This document shows positions 1-64,000 of a stretch of DNA of 64,000 nt, piece by piece. Position 1 is the first letter of the stretch; each line of letters starts with the position of its first letter. Made by a program: the position numbers and the translations under genes. Where the stretch lies: IMG/VR virus record IMGVR_UViG_3300038345_000144. The stretch is one strand, 5' to 3'. Origin of the DNA: a virus. Its lineage: Duplodnaviria; Caudoviricetes. The notes under the pieces were generated by a model. The model made no database searches, was not told the DNA's origin, and was given only the letters and a program-made list of their open reading frames with translations.

Positions 1-17
1 GAAGCGGATGCAAACAT
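1..17 (-). CDS. 5' end of a gene running off the window
   Basis: ATG at 17 preceded by AAAGGAG; upstream TTGACC-N18-TATAAT promoter. Confidence 0.5.
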
Positions 18-113
18 AACTTTTTTATCTCCTTTCGTGATATTGTTTATATTATATTCAAAGAAAATATCGTTGGTCAATAGTGTGGTGACGATTTTTT
101 GTAAAATTTGAGT

Positions 114-178
114 ATGACCAAATAAATGACTAAATAATGACCCAATAAATGACCCAATAAAATTTATGATGATGACCT
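114..178. repeat. Phased ATGAC(C/T) direct repeats
   Basis: Copies at 114, 126, 137, 149, 172. Confidence 0.8.
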
Positions 179-639
179 TAAAATAAGCAATCATAATAAA
201 TAATAAAGGCAATAGTTAGTAGGAGGGCAAATAGGGATAAATAAAGAATATATATTATTGAATAGTGTGACATATTGTACTTTTTATTCCAAAAACAGGT
301 TTAACGATACTTTTTTTAACAAATCGTCAGTTTTAGTATCGTTAACGGCACTTTTACGCAGTTTCAAACAGATTTTCTGTTCAAATCTGATTTTCACTAT
401 AATCAGGAGTTTCAATACATCGTTAAAACGGTCAATTTTAGTGAAAGTTTAGTTAAAGAATAAAATATAACACCACCGTGTTATAGTAGACATTTTGAGG
501 GTAAAATAGGCACATATCACCGACATTTTGAGGGTACACTACATTACTCCACATTACGCTAAATGGTAATGTAAGGTAATGATTTAGCGTAGTATAAAAA
601 TACCGCTTGCTTTTTACTCTTTAGTGTATATAATCTAAA

Positions 640-732
640 TATGCTTATAGCACTCCTTCAAGCAAGGTATGTTTTTAGCAAGTTAGGTTGTTATTGGAAG
701 ACACTGCTTTGCAGAGTGGTGTCTTTTCTTTT
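640..732 (+). ncRNA. Putative small RNA A
   Basis: TTGCTT(607)-N16-TATAAT(629) promoter; terminator stem 698-725 with G-U pairs on + strand, then TTCTTTT; contains CACTCCTT; no SD-led ORF. Confidence 0.5.
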
Positions 733-737
733 GCAAA

Positions 738-929
738 TAAAAACCCCCGTATGTACGGGGAAAATTCATAAACATTTAGTCACCGAATTCCCAATTTCGA
801 GAAACCTCCGATAACGGAGAAGAGCAACACTGCAATTGCAAGCGTATATAGTGAGTGAAAAACCTCCGTACACGGAGAAAAGGGACCCAGAAATCAAGAA
901 GATAAGAAAAACCTCCACAACTGGAGAAC
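738..929 (-). CRISPR. Cas-less type I-E-like mini-array 1 (4 degenerate repeats, 3 spacers)
   Basis: Repeats start on + strand at 738, 799, 857, 906; minus-strand consensus TT-CTCCN-loop-NGGAG-GTTT(T/C)TC; unique spacers. Confidence 0.75.
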
Positions 930-935
930 AATAGA

Positions 936-1163
936 TTAGCCGTTAAGTTCAGCCCACTTTGCCATCATTTCGTCCCTGCGACCATCTGGATAGTTTGATG
1001 TTCCATAATAGAGATTGCCGTCAGCGTCACGATTATCAACTGTTGCTACGACAACATCTGCCTGCAACTTACTGCCATTCTCATTGGGCTTATATGTAGC
1101 ACATCCAATCGCACCTAAAGCAACGATGATAAGGATAATGATTGATATGATTGCCTTCTTCAT
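936..1163 (-). CDS. Small lipoprotein
   Basis: MKK, hydrophobic stretch, lipobox-like AIGC; SD AGAGGAG. Confidence 0.75.
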   Translation of the reverse strand: MKKAIISIIILIIVALGAIGCATYKPNENGSKLQADVVVATVDNRDADGNLYYGTSNYPDGRRDEMMAKWAELNG

Positions 1164-1432
1164 TTTAAGTTCTCCTCTGTGTGGTAAAAGCCTTTATTTT
1201 CAAGGACTTTAGCCTGTATTTTTCTCTCAAATGTAAGCAAATCATAGCATCTTTTTCTGGTGATGTAAATAGCAAAAACGGCTTTTTTTGCATTTGTAAT
1301 ATTACAATTTTATGTAGTTGTGGTTGCCCTGTTTTGACACCCCAATATATAGTGGTTGAGTGGTAAAAATGCCCTGAATTCAACTTCGTCATTCAACTGT
1401 TTAACTGCATCATTTGGGGCAAAATGACTAAA

Positions 1433-1521
1433 TTAAATAACCCCTGCTCACCCGCTTAATAGTGAACAGAGGTTATTAGGAAAGAGGTAATTATTCTATA
1501 TTATGAATAATCGAATAATAT
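1433..1521 (-). ncRNA. Putative small RNA B
   Basis: TTTACA(1556)-N17-TAGAAT(1533); terminator-like stem 1436-1477 with U-G pairs on minus strand; contains ACCUCUUUCCU. Confidence 0.5.
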
Positions 1522-1566
1522 ACTCCTATTCTACACTTGTAAACAGCATTTGTAAAGTAAAAATGA

Positions 1567-1646
1567 TAAAAACCCTGTCTATGACTACGACTTCATAAAC
1601 AGGGCGAAAGTAAGGAAAAAAGTTATGAATAATGAATAAGATATAT
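1567..1646 (-). ncRNA. Putative small RNA C (its terminator may also end the array 2 transcript)
   Basis: TATAAT at 1653-1658 with weak -35; CCCTGT...ACAGGG-TTTTT terminator; complementary to AAGTAAGGA-N8-ATG. Confidence 0.45.
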
Positions 1647-1700
1647 GCCTCTATTATAAGTGCTTTTTCTTAAAATGGAATAGGCAATTACAGACATATT

Positions 1701-1961
1701 AACAATCTCCGTACACGGAGAACTGGAGCAATAGCCTTGAAAAGAGTGCTCTTGCCGACTGAAAAACCTCCTATACAGGAGAAACATACATATACCTTAA
1801 TGGTCTTATTCAGAACGCTGGAAAAACCTCCAAACTGGAGAATAAACCCGAAGTCACTGACCACATATTTAGAGTCTTGAAAAACCCCCATAACGAGGAA
1901 CCATTGTTAATCCAACAACTGACCGTGTTGTTCTTGAGAAACCTCACAAGGCTGTGAGAAT
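1701..1961 (-). CRISPR. Cas-less type I-E-like mini-array 2 (5 degenerate repeats, 4 spacers)
   Basis: Repeats at 1701, 1761, 1821, 1879, 1936 (period 57-60 nt); same consensus as array 1; trailer repeat at 1701 has a degenerate handle. Confidence 0.8.
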
Positions 1962-2021
1962 GTTCTGATGAAATTCAAAACAATCAATGTTCATCTATCA
2001 TTATTAAATAGCCGTTAATAG

Positions 2022-2047
2022 AAAAGAGGCACTTGTGTACCTCTTTT
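2022..2047 (-). terminator. Intrinsic terminator (possibly bidirectional)
   Basis: AAAAGAGG...CCTCTTTT hairpin after the stop at 2050. Confidence 0.7.
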
Positions 2048-2049
2048 GA

Positions 2050-2205
2050 TTACTTCTGATTGGCTTTGAGTCCCTTTATCTCTTCTTCAAGTTCCTTGAT
2101 GATACCTACATAGTATTTCCACTGCCAGTGTACGATACATAAAGCGGCGATGCCCTCGATGGTCATTAAGATTAAAAATACATCACCAATATTAAGTTCT
2201 GTCAT
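2050..2205 (-). CDS. 51-aa membrane/coiled-coil peptide (not in ORF track)
   Basis: AGGAGG SD; MTELNIGDVFLILMTIEGIAALCIVHWQW... Confidence 0.65.
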   Translation of the reverse strand: MTELNIGDVFLILMTIEGIAALCIVHWQWKYYVGIIKELEEEIKGLKANQK

Positions 2206-2218
2206 TGTTTTTTCCTCC

Positions 2219-2758
2219 TTATGATAAGTTATACTTGGCTAACAACTTCTTCAGTTCGTTTTCTCTGCTCTTGAGTTCTGACTTCTCCCACTTGAGATTA
2301 CTCTTTGCTGTCTGTAAATCCTGTTCAGCCTTTTCTACATTCTTCTTCGTTCTGGCAATACGCTCTCTAACACGCAGGATTTCCTCGTACTTATAGAGAG
2401 TGGGCTTGTAGTCCTCGTCAGGCTCGCTGTAATTACGCTCTGGTGTGTCAAGGTAATTAGCAAAGTCAAACTTCGTAGGCTCGCCTACACGCTCATTAAC
2501 GAAGCCACGGAACGAACCCATTAAAGAAAACAGCGTCGGGTCATTCGGGTAGGGACAAGCATACAGATACTTGTGTGTCTTACGGCTCTCAACACAATAT
2601 AACCATAATACCTCGTCATCAAACGGTACAGGATGTATCTTGGTGTGTCCGATAATATAACCGCACTTTCTTACTACCTTAAATGCAGGGGTCTCATCTA
2701 TCTTGTCCTCTGTAAAAGGTGTTGTAATTACCTCAAAAATTGCCTCATTGATTGTCAT
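2219..2758 (-). CDS. Hypothetical protein with C-terminal coiled coil
   Basis: AAGGAGG SD; own promoter at 2791-2819. Confidence 0.75.
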   Translation of the reverse strand: MTINEAIFEVITTPFTEDKIDETPAFKVVRKCGYIIGHTKIHPVPFDDEVLWLYCVESRKTHKYLYACPYPNDPTLFSLMGSFRGFVNERVGEPTKFDFANYLDTPERNYSEPDEDYKPTLYKYEEILRVRERIARTKKNVEKAEQDLQTAKSNLKWEKSELKSRENELKKLLAKYNLS

Positions 2759-2790
2759 TTTTAGTGTCCTCCTTGACTGTTTGTGGCTTC

Positions 2791-2819
2791 AGTGTAGCAA
2801 CCCTAAAATCGCTTGTAAA
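2791..2819 (-). promoter_or_regulatory. Sigma-A-type promoter
   Basis: TTTACA-N17-TACACT. Confidence 0.7.
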
Positions 2820-2925
2820 GGGCAAAATACCCCTATACCTAAACCCTGTTAGTAAATCGTTGAAATTCGTTCTGGACTAACAAAATATTTGTATGGAATT
2901 CCCATCTGGACCCTTAAAAAATGAC

Positions 2926-3020
2926 AAAAGAAAAGAGGTGCTTCTTCAGCACCCCTTTCTCTATAATGGAGGTATTCGTGAATAAATATTCACAAATCGT
3001 AGGGTCGTTCACTCCCTACA
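2926..3020 (-). ncRNA. Putative small RNA D
   Basis: Extended -10 TGTTATAAT (hexamer 3027-3032); two hairpins, unpaired ACCUCC, terminator 2929-2960 with U-tract. Confidence 0.55.
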
Positions 3021-3037
3021 TATATGATTATAACACA

Positions 3038-3099
3038 TTTAACTCGTTTTTAACTCATCATTTAACTCGTTTTTAACTCAATCACTTCCATTTTAATTC
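3038..3099. repeat. Phased TTTAACTC repeats
   Basis: Copies at 3038, 3049, 3061, 3072; variant at 3092. Confidence 0.8.
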
Positions 3100-3119
3100 G
3101 CTCATCGAATTAAACAGCA

Positions 3120-3518
3120 TTACTCCTTGCAATAGTCTTGAAAGGTAATAGCGTGGTCTATGGTCAATAGGTAGGTAGCGTTTCTTTGTAATGTAGCCAT
3201 CTCCTCATAAAGGTACTGGTGCAATAGTTTCTTTGCTAACTCGTCATTTCGTTCCACCAATACTACTTCATCATTTTCTGGTTCCTCAAAATTAACCCTT
3301 AATGTAGAGATTGTAGGGTTGTTTTCAAAGTTTTTATTAACTATATGAACGGTCTTTCCCAAAGATACAGCATTATATATATCTGTGGGCATCTGCTCAA
3401 ATTTAGCATACCAACACTCTACAATAAAAAGGTGCTTGAGAGCATAAAGGTATCGGTAACAGGTTTGATTGTGTTCCTTTGCTACCTCGGTTACAATGTC
3501 ACCATACGATTTACTCAT
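3120..3518 (-). CDS. Hypothetical protein, paralog of 7928-8386
   Basis: Shared YG..V.EVAK.HNQ.CY and D.LAKK motifs; start adjusted to the SD. Confidence 0.7.
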   Translation of the reverse strand: MSKSYGDIVTEVAKEHNQTCYRYLYALKHLFIVECWYAKFEQMPTDIYNAVSLGKTVHIVNKNFENNPTISTLRVNFEEPENDEVVLVERNDELAKKLLHQYLYEEMATLQRNATYLLTIDHAITFQDYCKE

Positions 3519-3538
3519 AATCATTACTTCCTTTCTAA

Positions 3539-3655
3539 TAAAAAACTCCCCCACCCAAATCAACTAAAATTAGGTGAGGGAGTTCAATTAAGTTGTTATA
3601 TCAATGATAACTTATCCTCGGAGGTGTTGTAAATATGCAAAAAACATTTATTACC
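3539..3655 (-). ncRNA. Putative small RNA E or attenuator leader
   Basis: TATAAT at 3661-3666; contains CACCUCC (complement of GGAGGTG-N8-ATG); terminator 3544-3584 plus U-tract. Confidence 0.45.
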
Positions 3656-3769
3656 ACCGTATTATACTTTTTTAGTATCATACAACTGGATTATTAAAGG
3701 GTATTAAATGAAGAAAGTGCCTACCCGAATGGATAAGCACTCTCTTGTAGAAAGGAGATAATAGGTCAA

Positions 3770-4912
3770 TTAGATAACTGGATAATCTTTTGCTTCCTGC
3801 TTGGTCATAAAGAAATGAATTCCTGTTGAACATTCATTCCATCGGTTCGTATTAAAGTCGGGTTCACCAAACGCCAAACTTTTAACGGTTTTTCCAACAG
3901 TATAGATAAAGGTATCGTTATACCAAGCCCTAACCTTAATATCAGCAGGCAATTTGTTATCATTCATATCATAGAACCCAAGCACCTTAACAGCACTGGC
4001 TCTGCATTTTCTTCCCGTACCCGAACTTCTCTTGGCATTGGCGGGAATTTGAAGTTTAACTAATACTCCCTCTTTAGTGTGGCTATCCTTAACCCAGATT
4101 GCTTTTTTCCAAGCGACAAAAGCACCCTCTTCAGGACATATCATATGGTACTTAATATTAGTAACATTGTCTCCAATGCAAGCATTATCAAAGTTAGCAT
4201 CTTCCATATGTCCACAATCTATGTCAGCAAAAAACGCTTTAGTTAAGTTAGCACTGAAGAATTGTGAGGAAGTGATTATTGTCTTTCTAAATTGTGCTTC
4301 ACTTAAATTTGCCTCTATAAAATGACAACTTTTTAGGTTAGCATAATTAAAGACCGCCTTACTGCAATTAGCCTGATAGAATGAACAACATTCAAACACG
4401 GTCTGTTCCCGTGAAGAAATAAAGCAATCTATTGACATCATATTTGCCCCGCTAAATTTGACATCAAAAAGGTGGCATCCCCAAAATTTGGTAAAACCAC
4501 AAAAAGCATAGTTGAATTCACACAACCATATTTTAGTGGCTTCAAAGTGAGCGTCTGTAAATATAGCATATTTGAATATACACTTGTTAATCACACATTC
4601 TTCAAATGACGCACAGGTAAACATACAGCCATAAAACCAGCAAGAGTCATTAAAAACTGTCTGAACAAATCTTGCTTTATTAAAAATTACCTGGTCAAGT
4701 TTACAGTGAATAAATTTACAGTTCTCAAACAAACTGTAACTTAAATCTCGATAGTCTCTAAAATCAATATGCTCAAACACTTGATTTTTGAATGTGGCTC
4801 TTTTACCACCTTTTTCGTTATTCAACCACTTCTTATGGTTTTTAAGCACGGTGGCTAATGATTTCTTATCAATCGTTATATCTTCTGGTATATAATAAAA
4901 ATCATCACTCAT
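3770..4912 (-). CDS. Pentapeptide-repeat protein with C-terminal DUF5758-like domain
   Basis: A(N/D)(L/F)xx repeats; CPEEG.F..WKK...LQIPANAKRS...KCRAS...ECSTGIHFF. Confidence 0.85.
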   Translation of the reverse strand: MSDDFYYIPEDITIDKKSLATVLKNHKKWLNNEKGGKRATFKNQVFEHIDFRDYRDLSYSLFENCKFIHCKLDQVIFNKARFVQTVFNDSCWFYGCMFTCASFEECVINKCIFKYAIFTDAHFEATKIWLCEFNYAFCGFTKFWGCHLFDVKFSGANMMSIDCFISSREQTVFECCSFYQANCSKAVFNYANLKSCHFIEANLSEAQFRKTIITSSQFFSANLTKAFFADIDCGHMEDANFDNACIGDNVTNIKYHMICPEEGAFVAWKKAIWVKDSHTKEGVLVKLQIPANAKRSSGTGRKCRASAVKVLGFYDMNDNKLPADIKVRAWYNDTFIYTVGKTVKSLAFGEPDFNTNRWNECSTGIHFFMTKQEAKDYPVI

Positions 4913-5295
4913 TCTTCTTCTCCTTCCTCAAATACGGATTTCCATTCATCACCACAACCAACATAAGCCTTGAATACAACTCTAAAGCCTGCTTCAAGAT
5001 ACTTTTCGGTGATATATTCCATTGTTTTTAGTACATCTTGTGCCTGAACCTTTGCGAGACCAATGTTTCTTTCATCAACAGTTTCAAAAGTGTACCAACC
5101 AGCGTTTTTATCATCATAATTAACTTCATAGAGAATAGGCTCAAGGCTCTTTATTCTCTTCAGTTCGTCGCATACTTTAGTATATTCTTCACACAACTGG
5201 GTTACTGCCTGTTTTAATTCTGTAAAGCCAGTATCGTTGTCTGACTTGTCCTGTTCTTTTTTTCTTATTTCGGCTAAAATGGTGGCTACTCCCAT
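4909..5295 (-). CDS. Hypothetical protein
   Basis: SD; promoter TTTACA-N18-TATGAT at 5326-5355. Confidence 0.7.
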   Translation of the reverse strand: MGVATILAEIRKKEQDKSDNDTGFTELKQAVTQLCEEYTKVCDELKRIKSLEPILYEVNYDDKNAGWYTFETVDERNIGLAKVQAQDVLKTMEYITEKYLEAGFRVVFKAYVGCGDEWKSVFEEGEEE

Positions 5296-5417
5296 AAAAG
5301 TTCTCCTTTTTGTAATAATATCATTATCATACCAGTATATTTATAAACTTGTAAATAGCGAAAATAAAAATCCCACTACCTAATATAAGATAGCGGGATT
5401 TATTAAAGCGTATATTA

Positions 5418-6398
5418 TTACTCCTTTTTCGGAGGTCGGTCTATTCTCAAACCACATTCAGGGCAAAATTTCAAATCCTTAATGATACGAACAAGGCTTT
5501 TAGGAACTTTCCAGCCACAAGCAAAACACTGTAAGCCACCGTCTTCTTGTTCTATCAATTCCGTCTTTGGCTCGTTATTCATACGATTGTGCTTAATTAC
5601 CGAGCATACCGTAACGGTTCCACCTCGTAACTGGAAACCATATACATCTCGTATATCCCCACAAGAGCATTTACAACGCCACATATCAAAATGCCTGCCG
5701 TTTTCCATTGTCTTATCATCAATTTGCTGGATAACCGTTAACTCGCCATAGGTCTGTCCTACAAAGGTTTTATTTACGAGTCTTGGGTGGCGATTAGTAA
5801 AATAATCAGGGTGATTTCCTTTATTGCCACAATATGTAATTATAGTATCGTTAGGGTGGGTTAAATAACCCAGACTCTTTTGACAGGTATTACCACAGGA
5901 ACACTTACAATTCCATCGTTTTGTTTTCTCGTCAAAATCAAGAACCGTAAGTTCTCCAACCTTCAAACCTGATAAATTGTAACGAGGTTTTCTTTTTGCT
6001 ATATTACAGCACTTAACACACCCCGTAGACTGTCCTTTGAGTAGATTGTGATAAACTATATCACCCTCATTACCGCACTCACATTTACAGTGGCACATTC
6101 TGTATAATTGAGACTTATATTGTTTATCCCACATATACTGAACCGTCCACTTACCAAACTTCTTGCCCGTAAGGTCTTCAGCCTTTTTACGGGACTTTAT
6201 GCCCATACAGTCGTTACAGCCAGTTTTCTTACCTTCCACCAATAACTGTGTGTTGACAATTACCTCATTACCACAATCACACACGCAACGCCATTTAGAC
6301 GGAACCTGCTTGTTATTGGCTCGGCTACTTGGTATAAACTCGATAGGCGTAAGTTTACCAAATTTCTCATTTCTTAAATCTCTTTGAATTCTTCCCAT
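5418..6398 (-). CDS. Protein with four tandem Cys-rich Zn-binding modules and a C-terminal Zn ribbon
   Basis: 4x (F/Y/V)G.(L/W)T...C.C.CG modules of the kind found in phage HNH/AP2 proteins; CFACG...CPECG tail. Confidence 0.75.
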   Translation of the reverse strand: MGRIQRDLRNEKFGKLTPIEFIPSSRANNKQVPSKWRCVCDCGNEVIVNTQLLVEGKKTGCNDCMGIKSRKKAEDLTGKKFGKWTVQYMWDKQYKSQLYRMCHCKCECGNEGDIVYHNLLKGQSTGCVKCCNIAKRKPRYNLSGLKVGELTVLDFDEKTKRWNCKCSCGNTCQKSLGYLTHPNDTIITYCGNKGNHPDYFTNRHPRLVNKTFVGQTYGELTVIQQIDDKTMENGRHFDMWRCKCSCGDIRDVYGFQLRGGTVTVCSVIKHNRMNNEPKTELIEQEDGGLQCFACGWKVPKSLVRIIKDLKFCPECGLRIDRPPKKE

Positions 6399-6415
6399 AA
6401 AAATACCCCATTATT

Positions 6416-6832
6416 TTATCCTACATAACATTGTAGGGCTTTTTCTATTTTATGAATGAGTTTTGACTCACAACAAATTGCACCCCAACAGCGTATTTTG
6501 TGGTCAATATAAGTGTAAGTCTCCGACAGTTCCCATTCTTTTGATAGTATCATTTCAAATTGAGTGTGTTCACACAGATTACCTCTATTACCTACATAAA
6601 GGTATTTCCAGTGTCTCATTATTTTTACTAATTTACGCTTAAAATTTTCAAAATCTTCTGGAGTTATCATAAAATAAGATGGGTGTTCATCGAATAACTC
6701 ATCTTCTATAACTGATATTAGATACCAATTCTTAAAGGGTTCAATAGTAAGCGAATACTCTCCACTATTGGACCAATAAGACCATTTTCGTAAAGAAAAG
6801 TGGTTAATTTGGTTTACGAGTTCTTTATTCAT
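6416..6832 (-). CDS. Hypothetical protein
   Basis: Tightly packed ORF in operon. Confidence 0.6.
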   Translation of the reverse strand: MNKELVNQINHFSLRKWSYWSNSGEYSLTIEPFKNWYLISVIEDELFDEHPSYFMITPEDFENFKRKLVKIMRHWKYLYVGNRGNLCEHTQFEMILSKEWELSETYTYIDHKIRCWGAICCESKLIHKIEKALQCYVG

Positions 6833-6836
6833 TCGG

Positions 6837-7280
6837 TTATGCTCTCTTATCCTTTATCCATTTAGCATACTCTTGGGCTTCCTTGATTAAATCAACTTCT
6901 CGGAGGTCGCAAAGGTGCTGGTCATCACTAATCAAACAATTGATTAAGTCGTTAACCCTATCCGTGTGCCACTTTGCGGAGCGTCTGCTATCAAACAAAG
7001 GGTCTTGGCACTTTTTAGTCATTACCTGATAAGTAACATATGCAGGACCGCATCTTCTGATATACACATCATATATATTCCACTTTCTAAAGAAGATATG
7101 CACAATGGTATCGCCGTTTTCTGCTGTTGTGGAGTAGAACTGGCACTTTTCATCCATATCCTGATAGGTATTTCCTTTCAAACAACGGAAATACTCCAAA
7201 TTGTTAATGTTACGGGCATACTCAAAGGTATAATCATCAGGACACATAATAGCGTCTTCTATCCCTTTTATTGTTTTCAT
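6837..7280 (-). CDS. Hypothetical protein
   Basis: Operon packing, SD. Confidence 0.65.
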   Translation of the reverse strand: MKTIKGIEDAIMCPDDYTFEYARNINNLEYFRCLKGNTYQDMDEKCQFYSTTAENGDTIVHIFFRKWNIYDVYIRRCGPAYVTYQVMTKKCQDPLFDSRRSAKWHTDRVNDLINCLISDDQHLCDLREVDLIKEAQEYAKWIKDKRA

Positions 7281-7281
7281 A

Positions 7282-7629
7282 TTAAGTACCCTGCTCCTTT
7301 AACTTCTGCTTCTGTCTCTGTCGCTTTGTCAACTTCTTTTTACCTCTACCGTGAGGGAGTTCCTCTTCATAAGGACTATAAAACTCGGTATAGTCCATAT
7401 ATCCAAGTAAACCTCCAAGACCATTAACAAAAAAGCAAACCGTGGGGATTTCAAGCCCAAAAATAACACACCTTAAAAGAAACTTCATTGTTGAAGCATC
7501 GTTCTGTGTGTAATAAGCCCAGTAGCCTACGCCAATGGCTACTAATAAGATAGCCGTTGTCTTAAAGCCCTTAATGGCTTGTTCTTTATATCTCTTACAA
7601 GTAGGGTTAAGCGTTCTTTTATTACTCAT
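7282..7629 (-). CDS. 2-TM membrane protein, paralog of 7622-7909
   Basis: Shared KR.LN..C.R.K..AIK.F and YSPYEE motifs. Confidence 0.75.
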   Translation of the reverse strand: MSNKRTLNPTCKRYKEQAIKGFKTTAILLVAIGVGYWAYYTQNDASTMKFLLRCVIFGLEIPTVCFFVNGLGGLLGYMDYTEFYSPYEEELPHGRGKKKLTKRQRQKQKLKEQGT

Positions 7630-7909
7630 TCTCTGTTATCTCCTGCACTTCTTCATAAGGGCTGTAATACTTGGTATATGTAATGTATGCCAAAAGTCCC
7701 TTCATTCCCTCAACAAAGAAATGAATGACAGGCAACATTAAAATCACCAAAATACCATAGGTTATAAACTGGTTTTCCTTACCTACCTTTGTGAACAGTC
7801 CTACAAACCCGATAATAACAGGAATAAGACACGCTACTGTAATAGAGAAATTCTTGATAGCCGTGTCCTTATGTCGCTGACATACGGAATTCAGTTTTCT
7901 TTTACTCAT
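7622..7909 (-). CDS. 2-TM membrane protein, paralog of 7282-7629
   Basis: Tandem duplicate; GGAGG SD. Confidence 0.75.
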   Translation of the reverse strand: MSKRKLNSVCQRHKDTAIKNFSITVACLIPVIIGFVGLFTKVGKENQFITYGILVILMLPVIHFFVEGMKGLLAYITYTKYYSPYEEVQEITENE

Positions 7910-7927
7910 ATATATACCTCCAATAAA

Positions 7928-8386
7928 TTAGTCTGCTGGATAGAACTTTTCAGACACAATTGCGTCTGCAAGGGCATCAATTTCCTTATTAGTTTGCTCT
8001 ACAAACTTCTCTAATTCTGCCCTTCTGTACTCTTGAAATATCTTTTTAGCAAGGTCATCGTCTCTCTTGTCAAGTAAAACAAGAAACTTACCGTCAACTA
8101 CGGTATTGAACATTATAGGGAGACCAATATACCCACTACTGATTAAGTGGGCGATATGAACTATCTTTTCAGGGTCGTCCTGTGGATGTTGTCTAATATG
8201 CTTATATGTATAGCCACCATCAATCTGATTGGGATATACATAACAATACTCGTCAAATATCAGACAGGGCTTTTCAGGTACATAATAGTAGTAATAACAC
8301 TTCTGATTATGCTGTTTTGCAACTTCGGCAATTAAATTACCGTAATTATGGTTATACGCAATATTTTCAAGGTCTGAAAAAGTCAT
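7928..8386 (-). CDS. Hypothetical protein, paralog of 3120-3518
   Basis: Start MTFSD with AAGGAG SD and ATGA overlap with the upstream gene. Confidence 0.7.
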   Translation of the reverse strand: MTFSDLENIAYNHNYGNLIAEVAKQHNQKCYYYYYVPEKPCLIFDEYCYVYPNQIDGGYTYKHIRQHPQDDPEKIVHIAHLISSGYIGLPIMFNTVVDGKFLVLLDKRDDDLAKKIFQEYRRAELEKFVEQTNKEIDALADAIVSEKFYPAD

Positions 8387-8562
8387 TTTTGTATCTCCTT
8401 TAATCTTTCCATATAAGACGGTGGATTTTCCTTCCACCATTTGAGATAGGCATAATACGCTCCTGTATAATTCCAATTTGCCTTCTTGAAACAGGCTCTT
8501 AAAACAGAATATTTGGCTCCCGTGATTTCTTTTAATTCGTTAATGTCTTTATTTCTACTCAT
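8383..8562 (-). CDS. Small protein resembling the EF-Ts N-terminal (UBA-like) helical domain
   Basis: INELKEITGA.....ACFKKANWN resembles VKELRE.TGA..MDCKKAL.EA.GD. Confidence 0.45.
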   Translation of the reverse strand: MSRNKDINELKEITGAKYSVLRACFKKANWNYTGAYYAYLKWWKENPPSYMERLKEIQK

Positions 8563-8577
8563 ACATACCTTTCTTTT

Positions 8578-8694
8578 AGAAAAAACCCTCATCCAAATAG
8601 GTAATATTCAGATGAGGGGGTTGCCAATATGAAAGTCGCTATATTTACCGAAGTAAACAGTATTATTTTATCATATTATTTTATTTCTTGTAAA
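8578..8694 (-). promoter_or_regulatory. Promoter followed by an ~80-nt leader and terminator (sRNA or attenuator)
   Basis: TTTACA(8694)-N18-TAAAAT; hairpin 8584-8622 plus U-tract directly before the SD of 8562. Confidence 0.55.
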
Positions 8695-8755
8695 GTAAGT
8701 CAATAAAAAATCCTCCACCTATTGAATAGATGAAGGATATAGTTAGTTGTTTTAT

Positions 8756-9388
8756 TTAGGTAGTCATTACATCTTGTACCAATCTTTGATATGGATAAGG
8801 GCATAAATTTGCGTCAACCGTTGAGCAAACCTGTGTAATAGGTATGTTCAGGTCGTTGATACATATTTTGACCAGCCACACATATATCTCATAATCATCC
8901 TTAATCAACTGATATACTGCCTGCTTCCATAGGGAGTTTTTAGCACTATATACAGTTTCAAGGAGGTGTTGGTCGCTTAAATCAAACAGATTATTTATAT
9001 CACGGGTTATAAACGCTATGCCTACATTATACTGTTGACGCTGATACTCCAAAGCAATCTTAATATGTAAAATAAGATGCTCCAGCAGATTACAATACAC
9101 CAGATTTTCTGCCTTTTGAGCATTTTCTATATCTGGGTATTTTTGGGGATAATCACACATCGACAGATATGTGTTGGGGGTTGATAAGTCTATAAAATAG
9201 CACTCGTATATATGATGTATATACAATCCCTCGCTACCACGGGTTATTCCTGAAGTCTTGGCTAATTTGCCCTTTTTATTGAAATAAAAATAGTCTTTAG
9301 GAACGGCTCCGTACTTTGCCTTTAGGGTATCTACATACTCGTCATAAGTCATTTCATATAAAATATGATTAACTTCGGCTTCCGTCAT
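8756..9388 (-). CDS. HNH-like endonuclease
   Basis: IHHIYE...ENLVYCNLLEHLILH motif. Confidence 0.6.
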   Translation of the reverse strand: MTEAEVNHILYEMTYDEYVDTLKAKYGAVPKDYFYFNKKGKLAKTSGITRGSEGLYIHHIYECYFIDLSTPNTYLSMCDYPQKYPDIENAQKAENLVYCNLLEHLILHIKIALEYQRQQYNVGIAFITRDINNLFDLSDQHLLETVYSAKNSLWKQAVYQLIKDDYEIYVWLVKICINDLNIPITQVCSTVDANLCPYPYQRLVQDVMTT

Positions 9389-9810
9389 AGAGGCTCCTCG
9401 AAGTCATCACATTTCATATCAATTGTCTCGGTTTCAAGCGTTCCCAGAAAACGACCACAATTCTCGGATGCTCCATTATCACATACGAGTTGGTCAACAA
9501 GGGAAGGGTCATCCTCGGCATACTTATCGCCTGCCTCTACCAGCCAGCACCATTGACACTCTCGGCAATCATTCGTCTTATAGCCACCGCAGTCTAATAC
9601 GATAGGAAGGAGCATCTGCTTTACTCTCATTCTTCTTTCTTTTCCAGTAGGATTGGGCTTGTCATTTACCCACTCCAAACAATCCTCATAGGGCAAATCA
9701 TAAACAAGACTTGCAAGATAGGAATACAGGTCCTTGTTCTCTACCTCATCAGGCTCAAAGCCCTTAAAAATCTTTTCAACTCTGTCCAGTAATTTTACAT
9801 TGTACTTCAT
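9385..9810 (-). CDS. Hypothetical protein with Cys-rich C-terminus
   Basis: SD AAAGGA; CRECQWC. Confidence 0.65.
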   Translation of the reverse strand: MKYNVKLLDRVEKIFKGFEPDEVENKDLYSYLASLVYDLPYEDCLEWVNDKPNPTGKERRMRVKQMLLPIVLDCGGYKTNDCRECQWCWLVEAGDKYAEDDPSLVDQLVCDNGASENCGRFLGTLETETIDMKCDDFEEPL

Positions 9811-9836
9811 TATAACATCCTTTCGTTAACTAATTT

Positions 9837-9878
9837 CTTTGACTAAATCTTTGACTAAATAGCCTATTCTTTGACTAA
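9837..9878. repeat. CTTTGACTAA direct repeats
   Basis: Copies at 9837, 9849, 9869. Confidence 0.75.
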
Positions 9879-9938
9879 TTATTAACTTAATGCCTACCAT
9901 CTTCCTTAAATAATTCATCTATGGTCTTTTGCTTGGCA

Positions 9939-10163
9939 CTAACACTGCCCACCAAAAATCTTATCAAGTTCTTCGTTCAATAACCTTCTATATTCATCTA
10001 CGGAGATACCCAAAGAGGTACTTCCTTCTTGAATATAATAAAAAAGTCTCTTGGCTGTGTGTTCGGGAGACTTGTCAGGAATTCCTGAAGTACACCCCCT
10101 AATACCGCCGTTCTTATAGTCGGCACACAAATTAGTTTTTTCACAATCTTCGCATAAAGGCAT
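9939..10163 (-). CDS. Small Cys-rich protein
   Basis: CEDC...C...C; operon packing. Confidence 0.6.
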   Translation of the reverse strand: MPLCEDCEKTNLCADYKNGGIRGCTSGIPDKSPEHTAKRLFYYIQEGSTSLGISVDEYRRLLNEELDKIFGGQC

Positions 10164-10447
10164 TATTCTTTACTCCCTATCATCTTTGTTCCGCAATTAC
10201 AATACGGATAATCTGCTAATGTTTCATTATCTTCAGGGTCGTCTATAAAGAGAGGAACTCTTATCATTCGACCACAATTAGAACAAGTGTAAAAACAACC
10301 GTCAAGGTCTCTTCGCTGAATTTCCCAGTAACCTGTCTTTTGAAACCTGTCAATAACTGCCTGACAGAACTCTACCATAGGCTCAAAATCCGACTTAAAT
10401 TCTTCTTTAAGTCCCTCGGCTATCTTGATTACTTCTTCATCAGTCAT
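10163..10447 (-). CDS. Small protein with C-terminal Zn ribbon
   Basis: Start MTDEE; CSNCG...YCNCG. Confidence 0.6.
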   Translation of the reverse strand: MTDEEVIKIAEGLKEEFKSDFEPMVEFCQAVIDRFQKTGYWEIQRRDLDGCFYTCSNCGRMIRVPLFIDDPEDNETLADYPYCNCGTKMIGSKE

Positions 10448-10640
10448 TTGCTTCCTGACACAACCTTTCAATGCGTTCTGCCTCTTCTCTTGAGATACCC
10501 CAACCATTGTACTTTCTATGACAATCCTCGCAAGGGTTATATCCATTCTCGTCTTCAAGAGGTTCGTGGTTATTGTTCCTGCAATTATCACAATACATAT
10601 AGTTCAATTCTCTATAAATAATATCTGCTATCTTACCCAT
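10440..10640 (-). CDS. Small Cys-rich protein
   Basis: CDNC...CEDC; AAGGGAG SD. Confidence 0.6.
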   Translation of the reverse strand: MGKIADIIYRELNYMYCDNCRNNNHEPLEDENGYNPCEDCHRKYNGWGISREEAERIERLCQEAND

Positions 10641-10644
10641 AAAA

Positions 10645-10977
10645 TTACTCCCTTATATCATCAATCTCATTATTGGGTTCTACCTCTGTTTCCCTCTTAT
10701 AAGGTGCGTTCCACCAACTTTTTGTTACTCTATGAACCATTCCACCTAACGAATAATCGAGGGTTTGCTCACTTTCTCCCCACATTTTGACTTCGGGAAA
10801 CATAGCCTTTACCATATCTCCATTTGTTGGGTTTTCGGGGATTGTGAGCACTGTTTCTGCTTCTCTAATCTTTGCACTTCTTCCAACACATTCCCTATAA
10901 TTGCGGCTATCTGTCGGATAAACATAGATGTTCTCATACTCAATTTTATTTGCATCAATCAATCTTTGTTCTGCCAT
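10645..10977 (-). CDS. Phage hypothetical protein (RLIDA / TNGDM / WWNAPYK type)
   Basis: AGGAGG SD; motifs common in Bacillota phage early proteins. Confidence 0.7.
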   Translation of the reverse strand: MAEQRLIDANKIEYENIYVYPTDSRNYRECVGRSAKIREAETVLTIPENPTNGDMVKAMFPEVKMWGESEQTLDYSLGGMVHRVTKSWWNAPYKRETEVEPNNEIDDIRE

Positions 10978-10991
10978 TATCTTAATCCTCC

Positions 10992-11189
10992 TTAACCATC
11001 TACAACTTCAAAACTTGCAAAATTTCCTGGGTTTAGGCAAATAAGATTGCCTGTTTCAGCATCGTGTAGTCTTAAAAAGGTTTCATTTCCCCTGAAAATA
11101 TTATATACGGAATTTTCTATATCACCACGACCCTCGACTACCTTATAAGTTTTATCTAAATATGGATTTGTTACTACGATTGTTGTCAT
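10992..11189 (-). CDS. Hypothetical protein
   Basis: AAGGAG SD; upstream TTGCCA-N18-TATTCT. Confidence 0.65.
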   Translation of the reverse strand: MTTIVVTNPYLDKTYKVVEGRGDIENSVYNIFRGNETFLRLHDAETGNLICLNPGNFASFEVVDG

Positions 11190-11274
11190 TTTATTTCTGC
11201 TCCTTTTCTACAACAATTTATCATAGAATATCACATTAACTAAATATTTGGCAAGAGTAGAACAAAAAATATTT

Positions 11275-11507
11275 CGGACAAAAATACGGACATCACACGG
11301 ACAGTATTCGGACAGACACGGACAATTCGGACAGGAGCCGACAAATCACTTAAAGTGTCACTTAAAACTTCATATTTGATGTTTTATTTCACAAGGGGTT
11401 TGAACGGGTACTTTAAGTAGCACTTAAAAGTCACATCTGGGTCGCATATCGGTATTATTTCAGTCGTATATCGGTCAAATCGGTTGTATTTCGGTCATAT
11501 CGGTCAA
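11275..11507. repeat. Three adjacent short-repeat blocks: CGGACA, CACTTAA, (A)TCGGT
   Basis: CGGACA at 11275, 11287, 11298, 11309, 11319, 11328 (variant 11338); then CACTTAA x3; then TCGGT x5. Confidence 0.85.
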
Positions 11508-11555
11508 AAATAAGCACCCGTTTCATTAAAAACGAGTGCTTTTGCTTATGAGTTA

Positions 11556-12383
11556 TTATGAGTGATATTTTTCCCATATTTCAGGGGACATCCACGGCTG
11601 ATGCAACTGTGGGTTGGCACTTATGATTACTACTAATCCGTTTTCAACCTTGATGTAACAGCCCCATAAAGTACCGCCCCATTCTTGATTTTCGGTTACA
11701 TCTCTTATGTATTCTTGAATGTTGTTATACTTAAAAGGACTTTCATATAGTTTGTTATTCCCATCAAGATAGTTGACATTAGGGTATTCCTGTCCAAATA
11801 CTTCTGCATCACTAAACACTTCTATATTAGGAGCAAATGACAAATGATAATTACTAATAATAGGATATGAATAAATCACATCATAATCACCCCAAAGATA
11901 GTAATATCCTTTGGCTTGTTTTTGTAAAAATCCGTTATCTCCACAGTTAGATAACCAATCATTTCCTTCATATACAACATATTTTTCATTATCAGTATCA
12001 GTAGAAAAATATATAGTATCTCCAACTTGTAAATTGTTATATTCTTCTTCGGATAATCGCCAATACCCACTAACACTAAACATAGCACCTGAACAGTCCT
12101 CATCAAAAGAAGAAATATTAGCAAAATACTCCCCATCAGGAAGAACTCCGTTAAACTCTATCTGTTGTAGCGTTAATACGGGGTTATGCTCGGTTGTTTC
12201 TGTTGTAGTAGTTTCTTCTGTTGAGGTTTCCGTTGTTTCTTCGTCCATAGGCATAGGCTCTGTGGTTATTTCAGAAGATACTTCAATAGTAGTTTCTTCC
12301 GTAGTGGTTTCAACTGGAGCATTAGCCATACAACCCGTTAAAAGTGTAGCCGTGAGAAGTATAGGTAATACTTTGCGTTTCAT
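11556..12383 (-). CDS. Lipoprotein with T/E-rich linker
   Basis: Lipobox LLTGC; ETTTEETT linker. Confidence 0.8.
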   Translation of the reverse strand: MKRKVLPILLTATLLTGCMANAPVETTTEETTIEVSSEITTEPMPMDEETTETSTEETTTTETTEHNPVLTLQQIEFNGVLPDGEYFANISSFDEDCSGAMFSVSGYWRLSEEEYNNLQVGDTIYFSTDTDNEKYVVYEGNDWLSNCGDNGFLQKQAKGYYYLWGDYDVIYSYPIISNYHLSFAPNIEVFSDAEVFGQEYPNVNYLDGNNKLYESPFKYNNIQEYIRDVTENQEWGGTLWGCYIKVENGLVVIISANPQLHQPWMSPEIWEKYHS

Positions 12384-12949
12384 TATGTTTTCCCCTTGAT
12401 ATATAAACTATAAAAGGTTCTAAAATCCCCCTTAAAAAAGGCATTTGCTTTGTGCATTAACTCTAAATAATTTGTTTTCACATATTCATATCGAGATGGT
12501 TCATTAGTAAGTGCTGTAAACTTGGTATCAGCTAATAACAGGGCTTTTAATTGATTACGGTTTTCTTCAAGTTCTTTTTGTCTTTGTTCCCGCTTTTGTT
12601 GGTAGTCTAATTCTTCTTGTTCATTAAGATATTCACCAATTTCATCATTAACTGTTTCCAAATCTTCGTCTATATATTCAACACCTACTAATATGCCATC
12701 AATAGAACAAAGTAAGATAACATCCCAAATCATTCCATTATATTCAGCATATTTTTCGATTTCGGCACTATAAATAGTATCAGTTATCATAAACAGCGTT
12801 TTAGTGTTTTGGTTTGCTATGTCAATGAAATCATCCAGTTCCATTTTGGTATAAACAACTCTATCCATCAGGGCGGTATTATATTCAGTAATCTCAATAA
12901 TGTTTCCCTTAAATTTGGTTTGTAATAGTTCTAAATCAGGTATTTTCAT
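12383..12949 (-). CDS. Hypothetical protein
   Basis: AGGAGG SD; overlapping operon packing. Confidence 0.7.
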   Translation of the reverse strand: MKIPDLELLQTKFKGNIIEITEYNTALMDRVVYTKMELDDFIDIANQNTKTLFMITDTIYSAEIEKYAEYNGMIWDVILLCSIDGILVGVEYIDEDLETVNDEIGEYLNEQEELDYQQKREQRQKELEENRNQLKALLLADTKFTALTNEPSRYEYVKTNYLELMHKANAFFKGDFRTFYSLYIKGKT

Positions 12950-13289
12950 TATTATTTCCTCCTGTATTTTCTTCTGTTTGTGGATAGGCTTTCAAAACAC
13001 CATATTCAAGTCCATCTCGTATATCGTGAACATCAGCAAAGAAACTTAAAATGGTATATGCAAAAAGCGTGTATAAATAGCACACAATTACATATATAAT
13101 AGGCAACGCCACCATAAGCACTAATGAAAGTGCCGCCATTGAAGGCTGTCGGTGTTGAGCGTAATATACCAAACGGGATATTTCATAGATTATAGAACCT
13201 AATGCTCCAAATGAGGCATTAACAACAAACAATGCTTTTAATACCTTTTGTAGTTTTTCTGACGGGTTATTAAATAAATTATCTAACAT
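12936..13289 (-). CDS. 2-TM membrane protein
   Basis: Two hydrophobic segments; AAGGAG SD. Confidence 0.7.
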   Translation of the reverse strand: MLDNLFNNPSEKLQKVLKALFVVNASFGALGSIIYEISRLVYYAQHRQPSMAALSLVLMVALPIIYVIVCYLYTLFAYTILSFFADVHDIRDGLEYGVLKAYPQTEENTGGNNNENT

Positions 13290-13308
13290 CGTGTTTCTCC
13301 TTCTTCAT

Positions 13309-13719
13309 TTATTTTTCCTTTGGTTTAGACATCTCCCGCAATTTCATCTCCAAGCAGAATAATAGACATTCTATTTCTATTCTATAATCATAGTAATAAT
13401 CTGTCTCACGGGTAACTTCATCTATGATGTCTTGAGTTGGTCCATTTTTTGTACCGCAGGGCTTTCCACCAACCATAAGCGTAAATGGTGGGGTCATACC
13501 TGGTCCTGATAGCCACGGTTTGCCATTATATTCCCTAATTTGATACCACTCATCACCTATTTTAATGTGGTGCAAACAGGCAAACTCAAGGTTAGTCTGC
13601 TTAATATGAGCCTCATAACTGTCAAATTCCTTTATCTTTTCAATTAAAAGGTCTTTGAGTTCGGTATGTTCCATCTGTGAGTATTTATCAAGTAATTTCT
13701 GTATTTCAGTTCTGTTCAT
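13309..13719 (-). CDS. Hypothetical protein
   Basis: ORF with SD. Confidence 0.65.
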   Translation of the reverse strand: MNRTEIQKLLDKYSQMEHTELKDLLIEKIKEFDSYEAHIKQTNLEFACLHHIKIGDEWYQIREYNGKPWLSGPGMTPPFTLMVGGKPCGTKNGPTQDIIDEVTRETDYYYDYRIEIECLLFCLEMKLREMSKPKEK

Positions 13720-13766
13720 AGTAATATTTCCCTTTACATCTAAATAACAACGGGGGTTACTTCACT

Positions 13767-14411
13767 TTATTGTGGGGTAGCGGGCATAGGTACAGATAAC
13801 AGATAATTCTGTAAATCATCTGAATTGTAGGCAAAATACAATCTCTGGAACTCAATATTATTCTTCGGGTCTTCAAAGGAAACAAAAGTAATGCTATTTG
13901 CCTCAAATTGAGTATCTGTAACCTCTAAACTGCTCTCATCAACAAATATCTGCCAGTTGCTAAATATACTGGTAGCCTGATTTAGTGTACTTTGCCACTC
14001 TTCAGGGGATATATAAGCCTCTGTGCCTTCTTTTTCTATGGAACTACGAACATACTTCTGCTCATCAGCCAAATTTCCTTCTTCATCATAAGTCTGAACG
14101 AGTTTGGTCAGGTCATAACTACATACGCCTGTTATATCCGAGTATAGATAGACAAAATACCAAGTAGTTACTGTACTATTTGTAGAGTCAGTACGGGCAG
14201 TATGCTCAATGGTCAACTGATAGTGTTGAGGGATTTTATTAGGGTTAAAAGTAATATCTGCCCTATCTGCTGGCGGGTCAGGTAAAGTAGGTTCTGTTGT
14301 AGTCTCTGAAGTAGTGGCTACCGTAGTAGGACCCACGATGGTCTTATTACTACAACCAACTAACCCAAATAACAGGGTAGTTACAAGCAAAATCGGTATA
14401 AATTTCCGCAT
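13767..14411 (-). CDS. Lipoprotein with T-rich linker
   Basis: Start MRKFIPILL; lipobox LVGC. Confidence 0.8.
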   Translation of the reverse strand: MRKFIPILLVTTLLFGLVGCSNKTIVGPTTVATTSETTTEPTLPDPPADRADITFNPNKIPQHYQLTIEHTARTDSTNSTVTTWYFVYLYSDITGVCSYDLTKLVQTYDEEGNLADEQKYVRSSIEKEGTEAYISPEEWQSTLNQATSIFSNWQIFVDESSLEVTDTQFEANSITFVSFEDPKNNIEFQRLYFAYNSDDLQNYLLSVPMPATPQ

Positions 14412-14473
14412 ATAATTATTCCTTTCAGGGTTTAGCATTTGCTATCATATCATAGAATTATTCTATCTTGTCG

Positions 14474-15109
14474 TTAATCGCCCCCGAAAATCATATTCTC
14501 ATCATTATTATCTGGGGGAACATCAGTATCTTCATTAAGTCCGATTGTACCACTCATTGGGGTAAGAGGCTGAAAACTACATAAAGTAGTATTACCCAGT
14601 ATCATACCTGTAAAATCAGTTTGATGAATAATCGGGTGAACAATCCAGTTTCTACCGTCGCCTGCATACACATTACACAATTTTGTACCAATCATATTAT
14701 TGTGTATAAATGTAGTATGCTCCATAACTGCATCAGTAAAATCGGCACTTGTAAGACAACCACACATAAAATAAACCCTATCTAATCGGCTATGATGAAA
14801 CGTAGCGTGGTTAAAATCAGCCCAAGTACAGTCGCAACCCTCAATTACTGAATAATTAAGATTGCACTTCTCAAATTTAGCATAGGCTAAAATAGTATCT
14901 TCAAAAGTAGCCCCGTGTAAATCACAATCAGTAAAATTGGAACGGGATATATCACAATGTTTGAAGGTAATTTGAGATAGATTTCTTCCTGAAAAGTCCA
15001 GTTCATACATAACCTCATTTTCAAGAACTACCTTATTACCCTCGGTCCATTCGGATTTAGTCCATACTTCGTGTGCATCTAAAATAGTGTTTAATTCTTC
15101 TTGGGTCAT
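14474..15109 (-). CDS. Pentapeptide-repeat protein
   Basis: MTQEELNTILDAHEVW N-terminus followed by pentapeptide repeats. Confidence 0.85.
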   Translation of the reverse strand: MTQEELNTILDAHEVWTKSEWTEGNKVVLENEVMYELDFSGRNLSQITFKHCDISRSNFTDCDLHGATFEDTILAYAKFEKCNLNYSVIEGCDCTWADFNHATFHHSRLDRVYFMCGCLTSADFTDAVMEHTTFIHNNMIGTKLCNVYAGDGRNWIVHPIIHQTDFTGMILGNTTLCSFQPLTPMSGTIGLNEDTDVPPDNNDENMIFGGD

Positions 15110-15453
15110 TAGTCCCCTCCTCTTTCATCAAAAATTACTTTCAAGTCATTAAATTGTCTCTCCCAGTCGTCAATATTCTCGGCTTTAATTGTCGCATAAT
15201 CATAATCATCAGGCTTAACCATAACTTTCCAAGTAATATCCTTCAGGGAGTAGTGATATTCCTCACAATAATTCTCTATTGCTTCTCTGATACCAAACCA
15301 ATACCCACCATCTTCAGATGTGTGGGCAATTCGGAGTTGTTTGGCTTTGTTCATTATTCCCTTGCGTTCAAAAAACTTATCAACATAGGGATATACAAAT
15401 CGTACCATTTCGCTCATAAAATATTCCTTTTCAGTGTAATCACCAAGTTCCAT
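15109..15453 (-). CDS. Hypothetical protein
   Basis: Operon packing. Confidence 0.6.
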   Translation of the reverse strand: MELGDYTEKEYFMSEMVRFVYPYVDKFFERKGIMNKAKQLRIAHTSEDGGYWFGIREAIENYCEEYHYSLKDITWKVMVKPDDYDYATIKAENIDDWERQFNDLKVIFDERGGD

Positions 15454-15793
15454 CTTTCTTTATCCAAAGACTAAAATGATTAGTAATAGCCCGTGGGTCA
15501 GACTCGACCAGTTTAACCCGCTTTCTATCTTCTTCAGATAATGCCTTATCAAGCAAATTGTTGTAGTTAGCCTCTAATACAGCGTTCTTTGTGGCTATAC
15601 CTAATTCATAGCCCTCAACGCCCTCGGTTCCTATAATATGACAATAATAAAAATCATCGTTATCATTATTGTTAATATATAAACCCATATTAGGGCTGAT
15701 ATTAGATAAAGCAGACTGAATGGAGTGTAAAATATTTACTAACTCTTTATTATATTCTCCACCAGTTTGAAGTTGACCTTTAGATAAATCCAT
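15440..15793 (-). CDS. Hypothetical protein
   Basis: GAGGT SD. Confidence 0.6.
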   Translation of the reverse strand: MDLSKGQLQTGGEYNKELVNILHSIQSALSNISPNMGLYINNNDNDDFYYCHIIGTEGVEGYELGIATKNAVLEANYNNLLDKALSEEDRKRVKLVESDPRAITNHFSLWIKKDGTW

Positions 15794-15795
15794 AA

Positions 15796-16287
15796 TTACC
15801 TCGTTATATTATACTCAATACCTTCAGGCTGTTTCTTCCACATTTCAATACAAATATCGTCAAACGAGTAAAGGTCATATCTGATGCAGTAATAATACAG
15901 GCAGTCAATTATACCGTACTCGCCAAATCGGAGGTTCATCTTCTTATCGAAGTCCTCATCTGTATAAGAGGTCAAACCATCAAGCCAGCGTCTTGCCAAC
16001 AGCATAGAGTTACGGGCATATTTCTTGGAGTAAATCTCTCCAGAAACGCTGGTAAATCTGGTTGAAATCTTAACCCTCATAGGAGAGCGAGCCTGAAAAA
16101 TACAGGTAACTTCACCCATAACTCCATTATGCTCCTGCAATTCCTTAAAGGTAATAGTGGTCTTGTCCTTATATTTATTGAACTCGACCTTTTCCTTCAT
16201 ATTCATAAAGTCCTTAATCTTGGTATTAGCGGATATAACGAAACCGTCAACCTCGATAGTACCCTTCTTATCATCCATCTTTATCAT
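15796..16287 (-). CDS. Hypothetical protein
   Basis: Operon packing. Confidence 0.6.
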   Translation of the reverse strand: MIKMDDKKGTIEVDGFVISANTKIKDFMNMKEKVEFNKYKDKTTITFKELQEHNGVMGEVTCIFQARSPMRVKISTRFTSVSGEIYSKKYARNSMLLARRWLDGLTSYTDEDFDKKMNLRFGEYGIIDCLYYYCIRYDLYSFDDICIEMWKKQPEGIEYNITR

Positions 16288-16290
16288 AAA

Positions 16291-16719
16291 TTACCCACCT
16301 TTATAAATTTGAGCAACCATACTACGCAGTATGTTTCTAACATCTTCGGTATTTCCAGTAATCAGGCTCATAACTGCCCAGTCACAGAAAACACAAAGAA
16401 CAGGCACGATTATGCCACAAATAATGCCAGTAATCAGAGCCATCTTATCTCGTTCTTTAGCACCAATAATGATGGTGGCTATTGCACAGATTATCAAAAA
16501 TACGGTTAAGTACACAAATATAGGCTTTGCTATATCAAAAATACCTCCGAGAGACGGATATTCAGTAATACCGTTACCCTCTAAAGGTACTTCAATCTGT
16601 AAGTTATTATTTGTCTGGTAAAAAGTATAGCCGTACCCCACTTCTGATAGCACCAAGAAGATAAAAGAGGTTACGGCGATAATAATAGTGAATATACTCG
16701 CTTGTTTAGATAGTTTCAT
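16291..16719 (-). CDS. 3-TM membrane protein, possibly TcpD/pilin-like
   Basis: N-terminal TM plus C-terminal hydrophobic hairpin; same strand downstream of the PilT/VirB11 ATPase. Confidence 0.45.
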   Translation of the reverse strand: MKLSKQASIFTIIIAVTSFIFLVLSEVGYGYTFYQTNNNLQIEVPLEGNGITEYPSLGGIFDIAKPIFVYLTVFLIICAIATIIIGAKERDKMALITGIICGIIVPVLCVFCDWAVMSLITGNTEDVRNILRSMVAQIYKGG

Positions 16720-16746
16720 TAGTAATAAATTCCCTTCAAAAATAAA

Positions 16747-17145
16747 TCATTCGTATAAATGCTTGTGTTCAGGTTCCACATACCTCATCTGCGGAATTAG
16801 TCCTATGTATAAGGTTAGGGCAACTCTGTTATTCCATTCCCATATGATACTCCATAAATCAGCCGTTTCTTTTACGGTCTCATCATTGATTTTCAAAGTA
16901 AAGACCTGATATATTGTATCATAAAATAGGGCAATACTGAAAGTGTTGTTCTTAACTGAAAATGTCCAGCCGTCTTGTTGGACAATAATTGACCCCTGAT
17001 TTTCGAAAAACTGGTTAAATAACTCATCTTCGGTCAAGGAATTAGTCTTATTCCTGAACCGTACCCAATTCTCGATATAGGGGTCTAAAGACTCCAAATA
17101 CTCTAAAATATCTTTGGAGTTACATACAACGATTTCTTTTTCCAT
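16747..17145 (-). CDS. Hypothetical protein
   Basis: ORF with SD. Confidence 0.6.
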   Translation of the reverse strand: MEKEIVVCNSKDILEYLESLDPYIENWVRFRNKTNSLTEDELFNQFFENQGSIIVQQDGWTFSVKNNTFSIALFYDTIYQVFTLKINDETVKETADLWSIIWEWNNRVALTLYIGLIPQMRYVEPEHKHLYE

Positions 17146-17174
17146 ATAAATAAGTTCCTTTCAAAACGAGGACA

Positions 17175-17540
17175 TTACTGGTGGAACTGAATTACTCCCT
17201 TAATTTCATCAACAATAGCCTCAATTTGGTTTAATGATACCGCATCGGTGTTTTCTTCAAACTTATCTTCACCTAACGGGCAAGTAGCCAAGAGAATTCC
17301 CTCTTTTAACGGGAAATATACTTCTTCTACATTACCGCCAGTAGCCAAAGCCTTTGTGATTGCATTAAATCCAATCAACTTTATCTGCTGGTAAGTAGTA
17401 TCTGTTCTTGGCTTGAGGTTAAGTTGCAGATTGTCCGTAATGGACACAGCCAACATATCCTCCATAATTCTTGTTTTTGGGGCAATATCCTTAATTTCGC
17501 CCTCAATTAACTCATATAGTTGAGTAACTTTTTGATACAT
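17175..17540 (-). CDS. Hypothetical protein
   Basis: AAGGAG SD; upstream TTGACA-N17-TATCAT. Confidence 0.65.
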   Translation of the reverse strand: MYQKVTQLYELIEGEIKDIAPKTRIMEDMLAVSITDNLQLNLKPRTDTTYQQIKLIGFNAITKALATGGNVEEVYFPLKEGILLATCPLGEDKFEENTDAVSLNQIEAIVDEIKGVIQFHQ

Positions 17541-17645
17541 ATGTGTCGGGGTCTCCTTCTTTCATATAATATAAGATTAGCGGTTTTTCCCTGCTAACAT
17601 TATAGATTATATGATATTATCATATAAATTTCCTGTCAAATCTTT

Positions 17646-17999
17646 TTAATTTGTTGCAGGAAACAGTGTATCGGTATCTCTTGTATCGTTAATGAGATTT
17701 CTGATAGCGTCTGAAGGATTAGAATACTGCTTTAAGTAGTTTATAACACTTGTAGTACGGGGTTGAAGAACTTTTTGAATAATGAAAGTATCTTTCAACT
17801 CCTGACAACTGGCACTCTGGTCATCAATAGTGATTTTGAGCATACCAAATCTCTTTGCCATTTCGATTGCAAAAGTCATATCAACTATGTCTGCGGTGTC
17901 AAAAGCGTCTGGGAATACCTTTAAGAGAAGGTTTCCACACCAATCGCCAAATCCCTCGCCTTCCTGAAATTCCTGAAAATCTCTTTCTGTTAAATACAT
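17646..17999 (-). CDS. Hypothetical protein
   Basis: GAGGT SD. Confidence 0.65.
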   Translation of the reverse strand: MYLTERDFQEFQEGEGFGDWCGNLLLKVFPDAFDTADIVDMTFAIEMAKRFGMLKITIDDQSASCQELKDTFIIQKVLQPRTTSVINYLKQYSNPSDAIRNLINDTRDTDTLFPATN

Positions 18000-18006
18000 A
18001 AATACC

Positions 18007-18288
18007 TCACGACTTAATAAATTTTTTTGGTTGGTTCAGGCTGTCTATCAGGATTAAATATCCGTCACCAAACTCATATTTGAATTCCTGTAAGCCTGTC
18101 CTGTCTTCGACATATAACTTGTCGTCCTTAAAATAATAGGTAGTTGAGGCATAAAAACAGCCACACATCTCACCTTTTATAAAACTTGTTCGATTACCAA
18201 CGCCATTAGGGTCAAAAGTATAAGTTTCCCCGTGGCATTGGGTATCAAACGACCAAGTACCGATTATTTTGTCCTCAATCTTGTTCAT
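18007..18288 (-). CDS. Small beta-barrel protein (lipocalin/DUF5640-like)
   Basis: IIGTW...YTFDPNG.G...Y......L pattern. Confidence 0.5.
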   Translation of the reverse strand: MNKIEDKIIGTWSFDTQCHGETYTFDPNGVGNRTSFIKGEMCGCFYASTTYYFKDDKLYVEDRTGLQEFKYEFGDGYLILIDSLNQPKKFIKS

Positions 18289-18310
18289 TTTCTTACCTCA
18301 CGGGGAAACC

Positions 18311-18589
18311 TTAATCATACTTTAGGAACTCTGACTGAAAGACTATCTTTCCAGCCTTGTTCTTAATCCATTTAATCTTTTTGAGATGTTCGATACGCAC
18401 GGCTCCTGACTCCTCATCAAAATCTCGTTTCCAATCAGAAAATTCCGAGTAAGTCTTCATAGACACACAACTGCGGTATGCCGCCCACATAGCCTCTAAC
18501 GGAGAACCCGCAACTACCTCGATAATCTCTTTTTTCCCATTAACAACTTTACACACTTCATAGGGAATTCTAATGTTTAATTGCATCAT
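18311..18589 (-). CDS. Hypothetical protein
   Basis: ORF with SD. Confidence 0.6.
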   Translation of the reverse strand: MMQLNIRIPYEVCKVVNGKKEIIEVVAGSPLEAMWAAYRSCVSMKTYSEFSDWKRDFDEESGAVRIEHLKKIKWIKNKAGKIVFQSEFLKYD

Positions 18590-18598
18590 ATTCCCCCT

Positions 18599-19732
18599 TT
18601 AACTCCTGTGTAATTCTTTATAATCCCAATCCTTTACAACACCTTGAGCCTGTAAATTGGGGTCAAGTATAAGCCTGTTAATTTCTGCACCAATATTGTT
18701 ATCATCGAGATTATCGACAACCCTTGAGAGAATATCTCTAATCTGCGGTGTAAATAACATATACTGGGTATCTACAAGATATTTACCATCTTGTTTGAGC
18801 ATCTTCTGTGAAAGAACGATATTTAACTGCAAAATAAGGTCAAGAGCAAGGTTTTTATCGTTATCCAAGTGATACAAAAGACGGTTCATAGTACCCGCTA
18901 CATCTGCGGCGTGGAAGGTCGTTGATGTGATGTGACCTGTTCTTGCCGCCTCAATCGCCGCACAGATAACCTCTTTATCACGACACTCACCGACGATAAT
19001 CATATTAGGGTGTTCACGCAAGGAAGCCTTAATACCTAATGCGAAAGTCCTGAAATCTTTACCCAACTCTTTCTGTAAAATTCTAACATTTGAAGTTGAG
19101 TTAAACAGGTTCTCGATAGGGTCTTCCAGTGTGATAATAACCTTGTTGTCCAATATTTCGCCAGGTTTTGTAAAGGTGTTGATACACGCCGCCATTGTGG
19201 TAGATTTACCTGAACCCGTAGGACCAGTTTCATAGCAAATACCACTTGGTTGTGAATAAGCCCATCTTAACGCCTCTACACACTTCGGGTTATAGTTGAT
19301 GGTCTCAAAAGTAGGCTGTTCTGGTTTAATCATACGGAAAGTCGCTATTGGCTTTTCCTCTGAAAATCCGAAAGATACACGATAACGATAGTGTATTAAC
19401 TTTTCTGCATTAGGACTATCATCAGGAACTCTAACAGCAACAGAAGTATCGAGCAAACGGTTCTGGATATATTCAGTCTGCAACTCGTTACTTATATATG
19501 TTTCGTAAAAATCACCCCAGAGCAGTTTATCAATAGCCTTGCACGGAACCTTATAAATCTTACCAAATCGTGAGATATAAGGTGTATCATCGACTTTCAA
19601 ATAGACATCAGAGCATTTATGTTCTGTGGCAAAGACGAGTATCTCCTCAACTGTGTGTGGACCAGTAAATGCCTGAATATCTGCATCATCTGGGAGTTGA
19701 GGATTACCGCCTCCATTTAAGTTAATTTTCAT
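18599..19732 (-). CDS. PilT/VirB11-family secretion ATPase
   Basis: GPTGSGKST Walker A, ITLEDPIE Asp box, LREHPNMIIVGECRD Walker B, AARTGH...TFHA His box. Confidence 0.9.
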   Translation of the reverse strand: MKINLNGGGNPQLPDDADIQAFTGPHTVEEILVFATEHKCSDVYLKVDDTPYISRFGKIYKVPCKAIDKLLWGDFYETYISNELQTEYIQNRLLDTSVAVRVPDDSPNAEKLIHYRYRVSFGFSEEKPIATFRMIKPEQPTFETINYNPKCVEALRWAYSQPSGICYETGPTGSGKSTTMAACINTFTKPGEILDNKVIITLEDPIENLFNSTSNVRILQKELGKDFRTFALGIKASLREHPNMIIVGECRDKEVICAAIEAARTGHITSTTFHAADVAGTMNRLLYHLDNDKNLALDLILQLNIVLSQKMLKQDGKYLVDTQYMLFTPQIRDILSRVVDNLDDNNIGAEINRLILDPNLQAQGVVKDWDYKELHRS

Positions 19733-19754
19733 AAATTACTTACCTCGACTTTCA

Positions 19755-21062
19755 TTAGATATTATCTGTACCAATAGCAGGAGACCAAATTTCTGCTCCG
19801 TCGTCACCAACCGTAGCACCAGAGTTTTGCTGGAAACTCAACGGGAATGACAGATTAGCCATATGAATATACTTCTGTGGCTTTTTATTGATATAGTTAT
19901 CCAAGAAGTCTTTTGCCTGTGTCAATGACTTGGCTACCAGAATATTTCTGTCCTTGCAACTTGTGATAAAACTTGTTACTTTCTGTCTTAATCTTGCTTT
20001 ATCAGTATCATAGATAAGAATACTTGTATTGAAGTTACAGAGAATATCACCTCTCTGCTCAATACCATCAACTGCCAAACCAGCGATGTCGATAACATCC
20101 TGAACTGCACTAACCTGCTCATCTTCAGCGAGAGCCTTCAAAGCCTCATCACGCTCAAATCTTGCAGATGACCTAATTCTCTTTAAGTTAAGAATAGCAT
20201 CTTCCTTCTTTTCGCACTTAATAGAAGTTACGCAGTTTGCGAAGTCCATAGGGAAGTTACAGGTATCAATCAACGGAGGGAAAGCCCTAACATAAAGCAT
20301 ACAGCCATATGTTGTCTGTGGCTCAATACCGAAGATGTCAACTCCTTCATTGTGCATCTCAAACCAACCAAAATTGTCGATAACTGTCTGGGTAACGGAA
20401 CCCATAATGTCCTCGAAAGTCTTGTCATTGATATAAGATACCTTATCGTAAGAAATCTCGAAGTTAGGGAATACCTTACTTACATAGTTGTAGAATACCA
20501 ATTCCTTTGAGGCTCTTACACATCTTCCGTTGAGTGTACGGTAGATACTTTCCTCAATCTTCAAAATCTGTTCAGGGTCGCACTTTGTATTACCGAGACC
20601 AGCAACGACATTGATTGTCTGTCCGAAAACGGCTTTAACTGTCTGCCAGAGTGTCTTATCCTCGACATCAGTAACCGTTGACTGCTGAATATCAATCTCT
20701 AAAAGGCAGTAAGACTGCGATGCGTCACGAATGTTCTTTGTGAACTCGTAAGGCATTTCCCAGTCGTTCTTATAGAGTTCGATAGTGCCTAAAAGGTTGT
20801 TTTTAACATCCTTTGCTCGAACGACTTTCTCAATCTTCTCGATTGTAAAAGAAATTGTTGGGTTGTTTATCTGTAAGTTGGTAATCATCGCTACCAAAGA
20901 CTGAACAGAGTTCTCTACACCATTATCAGACGATGTAGAATAGTTAACTAACGGAATAATATAATAAGCGGTAATAATGCCGTTATTATAAAGAACATTA
21001 TCACCAATAATCTTGACATTATTCTGTCTTGTGGTAACTGTTACGGGTTTTGTTTCAGCCAT
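19755..21062 (-). CDS. Hypothetical 435-aa protein, possibly like the N-terminal part of VirB4/TcpF (no Walker A)
   Basis: Lies between the TcpE-like gene and the ATPase; weak resemblance only. Confidence 0.4.
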   Translation of the reverse strand: MAETKPVTVTTRQNNVKIIGDNVLYNNGIITAYYIIPLVNYSTSSDNGVENSVQSLVAMITNLQINNPTISFTIEKIEKVVRAKDVKNNLLGTIELYKNDWEMPYEFTKNIRDASQSYCLLEIDIQQSTVTDVEDKTLWQTVKAVFGQTINVVAGLGNTKCDPEQILKIEESIYRTLNGRCVRASKELVFYNYVSKVFPNFEISYDKVSYINDKTFEDIMGSVTQTVIDNFGWFEMHNEGVDIFGIEPQTTYGCMLYVRAFPPLIDTCNFPMDFANCVTSIKCEKKEDAILNLKRIRSSARFERDEALKALAEDEQVSAVQDVIDIAGLAVDGIEQRGDILCNFNTSILIYDTDKARLRQKVTSFITSCKDRNILVAKSLTQAKDFLDNYINKKPQKYIHMANLSFPLSFQQNSGATVGDDGAEIWSPAIGTDNI

Positions 21063-21093
21063 AATATATTAGTCTTCCTTTCTTTTTATTTAT

Positions 21094-21504
21094 TTAGAGT
21101 AGATGCTTAAAGAAAGCATTTATTTTAATGTTATTTAACTTATATTCAGTAAGCCTGAAGTTGTTTGAATAACACTTTTTAGGCTTAAAATAAGCACCTA
21201 AATACTGGTAAAGCCTATATCCTGCGAACTGGATATACCATAGACCCAAGCCAACGCCTATTCCTGCACCTGTCCAGAGAACAGTGTACTGCCAAATAAA
21301 CTTTGCTGTCTTGGAAAATGGGTTAAGGAAAGTTATTCCAAAAGGAATACCAATCACGCCTCCGACTATCATAAATGCGATAGCAACAGGGGCAACAACC
21401 TTCAAAAATTCAACTGAAATACCGCCAGACATACTATAACCACCAACGCTATAAATTTTAGACTCACGGTTTTTAAGTGAAGTGTAATTCCAACATCTAC
21501 TCAT
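21094..21504 (-). CDS. TcpE/VirB3-like 2-TM conjugation membrane protein (tentative)
   Basis: NYT....E.KIYSVGG N-terminus, two TMs, basic tail (YQYLGAYFKPK). Confidence 0.5.
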   Translation of the reverse strand: MSRCWNYTSLKNRESKIYSVGGYSMSGGISVEFLKVVAPVAIAFMIVGGVIGIPFGITFLNPFSKTAKFIWQYTVLWTGAGIGVGLGLWYIQFAGYRLYQYLGAYFKPKKCYSNNFRLTEYKLNNIKINAFFKHLL

Positions 21505-21595
21505 TTAATATTACCTCCTGTTATATTTTAACATATAAAAAGGTACATCGGATTAGTGATGTACCTATTTTAAGTATTTTATGCTGTATAATTAC

Positions 21596-22267
21596 TTACT
21601 TTTTATAATACCACTGAAAATCCTTAAAGACGCAATCATCAGTGATGGAGTCTGATAACAGACCATTCAAAAGACTGAAATATGCAGTAGCATACTCTTC
21701 CATAGGAAATCCATTCAACTCTTGTGGCTTGAACTTTCTTGCCAACTTGAGCAAAACATCTAAATCAATATGATGCAGATTATCCACATCAATTGTTTCC
21801 ATTAACTCACCCTTTGTTACTCCAGCAGGGTACTGGAAATGCAGGCAGAGAATAACATCGACGAAGTTCTTAAATCCTCGGTCTGAATGTATCATTGTGA
21901 GGTTCATCTTCTCGATAAGGGACTCCTTGATGCTACGGATAGCACCCGCAATCTCCGCACCTGGCTTGTACTCAATATCTACCTTTACCCAGAGGTTCTC
22001 CTTGAATACGATAAGCCTATAATTATCGGCTTTGGTGGTCTGGACCTCAACTCTGAAGCCTGCCTCTTCCAAAACCTTTACAAGGTGCGTAGGGGACTTC
22101 TCTTTCTCCAATTCACAACAAATTCTGATGTCAATATCTGTTGTTTCTCTTGGCTCCCATAAGTCGTCTACGCTTACATTCTTTACAATAGAATAAGCCC
22201 CCACTAACTTGTACTGGGGGTACTGCAAAATGATGTTTACCACATCTTCTCTAATGTCATAATACAT
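21596..22267 (-). CDS. AbiEii-like nucleotidyltransferase toxin
   Basis: LVGAYS...RETTDIDI, KVDIE, EKM...RGFKNFVD; start moved to MYYDI after AGGAG. Confidence 0.65.
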   Translation of the reverse strand: MYYDIREDVVNIILQYPQYKLVGAYSIVKNVSVDDLWEPRETTDIDIRICCELEKEKSPTHLVKVLEEAGFRVEVQTTKADNYRLIVFKENLWVKVDIEYKPGAEIAGAIRSIKESLIEKMNLTMIHSDRGFKNFVDVILCLHFQYPAGVTKGELMETIDVDNLHHIDLDVLLKLARKFKPQELNGFPMEEYATAYFSLLNGLLSDSITDDCVFKDFQWYYKK

Positions 22268-22269
22268 AC

Positions 22270-22659
22270 TCAAATATCTCCTAAATACTCCTCCAACTTG
22301 TCTGCAATCAATTCCTTGTATGCAGGACGGTCCTCTAACCACGCTGTAAAGTCATCAATATCCATACATTCAATCATTTCTTCGATATGGCTGTCATCGT
22401 AGTCATATCTAAATGAGTCAAATATAGCCTGATTGATGGTAGCAATCTGAACCCCATTATACTCTTCTGCCTCAAATTCAGCGTCCATAGGAACTACCCA
22501 GATAGGCTGATAATACTTATCTGTTTCTACTTCCTTTGATGCACAAAAGATAACTCTGGGGTCTGATGATGTGCCAAAATTACGATAGGCTAAAGCACTC
22601 CGACCTGTCAGAGTAGTATTTGGTGCTATGATATTTGTCATATCTATTATTCGTAACAT
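22270..22659 (-). CDS. AbiEi-like antitoxin
   Basis: LTGRSALAY and GVQIATINQAIFD motifs; directly upstream of the toxin. Confidence 0.6.
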   Translation of the reverse strand: MLRIIDMTNIIAPNTTLTGRSALAYRNFGTSSDPRVIFCASKEVETDKYYQPIWVVPMDAEFEAEEYNGVQIATINQAIFDSFRYDYDDSHIEEMIECMDIDDFTAWLEDRPAYKELIADKLEEYLGDI

Positions 22660-22665
22660 AACACA

Positions 22666-22695
22666 ATTATATACTACGCCATACAGATTTGTAAA
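22666..22695 (-). promoter_or_regulatory. Promoter, probably giving a leaderless mRNA
   Basis: TTTACA-N18-TATAAT ending 7 nt before the ATG at 22659. Confidence 0.7.
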
Positions 22696-22703
22696 GAGTG
22701 CTA

Positions 22704-24614
22704 TTAAATCATAGCCATAAATTCGTCTTCAGTGATGACGGTAATACCCAACTTCTTTGCCTTCTCCATCTTGGAGGAACCGCTATTCTTATCGTTGCAG
22801 ATAAGGTAATCAAGTCCCTTACCGACAGAGGCAAACTTACCGCCGTTCTCTTCGATAACCTTAATGAAGTCATCACGCTTCATTGAGTTTAACTTACCAG
22901 TAATGCAGAATGACTTATTTGCTAACTTGCCATTTTCATTTACATTTCTTATAGTTAAATAGTCCATAACTTCGTCAATTTCACTATAATCGAAATCCAG
23001 CAGGGTCTTTGCTGTAATTGCACCGATGCCCTTGATTGCTGTGAAGTCAACACCTTCCTTGACTGCATTACGGAAAGCGTACCAATCATTGTTATACTGC
23101 TCTGCGAGGAGTTCTCCACAATGCTTTTCTACATTAGGAATACCTGCTGAAGCAATAACTCTCCAGAACTCAACAGACTGGGGAATACCGTCCAAAATCT
23201 TGTCTACGGAGCCTTCACCAAAGCCAGAGTAAGCAATCCACTCGTCTCTGTGGGTCTTAAGTGTAAATACATCTGCCAGTCTTGTAAGCCAGCCCTTGCT
23301 AACGAGGAACTTAACTGTATTGTCGCTGATAGCCTCAACATCGAGTCCGTGGCTACCGAGGAACTGGAGAAGTCTACCCTCAACCTGTGCCTGACAATTA
23401 CGGTTAGTACACTTGAGTACCTCTGCAACGCCAGAGTCGTCGATTGTGAGGGGCTTACCGCAAATAGGGCAAACGGTAGGAACTTCCAGTCTAATCTGTG
23501 TTCCGTCAAATCCTCTATCTGCTCTTGCAATCTGCGGAATAATCATATTAGCCTTGAAAACCTGTACTCCCTGACCAACATAAGGGTTTTCACCGAGAGT
23601 TTCTCTCAAAATGGAGAGGTTATGGAGGCTTGCGTTCTGAACTGTTGTACCCTCAATCTCAACGGGCTTAAATCTTGCGACAGGAGTAAGAACGCCTGTA
23701 CGACCCATTGACCAGTAGATACCTTCCAGTTCTGAAGGATGCTCTTCGTCATAGAACTTGAAAGCAAATGAACCCTGAAATGCGTGGTCCGTCTTACCCT
23801 TTGACTTCCAAATCTTATCGTCATTGATACGATAAACGAGACCGTCGATAGGGTACTGAAGGTCTGCACACTTCTGTCTTAATCTTGCCTGCTGTTCTTC
23901 CAGATGTTCCTTATCTACTACTTCGTAAGGAACTACGATAAATCCGTACTGGTCGAGGTTCTCTAACTTCTTATCAAAGTTATCATCTGAAGAGATAATG
24001 TCCCAAGCAACATATGTGAGTCTTCTTGATGCACATACGAGGGGGTTCAGAAGTCTGATGGAGCCTGCCGCAAAGTTACGGGGGTTCTTATACATATCTT
24101 CAAATTCCTTAAAATCATCATACTTGCAGATGATTTCACCGTCTACTACGAGGCGATATTCAGGAATAATCATAGGAACTGTCTTCGGAATTGAAGGAAT
24201 AACCATAGCGTTGTGGAGAATATCCTCACCTACAATACCGTTTCCTCTTGTTTCTGCTGATACCAGAGTGCAGTTCTCATATGTTACGGAGCAAGTAAGT
24301 CCGTCCATCTTTGCCATAGCGATACAATCGTAAGGTGCTACCCACTTTGCGATAACATTGACATCCTTTGTCTTATCAAGGGAAAGCATAGGGTGTCCGT
24401 GTGTCACCTTCTTGAGTCCTGACTGTGCCTCAAACTGTACTGAAATAATAGGGCTTGTAGGGTCAGCATAACCTGTTTCCTTTTCATACTGCTCACAAGC
24501 AAAATAGAGGTCGTCCCATTCCTTATCTGATACTTCAGGGCAACCCTCGTCGTACTTCTTTGTGAGGTAGTTAAGTCTCTCGATTGAAAGTGTGTATTCT
24601 TCTCTGGTCATCAT
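22704..24614 (-). CDS. ligA: NAD-dependent DNA ligase
   Basis: HPMLSLDK, KMDG adenylation motif, TRGNG..GED, NPRN.AAGS, GRTG.LTPVA, Zn finger, HhH, BRCT. Confidence 0.95.
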   Translation of the reverse strand: MMTREEYTLSIERLNYLTKKYDEGCPEVSDKEWDDLYFACEQYEKETGYADPTSPIISVQFEAQSGLKKVTHGHPMLSLDKTKDVNVIAKWVAPYDCIAMAKMDGLTCSVTYENCTLVSAETRGNGIVGEDILHNAMVIPSIPKTVPMIIPEYRLVVDGEIICKYDDFKEFEDMYKNPRNFAAGSIRLLNPLVCASRRLTYVAWDIISSDDNFDKKLENLDQYGFIVVPYEVVDKEHLEEQQARLRQKCADLQYPIDGLVYRINDDKIWKSKGKTDHAFQGSFAFKFYDEEHPSELEGIYWSMGRTGVLTPVARFKPVEIEGTTVQNASLHNLSILRETLGENPYVGQGVQVFKANMIIPQIARADRGFDGTQIRLEVPTVCPICGKPLTIDDSGVAEVLKCTNRNCQAQVEGRLLQFLGSHGLDVEAISDNTVKFLVSKGWLTRLADVFTLKTHRDEWIAYSGFGEGSVDKILDGIPQSVEFWRVIASAGIPNVEKHCGELLAEQYNNDWYAFRNAVKEGVDFTAIKGIGAITAKTLLDFDYSEIDEVMDYLTIRNVNENGKLANKSFCITGKLNSMKRDDFIKVIEENGGKFASVGKGLDYLICNDKNSGSSKMEKAKKLGITVITEDEFMAMI

Positions 24615-24644
24615 AGGTTTTGTCTCCTTTGCTTTAATGATGTC

Positions 24645-24674
24645 ATTATACCACAAAGGAAACCCAGTTGTAAA
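24645..24674 (-). promoter_or_regulatory. Promoter of ligA
   Basis: TTTACA-N18-TATAAT with TG extension. Confidence 0.8.
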
Positions 24675-24712
24675 TAGTCATATTATAATAATTATAATAA
24701 AAGGGGACTTTT

Positions 24713-25069
24713 TTAGTCCCCTAATTCTTTGTCGTAATCTTCCTGTTCAGGTATATCCAAAGCCTGCAACTGATTTACTCTGTCCAAGTACCTCTTAATT
24801 CTGGGATAATCCAGTTCGAGTTCAGGAACATCGGTATTGGCTTCTCTATATGATTGATAAACCACAACAAGTGTGTAATCCTCTGCATTTTCCTCTTCGA
24901 GCCTATTCAAACACTGTCGGCACTCTGCTTCCGTAGGCGGGTATTCAGGGTGATTTCTGTAAAACGGAATGATAATCTTATTCAGGTCGTTGATTAACAA
25001 AGGATATAACCTCATATTAGAAATCGACTTAAACTTACCACGAATGTAGGTTAACTGTTCTTTAAGCAT
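24713..25069 (-). CDS. Hypothetical protein
   Basis: AAGGAG SD. Confidence 0.65.
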   Translation of the reverse strand: MLKEQLTYIRGKFKSISNMRLYPLLINDLNKIIIPFYRNHPEYPPTEAECRQCLNRLEEENAEDYTLVVVYQSYREANTDVPELELDYPRIKRYLDRVNQLQALDIPEQEDYDKELGD

Positions 25070-25622
25070 ATTCTTGCTCCTTTTCGATAATCTTCAGGAT
25101 GGTGTCCATCAGTTCGCTAAAAGTAGAGCACCTGATAATACCCTCACCCTCGTCCATTTCCTTGTTCCACGGCTTATCCAAGAATACTTTGTATTTAGCC
25201 TTTGAACGCCTATTGTTTGCAACATTGTCATCGCAGAAGATAAGCACATTTCTCAACGGCTTCTTGGCTTCTGTTGATACATCAAGAATTATTTGTTTTT
25301 CGGGCAAATCAAAGACGGTACTGATAATTCTCTTGTATGCCTGTACTTTTTTGGTCATACTATTAGAGTGGATATAAACGGCATAGCCCTTTTCTTCCAG
25401 TTTCTTAATATCAGTAGCACCTTCATACCACTCTATATCCTTCCAAAGTTTCGGATTTCTATAAAGTGCTAACAGTCTGCGTCTTTGCTTTGGTGTCAAA
25501 TAGGGGTTATCTTCCAGACGGAAACATACCAATTTATCATATTCGACACCAACAATCTTGGAGGCTCTTTCATTCAAGCCCCAAAGAATATCATCCATAT
25601 CGAATACAATCTTTTTTCTCAT
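25062..25622 (-). CDS. HAD-family 5'(3')-deoxyribonucleotidase (NT5C-like)
   Basis: IVFDMDDIL motif I; IFCDD..N; LDKPWN. Confidence 0.8.
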   Translation of the reverse strand: MRKKIVFDMDDILWGLNERASKIVGVEYDKLVCFRLEDNPYLTPKQRRRLLALYRNPKLWKDIEWYEGATDIKKLEEKGYAVYIHSNSMTKKVQAYKRIISTVFDLPEKQIILDVSTEAKKPLRNVLIFCDDNVANNRRSKAKYKVFLDKPWNKEMDEGEGIIRCSTFSELMDTILKIIEKEQEYA

Positions 25623-25643
25623 ATCATAATTTTATCAGAATTC

Positions 25644-25853
25644 TTACAACTTTCTGGGAATTCTGATAGGCTTATTGTTATCAGCCTGCCACCTTTCATC
25701 TGCTTCAAGTATTTCAGTCCAACGACTTCTTATAGAGCCATCGGGCTTATCCTTCCAGCCGTCATCTTCCTTAATTCCCTTTGCAATATTAAGGGTAACA
25801 ACTGTCACAATAGTCGTAAGTAATACCATTGTTATTGCCTGTGTCTTTCTCAT
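25644..25853 (-). CDS. Small membrane-anchored protein
   Basis: N-terminal hydrophobic helix. Confidence 0.55.
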   Translation of the reverse strand: MRKTQAITMVLLTTIVTVVTLNIAKGIKEDDGWKDKPDGSIRSRWTEILEADERWQADNNKPIRIPRKL

Positions 25854-25935
25854 TTTCCTAATTTCCTTTCTCCCTTGTTAGACAATACGCCTAACAGATT
25901 TGTATAAGTATTATATCCTATTGAAAATGTTTTTG

Positions 25936-26580
25936 TCAATAGATACAATAGATGGCTGGTTCTACATCATCTACAAACTCTTTGATAGTGGAACCAACAT
26001 CCGACATCTGCATCCAGGCAAGGAAGTTTTCCAAATCATAAATGGGGAGTTCTTTAAGGTTGCCACTATAACGGATAAAATCACCGTTATCAACCTTCTT
26101 CTTATCAAACAAACCCGCAATATTAAGGGTCATAGTGTCTAAATAGAATTCAAGGTTGTATTTACACTGTGGCTTATCTTTAGGGAATAATCGAATAACA
26201 CCGTCGGTGGAGTGACGGAGATACTTCAGGTTCATATAGTTAGTCATTCTCAACATCTGCTTAAAGCCTTTTGTATCAAAGCCTGCCAACATACGAGTCT
26301 GTACTAAATCCAAGTAAAGAACCATAAAAACAGCGAGTTGACCCACTATTTCTTTTTGCTCACTTGTGGCGAGCGATGGTTCTGGGAAATTTAAGTGTTT
26401 AGCAATTTCATTTGCAAAACTTTCTGCGTCTTCAGTAGAAATTTTAGAATAGGGTGGTAAATCGCAAAGTGGCGTGGTCATAAGATAAGCCATAACACTA
26501 TTAGGTATTCCTTCGTAAATAATGTCAAATAGGCATTTCTCTTTATTAGCCATTACCCTTAACAAGTAATTATTAGCCAT
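25936..26580 (-). CDS. Hypothetical protein
   Basis: 214-aa ORF with SD. Confidence 0.7.
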   Translation of the reverse strand: MANNYLLRVMANKEKCLFDIIYEGIPNSVMAYLMTTPLCDLPPYSKISTEDAESFANEIAKHLNFPEPSLATSEQKEIVGQLAVFMVLYLDLVQTRMLAGFDTKGFKQMLRMTNYMNLKYLRHSTDGVIRLFPKDKPQCKYNLEFYLDTMTLNIAGLFDKKKVDNGDFIRYSGNLKELPIYDLENFLAWMQMSDVGSTIKEFVDDVEPAIYCIY

Positions 26581-26606
26581 TTGAAAATACCCCCTTCCTA
26601 AATTTC

Positions 26607-26756
26607 TTAAATTCTAATAACTTTTTCCTCACTGGTTTCCCGATTGATGAGTTGCATCTTATCGTTTGAGTGTTTCTGGACCAACCACTTGTAAGTGTCA
26701 AGTCCGTATGCCTTCAAAATCTTTCGCTCCGCTTCAGTGGGTTTCTTACCGTGCAT
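26607..26756 (-). CDS. 49-aa protein, DUF6906-like (not in ORF track)
   Basis: MHGKKPTEAERKILKAYGLDTYKWLVQK; AAGGAG SD. Confidence 0.6.
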   Translation of the reverse strand: MHGKKPTEAERKILKAYGLDTYKWLVQKHSNDKMQLINRETSEEKVIRI

Positions 26757-26763
26757 AAAAAAG

Positions 26764-27318
26764 TTACTGCTCCTTCTGTGTCATTAAATAATTATACAGA
26801 GTGTCGCCAAATTCATAGAAACGCTCCTGATTGTAGTCGTTCTTATATCTGTAAATGACGATACCTGTTACTTCTTCGTTATCGAGACGCTTCTCAAATG
26901 CTGTAAAGTCAGCGTCTTCCTTCTTGATACGCTTGTCATATACTTCAGGTCTGTCACCACGAATTAAAGCGTGTTCTCTTGCAACAGGTTCATCTGCCTC
27001 AACATAGACCAAAGTATAGTTATCGCTCGGACACTTCTTTCTCAACTCGTCAAAGCCATACGGGTCAATGATATAAATATCACTATCATCGTACTGCTCC
27101 TGTGTAGCAAAGTAGATTGTGTCGTTCAAAACGGTAGAAGCAACCTTATTGGGATAGTTGTCTACCTCATCTTCAGAAATAAAGATGTGTGAGTCCTCTC
27201 CCTCAAACTTCGGCTCTCTGGTCGTATAGGACTTCAATACCTTCATACCCTTTGTAGCCAGATAGTTTGCTAAAGTGTCTTTGCCTCTACCGCTTCTTCC
27301 AATGATAAATAACTGCAT
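26764..27318 (-). CDS. gmk: Guanylate kinase-like protein
   Basis: GRSGRGKDT P-loop; SYTTREPK.EG..H.F; IIDP.G. Confidence 0.8.
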   Translation of the reverse strand: MQLFIIGRSGRGKDTLANYLATKGMKVLKSYTTREPKFEGEDSHIFISEDEVDNYPNKVASTVLNDTIYFATQEQYDDSDIYIIDPYGFDELRKKCPSDNYTLVYVEADEPVAREHALIRGDRPEVYDKRIKKEDADFTAFEKRLDNEEVTGIVIYRYKNDYNQERFYEFGDTLYNYLMTQKEQ

Positions 27319-27346
27319 AAATATAAGTTCCTTTCAAAAAATTTTA

Positions 27347-28081
27347 TTATCCTCTTTTTTCTTGTTCGTCCTCAACGATGGTAAACAACTGATGGACATA
27401 CTTGCCGTCAACAGGCATCTTATCCTTACGGAAGACATCTACGCTTGCTGTAAGTGCCATAGAAACACCTACATAAGTATGACCTCTGTATTCCTCGTCA
27501 AAGGACATAACAGGGGAAGCGGATTTTGTCCACTGGATTTGATACTCTGAATTCTCTGCATTGAACTTCTGTACGGCACTTTTAGCCTTGTCAACAAAAG
27601 TCTTGTGACTGTCAATAACTCTCTTACGGGCTTCTGTCGCAGGCATACCCTTACGATATGCGTATTCTACTGTAACGCCACCCTGCCAAAATCTGTATCT
27701 AACAACGAGGTCGTCAGAGTTACGGAAAGTGCTTGAGTTGTAGAATTCAACAGCCAAGTTGTGCAGTTCCTTCATAAGCCTGTATTCGCAACCTACACGG
27801 ATTTCACGCTTCTGCGTAGGAAGGTTGTTGAACTTCTGGTCTTCATAAGGAATATCATCAATTACCTCAAGACCGTCATACCAACGCTCAAAATCTGAAC
27901 CAAGTCGCTCTCTCTTGTTGGTAACATATCTATCCCAACGCTCAAGATACGACTCGTCCATACGAGCCATCTTCATTAAGGACTTAAATTCATCTAAATC
28001 ACTCGGACAAGGATTAACCTTGTCGTCAACGACATAGGTGATAAATAAATCTCCAAACTTTTTCAAATCTTCGCCTGTCAT
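27347..28081 (-). CDS. Hypothetical protein
   Basis: GGAGG SD, 244 aa. Confidence 0.7.
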   Translation of the reverse strand: MTGEDLKKFGDLFITYVVDDKVNPCPSDLDEFKSLMKMARMDESYLERWDRYVTNKRERLGSDFERWYDGLEVIDDIPYEDQKFNNLPTQKREIRVGCEYRLMKELHNLAVEFYNSSTFRNSDDLVVRYRFWQGGVTVEYAYRKGMPATEARKRVIDSHKTFVDKAKSAVQKFNAENSEYQIQWTKSASPVMSFDEEYRGHTYVGVSMALTASVDVFRKDKMPVDGKYVHQLFTIVEDEQEKRG

Positions 28082-28133
28082 AGTAAAACCTCCAATAGTA
28101 TATCAAATTCTCATTTATTTGTTAATACCCTAA

Positions 28134-29246
28134 TTACTGGTTGCCTAAAAATTCAACTGTCTCACCGTTAGCGAGAGCCTCTTGAATTTTAGAAGTACAA
28201 ATATCAATTTCCTCTTGTGTCATAGTTAAATTATATTTTTCACAAATAACCAGCCAACTGTAACAATAATCCTCTACATTTACTGTTGGGAGCCACTGTG
28301 CAGGACCCTTATCACCTTTTGAACGGTTAGCGGAGTAAATAACATCAATACCGATGTCTTGGTCATAAGCATAAGCGTTCATCTGTTCAGGTGTCCAGTT
28401 AGCACCACCCCTCAAGTAAACAGATTTTAACGGAACTATGTGGTCAAAGTCAAGGTTTTGTTCGTTAGTTACTGTTGTGCCTGTATATGGGCAAGTGTAA
28501 CTGAACGGATTTTCACTAACCAAGAACCTACTTGTATGCCAAGCATAGTCGTGTCTGTTGTAAGTGGTATTACCAATCTTGTAGGTTTTAACTGGGCTTT
28601 CAAAGGAATTTCTCTGATATGTGTTCAAAGTAGCCAATTCACCGACTTCGATATTAGCCACTAACTCATTGAGTTCTTCCTCATCTTTAAGATACTTACC
28701 ATTTGCGGATAATACAGGGGCAGTAGACTCTGTTGTACCACCCTCTCCAGTCTCGGAGGTTGTTGTTTCACTATTAGGTACAGCCTCGCAGGAGATTGTA
28801 GCGTCCTTATCACAATTATTGTTTAAGAACCTGATGAGTCCGACTGTTGTAGTCTGTCCAAGTGAGTATTCGTGTCCGTCAATAACTAACTTATACTGAC
28901 TGGAGTAAACGAACTGTGCGTTCTCGGTATTATTTCCGCTATTTGTACCTTGCGTACCGAGAGGCTCATTTCCGTTATTGTTATTCTCACCGTTGTTTCC
29001 TGAATTATCGCTGTTATTACCTGAAGGCAATTCTCCATCGTCAGGTTGATACCAATTTCCGTCTGACGGTAAAGTTTCATTTCCTGAAGGTAGGTCAATA
29101 TCTGGAGTTTTTATGTTAAAAACCTGGTCGGGAGTCTTGAGTTCGACCTGCCTACTAATTTCTGAAATCTTATAACCGCCGACCCAGAGTATGCCAACAA
29201 ACAAAAGTGCTACGATGGCAACTCTAATCGCAGTTTTCCATAACAT
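28134..29246 (-). CDS. Membrane-anchored extracellular HNH nuclease (DUF1524-like)
   Basis: N-terminal TM, N/G/T-rich linkers, CPYTG...DFDHIVPL...ANRSKGDKGP..WLP. Confidence 0.8.
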   Translation of the reverse strand: MLWKTAIRVAIVALLFVGILWVGGYKISEISRQVELKTPDQVFNIKTPDIDLPSGNETLPSDGNWYQPDDGELPSGNNSDNSGNNGENNNNGNEPLGTQGTNSGNNTENAQFVYSSQYKLVIDGHEYSLGQTTTVGLIRFLNNNCDKDATISCEAVPNSETTTSETGEGGTTESTAPVLSANGKYLKDEEELNELVANIEVGELATLNTYQRNSFESPVKTYKIGNTTYNRHDYAWHTSRFLVSENPFSYTCPYTGTTVTNEQNLDFDHIVPLKSVYLRGGANWTPEQMNAYAYDQDIGIDVIYSANRSKGDKGPAQWLPTVNVEDYCYSWLVICEKYNLTMTQEEIDICTSKIQEALANGETVEFLGNQ

Positions 29247-29267
29247 AGATTTTCTCCTTTCTATATA

Positions 29268-29582
29268 TTAGTTTGGGTTCTTATCTGTCAAAACGCAGTT
29301 CATATTACTGGTGTAATACCAGTTACCGTTAATTTTTACACGCACTCCCCCGTCGTGAGCACCTATCGCATAATCATCAAGGGAACCTTCTACTATCTCA
29401 CCGTTAGGTAACTGAACATACGCATAGGTGTAACGGGGCATAGTTCCAAAATAGGAACTATCAGTACCACCATTATCTGAACAGCCTGTCAGCAATCCTG
29501 CTACTCCTAAAAACAGAGCAACAATCAAGATAAAACCACCAAACGGGGCAATAATGTCCTTAAAAACGCCCTTTGAGTACAT
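29268..29582 (-). CDS. Small lipoprotein
   Basis: Lipobox LLTGC. Confidence 0.7.
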   Translation of the reverse strand: MYSKGVFKDIIAPFGGFILIVALFLGVAGLLTGCSDNGGTDSSYFGTMPRYTYAYVQLPNGEIVEGSLDDYAIGAHDGGVRVKINGNWYYTSNMNCVLTDKNPN

Positions 29583-29606
29583 ATTTTTAATTTCCTTTCT
29601 ATACAA

Positions 29607-31601
29607 TTAAATAGATGTTGCTTTTATTTCAGCCTTCAACTCGTCCATAAATGTTGTAGCCTCAAGTTTCTCGGCAGAGAGGTTATACGAGTTCTCTTCC
29701 TCTGATGTACCGTCTACAACAGTGTCAATATTATTTGACTTATCACTCAACATCTTGATAAATACTCTATCGAAGATGGAGTTAGGGCAGTAGATATAGT
29801 AAATAACACAACCCTCTGTCTGACCAGCACGGCAAATACGGTCCTCGACCTGTTTCATATCGGAAGGGAGCCAAGAGTAGTCTACGATAATCTCTGTATG
29901 TGCTTTTGTAAGTGTAATACCAAGTCCACCTGCGACCATATTAAGAATACATACCTTGTATTTACCCCTCTGGAAGTCGTCAATAGCCTTCTGTTTCTGG
30001 GCATCTGACATACCACCACGGATTTCGCAACAGTTATTCTTGAACTTTGACTTGACATAATCTGCTGACTCAATGAAGTTAACGACAATAACTACACTTT
30101 CTTCAGCATCAATAAGGCTCTTTGCCAACTCAACGGCTGACTCTGCCTTAATCTTGGACAACATAGCCCTACCTGTCATAGCCAAACCCATATAGGTATC
30201 AAGTTTTCTACCTGTTTCCTTATCCTTCTTCGGATGATAAAGACGCTTTTCAATGTCCTTATAAGATGCAGGCAATTTAGGTGTAACAGGGATAAACTGT
30301 CTGATTTTCGTAAGGTGAGGCAATACTTCTTTTCTCAAGTGACGAACCATTACCTGACTCAATATTTCGTGTAATTCTTCAGAGTTTGTACTGCCCTCAA
30401 AGTCTGTAACCTCAATCTCTTCTCTCTTTTTAAGAGCAGGGTTCCACCTCGTAAACTTCTGCTTATCACCACCGCAATACTTCTTGCCGTAGTTAAGCCA
30501 ACTCCATTTATTACCAAAGTTGAACTCCTTGAGTTGTAACATCTTTAGTATATTAAAGAGGTCTTTATTCTTTGACGGAACAGGCGTACCACTCAACAGA
30601 TAGCAATATTCGATAGAACTTGCCAACTGAAGAACAGCGTCGGCTCTTTGAGAGTCAGGATTTCCGTAACTGTTGACCGCTTTACAATAGTGGCACTCGT
30701 CAACAATCATACAGTTGAAATTTCTCTGCAAGTTTGCCAAGAACTTCTTTACTGACTTATAGCCAATAACAGTCCAGTCCTTACCCATATGGAACATTTC
30801 ATCACTATAAAGAACCTGAACATCTTGGTCGTGCTTTGCCTGTAAAATCTCGTTTACCCAGTTAAGTCTTAACGGCTCTGGGCAAATTACCAGTTTAGGC
30901 ATATTAAGGCTCAAACCGACAATGATAGCCTCAAGGGACTTACCAGTACCCTGCTCATTACCAATCAAAAATCTCTTTTTCTTGATAATCTTCTTAACAT
31001 CGGCTACCTGATAATCGAAAGGCTCAATATCAAGTGTGCTTAAATCTATCAATTCACCGTCCACATCCTTATGGAACACAATGTTCTGCTCCATATTGTC
31101 ACGGTCATAACTAATCATCAGTTTGTCTAACCACAAAAGAAATTCGGGGAGTGTGTCAGGCTTAACCGATACAACAATCTTGTCTGGGTATGTCTTGCTA
31201 TCAACGAACTTTAGACAGCCCTTATGGAAGCCTTCCCATAAATCATTTACGAGCGACTTCTCATTAGCGTTTATCTCAAATTCGTGGAAACCATACTTAT
31301 TAACAACGCCTGTCTTAACACAGCGAATATCGGTCCTGATACCCTCGTCATAATAGTCTGATACTGAATGTGAATAATCTTCTTTTGAGTTCTGAACAAT
31401 GCTAAAATACTTCATTCGCAAGTCCATAGCCTCATTCATTTCATCTTCAGGGAGGTCATAGTTACATAAAGCACAGGCAATTAAAAACAAATCATAATCA
31501 TTAGGCTTTTTAAGTTGTGAAATCTTTAATAGTTGACGAGTATCTTTAATGTTGTAAGCCTTATTGTCCAACATTTCCTTATTCTTTTGCATTAAATCCA
31601 T
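29607..31601 (-). CDS. SNF2-family (HARP/SMARCAL1-like) helicase
   Basis: PFDYQ, EQGTGKS, IVDECH, LSGTP, GLGITLT, QVEDRICRAGQ. Confidence 0.9.
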   Translation of the reverse strand: MDLMQKNKEMLDNKAYNIKDTRQLLKISQLKKPNDYDLFLIACALCNYDLPEDEMNEAMDLRMKYFSIVQNSKEDYSHSVSDYYDEGIRTDIRCVKTGVVNKYGFHEFEINANEKSLVNDLWEGFHKGCLKFVDSKTYPDKIVVSVKPDTLPEFLLWLDKLMISYDRDNMEQNIVFHKDVDGELIDLSTLDIEPFDYQVADVKKIIKKKRFLIGNEQGTGKSLEAIIVGLSLNMPKLVICPEPLRLNWVNEILQAKHDQDVQVLYSDEMFHMGKDWTVIGYKSVKKFLANLQRNFNCMIVDECHYCKAVNSYGNPDSQRADAVLQLASSIEYCYLLSGTPVPSKNKDLFNILKMLQLKEFNFGNKWSWLNYGKKYCGGDKQKFTRWNPALKKREEIEVTDFEGSTNSEELHEILSQVMVRHLRKEVLPHLTKIRQFIPVTPKLPASYKDIEKRLYHPKKDKETGRKLDTYMGLAMTGRAMLSKIKAESAVELAKSLIDAEESVVIVVNFIESADYVKSKFKNNCCEIRGGMSDAQKQKAIDDFQRGKYKVCILNMVAGGLGITLTKAHTEIIVDYSWLPSDMKQVEDRICRAGQTEGCVIYYIYCPNSIFDRVFIKMLSDKSNNIDTVVDGTSEEENSYNLSAEKLEATTFMDELKAEIKATSI

Positions 31602-31603
31602 TA

Positions 31604-31852
31604 TTATTTTCCTTTACTCTCTAAATATTCAATTTCGTCCATTTCAACTTCGTCGATGGTCATAGCAACCTGTCTGGTTACATAACCCTTTGTCCATATA
31701 AACTTAATTTTCTTATCCTCATAAACCAAAATAGCATCTTGAGGAACTTTGAAACCACGCTTGATAAATAACTCACGCACTCGTTCTTTCGTCTTGAAGT
31801 AGTTATCTATCATTAACTTAATTTGCATTGTGTCCATTAGGATTACCCCCAA
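31604..31852 (-). CDS. Hypothetical protein
   Basis: Operon packing. Confidence 0.55.
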   Translation of the reverse strand: MGVILMDTMQIKLMIDNYFKTKERVRELFIKRGFKVPQDAILVYEDKKIKFIWTKGYVTRQVAMTIDEVEMDEIEYLESKGK

Positions 31853-32040
31853 AATATTTATCTCATCGTTTGTGCTACCTCACCAATAAAAATAGACACA
31901 CGAAAAGAACCGCACCTTTTACAATGCGGATTATCACAAGTAGCACTGGTCATTTTACTCTTTTCTTGTGTCATTATGTCCTTATATAAATAGAGGGCAG
32001 ATTTTGTATGTCTGCCCCCATAATTTTTAAGTTTTTTCTG

Positions 32041-32298
32041 TTATGCGTCGGCAATTACCAGATGTTCAGTTGTTCTCACGGAACGCTTGACGAAAGCATC
32101 GGCAAGTCCCTTATCAATGATGAAGTCCCAAGCCGCATCTTCTGTGTTAAATCTCTTTGCTCTGCCCATCCAGTATGATGTTCCAACTTCTCCGTTATCC
32201 TCAACATCATCAGTAACGAACAGGTTTACAAAACCGCCACATACCTTCGTAAGAGGTACTCCAACTACATAACTAACGATGCACTTTTCAATAACCAT
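32041..32298 (-). CDS. Hypothetical protein
   Basis: Own promoter TTTACA-N18-TATAAT (32338-32367); SD. Confidence 0.65.
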   Translation of the reverse strand: MVIEKCIVSYVVGVPLTKVCGGFVNLFVTDDVEDNGEVGTSYWMGRAKRFNTEDAAWDFIIDKGLADAFVKRSVRTTEHLVIADA

Positions 32299-32552
32299 AA
32301 CAATATCCTTTCTCAACAACTCTTTGTTGTTGTGCATATTATACCAAATCCGTAACACATTTGTAAAGTGTCTTACGCCTTTTGGTATTTCTTTATTATA
32401 ATTAAATAGCCTTTCGCAGGGCTTGGATATTGATATTACTTGGTTTTTTGCTTGTCTTCACAACCGTCTCTGTGGTCACAATTACGGCAAGGGCAGTGGC
32501 AATCGCCATCTACATTGTAAGGACAACCTCTGTTATTACTCGGACATTTCAT

Positions 32553-32885
32553 TTAGTCAGCCACCTTTTCTGTTTCGTTATTCATAAACTGGATGAAGTA
32601 TTTAGCCTCATCAGTATCTATGATACCTCTCTGGCAATCCTTGAGACCCTGATTGTAGCGTTCATCACCCTCAATCTTGTCCATCTTGCGAGAGATATTA
32701 ACCAGTTTATCAATTTCTTCGTATTTTGCAAGTCTATTCTTATAAACCCACATACGACTCTGGGCTACGGCAACCTCATCACGGTCCTTTGATGTGGCAA
32801 TAATCTGCTCACAAGAAGCAATCGCATTTGATAAATCCTGCCTCTGTACCAGCGTTCCTACGAACTGAACATCATAATCGGTCAT
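32553..32885 (-). CDS. Hypothetical protein
   Basis: AAGGAG SD. Confidence 0.65.
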   Translation of the reverse strand: MTDYDVQFVGTLVQRQDLSNAIASCEQIIATSKDRDEVAVAQSRMWVYKNRLAKYEEIDKLVNISRKMDKIEGDERYNQGLKDCQRGIIDTDEAKYFIQFMNNETEKVAD

Positions 32886-32902
32886 AACTTTCCACTCCTT
32901 TA

Positions 32903-33334
32903 TTATTCTTCAATTTTATAAAAGGCTACTCCACAACGACTACAATGCTTTGGAGGAATTCCATCATCATTATCGTCATACCATTCAACAGACGCTCCGC
33001 AAGCAGAACAAACGCCCTGATTGTACCCGTCATCCGACAATTTTACTGTAAGTACGGCAGGTACGGAATACTTGCCAATAATGTCAAGCACCTGATTTAT
33101 CTGAACATAGTCTTTGCCATCTGCACCACTCTTTTTAGTTTCTAACTTACAGATGTCCTTCTTGATTTCTTCATTTGCAGGTAAATAAGGCTTACTCTGG
33201 GTTCTTCTAACCAACTCATCAGTTATCAGACTTCGCATTTCGAGGTCTGCCTCTGTCTTTGCCTTATAATTAAGTTCTTCAAGCGATAGTGTTTGTAACC
33301 ACGCTCTTGTTTTAAGAATTGTATCGTTGTCCAT
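32903..33334 (-). CDS. Protein with C-terminal Zn ribbon
   Basis: CSACG...CSRCG. Confidence 0.65.
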   Translation of the reverse strand: MDNDTILKTRAWLQTLSLEELNYKAKTEADLEMRSLITDELVRRTQSKPYLPANEEIKKDICKLETKKSGADGKDYVQINQVLDIIGKYSVPAVLTVKLSDDGYNQGVCSACGASVEWYDDNDDGIPPKHCSRCGVAFYKIEE

Positions 33335-33409
33335 TTTTAGTTCCTCTTTCACTTCTTACGCTCATAATAGCATATTGTCTACTAATAGGTAAAGGGTTAG
33401 ACTGAATTT

Positions 33410-33655
33410 CTAACCCTTAAATTCAATTCCATATTCTTCTAATGTCTTGATAATTCTCTCTGCCTTATGCCCATCAGTCTCCTTAATGCAGGCTCCGTGA
33501 GCAATATAATACATACCGTTCTCAAGCCAAATGGTCTTAACGCCGTCCTCAATAACGAACTCGTTAATGTTCAGACCCTCTGCAAAGTCCAAGAATTCCT
33601 CTGGCTCGTCAATAATCGAATAACACTCTTCAATAATCTGCTGAATAGGTTTCAT
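33410..33655 (-). CDS. Hypothetical protein
   Basis: AAGGAG SD. Confidence 0.65.
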   Translation of the reverse strand: MKPIQQIIEECYSIIDEPEEFLDFAEGLNINEFVIEDGVKTIWLENGMYYIAHGACIKETDGHKAERIIKTLEEYGIEFKG

Positions 33656-33668
33656 TACGGTAACTCCT

Positions 33669-34016
33669 TTAGAAAAATTCCCTTTTAGGTGGTGTCGAGT
33701 CTATTACCTTCTGTATAGCAGAACGAATGTTCTTTTCTGCGAGAGCCTCTAATTCTGCTGGAGATTTATTGTACTTCTTACAATATTCTTCAAGAATATT
33801 CATATCAGACATAAAGAACCACTCTTTAGGGATAGCCAACTGTTGCCACTCCCTATCGAAGGTGAAAACCTCAACGAGAAACTCGCTTTCTCTATCCTGC
33901 TGAATATTTGCCTGACAATAACGGAACCCACACAGGTCAAGAATATGACCGATGTTAGCCATTATTTCCAAATATCCCTGATAAGCAGTACGGATTTCAT
34001 CTTTATTAGCAAACAT
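33669..34016 (-). CDS. Hypothetical protein
   Basis: AAGGAG SD. Confidence 0.65.
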   Translation of the reverse strand: MFANKDEIRTAYQGYLEIMANIGHILDLCGFRYCQANIQQDRESEFLVEVFTFDREWQQLAIPKEWFFMSDMNILEEYCKKYNKSPAELEALAEKNIRSAIQKVIDSTPPKREFF

Positions 34017-34049
34017 TTGTTTGTCTCCTTACTTACTTCTGTACTATTA

Positions 34050-34736
34050 TTAGTCCCAACTCCTGGTCCAACCTTTTGCCCAGCCATTCTTTGCCTGTTC
34101 GTCATCGAAGGCTTGGTTCTTCATAGCCCTTTCCATAAGTTGCATAGTCTTATAGCAAGGTCGGTCTGTCTTACCACAAGTAGGATATGTTTCAAAACCA
34201 CCGCAAGATGGTCTGGGGTTCAAACAATATCCATCAATAATGTCTTTGGTTTCTTTTTCGTAGCCCATAACAATTACTCCTTTAGTTTTGGAACCTTGAT
34301 TTAAGTTCATCGTATTTTGACATCATTTTCTTTGCACATTCAGGGCAATATTCCTTTGGTATCTTACGGGAAACCATTTCATATCCGCATACAGCACACT
34401 TATATCTGTGCTTTGCAAACAGTCCCGTTCCCTCACTTCCAACTTCTATCCAATTGTTTTTTATCTGATTATTATTTTCCATATCCATTATCTCTCATTC
34501 TCTTCTACATCTCTTAAAAGAATATCCCTGATGGTGTTGGGGGGTCTCATATTACGCCTTTCAGAATAAAATTCACACCAGCCTCCAAACTTTCTAAAAG
34601 GACATTCCTTCGAACAACTTACTCCTTTGTTTCCTGCCATACCAGTCTGTTTCTTATAAAAATCACAAATCATAAGAGCGAGTTCTCTCGGTGGTAAGGC
34701 TTTTACCTGCTCAATAAACACATCTAAATTATTCAT
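34050..34736 (-). other. Run of three small Cys-rich / Zn-ribbon genes (34050-34268, 34282-34488, 34488-34736)
   Basis: CxxC motifs; abutting ORFs. Confidence 0.6.
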
Positions 34737-35022
34737 TAAGTTTCAGACCTCCTCCACAATATTTGCACTGTCCATCGTCAAATCGACTTTGTTTCCCGCA
34801 GAACGGACAGGTAACAATCTTCTGTTTCTTATACTCATTTTCCTCGGCTTCTTGCTGTTTTGCTTTAATCTCGGAAGCCTTCTGTATCATTTCTCGGTTA
34901 TTCTTACCTACACGGGTAAAGTATTTTACCAAGAAGATGATAACGGCTACGGTAGGGATTGATGCCATAAACATCAAACCGAAAGTCTGTAAGATAACCC
35001 AAAGTACATCACCACTATTCAT
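34729..35022 (-). CDS. TM + Zn-ribbon protein, paralog of 35015-35284
   Basis: TM helix; TCPFCG...CKYCGG. Confidence 0.7.
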   Translation of the reverse strand: MNSGDVLWVILQTFGLMFMASIPTVAVIIFLVKYFTRVGKNNREMIQKASEIKAKQQEAEENEYKKQKIVTCPFCGKQSRFDDGQCKYCGGGLKLNE

Positions 35023-35284
35023 TATTATCTCCTAACTTGGCTCCACAATACTTGCAGGTATCAGCCTCACCGATATTGGTCATTCCACAATATTTACAGG
35101 TAATCATCTGTGTACTTGCTAACTTGTCATCTGCCTTTTTCTCGGCTTCTTTAGCCACTTTATCAAAGTTCTGACGCTCTTCGTTGTGTTTCTTCTTACT
35201 TACTACTCCAATATAAATAAGCAGTCCAATAAGACCGCCGTACACTGCCATAGAAAGAATAAGTGAACCTATCCAACCACCCAT
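35015..35284 (-). CDS. TM + Zn-ribbon protein
   Basis: TM helix; TCKYCG...CKYCGA. Confidence 0.7.
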   Translation of the reverse strand: MGGWIGSLILSMAVYGGLIGLLIYIGVVSKKKHNEERQNFDKVAKEAEKKADDKLASTQMITCKYCGMTNIGEADTCKYCGAKLGDNNE

Positions 35285-35616
35285 TTGTTGTTATCCACCT
35301 CTTTCATAGCAATATAGATGAGACCCTCGGTATAGTCCATACCCTTAATCTCATCCTTATACTTCGCATATTCTTCAGGAATACTATCATAGTCAAAGCC
35401 ACACTGGATAGCCCACTCAATCAATAATTTCAGAGCAGGGTTTTCCTGTATTGCCTTAATGCCTTTTTCAAGAGAATAATAATAATCCAAGTCCTCGGAG
35501 TTAGTAGATACCACAAGTTTCTGTACTGTTTTAAGGTTTTTTATAGCCACCTCATCGGTGACTCTCTTCTTACTCTCTTCGGCTTTTGCTTTTACTTTTA
35601 CAGGGTCAAGTGCCAT
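35269..35616 (-). CDS. Hypothetical protein
   Basis: AAGGAG SD before MALDP. Confidence 0.6.
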   Translation of the reverse strand: MALDPVKVKAKAEESKKRVTDEVAIKNLKTVQKLVVSTNSEDLDYYYSLEKGIKAIQENPALKLLIEWAIQCGFDYDSIPEEYAKYKDEIKGMDYTEGLIYIAMKEVDNNKWVVG

Positions 35617-35769
35617 ATTACTGCTCCTTTTCTTCCCAATGTGTAGGCTGGTCAAATGTAATCCAACCGTCTATGTAGTCTAAATAACCATTCTCGCAAC
35701 CCTCACAAGTCTGGCTATTTTCATACTTACAGTTATAACAATCTTTGATATTATCACACATATATATTA

Positions 35770-36018
35770 TCACCTTTTCATAGTCGCACCGCAACGACAA
35801 GTATTACTTAACTGGGAAACATCTTCTACACTGACTGCCCTACCACAAAAAGAACACCTAAACCAGTCCTTATATACGCCCTGATTACGCTCTCTCTTCC
35901 ACTTTGCAACGGTTCCCTTTGGTGCTTCAGGACAACTAACGAAATTAGCATTTTCCTTACACTCCAAACAAGGTTCTTTCAAATCTACACCGTAATATCG
36001 GCAATCCTCACACTTCAT
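35770..36018 (-). CDS. Double Zn-binding small protein
   Basis: CEDC..CLEC; CSFCG...CRCG. Confidence 0.6.
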   Translation of the reverse strand: MKCEDCRYYGVDLKEPCLECKENANFVSCPEAPKGTVAKWKRERNQGVYKDWFRCSFCGRAVSVEDVSQLSNTCRCGATMKR

Positions 36019-36029
36019 AGTCAGTCTCC

Positions 36030-36527
36030 TTATACTAATGTTAAGTTGTCCTTCTTGTATAACGCATAACCAAATGGCATAGGCGACCAAGACTTGATTT
36101 CGTCGGCATAGTCTAATTCTACACCTGCATCTTCAGGGTCAACCCAACACCACTTGTCTTTATGGTCGTTTGTACTGTTCTTGGGTAAGAAAGTCCACCT
36201 TGCCATACTTACTACATTTCCCTCGACAGGGTTAATGGGAATAGTAACAAGATAAAGACCTGCCTCTTCAGGAGGTCTTACTGAACAGAGCGTCCACTGG
36301 AGAACTTCCTTTTCGTTACCAACTGCCAAACATTCTTTCTTCTTTTGCTTCAGGTATTCTTCTCTCTGCTTCGCCCATTTAAGATATTCTTCTTCAGTTA
36401 CCTGCTTACGAACAGTTCCGCAACCGACACAAACCAACTCATAAGTTGAGTAGCCCGCCGCATCGGTGTGTTTTACCATCTTAAAATATTGGCACTTACA
36501 TTTTTTGCATACACCAGTCTTACTCAT
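36030..36527 (-). CDS. Zn-ribbon protein with DUF551-like C-terminus
   Basis: CKKC...CVGC; W..CSVRPPEE.G.YLVT...W.PMP. Confidence 0.65.
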   Translation of the reverse strand: MSKTGVCKKCKCQYFKMVKHTDAAGYSTYELVCVGCGTVRKQVTEEEYLKWAKQREEYLKQKKKECLAVGNEKEVLQWTLCSVRPPEEAGLYLVTIPINPVEGNVVSMARWTFLPKNSTNDHKDKWCWVDPEDAGVELDYADEIKSWSPMPFGYALYKKDNLTLV

Positions 36528-36924
36528 TATTTGCCTCTTTCGATGCTAATTCAATCTTGTTAAGTTCTTCTTCGACTTTTTCAATATAATCAACCGTAGG
36601 GTCATATCCTTCCTCAAGAAGAGCCAGTTCCCTTTTAGCCTGACGTTCAATCTGCCACTTATTGATAGTGTAAATCAACATATTGTTGGTGTTGCTTACT
36701 TCACCAATAAAAGCAGTCAACTTATCCTTGTCATAGTCGTAAGAATGAGAAATCCACTCATTCTCACACGCAATACAGGTAAACTTAAAGAACTTATTAT
36801 ATGAGTCAGACTCACACGGCACAATTTGAGGTAGCCAGTGTGAGTGTCCACATTTAGGGCAAACATATCCCTGTGATAAAGCCTTACGCTTCCTGTATGC
36901 TAACTTGTTCATTTCATCTTCCAT
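36520..36924 (-). CDS. Zn-ribbon protein
   Basis: CPKCG...CIAC. Confidence 0.65.
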   Translation of the reverse strand: MEDEMNKLAYRKRKALSQGYVCPKCGHSHWLPQIVPCESDSYNKFFKFTCIACENEWISHSYDYDKDKLTAFIGEVSNTNNMLIYTINKWQIERQAKRELALLEEGYDPTVDYIEKVEEELNKIELASKEANNE

Positions 36925-36933
36925 TTTTTACTC

Positions 36934-37500
36934 CTAATTATCCTGTGGTTTTCCAAATGGGAATTCCACCTTATAGACTGTCTTGTAGCCTGTATAGCCG
37001 TTCAATTTTTTCATTGAAGGCTCGTAACAATCTATATGCTTTCCACGGACCCCCGACCCCGTATCTTCGCAACGGTAAAGTCGTCCGTCCACCTCTATAT
37101 ATGTTCCAAAACCAAGCACACGAACATCGCTCGCACAAGTAGTAATGTTACCCTGATGTACTGTGGTTCCACTGGCTGTTTTCTTACAACCAGTTTCTTT
37201 ATCACTATAAGCGGTAATGTAATATGTACCGATAGGCTTTACCGCATAAAACAAAGCACTCATATTTACTTCTTCTTCAAAATGAGCGTAGAATTCAGGC
37301 TCAATATCTTTTGCTGTTTCCTTTTGGGGATTACTCTTCCAGTAAACATAATGCTCAAAGTAGTCGGGCATTTCAATAACCAATGTCTCGACTGGTGCTT
37401 CTTCATAAACAATGGTCTGACAAGCAAGCATACCAAAGAGAGTTATGAGCATACATAACGCTGAAAGTATTGTGATTTTAGTAAAAAAACTTGTACTCAT
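36934..37500 (-). CDS. 3D-domain cell-wall (lytic transglycosylase-like) protein
   Basis: ITAYS...TASGT...CASD.....GT.IEVDG..Y.CEDTG..V.GKHID; N-terminal signal; promoter 37535-37564. Confidence 0.85.
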   Translation of the reverse strand: MSTSFFTKITILSALCMLITLFGMLACQTIVYEEAPVETLVIEMPDYFEHYVYWKSNPQKETAKDIEPEFYAHFEEEVNMSALFYAVKPIGTYYITAYSDKETGCKKTASGTTVHQGNITTCASDVRVLGFGTYIEVDGRLYRCEDTGSGVRGKHIDCYEPSMKKLNGYTGYKTVYKVEFPFGKPQDN

Positions 37501-37568
37501 TTTAATTATTATCTACCTTAACTAATGTAAAATAAGTATATCATATAGTCTGACGGATTGTAAACCCA

Positions 37569-37865
37569 TCAGTTCTTGTCGGCTTCTACAAGAGTGGGAA
37601 GGGCATTTACACGATACTGATGACAAATACCGTAATCACACTTCTGACAAGTAAGGTCGTAGGAAGGCGGGCAGTCCATAACATTATTAGGACATCTGAA
37701 ATAGATAATCTTGCTGACATCCTTCAATGCTCCGTGACCCTTTGGCAATACTGTGCCGTTTCTAATTAACGAATAAAATGAGCGAGCGTCAAGGCTTTCA
37801 AAGTAGTCCTTAAAGTCGCCTGTTTCCATTACTTCATCGGGGATTGTAATTACTACTTCTGCCAT
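37569..37865 (-). CDS. Phage hypothetical protein (GTVLPKGHG family)
   Basis: Motif shared with 63548-63841. Confidence 0.65.
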   Translation of the reverse strand: MAEVVITIPDEVMETGDFKDYFESLDARSFYSLIRNGTVLPKGHGALKDVSKIIYFRCPNNVMDCPPSYDLTCQKCDYGICHQYRVNALPTLVEADKN

Positions 37866-38152
37866 TAGACTGCCTCCTGCTCCTTTTCAAGGTTCTTGTA
37901 ATACTCTTCTGTTGATACAGGAACAGATGAAGTCTCTGCCTTCTTATCTCGGATGTTCTCTGTATTAGGTCTTCTCAACATAGCACCAAATGTGCAACCC
38001 AAACCAGCAACTCCGCAAATGCAGAAGCCTGTACCAATCATCTTATAAAGCAGTACGGGTGTTGCTACTGTAAAGTAAAGGCATACGAAAATGCCGATAA
38101 TTCCTGTAACTACTGTAATAATGTCGATTGTCTTTCTTGTCATAGTATTCAC
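37865..38152 (-). CDS. 2-TM membrane protein
   Basis: Promoter TTTACA-N18-TATAAT at 38174-38203. Confidence 0.65.
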   Translation of the reverse strand: MNTMTRKTIDIITVVTGIIGIFVCLYFTVATPVLLYKMIGTGFCICGVAGLGCTFGAMLRRPNTENIRDKKAETSSVPVSTEEYYKNLEKEQEAV

Positions 38153-38278
38153 CTCTTTCTTTGTGATGATTTTATTATACCAATAGCGTTATGATTTTGT
38201 AAAGTATATAAATAAGAAAAAACAAAAAAGATAGGACATAAAGCCCTACCTTCCTTGTAATAAAAGCGATTGTGTAAA

Positions 38279-38665
38279 TTACTTGTTAGCCTTCTTGCCT
38301 CTGTTCTTCTTTGCTTCGACAAACTCTGTATAGAAATCTTCCATTCTACGCTTTCTCTTGTTGATTGTCTTGGCTCTCATAGTAAGATTGTGGCAGTAGT
38401 CGTCAAGTTCTTCCTTGCTGGTGATGACATAGTAACCGTTCCTATCTGCCGCCAGAGGCATATGGTACAGATAAGCACATTCCTTAATCATCTTTCTGAC
38501 TATCTGATGTGTGTCATCTTCGTCAATCTCAAGGAGTATGGCAATCTCGCCTGAAGTGATACCGTGGTCTCTGCCCTTATGTGCAAGAAGAATTGACTTC
38601 AGTGCCTTCATTTCAGGGCTTGCCTTCTTTGTTTCTACTAATCTCATAGATTTGAAATCCTCCAT
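38279..38665 (-). CDS. Winged-helix DNA-binding protein
   Basis: HKGRDHGITSGEIA..L......VRKMI...P......GYY. Confidence 0.6.
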   Translation of the reverse strand: MEDFKSMRLVETKKASPEMKALKSILLAHKGRDHGITSGEIAILLEIDEDDTHQIVRKMIKECAYLYHMPLAADRNGYYVITSKEELDDYCHNLTMRAKTINKRKRRMEDFYTEFVEAKKNRGKKANK

Positions 38666-38765
38666 TTTCAATAGGGTTTCGTAACTTGGTTACAGAACTA
38701 CGATAGCACAATAAATAAAATGTGTCAAGGGTTTTACCAATAAAAATAGTGCCATTTCTGACACT

Positions 38766-38809
38766 ACTTCAATTTACTTCAAAGTCAACTTCAAAGTCAA
38801 CTTCAAAGT
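38766..38809. repeat. ACTTCAA(AGT) phased repeats
   Basis: Copies at 38766, 38776, 38788, 38800. Confidence 0.8.
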
Positions 38810-38836
38810 TGTTTGTAAAGTTCTTTACCTATAAGT

Positions 38837-40807
38837 TTAGGGGTCAAACTGTTCCATTCTCTTAACTAATCTAACTGGGTGCTTACTGGTAAAGGTACAA
38901 TAAGTCTGCATCTGAAGGTCAAACGCATTTACTGGCTGTTTAACGGCATCAGGTATTGCCTGTCTTAACTTGATATAGCGATTACCATTACCTAACGCAA
39001 ACACGGCTCCCATAGGGATTACATTGAAATCTACTGATAAATCTGTCATATTACTTCTGCTTAATAATGATTACTGGAAGTTCCTGTTGGTCTAACTGCT
39101 CGGTTTCTATTGCCATTAACTTACCATAGGTATCAAAATATCTCTTACTATATTCCGTGGTAATTTCAACAGAGCCAATATCGGAAAAGACCGTTGTGGT
39201 GTCAAAAATATGTTCAAGACACTCATAACTTTCGCCTGGTTTTATTTCTTCGTGGTCAATAACAATTTTTACTTCCGTCTGGTTCTTTATAATCATTATT
39301 CTTCTCCTTTCTCATTTTCAAGGTCTGTTTTTAAGATTAAATCACCACATACCTTGCACTTTAGGTAGTGCTGGGCATATGGACCATACGCTCTTTCATC
39401 TGGTTCAGCGTAAATATGATGACCACGCCTTTTACACATATTCTGTCTTGCTTTATATCCGTTCATATATGTATTATACCGCAAATTATTCAAAATACTC
39501 TGCAAAAAGCCCACTATGTAGTGTTCTTGCGGTATGCTTGGTCGCTGTTTCCATAAAACGCTTTACATTAGCAGGTACAGTTTCAGGCTTTCTATATGAC
39601 TTACATCTATATCCTGCTTGGTCTTCATATCCGACACTACAATCATAAACTGACTTGTCGGGGTTATAAGTTACGCCTACTGACTTAATTTCAATCATTC
39701 GTCAATCCTTTTTCTTTTATAAGCACTCGTCTTACGGAGTTCTTTATATTCTTCTTTAGTAATCATAACAGCCTGAAGTACAAAGTTGTTGTGTTTAACA
39801 CTCGGCATCTTCTTCGCAATAGAAATCGCACTTAATATATCTTTTGCTTTAATAGCAAAAGTAATGGGTTGATAACGACCCGTGCCACAATGTCCTTGTT
39901 TTGCTGTTACTTTGAAATAAGGCATTTATCGGTTATACCAAATAACAAATGGGTATTGTGCTATAAATTCCTTTGTAATATTTTTCCAGTCAATATCATA
40001 ATCCCATACGGACTTATCGGTTTCAAATTTACCGTCGTGTAATCTACCGTTTCCGTCATATTCAATAAAACAGCCTTCCTTAACATATCTTTGGAATTCC
40101 CTTGTGGTAAATACATCACCAATAGGGGTGACGGCTTGTACTTCCTTTTTAGCCTGTGTGGGAATATTCTCCCAAGCCAAGTTTTCATCTTCATTGGCTT
40201 TAATCAACTGATTTTTAACCTTATTAAACTCTCGCTTGATTTCTAAAAATCTGGACATATCTGCTCTGGCTTCTGGAGAGTGCATTTCTTCCATTAAGCG
40301 TAAACAGGTTTGTTCCAATTCTTCTCTATCTTTCTTAAAAAGTGTATATGCTTTTAGAGCCTCGTTAATCAAGGCAAGTCTTTCTTCGGCTTTTGTCATA
40401 TCAAATACTCCGTTTCTGAATTATTGCTTACGGTTATTTAGTAATTCTTGACGCTTTTCTTCACTAATAGGTGTATATTGAGGCTTAAACGGAATTGCCT
40501 TATCTATTGCAACACCAATCATACAAACCAAAGCACCACCAATGCACATCAAAAACATTTTTTCATCGTACAATGCGGGCTTGAGAATATAAGAAATACC
40601 GCCTGCTCCTAAACAAGATATAGCAACAATAGTTAAAAATACCTGAATAGGAATAGGCTTATCACTTAATGAGCGTATTATAATGCACCGTCTATGTTCG
40701 TCTCGTTCCATTTGAGCCAAAGAGTTAACCTCGGCTACATATTGATTAACGGCATTTTGTTCTCTGTTTAATTTATGTCTTTTGAAAAATTCTTTTAACT
40801 TACCCAT
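38837..40807 (-). other. Run of seven small hypothetical genes (38837-39049, 39051-39296, 39296-39514, 39486-39698, 39695-39925, 39926-40399, 40421-40807)
   Basis: Abutting or overlapping ORFs with SDs; the last has 2 TMs. Confidence 0.6.
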
Positions 40808-40813
40808 ATTTCA

Positions 40814-41926
40814 TTACTCCTGTACGGTTGTTTTGTTATCCGAAGTATAAATCTTTTCAAATGGCAGTCTCTTAATAGCAACATCACCAGTCTTGGTCAT
40901 AATCAAGCCGTCTGTATAGTTGGTATGTGTAACCAAGATATGAGGCTCAAGATTAGGGCAATCAGCCTTAATACGCTTAACCAAATCATCAACAGAGTCA
41001 AATCTGCCATAACGAATAGACTCCTGCCACTGGTTGTGAACATTTGTTTCGTCGATAGGACCGTAGAATGTGTCCTCAACGAAATTACCTCTGCCGTGTC
41101 GTGTAAGATAAGGGCGAGTTACATAGATAGCCTCGTCCAGTGTCTTACCATACTTCTTCAGACAGGCATTTACATTATAAAGACCTGTCTTGGACGGAGT
41201 TCCGTGAACCATATCAAAGTCTCCGTCAATAAGTAATCCCTGACCGTTCTCAAAGATGATGTTATCATACTTATCAAAGAGTTCGCCCAAATCAACGATA
41301 CGCACCTTTTCGACATTGTTCTTAATCTCTACTACATAGTTAAAGATTGTAGCACTGTCCAAGAGCATATCCTTATACATACTATCGCTGTTGCGATACT
41401 TCTGGGCATACTTTAACAACTTTGGAATACTATACTTTTGTCTGATGTCTTTCAAAAGGAAGAACAATTGTTCTATTGAGAGTTTCTGAACCTGCTCTAT
41501 GGTAACGCCAAAACCAGCGTTATTACGGTATACGCACTCCCAAATACCCATACCACAACTTCCTGCTTTGTCCTGTGTTTCCTTAAAGCAATTAAGAAAA
41601 ACATCGTCAATCAGTGTGATTTTAGTATTTTTGTCACAAAAGATTACTGGTGCTATCCCAGTGAGTTTCTGGAAGTCTCCGTATTCTTTACCAAGAGTGT
41701 ATAGGTCAGGGTGATATGTGTCTGCCCAATAGGTATCAGCACCGTTGAAAGAGCCAGAGGATAATTCGTGAAATACGAACTTCTTGTCTCCGATTTCAAC
41801 AGTATGCCCTGATTGAGCACCGCCATTATGTCTGATTACTAAATTCTTTCCCTCTTGGCTAAAGTGGTTTACGGCAAGTCCTTTACCTTCATCACCGAAA
41901 TTAGCACCAATAATCGCCTTTATCAT
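40814..41926 (-). CDS. purA: Divergent adenylosuccinate synthetase-like protein
   Basis: GANFGDEGKG, RHNGGAQSGHT, FENGQGLLID, TPSKTG, YLTRHGRG. Confidence 0.8.
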   Translation of the reverse strand: MIKAIIGANFGDEGKGLAVNHFSQEGKNLVIRHNGGAQSGHTVEIGDKKFVFHELSSGSFNGADTYWADTYHPDLYTLGKEYGDFQKLTGIAPVIFCDKNTKITLIDDVFLNCFKETQDKAGSCGMGIWECVYRNNAGFGVTIEQVQKLSIEQLFFLLKDIRQKYSIPKLLKYAQKYRNSDSMYKDMLLDSATIFNYVVEIKNNVEKVRIVDLGELFDKYDNIIFENGQGLLIDGDFDMVHGTPSKTGLYNVNACLKKYGKTLDEAIYVTRPYLTRHGRGNFVEDTFYGPIDETNVHNQWQESIRYGRFDSVDDLVKRIKADCPNLEPHILVTHTNYTDGLIMTKTGDVAIKRLPFEKIYTSDNKTTVQE

Positions 41927-42807
41927 ACTTCTATAACGCTTCCGTAGTTATCGAACTGAACATTCTTAATTGCACTGTTGACAATTCTCTGAACAGACGG
42001 GTCCAAATCACCAAGAATGTCCGTAGGGTTCTTACCCAAAACCTTACAAATAACTGTAATGATGACTTCAGGGAGATACTTTACAGATGTCTGGTCAATA
42101 GCAAGTGTCCTACCAGGAACCTGACTATGATTGTTCTGATAACCGTCAATGTTGATATGGAAAAGGTGGTACTTCTCTTCACAGAGTTTTCTTGCTTCAG
42201 ATGTTGGCATACTTTCACGATTTTCCTTAAATACCTTCTTGAATGTGTAGTCATAGATAGTATCGTGAACAGCCTCGTCACCGATAGTAAAAGCAAATCC
42301 CTTCTGATTTCTCTTCTTCATAGAGTCTGTATCTGTGTGCTTTGCAAGGAAATACCAGAACAACTGATAGTCCTCACCACCGTTACCATAACCGCCACCT
42401 TCAAGCCAGAGTTCCATTAACTGCTCGCCAATACGAATATCAGACTCGAACTGTGTAACCTGAAGTGGTGCGTCGTCCTTATAGTCGCCACAAGCGGCAA
42501 ACATCAACTGGGGGTCAGGAATAACCTGCGAAGCATACAACTTCTTCATAAGTTCGTCCAAACCGTTCTTAATAATCTCTGTTGGGAGATAACCCATAGA
42601 ACCTGTAACATCAAGTCCAATGGCGATAGGTGTAGAGTGCGGATGCTCGTCACTATCTCTGGACTCTCTAACTCCAATATACTTCGGGTCGAACTTCTCC
42701 AAGAGATTTCTATTCTTAAAGATTTCTCTTTCGTTAGAGTCGCTCTTAATCGCCCTCGATGCCTTCAACTTGTTCCAATCGCTGGATGTGTAACTTCCAC
42801 TGCCCAT
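41923..42807 (-). CDS. vWA-domain protein
   Basis: MIDAS DVTGSM; PLQVTQFESD; WLEGGGYGNGGE; FTIGDE. Confidence 0.85.
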   Translation of the reverse strand: MGSGSYTSSDWNKLKASRAIKSDSNEREIFKNRNLLEKFDPKYIGVRESRDSDEHPHSTPIAIGLDVTGSMGYLPTEIIKNGLDELMKKLYASQVIPDPQLMFAACGDYKDDAPLQVTQFESDIRIGEQLMELWLEGGGYGNGGEDYQLFWYFLAKHTDTDSMKKRNQKGFAFTIGDEAVHDTIYDYTFKKVFKENRESMPTSEARKLCEEKYHLFHINIDGYQNNHSQVPGRTLAIDQTSVKYLPEVIITVICKVLGKNPTDILGDLDPSVQRIVNSAIKNVQFDNYGSVIEV

Positions 42808-42828
42808 TTTTAATTACTCCTTTCGTTA

Positions 42829-43722
42829 TTAGTCTTCTGTAAATGGTACAAAATGGTGTCCATTATAACTTGACTGTAATATCTTATCCCACCAGTCAAA
42901 GTCATCATACGCCTCTAACATAGGCTTGCTTTCTATGAAAGTGATGACATCTTTCGGTGCTCTGTCTATATACATCAAGTCTTTGGCTATTTTTCGGGTT
43001 GCTGTTAGCAAACCGTTATCAAAATTAAAGAGAGGATTAACAAATTCCCAACCATCAAGGATATATACCTGATGGGTCTTGGGATTGATATACAAGTCAT
43101 ACTTATCTAACTCCCAAGTATCAATAGCATTATACTGGAAGAGGCAGGCAAAATTCTCCATACGAGAGATAATCCACGCAACCTGCTTCGGGTCTAACTT
43201 ATTGAAAAGTGCTAACGGATAAACATTTTCAGGCTTATCATATACCACCAGACATCTTCCGTCATCAAGTTCTATCATATGACTCAACAGAGGGAAGAAC
43301 ATAGCAAGTCCCTTAATATCGGCACTCGGATAGGAAAGTCCCTGAACCCTGTTGATTGCCTTATTAGCCACCTGACTATTCTTAAAGATGATGACAACCT
43401 TTGTACTACCAACATAAACCTCTTTTTCGTGATGCTCGTACTGGTAGTAATAACGGATATTGATGGGCTTATTCTTGCTCTCTACGGTCTTTGTAAGTTC
43501 GTTATTCCACTTATGGAGAACATCACCGTCAGAGTTAGCAAGGTCGTTAGCCAACTTATCCTTTACCAACATTTCGTCTCTTGTCTTGAGATACTCTTCA
43601 AAATCCTTATCATTCAGATAGATTTTGGAACCACAAAAGGGGCAGTTCATTTCACCCCTCGAATTGATACGATACTCTGCACCGCAGTTATCGCACCGAA
43701 TATTAAATAATTTGCTTTCCAT
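42829..43722 (-). CDS. Zn-ribbon + kinase-like fold protein
   Basis: CDNC/CPFC; VAWIISRM...LYINPKTHQVYILDGW resembles a degenerate kinase C-lobe. Confidence 0.5.
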   Translation of the reverse strand: MESKLFNIRCDNCGAEYRINSRGEMNCPFCGSKIYLNDKDFEEYLKTRDEMLVKDKLANDLANSDGDVLHKWNNELTKTVESKNKPINIRYYYQYEHHEKEVYVGSTKVVIIFKNSQVANKAINRVQGLSYPSADIKGLAMFFPLLSHMIELDDGRCLVVYDKPENVYPLALFNKLDPKQVAWIISRMENFACLFQYNAIDTWELDKYDLYINPKTHQVYILDGWEFVNPLFNFDNGLLTATRKIAKDLMYIDRAPKDVITFIESKPMLEAYDDFDWWDKILQSSYNGHHFVPFTED

Positions 43723-43801
43723 AGAACTCACCTTTCAGTTCTTTTAATAAATATATAATATCATAATATGAAAATACTTGTAAAGCGTAAAACCAACAAA
43801 A

Positions 43802-44530
43802 TTAGTCCTTTAGAAGTCTCATAACTTCATTTATTTTGGTCATAAGGCTCTGCCAACGGTCATCAATGTATGAGAAGTCTAATACTGAAGCCCTTGCAAA
43901 TTCATCAATTCCAATACAAGGAACAGAAAACTCATCATAAAAACAATCGTTAATATATGTTTGCAGAGAAATCTCATTTTCTGGATGTTTGTCTTTATTT
44001 ACAACAATTTTTAAGAGTCGGAAAGAATTTATTGCATTTTCACACGGAGGAACTTTGTGCTGTTCAAGTGCCTCTATCCCTGATAAATAAGGGAATAACT
44101 CGGTCATTTTATACTCCTGTGAGAACACGGAGGGAATACCATACACAGTAAGAATAAAATTATCAGGGTCAAAGACCTCAAAAATCTTTCTCATATCTTG
44201 CTTAACGGCTTCTAATTCTTTATGTGCTTTATTAGTTGCTATCCAAGAAATAGGAACACAAATACCTGATATAAGCAAAAAGCCTGCGGAGACATATACC
44301 CACCAATGGTTCCAAGTATCAGACAACACACCCGTGCATATCAACACAACGATTGCTATAAAACTAAAAAACAGAAAAGCCACGACTGTTTCTCCGTTAG
44401 AACCATAGTCCTCATTGGCTTTTATATAGCGTTCTTTATACTTTTCAATAATTTTGCCTTGTAAGACATCATTAAGTATATGAGTAACTTCTTTTGATGT
44501 TACTTGCGGTCTAATTATGGTATTTTGCAT
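43802..44530 (-). CDS. 2-TM membrane protein
   Basis: Two TMs; own promoter TTTACT-N18-TAATAT. Confidence 0.7.
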   Translation of the reverse strand: MQNTIIRPQVTSKEVTHILNDVLQGKIIEKYKERYIKANEDYGSNGETVVAFLFFSFIAIVVLICTGVLSDTWNHWWVYVSAGFLLISGICVPISWIATNKAHKELEAVKQDMRKIFEVFDPDNFILTVYGIPSVFSQEYKMTELFPYLSGIEALEQHKVPPCENAINSFRLLKIVVNKDKHPENEISLQTYINDCFYDEFSVPCIGIDEFARASVLDFSYIDDRWQSLMTKINEVMRLLKD

Positions 44531-44597
44531 ATAAGTTTATTCCTTTACCTTGTTAATATGAACATATTAACATAAACCTATTCAGTTAGTAAAGTTT

Positions 44598-45020
44598 TTA
44601 CGACTCATAATTTGTCCACTTATACTCGTCATAGGGAGCATACATATTCTGTTCTTGTTTAACTTTGCTGTAATATGAAGTATATACCCAGTATTGCTTG
44701 CCATACACCTCAATCATTTCAAGTTTAGGTTTGGTTGCATATTTGTTCAACTCTTCTGTTCTATACGCATTGTTATCAATAGCCAGTTTCTCAATGTTAT
44801 ATTTATCTGGGTCAAAGGTTAAATGGTGTAAAGAACTTGCTGTTATGACAATAAAAGCCGTAAGCACAAGAGCACTTACACCAAATCCTATTGTGGCTCC
44901 AACAATAGAACGATACCAACCAAACTCTAATCCTTCACCAACAAAGACAAGAGTAATACTAAAGAAAACAACGGCTAAAATACCACAAAAAATTAAAGAC
45001 AATATAATACCTGAATACAT
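44598..45020 (-). CDS. 2-TM protein, YxIEQMA family
   Basis: YNIEKLAIDNNA...WVY. Confidence 0.75.
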   Translation of the reverse strand: MYSGIILSLIFCGILAVVFFSITLVFVGEGLEFGWYRSIVGATIGFGVSALVLTAFIVITASSLHHLTFDPDKYNIEKLAIDNNAYRTEELNKYATKPKLEMIEVYGKQYWVYTSYYSKVKQEQNMYAPYDEYKWTNYES

Positions 45021-45023
45021 AAA

Positions 45024-45683
45024 TCACAACTCCTCAAAAAAGTGTATCGACTTAAGAGCCTCACACATCAGGTTGTCTTTTCCCCAGAAATAAAACGGTT
45101 CTTTAGCCGTATTCAAGTAATTGTTAAGGTGTTTTAGGTTACGCTTGACCCTGTTGCTTTGCTCAACAGTGTTTATTGTAGGAACAACCGCACAACCTAC
45201 GGCTACCAGTCCAACCAAGCACAGTCCCACGCCAATACCCCAAGTTGACACTTTTAAGATTTCGGCAATTATCAACAAGGCACAACCAACAAGAATGGAA
45301 AGAAAGAACAGACTAATAAGTACAAGACACGCAGTAGCCGTGTTATTTACCTTCTTACCACTGTCAGTAAGTATAAAATTTCTGGTTTCAGGACTATATT
45401 TGATGTCGTCGTTATCCCAAAAGGGCAAATATTTAGACACGATTATATCCGACTCAAAAGTTGAACCACAATTTCTACACTTGCCCGTATAATAGGTATG
45501 TGTGATGATGTCCGAATGGTCATACTCCTGCTTAATCTCAATTCCATTAGTAGCGTGGCAACACGGACATTCTGACACTTCATTTTTGACGCTTTTAATT
45601 CGCTCACCCAAGTAAGTTCTTATAAGCGTTTTCTTTGCCTCAATATCATTTCTCTCTTGTACGCCATTATGTGTTATCTTCAT
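45024..45683 (-). CDS. Zn-ribbon + 2-TM protein, paralog of 46649-47314
   Basis: MKITHN...K.LIR..LG...CPCCH...CRNC. Confidence 0.75.
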   Translation of the reverse strand: MKITHNGVQERNDIEAKKTLIRTYLGERIKSVKNEVSECPCCHATNGIEIKQEYDHSDIITHTYYTGKCRNCGSTFESDIIVSKYLPFWDNDDIKYSPETRNFILTDSGKKVNNTATACLVLISLFFLSILVGCALLIIAEILKVSTWGIGVGLCLVGLVAVGCAVVPTINTVEQSNRVKRNLKHLNNYLNTAKEPFYFWGKDNLMCEALKSIHFFEEL

Positions 45684-45693
45684 TTTTCCACTC

Positions 45694-46179
45694 TTATCCT
45701 TTACGAGATAAATAAATACTTTCAGTAGTATCATCTACATAAATACTGTAATCAGCAAAATGCACCTTATTGATTTCTACTTCTTCTCCATCAAGATAAA
45801 CGGAATATTCCATTTGTTTTTGAACTTTTTTAGTAACTTCCTTTGAATAAGCGTAATTCTGTTTATTCCACTCATCAAATTCGACCTCCCATTTATCATA
45901 TCTTATAGGATATTCCTTTTTCTCTTTAGATAGTTTATATCCATTAACGGCTCCAACAATAATACATATCACTGCTAATAAACCAAAAAAGGAACAACCT
46001 GCTAATCTTTCTACATCGTCTAATATAATACATAATAGTATTATCAAGAAAATCCAAAGAAGCGTAAAGCCTATGGCTATCATTAAAACCGTTAGATATT
46101 CAGGGCTATGGTCAATTGGTTCCCACGGTCCGTCTCTAAAGTCAGGTATTAAGTTTCTTAAAACATCTTCATTTGACAT
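45694..46179 (-). CDS. 2-TM protein, YLDGQEVD family
   Basis: VYLDGEEVEINKV....Y.I..DD....IYLS. Confidence 0.75.
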   Translation of the reverse strand: MSNEDVLRNLIPDFRDGPWEPIDHSPEYLTVLMIAIGFTLLWIFLIILLCIILDDVERLAGCSFFGLLAVICIIVGAVNGYKLSKEKKEYPIRYDKWEVEFDEWNKQNYAYSKEVTKKVQKQMEYSVYLDGEEVEINKVHFADYSIYVDDTTESIYLSRKG

Positions 46180-46183
46180 AGGA

Positions 46184-46645
46184 TTACCCCTTATCACTTA
46201 AATAAATTACCTGTTCATTATCGTTAATGACCACTTTGTAGTTAGAAATAAGTATCTTATTTATATCTACTTCCTGACCGTCTAAATAAACATTATAGGT
46301 TAATCTCTGTTGTGTAACTCGTTCTCTTTCGGCTTCAAATTTGGCTTTATCATCTTCGTAGGTAGCCATTTTAGCCGTATATTCGGGTAGATAGTTATTA
46401 TAGTTTGTCTTGATTGTATTGTAGGAGACTATCATATAAACACCGACTAATATGCCTACACAAGCCAAGACATAAAAAATACCTCCATCAGTAACACGCT
46501 CTACAAAAATTCCAACAGCAATACATAATATAGCACATATAAGTGTAACTATACCCATCGTTAATCTGTCTGGATTAGGTGTAACTGGTGCAGTCGGTTC
46601 TTCAAAGTAACCATAGAGTAGAATTAACCATTCGTAATTAGTCAT
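46184..46645 (-). CDS. 2-TM protein, YLDGQEVD family
   Basis: VYLDGQEVDINKI....Y.V.IND....IYLS. Confidence 0.75.
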   Translation of the reverse strand: MTNYEWLILLYGYFEEPTAPVTPNPDRLTMGIVTLICAILCIAVGIFVERVTDGGIFYVLACVGILVGVYMIVSYNTIKTNYNNYLPEYTAKMATYEDDKAKFEAERERVTQQRLTYNVYLDGQEVDINKILISNYKVVINDNEQVIYLSDKG

Positions 46646-46648
46646 TTT

Positions 46649-47314
46649 TTACTCCTCTATTGCTAAATCTACTCTTCTGCCATAGTCGAATTCATTAAGA
46701 GCAGAAACCAGATTTGCGTTCTTCTGCATAGAATAGAAGTGTGCAGGGTGATTTGTTTCTCTTTCGTTATACTCATCTACAATTTTCTGATAATAGTGCC
46801 AATTGTCAAAAATTGACCAACTATGAATACCAAGAAATATTGAAATAACAATAAAGAATATACTAATAATAGAAGAGCCAGCACTTAACCTGTTACCCAT
46901 TTCAAGTGTCTGGAAGGTCTGTGGTAAACAGAAGAATGTTACACAGGCAAGGGCAACAAAAACAAGGGTTACAATAAGAGCAAGAATACCCTTTGGAGCC
47001 TTATTAACATACTTATTGTCCTTATAAACAATGTTAGATGAATTATTAACTCCACAAGTGTAAATTGGAGAGGTCTTAAACTTGCTCTTACAGTCCTCAC
47101 AAGTACACTTAATATAGTAAGCATCAATCGCATAGGCATCATCGTCAACACGACCTGCTCCCATCTTGCGTGTAATATTCTTTGAGTGACAAATAGGACA
47201 AACCGAAGCCTCTGCTACTGCTGACTCATAACTATCTCCCAGTTCTTTTCTTATTAGGGATTTAGTTTCTGACATCTTCTGTTCTGCTTCTCTTGAATTG
47301 TATGTAATTTCCAT
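46649..47314 (-). CDS. Zn-ribbon + 2-TM protein
   Basis: MEITYN...K.LIR.ELG...CPICH...CEDC. Confidence 0.75.
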   Translation of the reverse strand: MEITYNSREAEQKMSETKSLIRKELGDSYESAVAEASVCPICHSKNITRKMGAGRVDDDAYAIDAYYIKCTCEDCKSKFKTSPIYTCGVNNSSNIVYKDNKYVNKAPKGILALIVTLVFVALACVTFFCLPQTFQTLEMGNRLSAGSSIISIFFIVISIFLGIHSWSIFDNWHYYQKIVDEYNERETNHPAHFYSMQKNANLVSALNEFDYGRRVDLAIEE

Positions 47315-47328
47315 TTTGTATCTCCTTT

Positions 47329-47739
47329 TCAATTAGTTTTTTCAATAGGGTCGTTATTTAGTAAATATTCTGGACGAGGTATCGGAGTTGGTGTGGGCGA
47401 AGGGGTTTCTACATAATAGTACCAATGCTTACTACCAAAAAAATCAACTTCGTGTACGCTCGGCAAATCCTTCATACTCTCTGGGCTGGCATATTGCATT
47501 TGTGCATTATAATCCTCTGCCAAGTGTTCTATATTATATTCATCGTTTGGATAGATAGTAATTTTGGTATTTAACACAAACACCCAAAAGACTATTGATA
47601 TAACGACCACAGCACCAACTGAATAAAGAGCAACTCGATTATCACTTATAATGGCACTTGCCAATGCTAATGAAAGTCCAAGCACCGTAATTAAAACACA
47701 ACCAAGTTCTACATAAGTGGTAATATATTCAACATTCAT
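47329..47739 (-). CDS. 2-TM protein, YxIEQMA family
   Basis: YNIEHLAEDYNA...WYYY. Confidence 0.75.
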   Translation of the reverse strand: MNVEYITTYVELGCVLITVLGLSLALASAIISDNRVALYSVGAVVVISIVFWVFVLNTKITIYPNDEYNIEHLAEDYNAQMQYASPESMKDLPSVHEVDFFGSKHWYYYVETPSPTPTPIPRPEYLLNNDPIEKTN

Positions 47740-47741
47740 TA

Positions 47742-48125
47742 TTATGTTGTTCCTTCCGTAGTTTCTATTCTATACTGTTCGACATCTTTTGGCTCGGACG
47801 GCAGTTCATAATAAGTCCACTGTTCCATCTTACCCAAAGTCATCTTTTCCACATACGCATAATATTGGTCTGATGTTTTGCGTTCTGCTTGGTGGTCTTT
47901 AGCCATTTGTTCAATATCGTAATCATACGCCAAGTAACGGGTTGTTTTTATTGAGCCACACATACCACACGCCACTATCAGTGCAATTAGGGAAAGAATT
48001 AACGCACCACGAACTATCCATAATCCGTCATCATAGACTACAAATGAGGTAAATAATCCTACAATCAGGCATAGTAAAAAGATAACAAAAATAGTTGCAA
48101 CTAATTTTATAATCATTACAGCCAT
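47742..48125 (-). CDS. 2-TM protein, YxIEQMA family
   Basis: YDIEQMAKDHQA...WTYY. Confidence 0.75.
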   Translation of the reverse strand: MAVMIIKLVATIFVIFLLCLIVGLFTSFVVYDDGLWIVRGALILSLIALIVACGMCGSIKTTRYLAYDYDIEQMAKDHQAERKTSDQYYAYVEKMTLGKMEQWTYYELPSEPKDVEQYRIETTEGTT

Positions 48126-48466
48126 CCTCGTCTCTGTGATAACATTACAGTATGATTATTTTCGTCATAAGACACTCTATAATGGTCAACATCAATGGTA
48201 TTAACATCAACTTCCTGACCGTCAAGATAGAAGGTATATTGCTCATTGATTGCCTTCTGTAAGCACAATGACTTACCTCCAAATATTAAACCAATTCCAC
48301 CAAATACCATTATTCCAGCAACAATGATTGGAAAAATGCCCTTGTCCAGTGATACCTTTCTAACGAGTGAAAAGATTAAAAGGGGGAAACCAAAAGCAAA
48401 TAAAAATACTCCAAAGTAACTTAAAAGGTTAAATGCTAACATAGTAAATAAAACGGTCCTTTCCAT
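48116..48466 (-). CDS. 2-TM protein, YLDGQEVD family
   Basis: FYLDGQEVDVNTI....Y.V.YDE...VMLS. Confidence 0.75.
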   Translation of the reverse strand: MERTVLFTMLAFNLLSYFGVFLFAFGFPLLIFSLVRKVSLDKGIFPIIVAGIMVFGGIGLIFGGKSLCLQKAINEQYTFYLDGQEVDVNTIDVDHYRVSYDENNHTVMLSQRRGWL

Positions 48467-48705
48467 ATAAATATAATAAGGTAATGTAATATAACCATAT
48501 CAGAAGTGCTACGAATTTGTAAAGAGGCAGGATTGAATTATACAATGAATATATAAAACGACCCCTTGAAATATCAATTATTTGACATAAAAAGCCTCCT
48601 CATAGTCGAGAAGGCTTATTTTCTTATACTTTTAGCAATTTACCTTGAGATAGTTTATACCGTCCCAAGTCTGTATTGATTTTGTTCGTGCTTTGGTGAT
48701 GTAAT

Positions 48706-49122
48706 TTAATCTCCCCTTAAATATTTGTCTTGTTCTGATGGTTTTCTTACAAAACATATCCACTCTTCCGAGCCATAACCCTCATAGTGAATTATATACG
48801 GCTTTTCTATATAATTGACCTCGATTATTCTCGCATTATAGTCTACTGTCATTTGCTCCACATCATACATATCACACGGATATTTTGTTTGCTTGACTGA
48901 AGCAAGATTGAAAAGCATAACTCCCAATCCGACTACAATACCTAATCCACCAAATATCAACAGAGCAGTTCCCAAAAGTGCTCCAAATTCCGAATGTGGA
49001 GAGCGTTTTAGAGCAATCATTATCTTTATTATGGTCAGCATAATCAAGAAGATAATAAGGCATATAACAAATGTCAGAAGCCCACCTGCAACCCAATTAT
49101 ACAAACGGTCATAGACGCTCAT
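48706..49122 (-). CDS. 2-TM protein, YxIEQMA family
   Basis: YDVEQMTVDYNA...HYEGYGSEEW. Confidence 0.75.
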   Translation of the reverse strand: MSVYDRLYNWVAGGLLTFVICLIIFLIMLTIIKIMIALKRSPHSEFGALLGTALLIFGGLGIVVGLGVMLFNLASVKQTKYPCDMYDVEQMTVDYNARIIEVNYIEKPYIIHYEGYGSEEWICFVRKPSEQDKYLRGD

Positions 49123-49123
49123 A

Positions 49124-49543
49124 TCAACTCTCCTGTATTAAATATTGGGCTTGAGGGTCAGGCTGTCCTACATAATACACCCACTCTTCTGTTCCATATC
49201 CTTCATAATGTATTAAATAAGGATTATGCTCTCTGTCGTCTTCGATAGTTCGGGCATTATAATCAATAGCCATTTGTTCTATATCATACTTATCCGAGTA
49301 ATATCCAGTTTTGGACACCTGACGACTTGAAATAACAAGTCCTGCAAGACTAATAAATATTTCGCCTACACAAATTATACTAATAATGGTTATAGCCGAA
49401 AATACCTTATCCACATTTATAGATTTAATTGCACAAGCAAGTATCAGTCCAATAATAATGGTTAACAAACAGACCACAAATCCTGCTCCAAGTGCAATTT
49501 CCCAACCAGTCTGTATTTGAGTCAAACGGTCTAAAACACTCAT
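49124..49543 (-). CDS. 2-TM protein, YxIEQMA family
   Basis: YDIEQMAIDYNA...HYEGYGTEEWVYY. Confidence 0.75.
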   Translation of the reverse strand: MSVLDRLTQIQTGWEIALGAGFVVCLLTIIIGLILACAIKSINVDKVFSAITIISIICVGEIFISLAGLVISSRQVSKTGYYSDKYDIEQMAIDYNARTIEDDREHNPYLIHYEGYGTEEWVYYVGQPDPQAQYLIQES

Positions 49544-49545
49544 AT

Positions 49546-49971
49546 TTATACCTCCTTATCAAGTAAGAATTTTGCTTGAGGGTTTTCTTCTACTTCAAAA
49601 TAAACCCAATCGCTTTTTCCAAATCCTTCATAATATGCTATATATGACATATTACTGTCCTGATTTTGCTTATATTTAATAGTTTCTCGTTTAGCGTGAT
49701 ATTCTTCTGCCATTTGTTCCACATCATATTCAGAGGCATTATATACAGTTTTAACAACCCCAATCTTAATTATGCTATAAGCAAAAATGGAGATTAACCA
49801 AACTGCACAAAACACCCACGCTAAAACGGCTAAAACAGTTTTACCATTATAGGATTGAGGCAATTCACACAATAAAGCAAAAACAAAAAACAACAATAGT
49901 CCTATTCCAAATATAATTATCAAATAGTTTGCCACAGTTGTTACTAACTCATATGGTCCCATATTAAGCAC
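49546..49971 (-). CDS. 2-TM protein, YxIEQMA family
   Basis: YDVEQMAEEYHA...YYEGFGKSDWVYF. Confidence 0.75.
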   Translation of the reverse strand: MLNMGPYELVTTVANYLIIIFGIGLLLFFVFALLCELPQSYNGKTVLAVLAWVFCAVWLISIFAYSIIKIGVVKTVYNASEYDVEQMAEEYHAKRETIKYKQNQDSNMSYIAYYEGFGKSDWVYFEVEENPQAKFLLDKEV

Positions 49972-49980
49972 CCTTTCTTT

Positions 49981-50466
49981 TTAATTGTTGTCACCCTTTG
50001 TAGCATTATGTTCATCAATCATTTTAGCAGTATTGATGAGAATTTGCTTCAACTGGTCGTCAATCTGGTATCTCTCGGCATTTTTACTGATAGATGCTAA
50101 AAGATTTCCATTATCCTGTCTTTCAGAAGATGCCTTCCAATCGGCAAACATTTCTAAAATATCTATCAAGTTCATATCATTGACACCCTTTGGGAAGTGT
50201 TCTGGATGATGTCTGTTCTTGGCATAATGGGCATCAAGAGCCGTTTTCAAATCTTCTTTAATGCACTTATTGTAATCCTCACTGCCGTAGGTAAGTTTTG
50301 CTAACTTGTCATTGACAGAAGCAAACCCCTCGGCTTCAGGACTTTCAAGTTTAGACCTATCGTGGTCTATACCTCTTTGTGTTAGAGCATCAGTAAGTAC
50401 CTTAATGTATTTACGGACTTTCTCTATATGCTTTATTGTATCTAATTTACTTTCTGCAAGTTTCAT
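49981..50466 (-). CDS. DUF5662-like HD-fold protein
   Basis: T.KHI..V, HDRSKL, HYAKNRHHPEHF, MNLID..EM.ADW. Confidence 0.8.
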   Translation of the reverse strand: MKLAESKLDTIKHIEKVRKYIKVLTDALTQRGIDHDRSKLESPEAEGFASVNDKLAKLTYGSEDYNKCIKEDLKTALDAHYAKNRHHPEHFPKGVNDMNLIDILEMFADWKASSERQDNGNLLASISKNAERYQIDDQLKQILINTAKMIDEHNATKGDNN

Positions 50467-50545
50467 AATTGAATTACCTCCAATTTAGAAATTATAGTAT
50501 TATACACTTACCAAAGGTAAATGCAATACCTAAAATTCACAACTT

Positions 50546-50953
50546 TTACTCTGGTAATTCGTTAACAACAACCGTACCTGACTTGAAGTAAATAATGTGT
50601 CTCTGACCATTTTCGTCATCGAACATAATTCTTTCATCAGAATATTCAATATCAAACTTACCCCTGTATTCTGCAAGGAGGTCGCCGTCCATATCATATA
50701 CCATAACTTCTCTTGTGATACCACCGTTGAAGTTGGAGTCCTGTGTCTTCAAGGCTCTCTTACCTTCTTCCGTGCCTGTGTACCACCAGTTACCAAATAC
50801 CCAAATACCTGCAATAATAGCCATACCAACGGCTACAACTCCTAATGCACCAATCTTATAGTCATTATCCATAAGAGAGTATGCAATCAAACCTGCAATA
50901 ACAAGAACTACGAGTGTTCCTAAAATACAAAGAATTATACCACCAACTGTCAT
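50546..50953 (-). CDS. 2-TM membrane protein
   Basis: Two TMs, then R..KT..SNF.GG..R.V.VYD..G....Y.GKFDI. Confidence 0.7.
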   Translation of the reverse strand: MTVGGIILCILGTLVVLVIAGLIAYSLMDNDYKIGALGVVAVGMAIIAGIWVFGNWWYTGTEEGKRALKTQDSNFNGGITREVMVYDMDGDLLAEYRGKFDIEYSDERIMFDDENGQRHIIYFKSGTVVVNELPE

Positions 50954-52409
50954 TTCTTTTCTGCTCCTTTCAGGCTGTTAATACAACCCTCAATAATTGT
51001 CTTAAATTCTTCTTTTGTAATGTCGTGAGAGCAATAAGCGTCTCTCAAAGCGTATTTATACCAACTCATCGTAAAGTTATTAGGCTTAAACTCAAAGTTG
51101 GGTAATGCCATAATCTTTTCATCTTCGCCCCAGTAATAGGGTCTGATGATAAATGTTTCGTTCTCAAACGGCTCTGCGTGGCACTCCATATTGAGTTCAT
51201 CAAGAAGTTTTGAGAATATCTTTTCCCAACCTCTTCTATCCTCGATATAGAAGTTTCCTCGGCTATGACCAAAGAGAAGATTACCCAGTTCAAGGGTTTC
51301 CGTTGACATCTGTTTCATTTTTTACCTCCGAAATGCCCCAACAAAGGCAGTGTTTAATAACAAGGTCTTTAATTTCCTCGTCCGACATATGTTCTATCTG
51401 TTCGGCTCTTTCATAACTGCCTGATGCCACGATAAGCGACATTCTGGCGTTATCAATGTTAATGTCAATTGTTGTCCTCATTAACAGGTTCCTTTCTGCT
51501 TACTGTGAATTTAGCGTTAGGATAGCAGGAATAACCATAGGCTGTCGGTTCGCTTAAATCCGCATTAAGAATATCTGCAATCAATTCTGCGTTGGACCTG
51601 ATGTTGCACATACAAATCATATCAGGATTGCCGATTTCATATACGGCATAGTCGCAGACAATTGGCTTAACAAAATATCTACTCATTTTACTTTTCCTCG
51701 TCCTTAATGTACTTAAAATACAAATCCTTTAACCTCTGACCCTTTTCTTCAGGGATAGGTGTAGGGTGGATTAACTTTTTTTCAATCGGAGACTGTGGTT
51801 TCTGCTTAATTTCATCACCCGTCCACATCTGCAATTCCTTTGCAATAGAGAAACCAGGCGGGATTGGTACAGGTGAAATATTTTCAGACTTATTTTTATC
51901 CAGTCTTACCGATGTGTTTGTATTTTCACTCATCTTTCGCTCTCCTCTACTTCGTTTGCATTTGCCATTTGGCGTATAGTTTCCTGACAACCCTCGGCTG
52001 ATGACTTATAAATGTTCATCTTCTTCGTATAGTATTCAGTAAATATCTTCTTTGCCTTATCCACATCCTTTTCCAAAAGATATACATAAGGAAACCACTG
52101 AAGAATAGTCTGAATTGTGCCAATATGAACAGTATCAATTATAGTCTTATGATAAGGCTTTATAATACGCATAGGGTTATCTTCAACCACATACTGATAG
52201 TCGCTGTTAAGAAACTTCTTTGTTTGTTCATCAATAGGTACTCTGATATATGGTACTTCCTTAACCAACCACTTATTTTCATAGTAATAAAAACGATAAA
52301 GTGTACCTACCTCATCAATCGTTGTGTTAAACAAACAGGGGAGTTCCCAACGATGTAAAGTATCGCCTGCCTTAATTCCTGCAAGGGTTTTTCTTTCTTC
52401 GTTTACCAT
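50950..52409 (-). other. Run of five small hypothetical genes (50950-51318, 51290-51481, 51465-51686, 51688-51933, 51930-52409)
   Basis: Overlapping ORFs with SDs; 51930-52409 shares a D.AKKIF motif with 7928-8386. Confidence 0.6.
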
Positions 52410-52410
52410 A

Positions 52411-52728
52411 TTATGACCCCTTCTTTGAAACTTCTACATTAGACAGATAGACCATTGTTCCATCTTTTTTCTCTAATGATATGGTATTTCTGTATCGGTG
52501 AATGAGTACATCATCATACTCTACATAAGTGTCTGTTTCTACAAAGTGAACGGTAACATCGTAATACTTCGGAGGTATTCCCGACATTATCCCACCAACT
52601 AACCAGAACATAGCAAGAAAACAACAGACAACCCTCATTCCCAAACTGTCGGATAAGAATATTCCGATAAAGAACAATATGGCAAGCAATAAGCACAGTA
52701 TGAGAACTACAACCTTAACAGTTACCAT
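52411..52728 (-). CDS. 2-TM protein, paralog of 53072-53449
   Basis: VTVHFVETDT.V.Y.D. Confidence 0.7.
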   Translation of the reverse strand: MVTVKVVVLILCLLLAILFFIGIFLSDSLGMRVVCCFLAMFWLVGGIMSGIPPKYYDVTVHFVETDTYVEYDDVLIHRYRNTISLEKKDGTMVYLSNVEVSKKGS

Positions 52729-52937
52729 TACTTATCTCCCTTCTCGCTCTGACGGTATGCCTGAAGTTCCTTGAGCCAAGATAACATCTGACCATACTCT
52801 TCGACATTTCCCTCCAGAGTACCGATAATCATTCTGTCGGCAATACTTGAGCAACCTTCTGCCTTTCTTTCAGCAAGACCCTTGCTTGCTTCCTTAAACT
52901 TTGTTTCGTACTTCTGAATTGTACCCTCTAAAGTCAT
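52728..52937 (-). CDS. Small hypothetical protein
   Basis: Start MTLEG; E..Q...WLKEL..YR motif. Confidence 0.6.
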   Translation of the reverse strand: MTLEGTIQKYETKFKEASKGLAERKAEGCSSIADRMIIGTLEGNVEEYGQMLSWLKELQAYRQSEKGDK

Positions 52938-53071
52938 TTTCTTACCTCTTCCTTTATTAAAAATCGTGACCACCACGGCTCCTTGAGTCATTTGTGGGGG
53001 AACCGCCCAAGCCTCCGATAAAATCAACTATAATTGCAATTAGGATAACTATTCCTATACCAGCCACTACC

Positions 53072-53449
53072 TTAAGCATTTGTATCAACCTCCTCTACAT
53101 CAATTGTTGCATTGACAATTTGAATATGATGACCGTCATTTGTAATGACCGTTCTATCGCCGTTCTTACCATACAATAACTGGGCATCTTCATAGCATAC
53201 AGTTGTATTTGTATCTTCAAAATGCACCGTAATATTCTGCTTTTGAGCCAGCATACCATAGAAATCAAGTACGCCCATAGTTACGATAAATATAGCAAGT
53301 ACACCGCCAAGAAATCTCATTACAATCGCTCCTGACTTGTCGTTGGGGTTATCGGAAAACAGAAATTCGATTATCTCATTCAGTTTAACGATACCAACAT
53401 AAACGCCAAAAGCGAAAACAACCATTAAAATAAGTCCTACAATTCTCAT
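53072..53449 (-). CDS. 2-TM protein
   Basis: ITVHFEDTNTTVCYED. Confidence 0.7.
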   Translation of the reverse strand: MRIVGLILMVVFAFGVYVGIVKLNEIIEFLFSDNPNDKSGAIVMRFLGGVLAIFIVTMGVLDFYGMLAQKQNITVHFEDTNTTVCYEDAQLLYGKNGDRTVITNDGHHIQIVNATIDVEEVDTNA

Positions 53450-53453
53450 TTTC

Positions 53454-53807
53454 TTATCCCTCCACCCTATACTGGTCTACTGAAACTTCGTCAAGGGGTA
53501 CATAATATACCCACTCGTCTGAACTGGTATAATACTTTAACACACAATTTACTCTATCCTGCTTGATAACCTTTGCATTAAAGTCCTCTGCCATCTGTTC
53601 GATATTATATTCATTAGGGCGATATTCCTTTATGCTCGCCTTATGAACCAAGATAACCGCCAGAGGTAGTGCAATCGCCATAGCCGCAAACATTGACGCT
53701 AACACTGCACTTTCGGGGTCAAATTTGCAACACGCCATAACGCAAATCACTGATATTGCAAGTGCTATAATCAAGCAGATGATAAAACCGATTGTACTAT
53801 TTGCCAT
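53454..53807 (-). CDS. 2-TM protein, YxIEQMA family
   Basis: YNIEQMAEDFNA...EWVYY. Confidence 0.75.
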   Translation of the reverse strand: MANSTIGFIICLIIALAISVICVMACCKFDPESAVLASMFAAMAIALPLAVILVHKASIKEYRPNEYNIEQMAEDFNAKVIKQDRVNCVLKYYTSSDEWVYYVPLDEVSVDQYRVEG

Positions 53808-53823
53808 TTTTGTATCTCCTTCT

Positions 53824-53909
53824 AAAGAAAATCACCCAAGTTAGATAACAAAGGTGATTTGGTTTATTGTTATGATGTTATTATAGCAAATGAGTTATGA
53901 AGTTGTAAA
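53824..53909 (-). promoter_or_regulatory. Promoter with a terminator-like hairpin in the leader
   Basis: TTTACA-N18-TATAAT (53880-53909); AAATCACC...GGTGATTT-TCTTT just before the SD. Confidence 0.6.
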
Positions 53910-53912
53910 GGG

Positions 53913-54981
53913 TTACTTTCCAGTTTTTGTAGTCTTTTTCTTATAAGACTTTACAGGGATAGCCTCATACTCTACCCACTGTCTTCTCCAAAGGTCTACA
54001 TCAACTTTTTTAGTTATTGCCATTAAAGGAGTAACCAACTCATCTTGGAGGTTGTAAAAGCGGAAGAATTCTTTTACGCCAGATTTACCCTCACATACTC
54101 CCTTCAAAAACTCTCGTTTTAAGAGTTTCTTCGGGGGTCCATTAACATAGGTTGCTTCTTCATAAAGACTGCTTTCAATTAAATACATCTGCATATTACT
54201 CAACCTCACTGATGCTTTCAATAACTTTCACTATTCTGTACTTGCCTGTCTCAAAGTCCTCTTCTTTAGATAGATACCAAGAGTTCAAGAAACTTGAGCG
54301 AGCCTTGTTTTCTGATAAATAGGTCTTGATAGCGGTGTTTCCTATGTTGTTAATAGGCTTAAACTCATAGTGTTGAGCCAACCCACAGAAAATCTCCCCT
54401 GTGCAGTTTACTACTACATATCGTTCTCGTTTAATATCAATTGTCATCTTCTGTTTCCTTTGCTTTGAACATTTCACAATCACTGTTAGGGTCTACTTCC
54501 TGTACCCACGGTTCTACATTACTCTTATAGTCTGGGTCAAGTTCTTTTTCCAGTTTATCCTGAATTAAGAGCATAATACAGCAGTAACTATCTTTGTACC
54601 CCTCGCCTACCTTAAAATCTTTAAGCAACTTTCGACCATAGACACATCTATCGCATCTTGGAGGATTTTGGGCTTCTTCCTTCCAATCCATAATTACGCT
54701 CCGTCCCCGAAATAAGGCTTGAGAAGTTCCTCTCTCTTCTTATCGGTTTCCTCAATAATTTCTGATGTCTTTTCGAGTGTAGCAAGCAACGCCTTAACAT
54801 CAGAACTATACTCACGGCGTAATTCACAGGCTCTACTTGCGGCAAGGTCGGCAATAGTCATAATTTCACTCTTTGTGAAAATGCTAAAGTCTTCGACCTT
54901 ATTCGCCTTTGCCTGAATAGTATCAAGTTGGTTAATCTTATTTGCTAACCTTTCAAAATGTTCGGTACTGGTATTACTCAT
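53913..54981 (-). other. Run of four small hypothetical genes (53913-54221, 54196-54447, 54437-54691, 54694-54981)
   Basis: Abutting ORFs. Confidence 0.6.
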
Positions 54982-54984
54982 TAG

Positions 54985-55698
54985 TTACTTTCCCCTGAAT
55001 GATGTCTTTGTGTCAAAGCCGTGGTTTACAATCTTATCCTTGTTTGTAGTACCCTCGGCAGTAGTTGTCTCTGAAGCAGTCTTCATAAGTGAGAAATACT
55101 CGTCAATTGCATAATACATTGTATCTGCGTCAATAAGATTAGCGATACCACACGCCTTGAGAAGAGGAAATGTCTCAATCCTCGTATAGTCGTAGGTATT
55201 CTTCTTTTTATTGTAAGTACGCTCGCTTGTCGAACTGAAATCGTGAGGAACCTCATAATCCTTATGAATGATTGCGTCCTTAAAGTCATTTGCGTGTGCT
55301 CGGACATTATCCTCAACCAATATCCTCTTACGAGTCTTATAGTTGTAGTTAAATACCGAATACTGCCACATTTGATTAAAACCAATCTGCTCTAACTTGA
55401 GAACCTTAAGGTCCCTATCATAATCTGTCCAAGAGGCAAGTACCTCAATGTCGTAATCTACAATCTCTGGAATATTATAATCCCTCTTTGCCCACTTTGA
55501 CGCTGTTACAAAGAAAAGCCAATAATGAGCACCGCACTGGAGAAGTAAGAAGATATGATTGTCGTCATCCCAAGTGCCAATACGCCGAATAATGCTTGCC
55601 TTTTGAAGTAGATAGGAGTTACGCCTGTCAAATACTAATGTATCTGTCGGGTCGTGAAGATAGTCATAATAGTCCTGTAACTTGTCAATAATTCGCAT
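54985..55698 (-). CDS. Phage hypothetical protein
   Basis: MRIID...DYYDY N-terminus and NKDKI..HGFD.KTSFR C-terminus, a motif pair I associate with large phages. Confidence 0.75.
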   Translation of the reverse strand: MRIIDKLQDYYDYLHDPTDTLVFDRRNSYLLQKASIIRRIGTWDDDNHIFLLLQCGAHYWLFFVTASKWAKRDYNIPEIVDYDIEVLASWTDYDRDLKVLKLEQIGFNQMWQYSVFNYNYKTRKRILVEDNVRAHANDFKDAIIHKDYEVPHDFSSTSERTYNKKKNTYDYTRIETFPLLKACGIANLIDADTMYYAIDEYFSLMKTASETTTAEGTTNKDKIVNHGFDTKTSFRGK

Positions 55699-55775
55699 TT
55701 TTCTTTTTACCTTTCGCTATTTTTTATAATAGCCCACCATTTATCTACACGCTTATTGCGGTAAATTACTAAATA

Positions 55776-56237
55776 TTACTTTGGGGTTGTTTCCCTTCCG
55801 TATTTTTCCTGTAACTTAATATAAAGTTCTCTTTCCTTTTTCTCTGCGAGTTCCTTTTTCTTCTGTTTAGCCTTTTCTTCGGCTATCTTCTTATTTTCCC
55901 TAATAGTCTGCTCAAACTGTTGTATATCAATAGGCTCATATAACCATTTAATAGGGAAAACCGTGCGGTTCAAATAAGTCCCATATCCGTCAGGGTCCCA
56001 CTCAACATAAATCAAAGGCTCATTGGAATACTTAATTTGGTCTTCAAACTTATAAGCAAAAGGTATTGTCTTATCTGCATAAGCAAAATCGGTAATTTCC
56101 CAAGCCTTACAATTAACATACCCTAATTCTTTTAGTTTGTTGATAACTTCTTTAAGAGGCTCTACCAACTTTCGCATTAAAATCAACGCATTAGCCGTTT
56201 CCTCTACCTTTTTGTTATCGTGAGTAATTTTAGCCAT
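55776..56237 (-). CDS. Hypothetical protein
   Basis: Start MAKIT; C-terminal ERELY.KL.EKYG. Confidence 0.65.
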   Translation of the reverse strand: MAKITHDNKKVEETANALILMRKLVEPLKEVINKLKELGYVNCKAWEITDFAYADKTIPFAYKFEDQIKYSNEPLIYVEWDPDGYGTYLNRTVFPIKWLYEPIDIQQFEQTIRENKKIAEEKAKQKKKELAEKKERELYIKLQEKYGRETTPK

Positions 56238-56244
56238 TTTATGA

Positions 56245-56442
56245 TTACCTCTTCCATTCCCAAACATCATAAGTTTCAGGCTTACCACCCATATGAGTAT
56301 CGAAATACTCAACTTCCTTTCTTAATGTGGCTACTACCTCGCCGTCCTCATCAACAAGAGCCGTATAAGGCTTGGGTGCAGGTCCTCCACAATGCGTATC
56401 GTGGTAAGGTGTAATCTTTGCAATTCTGAATGTGTTGCTCAT
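56245..56442 (-). CDS. Hypothetical protein
   Basis: AGGAGG SD; promoter TTTACA-N18-TATAAT at 56477-56506. Confidence 0.7.
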   Translation of the reverse strand: MSNTFRIAKITPYHDTHCGGPAPKPYTALVDEDGEVVATLRKEVEYFDTHMGGKPETYDVWEWKR

Positions 56443-56600
56443 TTGTATTTCCTCCTAATGTTTTATTAACAATGTTATTATAGCAGAGAATATACAAATC
56501 TGTAAAGAGGTATATTCACTTTTTATTAGATACTTGCATTATACTACTCATTTGTAATATAATAAGTACGGTTAAACTAATGAAAGGAGGAAAAGTGGAA

Positions 56601-57149
56601 ATGATATACTTCATTAGTGACACACATTTCAATCACGATAAGGGTTTCATCTATGAGCCTCGAAATTTCGACTCGATGCCAGAAATGAACGAAAGACTTA
56701 TTGCGAATTGGAACAAGGTAGTATCACCTGACGACACTGTATATGTTGTTGGCGATTTCTTCTTGGGAGCAGATATGGATTATGTCTTAAATACCCTCAA
56801 GAGACTGAACGGCAATATCATACTTGTTCGAGGCAACCACGACTCTGATGCCAAGATTAGGCTATACGAGCAGACAGGTAAGATACTGGACATTGTGTGG
56901 GCAACACAGATTACATACAAGAAGAGAAATTTCTTCATTTGTCACTATCCGACTATGACCGCCAACTTTGGTGATAAGAAGAACCCTGATAAGGTAGTCA
57001 TCAACATCTTTGGTCACACTCATAGCCCTGACAAGTTCTATGAAGGAATGGCTAATATGTATAATGTGGCTTGCGACGCACACGACTGTACTCCCGTAAG
57101 TATCGAAGAAATATACTCCGATGTTATGGAAGCACTCTACAAGAGATAA
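56601..57149 (+). CDS. Calcineurin-like metallophosphoesterase
   Basis: SDTHF, VGDF, GNHD, CHYP, GHTH motifs. Confidence 0.9.
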   Translation: MIYFISDTHFNHDKGFIYEPRNFDSMPEMNERLIANWNKVVSPDDTVYVVGDFFLGADMDYVLNTLKRLNGNIILVRGNHDSDAKIRLYEQTGKILDIVWATQITYKKRNFFICHYPTMTANFGDKKNPDKVVINIFGHTHSPDKFYEGMANMYNVACDAHDCTPVSIEEIYSDVMEALYKR

Positions 57150-57246
57150 GAAAAATCTCTATAATCAAATTGATGAGGGTATCTGTTGGTGAGAACAGGT
57201 ACTATTTTTTTGCAATAAAAAAGCACCCTTTCGAGTGCTTTCATAT

Positions 57247-57708
57247 TTACTTCTTATCGTCTAACATATTAGCAACCTGTTCCGCAACCTTTTCTTTAAT
57301 CTTATTCGCAGTTGCACGAATGAAAAATTCTTCAATAAGAGGGTTGATAATATCAGTAAAATCAAGGGAGTCAATGTAATCTTTAACTACCTGTTCGATG
57401 TGCTTTTTTACATCAGTTGTAAAGGTACTGTTTTTATCATCCCAAAAGAGTGCTCTACACTTTTTCTCAACAGTGTCTTCAAAGGCTTTCTCAATAAGGT
57501 CTTCCTTACGGTAATCGTATTTGCTATACTTTTTCTCAAGGATTTCATTAAACCTATTTTCAAGAGCCTCTCTATCAAGTTCTGTGGTCATATTTTCCAC
57601 ATAACTCTTTGCCATACGCTGTAATCTCTTGTTAAGCAGTTCCTTAATCTGCTCATCAAGTTCATCAGAATTGATTGTGAAACGAATGTTTGTTGATTTA
57701 TTAGACAT
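57247..57708 (-). CDS. Hypothetical protein
   Basis: AGGAGG SD. Confidence 0.65.
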   Translation of the reverse strand: MSNKSTNIRFTINSDELDEQIKELLNKRLQRMAKSYVENMTTELDREALENRFNEILEKKYSKYDYRKEDLIEKAFEDTVEKKCRALFWDDKNSTFTTDVKKHIEQVVKDYIDSLDFTDIINPLIEEFFIRATANKIKEKVAEQVANMLDDKK

Positions 57709-57727
57709 TTTATATGTCCTCCTTTAT

Positions 57728-58426
57728 TTAATTATTATTTTCTTTATCTGCGTAGGCACACCAAACCTGTGTATTGCAGTCTTTGTTTGGCTGTTCCCAG
57801 TACAATTTATTACCAAGTTCCCATACACTCTTGAGCGTAAACGGGGTATCACCAAAGTATTTCTTTGCCAATGCTAAAACAGTGCTGTGGTATGATAACG
57901 AACCACCAACCCAGTAATCTGTTGCACAATTCTCGTTCTTATATAAATACAAGAATGAAGTAACTTCCGTTCCCTCCCCGTCTGGTACTGTATTAGCATA
58001 AGTAACATTAGATTTGCTTGCAAACGGCTCCTTATCAGTAACAAAACGGAGATATTCTGATAACTGGGTAACAATCGCATATAATCTACCCATTGAGAAG
58101 ATAAATTCAGGATTGTACTTCTTCATATTCTTCATTCCGTAGTAATTGAATGAAGATGTATAGAAGTAACGAACCTCCGATGATAAGCGTTCAAAGTCAG
58201 GGTCTCCATACCACTTATAAGTCCCCTTTGCAACCGAGCAGGCTCTAATTGCCATAGCGTTAAGAGTTTCGTGGTCGTCCCTTAATGTTTTGTCTTTAAT
58301 CTCTTTAATAAGCCTATTAGTGAGTTCCGTAGGAATAAGCAATCCCGCTTTTTCTGATGGGTTTTCAAATCCCCCATTGTAAGTAAGGAGAGTGCCTCCA
58401 TTTTCAAGTTCAATTATATCTGCCAT
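57728..58426 (-). CDS. Hypothetical protein
   Basis: 232-aa ORF with SD. Confidence 0.7.
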   Translation of the reverse strand: MADIIELENGGTLLTYNGGFENPSEKAGLLIPTELTNRLIKEIKDKTLRDDHETLNAMAIRACSVAKGTYKWYGDPDFERLSSEVRYFYTSSFNYYGMKNMKKYNPEFIFSMGRLYAIVTQLSEYLRFVTDKEPFASKSNVTYANTVPDGEGTEVTSFLYLYKNENCATDYWVGGSLSYHSTVLALAKKYFGDTPFTLKSVWELGNKLYWEQPNKDCNTQVWCAYADKENNN

Positions 58427-58698
58427 TTTATTCCCCCCTTATCGAGTCTGGCTTCAAGTTCCTTAATGTAGTCTACCAATACGCCTGTATAATATTCGTG
58501 AGAGCCACCGTCACCTATAATATGAGTAAGATATTCGATAGCGTGATTGATTTGAGCCAGTTTACGGACTTCTTCTTCACTGATGAATTCCCCAAACTCC
58601 TCCTCACTATACTGACTAATCAGGTCATAATAAGGACTATCAAGGCGTTTTTCCATTTCCGCAATCTTTTCTCTTTTTTCTTTTATCGTAAGTTTCAT
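58414..58698 (-). CDS. Hypothetical protein
   Basis: Operon packing. Confidence 0.6.
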   Translation of the reverse strand: MKLTIKEKREKIAEMEKRLDSPYYDLISQYSEEEFGEFISEEEVRKLAQINHAIEYLTHIIGDGGSHEYYTGVLVDYIKELEARLDKGGIKWQI

Positions 58699-58741
58699 TA
58701 TTTTACTATACCCCTTTATACAAAATCAAGTATATTATTTG

Positions 58742-59872
58742 TCAAGTTCCATATTTCAAGGCTTCTTCATAGGTTATGAAGAAATGAATACCGCTTGCAC
58801 ATTCTTTCCAACGGTTTGTTTCAAATTTTTCAGAACACTTTGTAATTTTACCTACAACATACTGGGTATCAGTAGCAGGTGACTTAAAAAGTGGGAAGGC
58901 AACGGTGTCTGCGGGGTACTTTCTTCCGTTAAGGTACTGAATTTCCAAAACCTTTACCTTATCAGCACGGCACTTTCTACTTGTAGCAGAACTTCTCTTG
59001 GCGGTTTCTGGAATTTCAAGTTTAATGATACAATCCCTCTCTTTACCGTCTTTGTTGATTACTCTTCCCTTCTTCCACCCGATGAATGAGCCGTTTGAAG
59101 GACACGCCATTGGACACGGAACATTAGTACAGTCGGATATTTTAGCCGAGGTTCCAAATAAAGAAAGACCCGTAGCATTAGTAAAATCAACATCAATAAA
59201 TTTTGTATTTGATAAAACGGCATTGTCAAATTGAGATTTTGGGACATCTATTTTAAGTCCGTCAAACATACTGCCTATAAGTATTGAATTGTTAAAAGCA
59301 CACATACCAATGCTTGCATTAAGAAAAGTTGACTTTGTTAATGTTGCTCCTTCAAAATAATCACTGAATAAAGATGTGTTTATAACTACCATTTGATGTA
59401 AATTAGCACCCTTAAAACCACAATAATTAAGTTTAGAGAACTTAAAGGTCGCACACTGACCATTACACATCTTAAATGAACAGGAAGCAATTGACCCCTG
59501 GTTAAATTCTGTAAAACGCAAGTCGGCATAATCAAAGTTGTCCTGACTTAATGAAGAATGATTAAACATAGCCCCGTACATATTAGCGTACTTAAAGTCC
59601 GTAGCGGCAATTGTAGCCCAGTTAAAATTAGCACTAACCAACTTTGCGTGATTAAACACACAATGGTCAATATTTGCGAACTGAAAATTAGCCTTATTTA
59701 ATTGGCAATCACTAAAGTCGATAAATTTAAGGGTTTGGTATGATAAATCAGCCTGCTTACCCTGTTCCCCATTAGTTTTAAGCCAAAGGGCGTGTTCCTT
59801 GATAATGTTTGATAGTTTTTCTCCGTTAATACGCACCTTATTAGGCTTCTGCATAGGCTCCATATCCATCAT
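58742..59872 (-). CDS. Pentapeptide-repeat protein with DUF5758-like C-terminus, paralog of 3770-4912
   Basis: EHALWL...GKQADLS; CPSNGSFIGWKK...KLEIPETAKRSSATSRKCRA...ECASGIHFF. Confidence 0.85.
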   Translation of the reverse strand: MMDMEPMQKPNKVRINGEKLSNIIKEHALWLKTNGEQGKQADLSYQTLKFIDFSDCQLNKANFQFANIDHCVFNHAKLVSANFNWATIAATDFKYANMYGAMFNHSSLSQDNFDYADLRFTEFNQGSIASCSFKMCNGQCATFKFSKLNYCGFKGANLHQMVVINTSLFSDYFEGATLTKSTFLNASIGMCAFNNSILIGSMFDGLKIDVPKSQFDNAVLSNTKFIDVDFTNATGLSLFGTSAKISDCTNVPCPMACPSNGSFIGWKKGRVINKDGKERDCIIKLEIPETAKRSSATSRKCRADKVKVLEIQYLNGRKYPADTVAFPLFKSPATDTQYVVGKITKCSEKFETNRWKECASGIHFFITYEEALKYGT

Positions 59873-59911
59873 AATTCGTGTATCTCCTTTGAGTTTTGTT
59901 ATGATACCATA

Positions 59912-60037
59912 ATCATACCAATTCAGATAATCATTTGTAAATGCCTATAATCAATCATTTTTAGGCAAATAGATACTCCCGTGTTCGATTTCTTTTCAAA
60001 TATACTCTTTACAAATGAAATACCCTTTTGCTATAAT
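59912..60037. promoter_or_regulatory. Divergent promoter pair at the strand switch
   Basis: Minus: TTTACA-N18-TATGAT (59912-59941); plus: TTTACA-N18-TATAAT (60008-60037). Confidence 0.8.
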
Positions 60038-60070
60038 GAGTTTATTATAAAAGTAAAGGAGACAACCAAA

Positions 60071-60250
60071 ATGATACAGGGTAGAATTACCATTTCCCGA
60101 ACAAAGAGAGATGAGGTTTATATCACCGTTAAGGATATGGACTTTAATATTCTTTTTGAGGGTGAAATGACACTGTTGGATTATGCGGGAATAGTTACTG
60201 GAGAGGCAGAACTTCCTATTACTATTAAGGAAATTAACGGAGGAGTATAA
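60071..60250 (+). CDS. Hypothetical protein
   Basis: AAGGAG SD; start MIQGR. Confidence 0.65.
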   Translation: MIQGRITISRTKRDEVYITVKDMDFNILFEGEMTLLDYAGIVTGEAELPITIKEINGGV

Positions 60251-60255
60251 AAGGT

Positions 60256-61302
60256 ATGAATATTGAAGAAATCAGAGCATTATTAAAGACATCAGATTAC
60301 GACTTTTTAAGAACCAACGCCCATCTTGGCGATAACATTATTTGCCTTGCTTTAGGTGGTTCACACGCATACGGTACAAATGTTGAGGGTTCAGACCTTG
60401 ATATTCGTGGGGTTGCCCTTAATACAAAGGAAGAAATCCTTTTAGGTAAGGACTTTGAGCAGGTTGTAGACAGCAACACCGATACAACTATCTACTCTGT
60501 TAAGAAGTTCTTGAGACTTCTCTCACAGAACAACCCGAATACAATCGAAATCCTCGGTCTTCAGGACTGGCAGATTATCTACACAACTTCGATTTGGGAT
60601 ATGATTATGGCTGAAAAGGACGCTTTCATTTCCAAGAAGGTCATCAACTCTTTCGGAGGTTATGCTAACCAGCAGTTAAGAAGACTTGATAGTAAGTCTG
60701 CAAGAAATGTTGGTCAGGGCAATATCGAGGACTACATCAGAGGTTCTATCAGACACGCAGAAGAGGAAATATCTACACACTATCCTGAAATAAAGGGTGG
60801 CGTAAATGTTTATACTGATGTAGCGGTAAGTGAAGATATGGAGAGAGAACTCTTTATCGACCTTTCTGTAACACACTATCCGCTTCGTAGCCTTGTTGGT
60901 AGACTTAATGAATATAGTAATATTATTAAGGACTACGCAAAGTGTACTCATAGAAACGAGTATGCTATTGCTCACGGCAGAATTGGAAAACATATGATGC
61001 ACCTCGTAAGACTTTACCATATGTGTTTCGATATTCTCGAAAAGGGTGAAATCATCACTTTCAGAGCCGAGGACCACGACGAACTTATGGCTATCCGTAA
61101 CGGTTGTTACATCAATGCGGATAGTTCTGTAAAGGACGACTTCTATAAGTTAGTTGACGAACTTGAAGCACATCTTCAGGAAGATATGGCAAAGGCAACT
61201 TTACCGAGGGATGTTGACTATGATAGAATTAACGCACTTCTTTATAGGATTAACGAGGAAGTTATCGTAGGTAACGAGCCGAGCAGAAAGTTCGAGGTGT
61301 AA
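60256..61302 (+). CDS. Pol-beta superfamily nucleotidyltransferase (YcgL/RlaP-like)
   Basis: GGSHAYGT....SDLDIRG; NPNTIEIL; KHMMHLVRL. Confidence 0.85.
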   Translation: MNIEEIRALLKTSDYDFLRTNAHLGDNIICLALGGSHAYGTNVEGSDLDIRGVALNTKEEILLGKDFEQVVDSNTDTTIYSVKKFLRLLSQNNPNTIEILGLQDWQIIYTTSIWDMIMAEKDAFISKKVINSFGGYANQQLRRLDSKSARNVGQGNIEDYIRGSIRHAEEEISTHYPEIKGGVNVYTDVAVSEDMERELFIDLSVTHYPLRSLVGRLNEYSNIIKDYAKCTHRNEYAIAHGRIGKHMMHLVRLYHMCFDILEKGEIITFRAEDHDELMAIRNGCYINADSSVKDDFYKLVDELEAHLQEDMAKATLPRDVDYDRINALLYRINEEVIVGNEPSRKFEV

Positions 61303-61306
61303 CTCA

Positions 61307-62427
61307 ATGGAACATATGTATGATATTACTGATTGGTCTTACCGCCACGAAACCTTAATTGTGTATGTAGGTGGCGAGACCTATCAGTTCTATTGTCCAA
61401 GTAGTTGTTTATACAATGACGGAAATGGTCCATATTATTGCTATCCGTCTAATGTGGACAAACACAAGCCTTTGGCAATAAGTTCTATAACCTATGAGCC
61501 TAACAAGTATAAGACTAACGGGCTGGAGTATCAAGTAACTTGTATTTTCTTCAGCGACACGGAACGAAATAAGCGTTATTACGAGGAGTATATCTAATAG
61601 GAGATAAAAAGAAATGAAAAAGAACCAGTGGCTTTCAGTAGCCGACTTAATTGAGATTTTACAGACAATGCCACAGGATGCAAAGGTTATTGTCAACAAT
61701 GATAACTTGTTTGAGAATGGTACTTATTATGCTACCCGTGACAGCATTGAGTTATATGATGACGATGAAAAGCAGGTTATCATAGGAACAAACTATAATA
61801 CACAGTCTTTGTGAGGTAATTATCTATGGGAAAGAAAATCGGTGACATTGAAGTAGGCTCAAGGGTATTTTGTAATGCTTGCGGAGCGTTGAAGGAATAC
61901 GAGGTGGTCGCATTTCGTATTGTTGAGTGGAGCGATGGTCTTCGTGGAGAAGTTGAAACTAAAGTAGTTAAGCCAAAGGGCGTTTTAGGTGGAACACAAA
62001 AGTTCTTCCTTGACCAGTTTATTGCTGGAGTTAATGAAGCACAGGATATGAAGATTTCCGATATTAGGAGGGACGGCTGATGAAGACTATTCAGCAGGCA
62101 ATTAAGACTTTTACAGCAGAAAGGGCTTGTTTAGAGAAGAAAATTAAGGGCTGTCCTGGTGGTAATTTGTGCTACGAGTGTCCTACTGCTTATGAGCAGG
62201 GTACTAACGGAGACCGTTTGGAGTACCTCGACCTTATTCTTCAGGTGTTGAGACATTCAGCCCCTAATGGAGAGTGGCAGGTTGTTGGTAGAATAATGAA
62301 GAACGGAAAGCCGTTGGCGGTTAAATGTTCAAGGTGTGGTAACTCCCCAAAGTATGCTGTAACCAGCGATTTCTGTCCGAATTGTGGTGCTATGATGACA
62401 TTAAGCGAGGAACTGAAGAATGATTAA
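61307..62427 (+). other. Run of four small genes (61307-61597, 61614-61814, 61826-62080, 62080-62427)
   Basis: Abutting ORFs with SDs; the last ends in a CSRCG...FCPNCGA Zn ribbon. Confidence 0.6.
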
Positions 62428-62749
62428 CGATGATGGTGAAAGATTTTGCGATAGATGTGGACAACTTATGTTGCCTAAATATGGTAACAGTTATGATTAT
62501 GTATTAAATAAGAGCACAGGCAAGATGTACTGTTGGAATTGCTACGAGGAAATGAAGGCAGAGGAAAAAGATAATGAGTAAAGTAACTGTTGAAATCCCT
62601 GACTATGTTAAGGGTAGGGTGCTTGTAGTATCAGAGGAATATATAAAGGAACATATGATTAACCTTTCAATGTTCACGCAGAAATTCATTGGTGAGGTTG
62701 ATTTATCCGCTTCAATTATTAAAATCATCGAACCAAACAAGGAGTAACT

Positions 62750-63097
62750 ATGATGTATATGCCATACAGTTTTTATGATGCCGAAGATTATGATTGTTTT
62801 GGTCAGCATAAACAAACAGTTGGTCAGACCATTAAAGACCTGTTGTTGTGTTTTGTTGGCTTGGTTGTAATTCTCGGTATCTTCTTTGGAATGGTTTATT
62901 ATTCCACAGCAGAGAGTTATAAAGAGTGGAACAACGGCTACTGTCAGTGCGGTGGTTGTTGGAGATATGACGAGGCGGTAGGACATCGCCACTCTACAAC
63001 CTTTATGTATGAGTGCGACAGATGTGGTAGACATATTGAGCGTAATTCTATTGAAGAAGAAGTACAGACAGAAACAGGAGAAGTAGTCAATGGATAA
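62750..63097 (+). CDS. TM + Zn-ribbon protein
   Basis: TM, then WNNGYC.CGG.W...YECDRCG. Confidence 0.7.
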   Translation: MMYMPYSFYDAEDYDCFGQHKQTVGQTIKDLLLCFVGLVVILGIFFGMVYYSTAESYKEWNNGYCQCGGCWRYDEAVGHRHSTTFMYECDRCGRHIERNSIEEEVQTETGEVVNG

Positions 63098-63841
63098 ACA
63101 AGGAGCGTGGATATTTCGAAACGGTAAATATCGCTGTACTATTTGTGGGAAAATGTCAATTTATAAATATAAAGGCATAGAAACCACCCCAACACCCTGT
63201 TTAACTAAACAATGCCCGTCTTGTGGCTCTGATATGAAAATTGCTTTAATGCAACAACAATACTTATATGAAGGAGAGTAAATTATGTTAATAGCAATTA
63301 AAGTACCTGATGAAATCTATAACGAGTTTATAAACGAAAATAACTATGAAGTCATTTATGATGGAAACTGGGTAGCCGAGGCTATTCATAAAGGAACCAT
63401 CATTCAGGATAATCTAATCAGTCGAAACCGTGTAATAACCGCCTTAAATGAGGCACAGACCGAATGGGACGAGAACTACAAGGGACTGGGTAAGGCAAAG
63501 CAGATTGTAGATGGTTTGCCTATTGATGTAAAAAAGGAGTAACTGAAATGCTATTACTTGTAAATGTAAGTGAACACAATAAGAACCTTATTGAACGCCA
63601 TTATAACGGCGAGGGCTTTGAGACTATCCCAGAGTCCGTGGTAGACGACATTATGTTTGCCATCAATAATGCAACGGTCCTCCCTACTGGTTGTGGTAAG
63701 TTGGTTGAGGCAGATGAAGTTGTAAAACTGGTGGACAAGCATACATTTGATACAACTGAAGGCGTAACGCTTGATGATGATATTACTTGTATTCTTGAAG
63801 AAGCCAAAACATATAAATTGGGAGAAAACAATGAAACATAA
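63090..63841 (+). other. Three small genes (63090-63281 Zn ribbon, 63285-63542, 63548-63841)
   Basis: SDs; the last two are related to 37569-37865. Confidence 0.6.
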
Positions 63842-64000
63842 CAATAAGTTTTATTATGGACGCAAGGACGATAAGATAATTGACGAAGAGTGGGATATAG
63901 CCGAGAAAACTGGAAAACCGCAGACTTGGTGGGTATATCCTGATTATAAGTATGAACCTTATAAAAGATTTGTTAAGTGTTATACACCCGCATTAGCCGA

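What the first reader, a model, noticed from the sequence alone, without database searches (positions are those of the whole stretch)
607..3769. Cluster of ORF-less promoter-terminator small-RNA cassettes with anti-Shine-Dalgarno sequences, interleaved with the arrays
Seen: five units of about 80-115 nt, each with a -10 box (some with -35) and a terminator-like hairpin, most with G-U pairs that agree with the promoter strand. They are A 640-732(+), B 1433-1521(-), C 1567-1646(-), D 2926-3020(-) and E 3539-3655(-). Each has a pyrimidine tract complementary to an SD. In B-E the complement reads like a whole initiation region: AGGAAAGAGGT...ATG, AAGTAAGGA-N8-ATG, GGAGGT-N4-GTG, GGAGGTG-N8-ATG. 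B, C and D share (A/G)TGAATAA. The 3' UTR at 3712-3769 also carries UCUCCUUUCU before its terminator. Inference: a battery of trans-acting antisense RNAs that block translation of host or defence mRNAs. With the guide arrays, this would form an RNA-based host-control island.
Basis: partly seen in the sequence, partly recalled or inferred. Interest (0 to 1): 0.7.

Follow-up and report, generated by a model that had tools for sequence, protein, structure and literature searches.

The report
Small-RNA-like cassettes beside phage CRISPR arrays
In a gene-poor stretch of a roughly 400-kb gut or rumen phage, three short promoter-to-terminator units with no gene (B, C, D) are conserved well enough to be real small RNAs, a fourth (E) is the leader of an ordinary gene, and nothing yet shows that they block ribosome-binding sites.

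Summary
Every hairpin folds better on that strand. The units are not one class.

- **B, C and D** (minus strand, about 80-95 nt) have no conserved ORF on either strand. Across 12 related phage contigs they vary less than their flanks (B 1 of 89 sites, C 3 of 85, against about 7.6%). B and C are paralogs. D has an extended -10 box preceded by four phased GAGTTAAA repeats. They are most likely genuine small RNAs. C's and D's terminators also end CRISPR array 2 and the 134-aa gene.
- **E** is not stand-alone. It is the promoter and 5' leader of gene 3524-3120, with a terminator-like hairpin just before the ribosome-binding site. It has a paralog at 8618-8586. Its "anti-SD" tract lies in the promoter spacer.
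- **A** is a plus-strand unit with a well-supported terminator, but its anti-SD tract is paired and not conserved.

The shared anti-SD theme is no more than chance. No target was found in the window, and the host is unknown. Short terminated transcripts of this kind are already known from giant phages. The same scan had already read the 8578-8694 unit as a terminated leader; I reached the same reading for E.

The parts
607..634 (+). Promoter of unit A (TTGCTT-16-TATAAT)
   Evidence: Read from the sequence. A TTGCAA-16-TATAAT promoter sits at the same place in the diverged relative L018, although the surrounding sequence differs.
641..735 (+). Unit A RNA body with intrinsic terminator (stem about 696-727, then a U-run)
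   Evidence: Folds at -27.2 kcal/mol on the plus strand against -16.7 on the minus strand. All five substitutions in the terminator stem across relatives keep pairing on the plus strand. The 5' half, including the CUCCUU tract, is diverged in L018.
738..765 (-). Terminator of the lipoprotein gene and array 1 transcript; lies in register as a fourth, long-stem repeat of array 1
   Evidence: Called terminator-like. It resembles the repeat (TTCCCCGTACATACGGGGGTTTTTA against TTCTCCGTGTACGGAGGTTTTTC) and sits 56-58 nt after repeat 3.
1528..1556 (-). Promoter of unit B (TTTACA-17-TAGAAT), a member of the phage promoter family
   Evidence: Both hexamers are invariant in 12 relatives. The overlapping second TTTACA (1543) is mutated in 10 of the 11 relatives shown, so it is not the real -35 box.
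1433..1521 (-). Unit B RNA: hairpin 1 (1512-1489, AUUAUUC/GAAUAAU stem), single-stranded ACCUCUUUCCU linker (1488-1478), terminator hairpin (1477-1436)
   Evidence: Fold -29.8 kcal/mol, z -6.1. One variable site in 89 across 12 relatives. No ORF on the minus strand. The plus-strand ORF loses its ATG in L018 and its frame differs in all other relatives.
1653..1658 (-). -10 box (TATAAT) of unit C; no good -35 box
   Evidence: Invariant in 12 relatives. The stretch from -10 to about +25 aligns with unit B, so the two are paralogs (read).
1566..1646 (-). Unit C RNA: unstructured 5' part with tandem UUAUUCA, a CU-rich tract (UUUUUUCCUUACUUUCG), terminator 1605-1572 and a U-run. This is also the first strong terminator after CRISPR array 2.
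   Evidence: Three variable sites in 85; the one stem change turns U-G into U-A.
3027..3080 (-). Promoter of unit D: extended -10 box TGTTATAAT (3035-3027), preceded by four GAGTTAAA repeats spaced 11-12 bp apart (3080-3036), which look like an operator
   Evidence: Direct repeat family D13. The phased repeat pair is found only here in 64 kb. The repeats are kept, with variation, in relatives.
2926..3020 (-). Unit D RNA: hairpin 1 (GUAGGG/CCCUAC), hairpin 2 (palindrome GUGAAUAUUUAUUCAC), single-stranded UACCUCCAUUAUA linker, terminator 2959-2931. This is also the only terminator after gene 3524-3120.
   Evidence: Fold -36.6 kcal/mol, z -5.1. The 5' 51 nt are invariant in 12 relatives. The changes are 3-4-nt indels in the linker and substitutions that keep pairing. 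The indels break the 32-codon minus-strand ORF.
3604..3633 (-). Promoter of gene 3524-3120 (TTTACA-18-TATCAT). The 'anti-SD' CACCTCC (3627-3621) lies in its spacer.
   Evidence: In relative L022 a deletion rebuilds a promoter from the same -35 box.
3525..3597 (-). Unit E: the 5' leader of gene 3524-3120. A terminator-like hairpin (3585-3543) and U-run are followed at once by the RBS AGAAAGGAAG and the ATG at 3524.
   Evidence: Fold -26 kcal/mol, z -5.5. It is a paralog of the leader hairpin at 8618-8586, with the same CCCTCAYCT...GGRTGRGGG-T6-AGAAAGG-ATG layout. It is 97.5% identical in L018, although the gene it precedes is only 59.5% identical.
3705..3769 (-). 3' UTR and intrinsic terminator of the pentapeptide-repeat gene 4912-3770, carrying UCUCCUUUCU
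   Evidence: Fold -23.3 kcal/mol, z -5.4. Two variable sites in 58. An ordinary gene terminator.
1697..1952 (-). CRISPR array 2: five type I-E-like hairpin repeats, the last one degenerate
   Evidence: The same repeat type lies between cas6e and cas2e in another huge phage, locus L010.
797..930 (-). CRISPR array 1: three repeats directly after the stop codon of the 75-aa lipoprotein-like gene 1163-936
   Evidence: Repeat and spacer content differs between relatives.

Best explanation
The stretch is a gene-poor, signal-dense part of a huge phage that carries its own type I-E CRISPR system. It is cut into many very short minus-strand transcription units. The five 'cassettes' fall into three kinds.

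(1) B, C and D are genuine non-coding small RNA genes of about 80-95 nt. Each has a promoter, then a 5' element built from TTATTC/GAATAA (a stem in B and D, a tandem repeat in C), then a single-stranded CU-rich linker, then an intrinsic terminator. B and C are paralogs. D is driven by a regulated promoter with four phased GAGTTAAA sites. C's terminator also ends the array 2 transcript, and D's also ends the 134-aa gene. C and D RNA can therefore arise both from their own promoters and as 3' trailers. I infer that these RNAs act in trans by base pairing through the exposed CU-rich linker. No target has been shown.

(2) E is the promoter and 5' leader of gene 3524-3120. It carries a promoter-proximal terminator-like hairpin and belongs to a repeated leader family in this phage. 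It either attenuates transcription until an antitermination signal arrives, or yields a short 5'-UTR RNA.

(3) A is a separate plus-strand unit that converges on array 1. Its terminator is under selection; its function is unknown.

Shown here: the positions, the strand bias, the lack of ORFs, the conservation and the paralogy. Inferred: the transcripts themselves and their mode of action.
For: - **Strand and structure:** hairpins are stronger on the named strand, and B, D, the E leader (3536-3600) and the 3' UTR terminator (3700-3772) have z-scores of -5 to -6.
- **Promoters:** the TTTACA-N17/18-TATAAT-like family has 16 minus-strand copies against 0.4 expected, and includes B's and E's promoters. 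D's iterons occur only at D.
- **Conservation in 12 relatives:** variable sites are B 1 of 89, C 3 of 85, the first 51 nt of D 0 of 51, and the E leader 4 of 79. Flanking non-coding and coding sequence shows about 7.6%, and third codon positions show 9-47%.
- **Stem changes:** 10 of the 13 stem substitutions in A keep pairing, including all 5 in its terminator stem; C 1 of 1 and D 2 of 3 also keep pairing.
- **No conserved ORFs:** B's plus-strand ATG becomes AGG in L018 and its frame shifts in the other relatives. C's complement has 4 codons. D's frames on both strands are broken by indels.
- **E as a leader:** the hairpin abuts the RBS, a paralogous leader lies at 8618-8586, and the E region is 97% identical in L018 between genes that are 59.5% and 87.4% identical.
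- **Precedent:** the giant phage 201phi2-1 has 11 mapped sRNAs, 3 intergenic and 8 made by premature termination in a 5' UTR (PMC11512511).
Against: - There are no transcript data.
- All relatives are close (89-100% nt identity), and phage mosaicism could inflate the apparent conservation.
- C has only a -10 box and may be no more than the trailer and terminator of array 2.
- B's U-tail is interrupted, and the terminator scan did not call it.
- The two E stem substitutions, each seen in a single relative, break a pair at the base of the stem.
- No Rfam family matches.
- No target in the window scores better than shuffled controls.
- Anti-SD motifs are at chance level.
- The TTATTC/GAATAA elements could be DNA operators rather than RNA features.
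Confidence: 0.5

Rival explanations
1. All the units are cis-acting, promoter-proximal stop signals (attenuators). A promoter fires and the transcript ends after 55-95 nt, unless a phage antiterminator lets RNA polymerase read into the downstream genes and arrays. This is how the lambda late promoter PR' and terminator tR' work under the Q protein. The short RNAs would be by-products.
For: E fits exactly and has a paralog at 8618-8586. Three of the 16 family promoters on the minus strand carry a hairpin and U-run just before the RBS. B and C have -10-like hexamers (TATTAT, CATAAT) in the first 25 transcribed bases, as lambdoid pause sites do (read). B, C and D all lie upstream of genes or arrays on the same strand.
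Against: The genes downstream of B, C and D have their own family promoters (1269-1241 and 2819-2791), so read-through is not needed. The B and C bodies, including loops and linkers, are more conserved than their own promoters, which a plain stop signal would not require. No antiterminator gene was identified.
Confidence: 0.22
2. One reading: a battery of trans-acting antisense RNAs (A-E), each using an anti-Shine-Dalgarno tract and a start-codon complement to block translation of host or defence mRNAs. Together with the CRISPR arrays they would form an RNA-based host-control island.
For: In B, C and D the CU-rich tract is single-stranded, lies just 5' of the terminator, and is invariant in 12 relatives. 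B's linker ACCUCUUUCCU resembles the usual 3' tail of Firmicutes 16S rRNA, ACCUCCUUUCU; that tail sequence comes from my own knowledge, not from a tool. The units lie between arrays of a phage that has its own CRISPR system (notes; L010).
Against: E's tract lies in a promoter spacer, and A's is paired and not conserved. The motif is at chance frequency. The 'ATG/GTG' complement lies in a hairpin stem in D, and in B it changes to CCU in L018. No translation-start region in the window pairs better than with shuffled units. The single 20-nt match in metagenomes is at the level expected by chance.
Confidence: 0.12
3. The units are ordinary terminators and promoters of neighbouring genes and arrays that happen to lie close together. 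The TTATTC/GAATAA and GAGTTAAA elements are DNA operators for phage regulators. No RNA has a function of its own.
For: C's and D's terminators are the only terminators for array 2 and for gene 3524-3120. D's iterons look like protein-binding sites. The TTATTC elements are palindromic or repeated, as operators are. A relative with a different leader, L020, also carries TTATTC-TTATTC-N3-GAATAA before the same gene.
Against: B has its own family promoter and its own terminator, with no gene between them and none needing it. The whole B body is nearly invariant, not just the repeat element.
Confidence: 0.12
4. Plus-strand reading: the SD-plus-start look-alikes are real starts of plus-strand micropeptide genes, or remnants of them. 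This includes a type I toxin-antitoxin pair at E, with the 20-codon hydrophobic ORF 3635-3697 as the toxin.
For: ORF 3635-3697 (MQKTFITTVLYFFSIIQLDY) has GGAGG-N8-ATG and stays open in all 12 relatives.
Against: - For B, the ATG is lost in L018 and the frame differs in the other relatives.
- For C, the ORF has only 4 codons.
- For D, the frame is broken in L018 and the start is GTG only 4 nt after the SD.
- For the ORF at E, there are 4 non-synonymous changes against 1 synonymous. No plus-strand promoter or terminator was found.
- Hairpin G-U pairs and U-runs favour the minus strand.
Confidence: 0.05

Closest known systems
sRNAs of giant Pseudomonas phage 201phi2-1 and phiKZ mapped by ONT-cappable-seq (PMC11512511)
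   Same: They are short transcription units in a jumbo phage, in which a terminator follows a start site within 250 nt. Some are intergenic (like B, C, D) and most are 5'-UTR premature-termination products (like E). One is conserved by position among related phages.
   Different: There is no sequence or Rfam relationship. The units here are predicted from sequence only. Here they are packed between CRISPR arrays in a phage of a probable Gram-positive-like host (strong GGAGG ribosome-binding sites), and B and C are tandem paralogs.
Lambdoid late promoter PR' with terminator tR' (lambda 6S RNA), opened by the Q antiterminator
   Same: A promoter is followed shortly by an intrinsic terminator ahead of genes that have no other promoter, so expression needs read-through. 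This applies to E and to its paralog at 8618-8586.
   Different: No Q-like gene or Q-binding element was identified. The terminated RNA would be about 55 nt, not 194 nt. The hairpin sits 2 nt from the RBS.
Base-pairing sRNAs that occlude ribosome-binding sites with C/U-rich seeds (e.g. prophage DicF on ftsZ; RsaE and RoxS in Firmicutes) - recalled from knowledge, not tested
   Same: A 5' stem-loop, an exposed pyrimidine-rich stretch and a Rho-independent terminator, about 50-100 nt in all; some examples are phage- or prophage-borne.
   Different: There is no homology and no known target. The CU tract here is no commoner than chance, and no chaperone is known.
Type I toxin-antitoxin pairs with very short hydrophobic toxins (Ibs/Sib type) - recalled from knowledge
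   Same: A 20-codon hydrophobic ORF with a strong SD (3635-3697, plus strand), overlapped by minus-strand transcription signals.
   Different: No plus-strand promoter or terminator was found. The substitutions are mostly non-synonymous. The minus-strand elements are explained by the neighbouring gene's terminator and promoter.

Membership tests
Intergenic trans-acting base-pairing sRNA | Own promoter directly upstream of a short body | tested here: met
   B has a promoter of the phage family (16 copies against 0.4 expected). D has an extended -10 box and unique iterons. C has only an invariant -10 box. All of this is sequence-level evidence.
Intergenic trans-acting base-pairing sRNA | Rho-independent terminator on the same strand | tested here: met
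   G-U pairs and U-runs favour the named strand. B's U-tail is interrupted.
Intergenic trans-acting base-pairing sRNA | No conserved ORF on either strand | tested here: met
   for B, C and D.
Intergenic trans-acting base-pairing sRNA | Sequence conserved beyond neutral expectation | tested here: met
   Variable sites: B 1 of 89 and C 3 of 85, against about 7.6% in the flanks; the first 51 nt of D 0 of 51. All relatives are close, so the power is limited.
Intergenic trans-acting base-pairing sRNA | Accessible seed complementary to a target mRNA | tested here: inconclusive
   The CU linker is unpaired in the folds. No start region in the window pairs better than with shuffled units. The host is unknown.
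Intergenic trans-acting base-pairing sRNA | Discrete stable transcript in infected cells | not testable with these tools
   No RNA data are available for this uncultured phage.
Promoter-proximal terminator / attenuator leader (PR'-tR' type; 5'-UTR-derived sRNA) | Terminator between the promoter and the first gene, with no other promoter for that gene | tested here: met
   Met for E: promoter 3633-3604, hairpin 3585-3543, RBS 3536-3527, ATG 3524. Not met for B, C and D, whose downstream genes have their own promoters.
Promoter-proximal terminator / attenuator leader (PR'-tR' type; 5'-UTR-derived sRNA) | Cognate antiterminator (Q-like or N-like protein, or put-like RNA) | not tested
   Only 64 kb of about 400 kb was available, and no search for such genes was made.
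Type I toxin-antitoxin | Short hydrophobic toxin ORF with its own promoter and terminator, plus an overlapping antisense RNA | tested here: inconclusive
   The ORF 3635-3697 and its SD are kept in 12 relatives. No plus-strand promoter or terminator was found.
Any Rfam family | Match at or above the gathering score | tested here: not met
   No match over 64 kb at the gathering score. Below threshold there were only chance-level hits: rli38 with E 0.22 and a plant miRNA.
CRISPR-associated helper RNA (tracrRNA-like anti-repeat) | Extended complementarity to the array repeat | tested here: not met
   The longest perfect complement is 6-7 nt, equal to shuffled controls. Type I-E systems are not known to use such an RNA (my own knowledge).

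The most novel reading that the evidence does not exclude
B, C and D are a phage sRNA family whose invariant, exposed CU-rich linker mimics the 3' tail of 16S rRNA. The linker would mask Shine-Dalgarno regions of host, defence or rival-phage mRNAs. The family would be expressed from the same island as the phage's CRISPR guide arrays, with C released as the 3' trailer of the pre-crRNA. One locus would then combine DNA targeting by guides with translational silencing by sRNAs.
Probability: 0.12. Interest if true: 0.75.

Novelty: new member of a known kind. Interest (0 to 1): 0.4.

Why it matters
Small RNAs of huge uncultured phages are almost unexplored. The few mapped cases come from cultured Pseudomonas jumbo phages. 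Here sequence alone, backed by a dozen related metagenomic contigs, picks out three strongly conserved ORF-less units and a repeated family of terminated leaders. All sit beside the guide arrays of a phage-borne CRISPR system.

If transcripts are confirmed, B, C and D would be good starting points for asking how huge phages use RNA regulators during takeover. The E-type leaders would point to antitermination control in this phage group.

The result also shows that a look-alike of an anti-Shine-Dalgarno sequence or of a start region is weak evidence in an AT-rich genome rich in ribosome-binding sites.

Tried and rejected
- **Rfam:** nothing over the whole window at the gathering score, and nothing credible over 1-4000 with permissive E-values.
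- **Phage GenBank records:** megablast of the first 6 kb found no match.
- **Whole genome:** none is held for this window.
- **IMG/VR protein scans:** the 179-aa and 134-aa neighbours found no relatives. A JGI metagenome scan with an alignment of the 134-aa protein also found none.
- **Relatives:** they came only from exact-protein look-ups in ENA and Logan contigs.
- **B/C motif scan:** TTATTC-N1-2-TTATTCATAA in IMG/VR gave 118 or more hits. None has the combination of -10 box, CU tract and terminator, so they are chance matches.
- **20-mer of B's linker in JGI metagenomes:** one hit, which is the antisense of a translation-start region of a 981-aa ORF on a 382-kb contig (L150). By my rough estimate, one or two such hits are expected by chance. 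The ORF has no PHROG match. I do not count it as a target.
- **Target search in the window:** duplex energies of the units (single-stranded parts for B, C, D) against 145 start regions were no better than with shuffled units.
- **Anti-repeat idea:** no complementarity to the CRISPR repeats above chance.
- **Spacers:** none matches elsewhere in the window.
- **Cas genes:** no homolog of L010's Cas5e, Cas6e or Cas2e in the 64 kb.
- **ORF 1392-1165** downstream of B: rejected as a gene, because L022 has two stop codons in it.
- **Second TTTACA promoter of B (1543-1515):** rejected, because its -35 box is mutated in 10 of the 11 relatives shown.

Full report
**Context**

The window comes from a large phage. 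Nearly all ORFs lie on the minus strand and GC content is about 0.36. Recognisable genes include an NAD-dependent DNA ligase, a helicase, an HNH endonuclease and a PurZ-like enzyme. No whole genome is held for it. Exact-protein look-ups place the region on metagenomic contigs of 184-408 kb.

The 'arrays' next to the units are hairpin repeats followed by GGTTTTTC on the minus strand. In another huge-phage contig (L010, 467 kb) the same repeat type lies between genes that match Cas5e, Cas6e and Cas2e. The arrays are therefore type I-E-like and read on the minus strand. Earlier notes of this scan say that this phage has its own Cascade-Cas3 operon elsewhere. I could not check that here, and the 64-kb window has no Cas homolog.

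**The observation**

The first 6 kb holds 13 terminator-like sites against 3.2 +/- 1.9 in shuffles. Six of them are CRISPR repeats; the rest include C, D and the 761-744 hairpin. Further along the window the scans list roughly one long-stemmed terminator per 5 kb, so the cluster is real.

A phage-wide promoter family, TTTACA-N17/18-TATAAT-like and often with an upstream TG, has 16 copies on the minus strand and 1 on the plus strand, against 0.4 expected by chance. Most copies lie 25-45 nt before an RBS. The promoters of B (1556-1528) and E (3633-3604) belong to this family. D has an extended -10 box (TGTTATAAT, 3035-3027) preceded by four GAGTTAAA repeats spaced 11-12 bp apart. The phased repeat pair is found only here in 64 kb. 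C has only a perfect -10 box. A has TTGCTT-16-TATAAT.

**Transcription map on the minus strand**

Read, from high to low coordinates:
- pentapeptide-repeat gene (4912-3770), then its terminator (3746-3711);
- promoter E, leader hairpin and U-run (3585-3539), RBS, then the 134-aa gene (3524-3120);
- iterons and promoter D, D RNA, then terminator D (2959-2931);
- promoter 2819-2791, then genes 2758-2219 and 2205-2050, then a terminator-like hairpin at about 2044-2018 (read by eye; not folded, and not called by the scan);
- leader, then array 2 (1952-1697);
- the -10 box of C, C RNA, then terminator C (1605-1572);
- promoter B, B RNA, then terminator B (1477-1436);
- about 170 nt of conserved non-coding sequence;
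- promoter 1269-1241, then the 75-aa lipoprotein-like gene (1163-936);
- array 1 (930-797), then terminator 761-744.

Unit A converges on this last terminator from the plus strand.

Three points follow:
- E is not a stand-alone cassette. Its hairpin abuts the RBS, and the gene has no other promoter.
- Terminators C and D also serve array 2 and the 134-aa gene.
- Only B and A are fully self-contained.

**Relatives**

Exact-protein look-ups gave 13 related contigs with usable sequence. Eleven of them, together with the window, make up the 12-genome alignment (L018 and L022-L031). The alignment covers the region at 89-100% nt identity; L018 is the most distant.

| Feature | Variable sites across the 12 aligned genomes |
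|---|---|
| B RNA | 1 of 89 |
| C RNA | 3 of 85 |
| D RNA | 6 of 93 (none in its first 51 nt) |
| E leader | 4 of 79 |
| Terminator 3712-3769 | 2 of 58 |
| Flanking promoters, intergenic DNA and gene 1163-936 | about 7.6% |
| Third codon positions of the local genes | 9-47% |
| Array 2 | 21% |

My rough Poisson estimate for B and C together (4 variable sites observed, about 12 expected) gives P of about 0.006.

Against L018, the E region (3525-3769) is 97% identical, although the genes on either side are 59.5% and 87.4% identical. Most stem substitutions keep pairing on the named strand: all 5 in A's terminator stem, 1 of 1 in C and 2 of 3 in D. The two in E each occur in a single relative and break a pair at the base of the stem. 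Because all relatives are close and phages are mosaic, this is evidence of constraint, not proof.

**ORFs**

- B: the plus-strand 'initiation region' is not conserved. Its ATG becomes AGG in L018, and the frame differs in all other relatives because of a 1-nt difference in C's U-run.
- C: the complement encodes 4 codons.
- D: the plus-strand frame is broken in L018, and its minus-strand 32-codon frame is broken by 3-4-nt linker indels.
- ORF 1392-1165 has stop codons in L022.
- The 20-codon hydrophobic plus-strand ORF at 3635-3697 stays open in all 12 relatives. It has four non-synonymous changes against one synonymous, and no plus-strand promoter or terminator. A type I toxin cannot be excluded but is weakly supported.

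**Relationships among the units**

B and C align from the -10 box to about +25 (TAGAATAGGAGTATATTATTCGATTATTCATAA against TATAATAGAGGCATATATCTTATTCATTATTCATAA), so they are paralogs.

The shared '(A/G)TGAATAA' is the complement of a TTATTC element. This element is a tandem repeat in C. In B it forms a hairpin stem (AUUAUUC/GAAUAAU), and in D a palindrome (GUGAAUAUUUAUUCAC). Tandem TTATTC occurs 3 times in the window against 0.36 expected. A relative with a different leader (L020) carries TTATTC-TTATTC-N3-GAATAA before the same gene. Whether this element works as an RNA stem, an RNA seed or a DNA operator is open.

E's leader hairpin is a paralog of the hairpin at 8618-8586. Both share CCCTCAYCT...ATTTGGRTGRGGG-T6-AGAAAGG-ATG. 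That other site is one an earlier follow-up of this scan called a terminated operon leader. In L022 a deletion removes E's -10 box, the leader and the 134-aa gene. It rebuilds a promoter from the same -35 box in front of a 40-aa ORF. The leader therefore travels with the gene.

**The anti-SD theme**

On the minus strand, 5-mers of the 16S-tail-like CACCTCCTTTCT occur 416 times in 64 kb, or 0.58 per 90 nt. Matches of 7 nt or more occur at about 10 loci, 2 of them in the finding's range against about 0.5 expected.
- In B, C and D the CU tract is unpaired, lies just 5' of the terminator, and is invariant. This fits a seed.
- E's tract lies in the promoter spacer.
- A's tract is paired, and is replaced in L018.

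Duplex energies of the units (single-stranded parts for B, C, D) against 145 start regions in the window are no better than for shuffled units. None of the units is complementary to the CRISPR repeats beyond chance. A 20-mer of B's linker has a single match in JGI metagenomes, at the level I would expect by chance. It lies antisense to a start region on a 382-kb contig. A scan of IMG/VR for the B/C motif gave only chance hits. Rfam has no match.

**Interpretation**

B, C and D are most likely genuine small RNAs. Whether they work by pairing through the CU linker is plausible but unshown. E is a terminated or attenuating 5' leader of a kind repeated in this phage. A is a separate plus-strand unit with a selected terminator and no known role.

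The closest documented parallel is the set of 11 sRNAs mapped in giant phage 201phi2-1, 3 intergenic and 8 from premature termination in 5' UTRs (PMC11512511). The finding is therefore a new member of a known kind. The position between phage CRISPR arrays is its most interesting aspect.

Noticed in passing
window 1784-1820 (array 2, third spacer): The 27-nt core of this spacer has the opposite orientation in 9 relatives (L001, L018, L024, L025, L027-L031). Only L026 matches the window. The flanking repeats are unchanged. An inverted spacer between fixed repeats is odd for a CRISPR array in a phage that earlier scan notes describe as lacking spacer-acquisition genes.
   Followed up: partly
window 738-930 (array 1): One repeat-spacer unit (about 857-905) is absent from L001 and L018. 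The last spacer (766-798) differs between relatives: three unrelated versions in the window, L001 and L018, and several more variants at its terminator end. The terminator 761-744 lies in register as a long-stem fourth repeat.
   Followed up: partly
window 3036-3633 and loci L017, L022, L023, L026: There is a variable gene cassette between the conserved E and D non-coding blocks. The window has a 134-aa gene only. L017, L023 and L026 have a 135-aa gene and a 38-40-aa hydrophobic ORF. L022 has only the 40-aa ORF. L018 carries a 53%-identical allele of the larger gene.
   Followed up: partly
window 285-485 (-): This may be a sixth non-coding unit. The motif TATAACACGGTGGT (485-472) also occurs at 3666-3653, and these are the only two exact copies. 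It is followed by about 190 nt of conserved hairpins ending in a U-run near 300 (fold z -3.1). The 3' half is well conserved in L018.
   Followed up: partly
window 3635-3697 (+): A 20-codon hydrophobic ORF (MQKTFITTVLYFFSIIQLDY) with GGAGG-N8-ATG stays open in all 12 relatives. It is a candidate small membrane peptide or type I toxin, but no plus-strand promoter or terminator was found.
   Followed up: partly
window 1164-1432: About 270 nt of non-coding DNA between unit B and the lipoprotein gene's promoter is 98.5% identical in L018. Its only long ORF carries stop codons in L022. Its function is unknown.
   Followed up: partly
window 40814-41926 (-): The protein matches PHROG 1211, '2-aminooxy adenylosuccinate synthetase' (PurZ-like), with E 5e-42. 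The phage may replace adenine with 2-aminoadenine in its DNA.
   Followed up: no
L010 (IMGVR_UViG_3300021431_002946, 467 kb): Another huge phage carries cas5e, cas6e, a five-repeat array of the same variable-stem hairpin type, and then cas2e. The array lies between cas6e and cas2e.
   Followed up: partly
window 53909-53800 (-): A third family promoter is followed by a leader hairpin and short U-run just before the RBS (aaatcacc...ggtgattttctttagaaggag). It resembles the E and 8618 leaders in layout, but not clearly in sequence.
   Followed up: no
window 3770-4912 (-) and 58742-59872 (-): There are two paralogous proteins with pentapeptide repeats and a DUF5758 domain, 380 and 376 aa long.
   Followed up: no
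L150:2948-2967 (Ga0080013_1000002, 382 kb): A perfect 20-nt complement to unit B's linker and terminator arm lies across the RBS of a 981-aa ORF in an unrelated large contig. By my estimate one or two such matches are expected by chance, and the ORF has no PHROG match.
   Followed up: yes

What the first reader, a model, noticed from the sequence alone, without database searches (positions are those of the whole stretch)
738..1961. Two Cas-less CRISPR-like mini-arrays in which every repeat differs but the type I-E-like structure is kept
Seen in sequence: nine hairpin repeats in two arrays (738-929 and 1701-1961). Read on the minus strand, the hairpins are CCCCGT-ACAT-ACGGGG, CTCCG-TTAT-CGGAG, CTCCG-TGTA-CGGAG (twice), CTCCA-GTTG-TGGAG, CTCCT-GTAT-AGGAG, CTCCA-GTT-TGGAG, CCTCG-TTA-TGGGG and CTCACA-GCCT-TGTGAG. 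Each is preceded by TT and followed by a 7-nt handle GTTT(T/C)TC, which is degenerate in the two trailer repeats. Stem changes are compensatory, and the 1879 repeat pairs fully only through G-U on the minus strand, which fixes RNA orientation. Handle-to-next-hairpin distances are 37, 38, 39, 40, 37, 38 and one of 28 nt. Established knowledge: type I-E repeats such as GTCTTCCCC...GGGGGTGTTTC have this layout and about 38 nt for that distance, but their stems are longer and their copies identical. No cas gene is in the window. Inference: these are selected, recombination-resistant guide cassettes that borrow a host Cas6e/Cascade, either to target competitors or host genes or to act as multi-unit RNA anti-CRISPR decoys. 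Standard CRISPR finders would probably miss them.
Basis: partly seen in the sequence, partly recalled or inferred. Interest (0 to 1): 0.9.

Follow-up and report, generated by a model that had tools for sequence, protein, structure and literature searches.

The report
Phage CRISPR arrays with unlike repeats
These are two genuine type I-E CRISPR guide arrays of a very large phage that carries its own Cascade and Cas3 genes 76 kb away but no known spacer-acquisition genes. Every repeat has changed in sequence while keeping its hairpin and 7-nt handle, so tandem-repeat software does not see the arrays.

Summary
Nine units lie at 738-1963 and nowhere else in the 64 kb. Read on the minus strand, each is TT, a 5-6 bp hairpin, then GUUUUUC. 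The stems show compensatory changes, and the spacers are 32, 33, 34, 35 / 23, 32, 33 nt.

The type I-E reading and the orientation are right. "Cas-less, borrowing a host Cascade, or decoys" is not supported. A Cas7e identical in 103 of 103 words lies 75.7 kb beyond the window's end in the same genome. On a matching contig (L297) that gene sits in a cse1-cse2-cas7-cas5-cas6e-cas3 operon.

A complete 467-kb relative (G001) has the same kind of array directly between cas6e and cas3. It also has about eight more arrays scattered over the genome, and no cas1. A relative that does keep cas1 (L300) has a normal array of identical 28-nt repeats with the same layout.

One window spacer recurs in three arrays of relatives in the opposite orientation, and all its variable sites fall on third codon positions. 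The target is therefore a protein-coding gene, tentatively a T4-type portal gene of competing phages. No exact protospacer was found.

First-stage readers of other windows of this genome had already noted the same array family and the cas operon.

Verdict: a real feature, and a new variant of a known kind (CRISPR-Cas of huge phages).

The parts
906..931 (-). Array 1, repeat 1: 5-nt flank, hairpin CUCCA-GUUG-UGGAG, handle GUUUUUC. It starts 4 nt after the stop codon of ORF 936-1163.
   Evidence: covariance model 34.0 bits, E 2e-8
883..905 (-). Array 1, spacer 1. At 23 nt it is the one short spacer.
857..882 (-). Array 1, repeat 2: CUCCG-UGUA-CGGAG, handle GUUUUUC.
   Evidence: 37.6 bits, the best hit
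825..856 (-). Array 1, spacer 2 (32 nt).
799..824 (-). Array 1, repeat 3: CUCCG-UUAU-CGGAG, handle GUUUCUC.
766..798 (-). Array 1, spacer 3 (33 nt). It shares an 11-nt core with a spacer of G001 (L305 3239-3270).
738..765 (-). Array 1, terminal repeat: a 6-bp G+C-rich stem (CCCCGU/ACGGGG) followed by a U run. It probably also serves as the transcription terminator.
   Evidence: 19.3 bits
1936..1963 (-). Array 2, repeat 1: CUCACA-GCCU-UGUGAG, handle GUUUCUC. This is the most divergent stem.
   Evidence: 13.9 bits, weak
1904..1935 (-). Array 2, spacer 1 (32 nt).
1879..1903 (-). Array 2, repeat 2: CCUCG-UUA-UGGGG, with two G-U pairs that form only in the minus-strand RNA; handle GUUUUUC.
1846..1878 (-). 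Array 2, spacer 2 (33 nt).
1821..1845 (-). Array 2, repeat 3: CUCCA-GUU-UGGAG, handle GUUUUUC.
1787..1820 (-). Array 2, spacer 3 (34 nt). A 20-nt core is identical to spacers of relatives (L299 11459-11490, L305 458-489, L296 12158-12190) but in the opposite orientation. The core reads as coding sequence, (E)YL(N/K)GLI(Q/H).
1761..1786 (-). Array 2, repeat 4: CUCCU-GUAU-AGGAG, handle GUUUUUC.
1726..1760 (-). Array 2, spacer 4 (35 nt).
1700..1725 (-). Array 2, terminal repeat: hairpin CUCCG-UGUA-CGGAG at 1707-1720, with no recognisable handle. None is needed after the last spacer.
   Evidence: 28 bits
936..1163 (-). 75-aa ORF with a signal-peptide or lipoprotein-like N-terminus, immediately upstream of array 1 on the same strand. 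The array is probably co-transcribed with it.
   Evidence: The reading of the N-terminus is from the sequence only; no family search was run.

Best explanation
The two arrays are remote CRISPR arrays of a type I-E system that the phage encodes itself.

Proposed mechanism:
- They are transcribed on the minus strand together with the surrounding genes.
- The phage Cas6e binds each short hairpin and cuts at its 3' base. This step is inferred.
- Each product is a crRNA of about 55-60 nt with a 7-nt 5' handle (GUUUUUC or GUUUCUC), a spacer of about 32-35 nt and a 3' hairpin.
- These crRNAs load the phage's own Cascade (Cse1, Cse2, Cas7, Cas5, Cas6e), which recruits the phage Cas3 to matching DNA.

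No Cas1/Cas2 was seen near the operon, so no new repeats are made and the guide set is inherited. Without that copying step the repeats have diverged. They keep only what the proteins need: the handle, the CUCC/GGAG base of the stem, and pairing in the rest of the stem.

The targets are protein-coding genes of other elements, most likely competing phages. One spacer family resembles the conserved motif of T4-type portal genes. The arrays would then serve inter-phage competition.

Shown: the anatomy, covariation, orientation, the cas genes in the same genome, the link of this repeat type to cas6e in relatives, and conservation of spacers.
Inferred: transcription, processing, loading, target identity and cleavage.
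For: 1. Anatomy and covariation.

2. Cas genes in the same genome. Cas7e P0055 shares 103 of 103 words with a stretch 75,733 nt beyond the window's end. Its contig L297 carries Cse1, Cse2, Cas7, Cas5, Cas6e and Cas3, with Pfam hits to each. The Cas6e matches T. fusca Cse3 (5u07_A, E 1.2e-8), including the C-terminal glycine-rich loop.

3. The complete 467-kb relative G001. A six-unit array of the same type, with a different stem in each unit and the GUUUUUC handle, lies between cas6e and cas2-cas3 (L296 11914-12218). It is on the same strand as the cas genes, which fixes the RNA orientation. G001 also has arrays near 18, 20, 22, 36, 37, 39, 55 and 433 kb, all on that strand.

4. Relatives L299 and L302 have 9- and 6-unit arrays with unlike repeats after cas3.

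5. Relative L300 has cas2-3 plus cas1 and a canonical array of at least 20 identical 28-nt repeats (L300 11996-12023) at period 61. The layout is the same: 5-nt flank, 5 bp stem, 6-nt loop, handle GUUAUUC.

6. End units fit the crRNA layout. The last unit of an array may lack the handle (window 1700-1725, L299 11725-11750). In G001 the first handle has no hairpin before it.

7. Spacers are conserved. Window spacer 1787-1820 shares a 20-nt core with spacers of L299 and G001 in the inverted orientation. All five variable sites of the 21-nt core fall on third codon positions.

8. Possible target. The peptide resembles the KAE(E/Q)Y(I/L)(K/R)GLIQRY motif that is conserved in 120 T4-type portal proteins. 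G001 has neither a self-match nor such a portal gene.

9. A bacterial MAG has a true CRISPR array whose repeat is almost the window consensus, at period 61.
Against: - No RNA data could be obtained, so transcription and cutting at the hairpins are not shown.
- No exact protospacer and no PAM were found in INPHARED phages, IMG/VR, JGI metagenomes or 98 Succinivibrionaceae genomes.
- The portal assignment rests on an 8-residue likeness. It was found with a pattern built from the spacers themselves, and none of the 120 portal homologues has N at the variable position.
- The stems are short (5 bp) and are followed by U runs, so a consensus scan also calls them terminator-like.
- Folding of the whole array 2 RNA is no better than shuffles (z -0.68).
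- Spacers of 23, 34 and 35 nt depart from the 32-33 nt that a six-Cas7 backbone fits best.
- I saw the cas operon of the window's own genome only through a word match and a proxy contig, not directly.
- Absence of cas1 from the window's genome was not tested by me.
Confidence: 0.8

Rival explanations
1. The arrays are guide cassettes that rely on the host's type I-E Cas6e/Cascade, like the mini-arrays of archaeal viruses.
For: - The window holds no cas gene.
- A bacterial MAG (Ca. Avisuccinivibrio) has a CRISPR array whose repeat nearly equals the window consensus, so bacteria with a compatible system may exist.
- Viral mini-arrays that use host Cas proteins are documented (PMC11656645).
Against: - The phage genome has its own complete interference module.
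- In relatives the same repeat type abuts the phage cas6e.
- Known host-dependent mini-arrays carry repeats identical to the host's (PMC11656645). Here no two repeats are alike.
- The closest bacterial Cas7e proteins are only 22-26% identical to the phage ones.
- The MAG with the similar repeat shows no cas1, cas6e, cas6f or cas7e.
Confidence: 0.06
2. The units are RNA anti-CRISPR decoys: repeat mimics that soak up the Cas6e or Cascade subunits of the host.
For: Phage-encoded repeat mimics (Racr) exist and sit in phage genomes without cas genes nearby (PMC10651486). The window units keep exactly the parts that Cas6e and Cas5 bind.
Against: - Decoys need no spacer of defined length. Here 26 of 37 spacers in the family are 32-33 nt.
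- Spacer sequence is conserved between distant phages with coding-type variation.
- The phage's own Cascade would be the first thing such decoys poison.
- No host I-E system is known for this phage.
Confidence: 0.04
3. The hairpins are tandem intrinsic terminators or attenuators of the upstream genes, unrelated to CRISPR.
For: Each is a short G+C-containing stem followed by five U on the coding strand. The consensus scan lists 9 terminator-like sites in 500-2400 against 1.0 expected, and 7 of them are array units. The unit at 738-765 looks like a real terminator.
Against: - The period is a regular ~60 nt (57-61, with one interval of 49).
- Sequence is conserved beyond the U run: the handle ends in C and TT precedes the stem.
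- The layout is identical to a canonical 28-nt CRISPR repeat in a relative with cas1.
- In relatives the arrays sit next to cas6e.
- Spacers are shared between phages.
- Five-bp stems are weak terminators.
Confidence: 0.03
4. The crRNAs are made and loaded as in the best explanation, but they work mainly as regulators. They would bind partly matching sites in the phage's own genome or the host's genome and repress transcription without cleavage.
For: - Repeat-like regulatory mini-arrays are widespread in cas loci, including I-E (10.1101/2023.03.03.530964).
- The cas6e-cas3 gap of L297 holds two repeat-like hairpins.
- The failure to find exact protospacers is compatible with partial matching.
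Against: - Cas3 shows Pfam HD and helicase domain hits.
- No partial self-match of the tested spacer family occurs in the complete G001 genome.
- No window spacer matches the window or the 60 kb of neighbouring loci.
- Third-codon-position tracking suggests full-length matching to a coding gene.
Confidence: 0.07

Closest known systems
Canonical type I-E CRISPR-Cas (E. coli, T. fusca, T. thermophilus Cascade with Cas6e/Cse3)
   Same: - The gene set is the same: cse1, cse2, cas7, cas5, cas6e, cas3.
- The repeat layout is the same: 5-nt flank, hairpin, 7-8-nt handle.
- A relative has a 28-nt repeat with a 33-nt spacer, period 61.
- The Cas6e matches solved Cse3 structures by sequence.
   Different: - Every repeat differs in sequence.
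- Stems are 5-6 bp instead of 6-7.
- The arrays are short (3-4 spacers), have no leader, lie inside operons, and are scattered tens to hundreds of kb from the cas genes.
- No cas1/cas2 was seen.
- The Cas7e is only 22-26% identical to bacterial Cas7e.
CRISPR-Cas systems of huge phages that lack adaptation genes and have compact arrays (Al-Shayeb et al. 2020, PMC7162821)
   Same: - The phages are very large (contigs up to 532 kb).
- They carry interference genes without Cas1/Cas2, and their arrays are short.
- The proposed use is against competing phages or host genes.
   Different: That paper, as far as I read it, describes arrays next to the effectors, and repeats similar to host repeats. It does not describe a type I-E system whose arrays are spread over many loci with non-identical, co-varying repeats, nor spacers conserved between phage lineages.
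Viral CRISPR mini-arrays that use the host's Cas proteins (reviewed in PMC11656645)
   Same: Short arrays in a viral genome away from any cas gene. Their spacers are thought to hit other viruses.
   Different: Those have one or two spacers and repeats identical to the host's, and the virus has no Cas proteins. Here the virus has its own Cascade and Cas3, and the repeats are all different.
RNA anti-CRISPRs / solitary repeat units (PMC10651486)
   Same: Repeat-derived hairpin-plus-handle elements in phage genomes.
   Different: Those are single units without functional spacers. They act against the host system.
Repeat-like regulatory mini-arrays and atypical repeats in cas loci and CRISPR-associated transposons (10.1101/2023.03.03.530964; PMC11656645)
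   Same: Diverged repeats that remain usable by the effector. The guides are inherited rather than acquired.
   Different: Those are single units with one dedicated target, next to the cas genes. Here there are many arrays with several guides each, far from the cas genes.

Membership tests
Type I-E CRISPR array | Repeat of 28-29 nt with a stable hairpin followed by a 7-8-nt 5'-handle sequence | tested here: met
   Units of 25-28 nt: 5-nt flank, 13-16-nt hairpin, 7-nt handle. The layout equals the canonical 28-nt repeat of relative L300.
Type I-E CRISPR array | Spacers of uniform length, about 32-33 nt | tested here: met
   Window spacers are 32, 33, 34, 35 / 23, 32, 33 nt. In the family, 26 of 37 are 32-33 nt. 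One short spacer and two long ones are exceptions.
Type I-E CRISPR array | Repeats identical or nearly so within an array | tested here: not met
   Seven different hairpins occur among the nine units, and only CUCCG-UGUA-CGGAG occurs twice. This is the respect in which the arrays are atypical. The relative with cas1 does meet the feature.
Type I-E CRISPR array | Type I-E cas genes (cas8e/cse1, cse2, cas7e, cas5e, cas6e, cas3) in the same genome | tested here: met
   There are none in the window, but a Cas7e lies 75.7 kb beyond its end (103 of 103 words). The full operon is on proxy contig L297. In G001 the operon is next to the array.
Type I-E CRISPR array | A+T-rich leader with promoter at one end, and cas1-cas2 for adaptation | tested here: not met
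   Array 1 starts 4 nt after a stop codon, and no minus-strand promoter-like site precedes either array. No cas1 is present in complete G001 or within 10 kb of the operon on L297. The whole genome of the window's phage could not be searched.
Type I-E CRISPR array | Pre-crRNA cut by Cas6e at the 3' base of the hairpin, and crRNA loaded in Cascade | not testable with these tools
Type I-E CRISPR array | Spacers match foreign DNA next to a PAM | tested here: inconclusive
   No exact protospacer was found. One spacer family is conserved, looks coding and resembles a portal motif.
Host-dependent viral mini-array | Repeats identical to those of the host's own CRISPR array; the virus lacks cas genes | tested here: not met
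   The repeats are all different and the phage has its own cas operon. The host is unknown.
RNA anti-CRISPR (solitary repeat unit) | A single repeat unit without a functional spacer, mimicking the host repeat | tested here: not met
   The units are arrayed at a ~60-nt period (57-61, one interval of 49), with spacers of defined length and conserved content.
Intrinsic terminators | G+C-rich stem followed by a U tract at the end of a transcription unit | tested here: inconclusive
   Seven of the nine units meet the consensus scan. Only the unit at 738-765 has a strong stem and lies at the end of a unit. The periodicity and the link to cas genes are not explained by termination.

The most novel reading that the evidence does not exclude
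A clade of huge phages has turned an adaptive type I-E system into an inherited, innate-like one.
- A fixed library of guides is spread over a dozen operon-embedded mini-arrays.
- The repeats have been driven apart in sequence while keeping the Cas6e hairpin and the handle. This would make the arrays resistant to recombination and invisible to repeat-based detection.
- The spacers are kept by selection across phage lineages, on both strands, against the most conserved motifs of core genes of competing phages.
Probability: 0.4. Interest if true: 0.75.

Novelty: new variant of a known kind. Interest (0 to 1): 0.62.

Why it matters
- It shows how far CRISPR repeats can diverge and still, very probably, serve one Cas6e/Cascade. 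That gives a natural map of what the I-E processing and loading steps really require: the handle, four base pairs at the foot of the stem, and pairing above.
- Surveys that rely on repeat identity would undercount arrays in phage genomes. Many "array-less" phage cas operons may have remote arrays like these.
- The contrast between relatives offers a natural experiment on what keeps repeats uniform: with cas1 the repeats are identical, without it they are unlike.
- Non-repetitive natural arrays are useful templates for stable multiplexed guide arrays.
- If the spacers hit core genes of rival phages, this is a hard-wired weapon of phage-phage competition.

Tried and rejected
- **Mis-set pattern.** My first collection scan used a loop that was too short. 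It returned only coding-sequence chance hits.
- **No RNA families.** Rfam and tRNA scans of the window found nothing.
- **No phage relative in INPHARED.** Megablast of window 1-6000 gave no match.
- **Protospacer searches all failed.** These covered both window arrays and the L300 array against INPHARED, the shared 20-mer and degenerate versions against IMG/VR and JGI metagenomes, and the arrays against 98 Succinivibrionaceae genomes, where only chance-level hits appeared.
- **Chance hits in the metagenome scan.** One was a 23-nt match inside an rlmN-like gene (my reading of the translation; no family search), but in a frame that gives a stop codon in one spacer variant.
- **Peptide comparison.** Comparing all spacers with the 65-kb T4-like contig G100 gave only the portal motif.
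- **Bacterial MAG.** Cas1, Cas6e, Cas6f and Cas7e were not found in the MAG that has the similar repeat. Its spacers match nothing I hold.
- **Whole-array folding.** It is uninformative for array 2 (z -0.68) and moderate for array 1 (z -3.2).
- **Alignment.** A MAFFT alignment of the units could not place the loop gaps, so pair counts were made on a model-fitted alignment.
- **Rejected: repeated peptide code.** The periods are not multiples of three.
- **Rejected: Cas12a-type plus-strand reading.** The cas genes, the gene direction, the G-U pairs and the end units all point to the minus strand.
Full report
**What is in the sequence.** The window is part of a large phage genome. It has 37.7% G+C, nearly all genes lie on the minus strand, and it encodes an NAD-dependent ligase, a helicase, an HNH endonuclease and a PurZ-like enzyme. 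No whole genome is held for it.

Between 738 and 1963 there are nine units. On the plus strand each reads GAAAAAC (or GAGAAAC), a 5-6 bp stem with a 3-6 nt loop, then AA. A scan of both strands of the 64 kb finds the motif only there, apart from three unrelated single hits. A covariance model built from 13 units scores eight of the nine window units: seven at E 1e-9 to 3e-3, and the 1936 unit weakly. The best match elsewhere in the window has E 0.37. Tandem Repeats Finder reports nothing at the arrays.

**Orientation and unit structure.** All neighbouring genes run on the minus strand, and there the units read TT-hairpin-GUUUUUC. The 1879 unit pairs fully only through two G-U pairs on that strand.

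The end units are informative. The last unit of array 2 (1700-1725) has the hairpin but no handle. The last unit of array 1 (738-765) has a stronger stem and a U run, so it looks like a terminator. In a relative, the first handle of an array has no hairpin in front of it. The functional unit is therefore handle, spacer, hairpin, which is the layout of a type I crRNA. If the 5 nt before each hairpin count as part of the repeat, as in the canonical repeat described below, the spacers are 32, 33, 34, 35 and 23, 32, 33 nt.

**Relatives show what the units belong to.** A pattern scan of IMG/VR found one array of the same kind in a complete 467-kb phage genome, G001. A Pfam Cas7e search of that genome hit 1.2 kb upstream of the array.

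The region encodes Cse1, Cse2, Cas7e, Cas5 and Cas6e. Then comes the six-unit array. Then comes a Cas2-Cas3 fusion. All are on one strand, and the handle-sense strand of the array is the cas strand. Each G001 unit has a different stem (UUCCAU, UUCCU, UCUCAU, CUCCU, CUCCAA), and all but the terminal one carry the handle GUUUUUC.

The covariance model finds further arrays in G001 near 18, 20, 22, 36, 37, 39, 55 and 433 kb, all on the same strand. G001 has no Cas1.

**The phage Cas7e family.** The G001 Cas7e has 63 homologues at 48-98% identity, on contigs of up to 532 kb. The nearest bacterial Cas7e proteins are 22-26% identical. Four further loci were read.
- L299 has a one-spacer array between cas6e and cas3 and a nine-unit array after cas3. 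All its hairpins differ except one that occurs twice, and the array ends in a terminator.
- L302 and L303 have six-unit arrays of unlike repeats after cas3.
- L300 keeps Cas2-3 and Cas1, and it has a normal array of at least 20 identical 28-nt repeats at period 61. The layout is the same: 5-nt flank, 5 bp stem, 6-nt loop, handle GUUAUUC.

So in this family identical repeats go with cas1 and unlike repeats go with its absence. One G001 array (L305 247-515) is only slightly diverged, as expected for an intermediate stage.

**The window's own genome has the cas genes.** First-stage notes on other windows of this genome mention a cse1-to-cas3 operon 75.7 kb beyond the window's end, and many more arrays. 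I tested this in three ways.
- Cas7e P0055 (432 aa) shares 103 of 103 short words with a stretch at exactly that place in the same genome.
- Its contig L297 carries Cse1, Cse2, Cas7, Cas5, Cas6e and an 800-aa Cas3 with HD and helicase domains, spanning 7.0 kb. The gap between cas6e and cas3 is 60 nt, and no cas1 lies within 10 kb.
- The Cas6e matches T. fusca Cse3 by sequence (5u07_A, E 1.2e-8), including the glycine-rich C-terminal loop.

Contig SRR1725612_2579 is identical to the window over the arrays. It starts at window position 799, that is, inside array 1. A contig of a related strain has a three-repeat array about 21 kb beyond the window's end. I did not see the remaining arrays of this genome myself.

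**Covariation.** The test used 28 distinct units from the window, G001, L299, L302, L300 and the bacterial array. Of the pair cells, 96.4% form standard pairs. Four of the five pairs show changes on both sides (20 cells). None of 500 shuffles reaches the observed values, and sliding the partner by 1-3 columns destroys the signal. The three basal pairs are nearly fixed: one never varies and two change in only 1-2 units. Variation is concentrated in the pair next to the loop and, less so, its neighbour. The caveat is that the alignment was fitted to the model's structure.

**Targets.** No window spacer matches the window or any locus I hold. However, spacer 1787-1820 shares a 20-nt core with spacers of L299 and G001, and in the window it is in the opposite orientation relative to the repeats. 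Inheritance of an array cannot produce that. It points to independent capture from, or selection for, one target.

All five variable sites in the 21-nt core fall on third codon positions of one frame, which reads (E)YL(N/K)GLI(Q/H). Two other spacer pairs are shared between G001 and L299, and one 11-nt core is shared between the window and G001.

A degenerate scan of IMG/VR gave one in-frame hit, in the portal gene of a 65-kb T4-like contig. In 120 homologues of that portal protein (Pfam Portal_T4), the motif KAE(E/Q)Y(I/L)(K/R)GLIQRY is strongly conserved, but none has N at the variable position. G001 has no such portal gene and no self-match.

The portal assignment is therefore a lead and not a result. 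The number of scan hits was about what chance gives, and the pattern came from the spacers. No exact protospacer or PAM was found anywhere.

**A bacterial counterpart.** The only true CRISPR array with this repeat among 185,579 species genomes is in a MAG of Ca. Avisuccinivibrio stercorigallinarum. It has a 28-nt repeat at period 61, split over two contig ends and flanked by ordinary bacterial genes. Cas1, Cas6e, Cas6f and Cas7e were not found in that MAG, which may be incomplete. This may hint at the host lineage or at the origin of the system. It proves neither.

**Explanation and rivals.** The best reading is that these are remote arrays of the phage's own adaptation-less type I-E system, co-transcribed with the operons they sit in. 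They would be processed by the phage Cas6e and used by the phage Cascade and Cas3 against protein-coding genes of other elements, most likely competing phages.

Repeat divergence follows naturally from loss of the step that copies repeats. Selection against recombination between repeats may add to it, but that is not shown.

The ideas of borrowing a host Cascade, or of decoys, are not needed and fit the data less well. Tandem terminators explain neither the periodicity, nor the cas linkage, nor the shared spacers, although the terminal unit of array 1 probably does terminate transcription. A regulatory, non-cleaving use of the crRNAs cannot be excluded.

**Novelty.** Huge phages with CRISPR-Cas systems that lack adaptation genes and have compact arrays are known (PMC7162821; PMC11656645). 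So are host-dependent viral mini-arrays, repeat decoys (PMC10651486) and repeat-like regulatory units.

In five literature searches I found no description of the following: a phage type I-E system whose arrays are dispersed over many loci with non-identical, co-varying repeats, or guides conserved between phage lineages. The library is incomplete, so this is not proof of absence. I rate it a new variant of a known kind.

Noticed in passing
window 40814-41926 (-): A 370-aa protein matches the PHROG family annotated as the PurZ-type adenylosuccinate synthetase (E 5e-42). The phage may replace adenine by 2-aminoadenine in its DNA. That would bear on how its own DNA escapes nucleases.
   Followed up: no
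window 3770-4912 (-) and 58742-59872 (-): Two paralogous proteins of about 380 aa with pentapeptide repeats and DUF5758. Related strains carry a tandem extra copy (L291, L293).
   Followed up: no
L232 1-330 and L220 7020-7236 (Ca. Avisuccinivibrio stercorigallinarum MAG): A true CRISPR array whose 28-nt repeat nearly equals the phage consensus (period 61). It is split over two contig ends and flanked by pseudaminic-acid and flagellar genes. No cas1, cas6e, cas6f or cas7e was found in the MAG.
   Followed up: partly
L297 12431-12490: The 60-nt gap between cas6e and cas3 of the window's phage lineage holds two repeat-like hairpins ending right before the cas3 start. They may be a Cas6e-dependent control of cas3, as a first-stage note suggested.
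   Followed up: no
L296 12272-14983 (G001) and L299 8500-11214: Cas3 is fused to an N-terminal I-E-type Cas2 domain although the complete G001 genome has no Cas1. This looks like a relic of a lost adaptation module. The window's lineage has an 800-aa Cas3 without the Cas2 domain.
   Followed up: partly
L297 5865-7772: A 635-aa gene just upstream of the cas operon has radical-SAM (faint), intein-splicing and LAGLIDADG (faint) Pfam hits. It may be an intein-interrupted gene.
   Followed up: no
window 799 (start of contig SRR1725612_2579): An independent assembly of the same phage breaks inside array 1. The arrays may be hard to assemble or may vary within the population.
   Followed up: no
window 1164-1700: The stretch between the two arrays holds three promoter-like sites and a strong 13-bp terminator (1572-1605), all on the minus strand, with no convincing ORF. 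It may encode small RNAs, as another first-stage note suggested.
   Followed up: no
L336 1-3495: About 25 kb beyond the window's end, a related strain has an SF2 helicase followed by three genes of about 300 aa, next to an array locus. A first-stage note proposed a link between them and the arrays.
   Followed up: no
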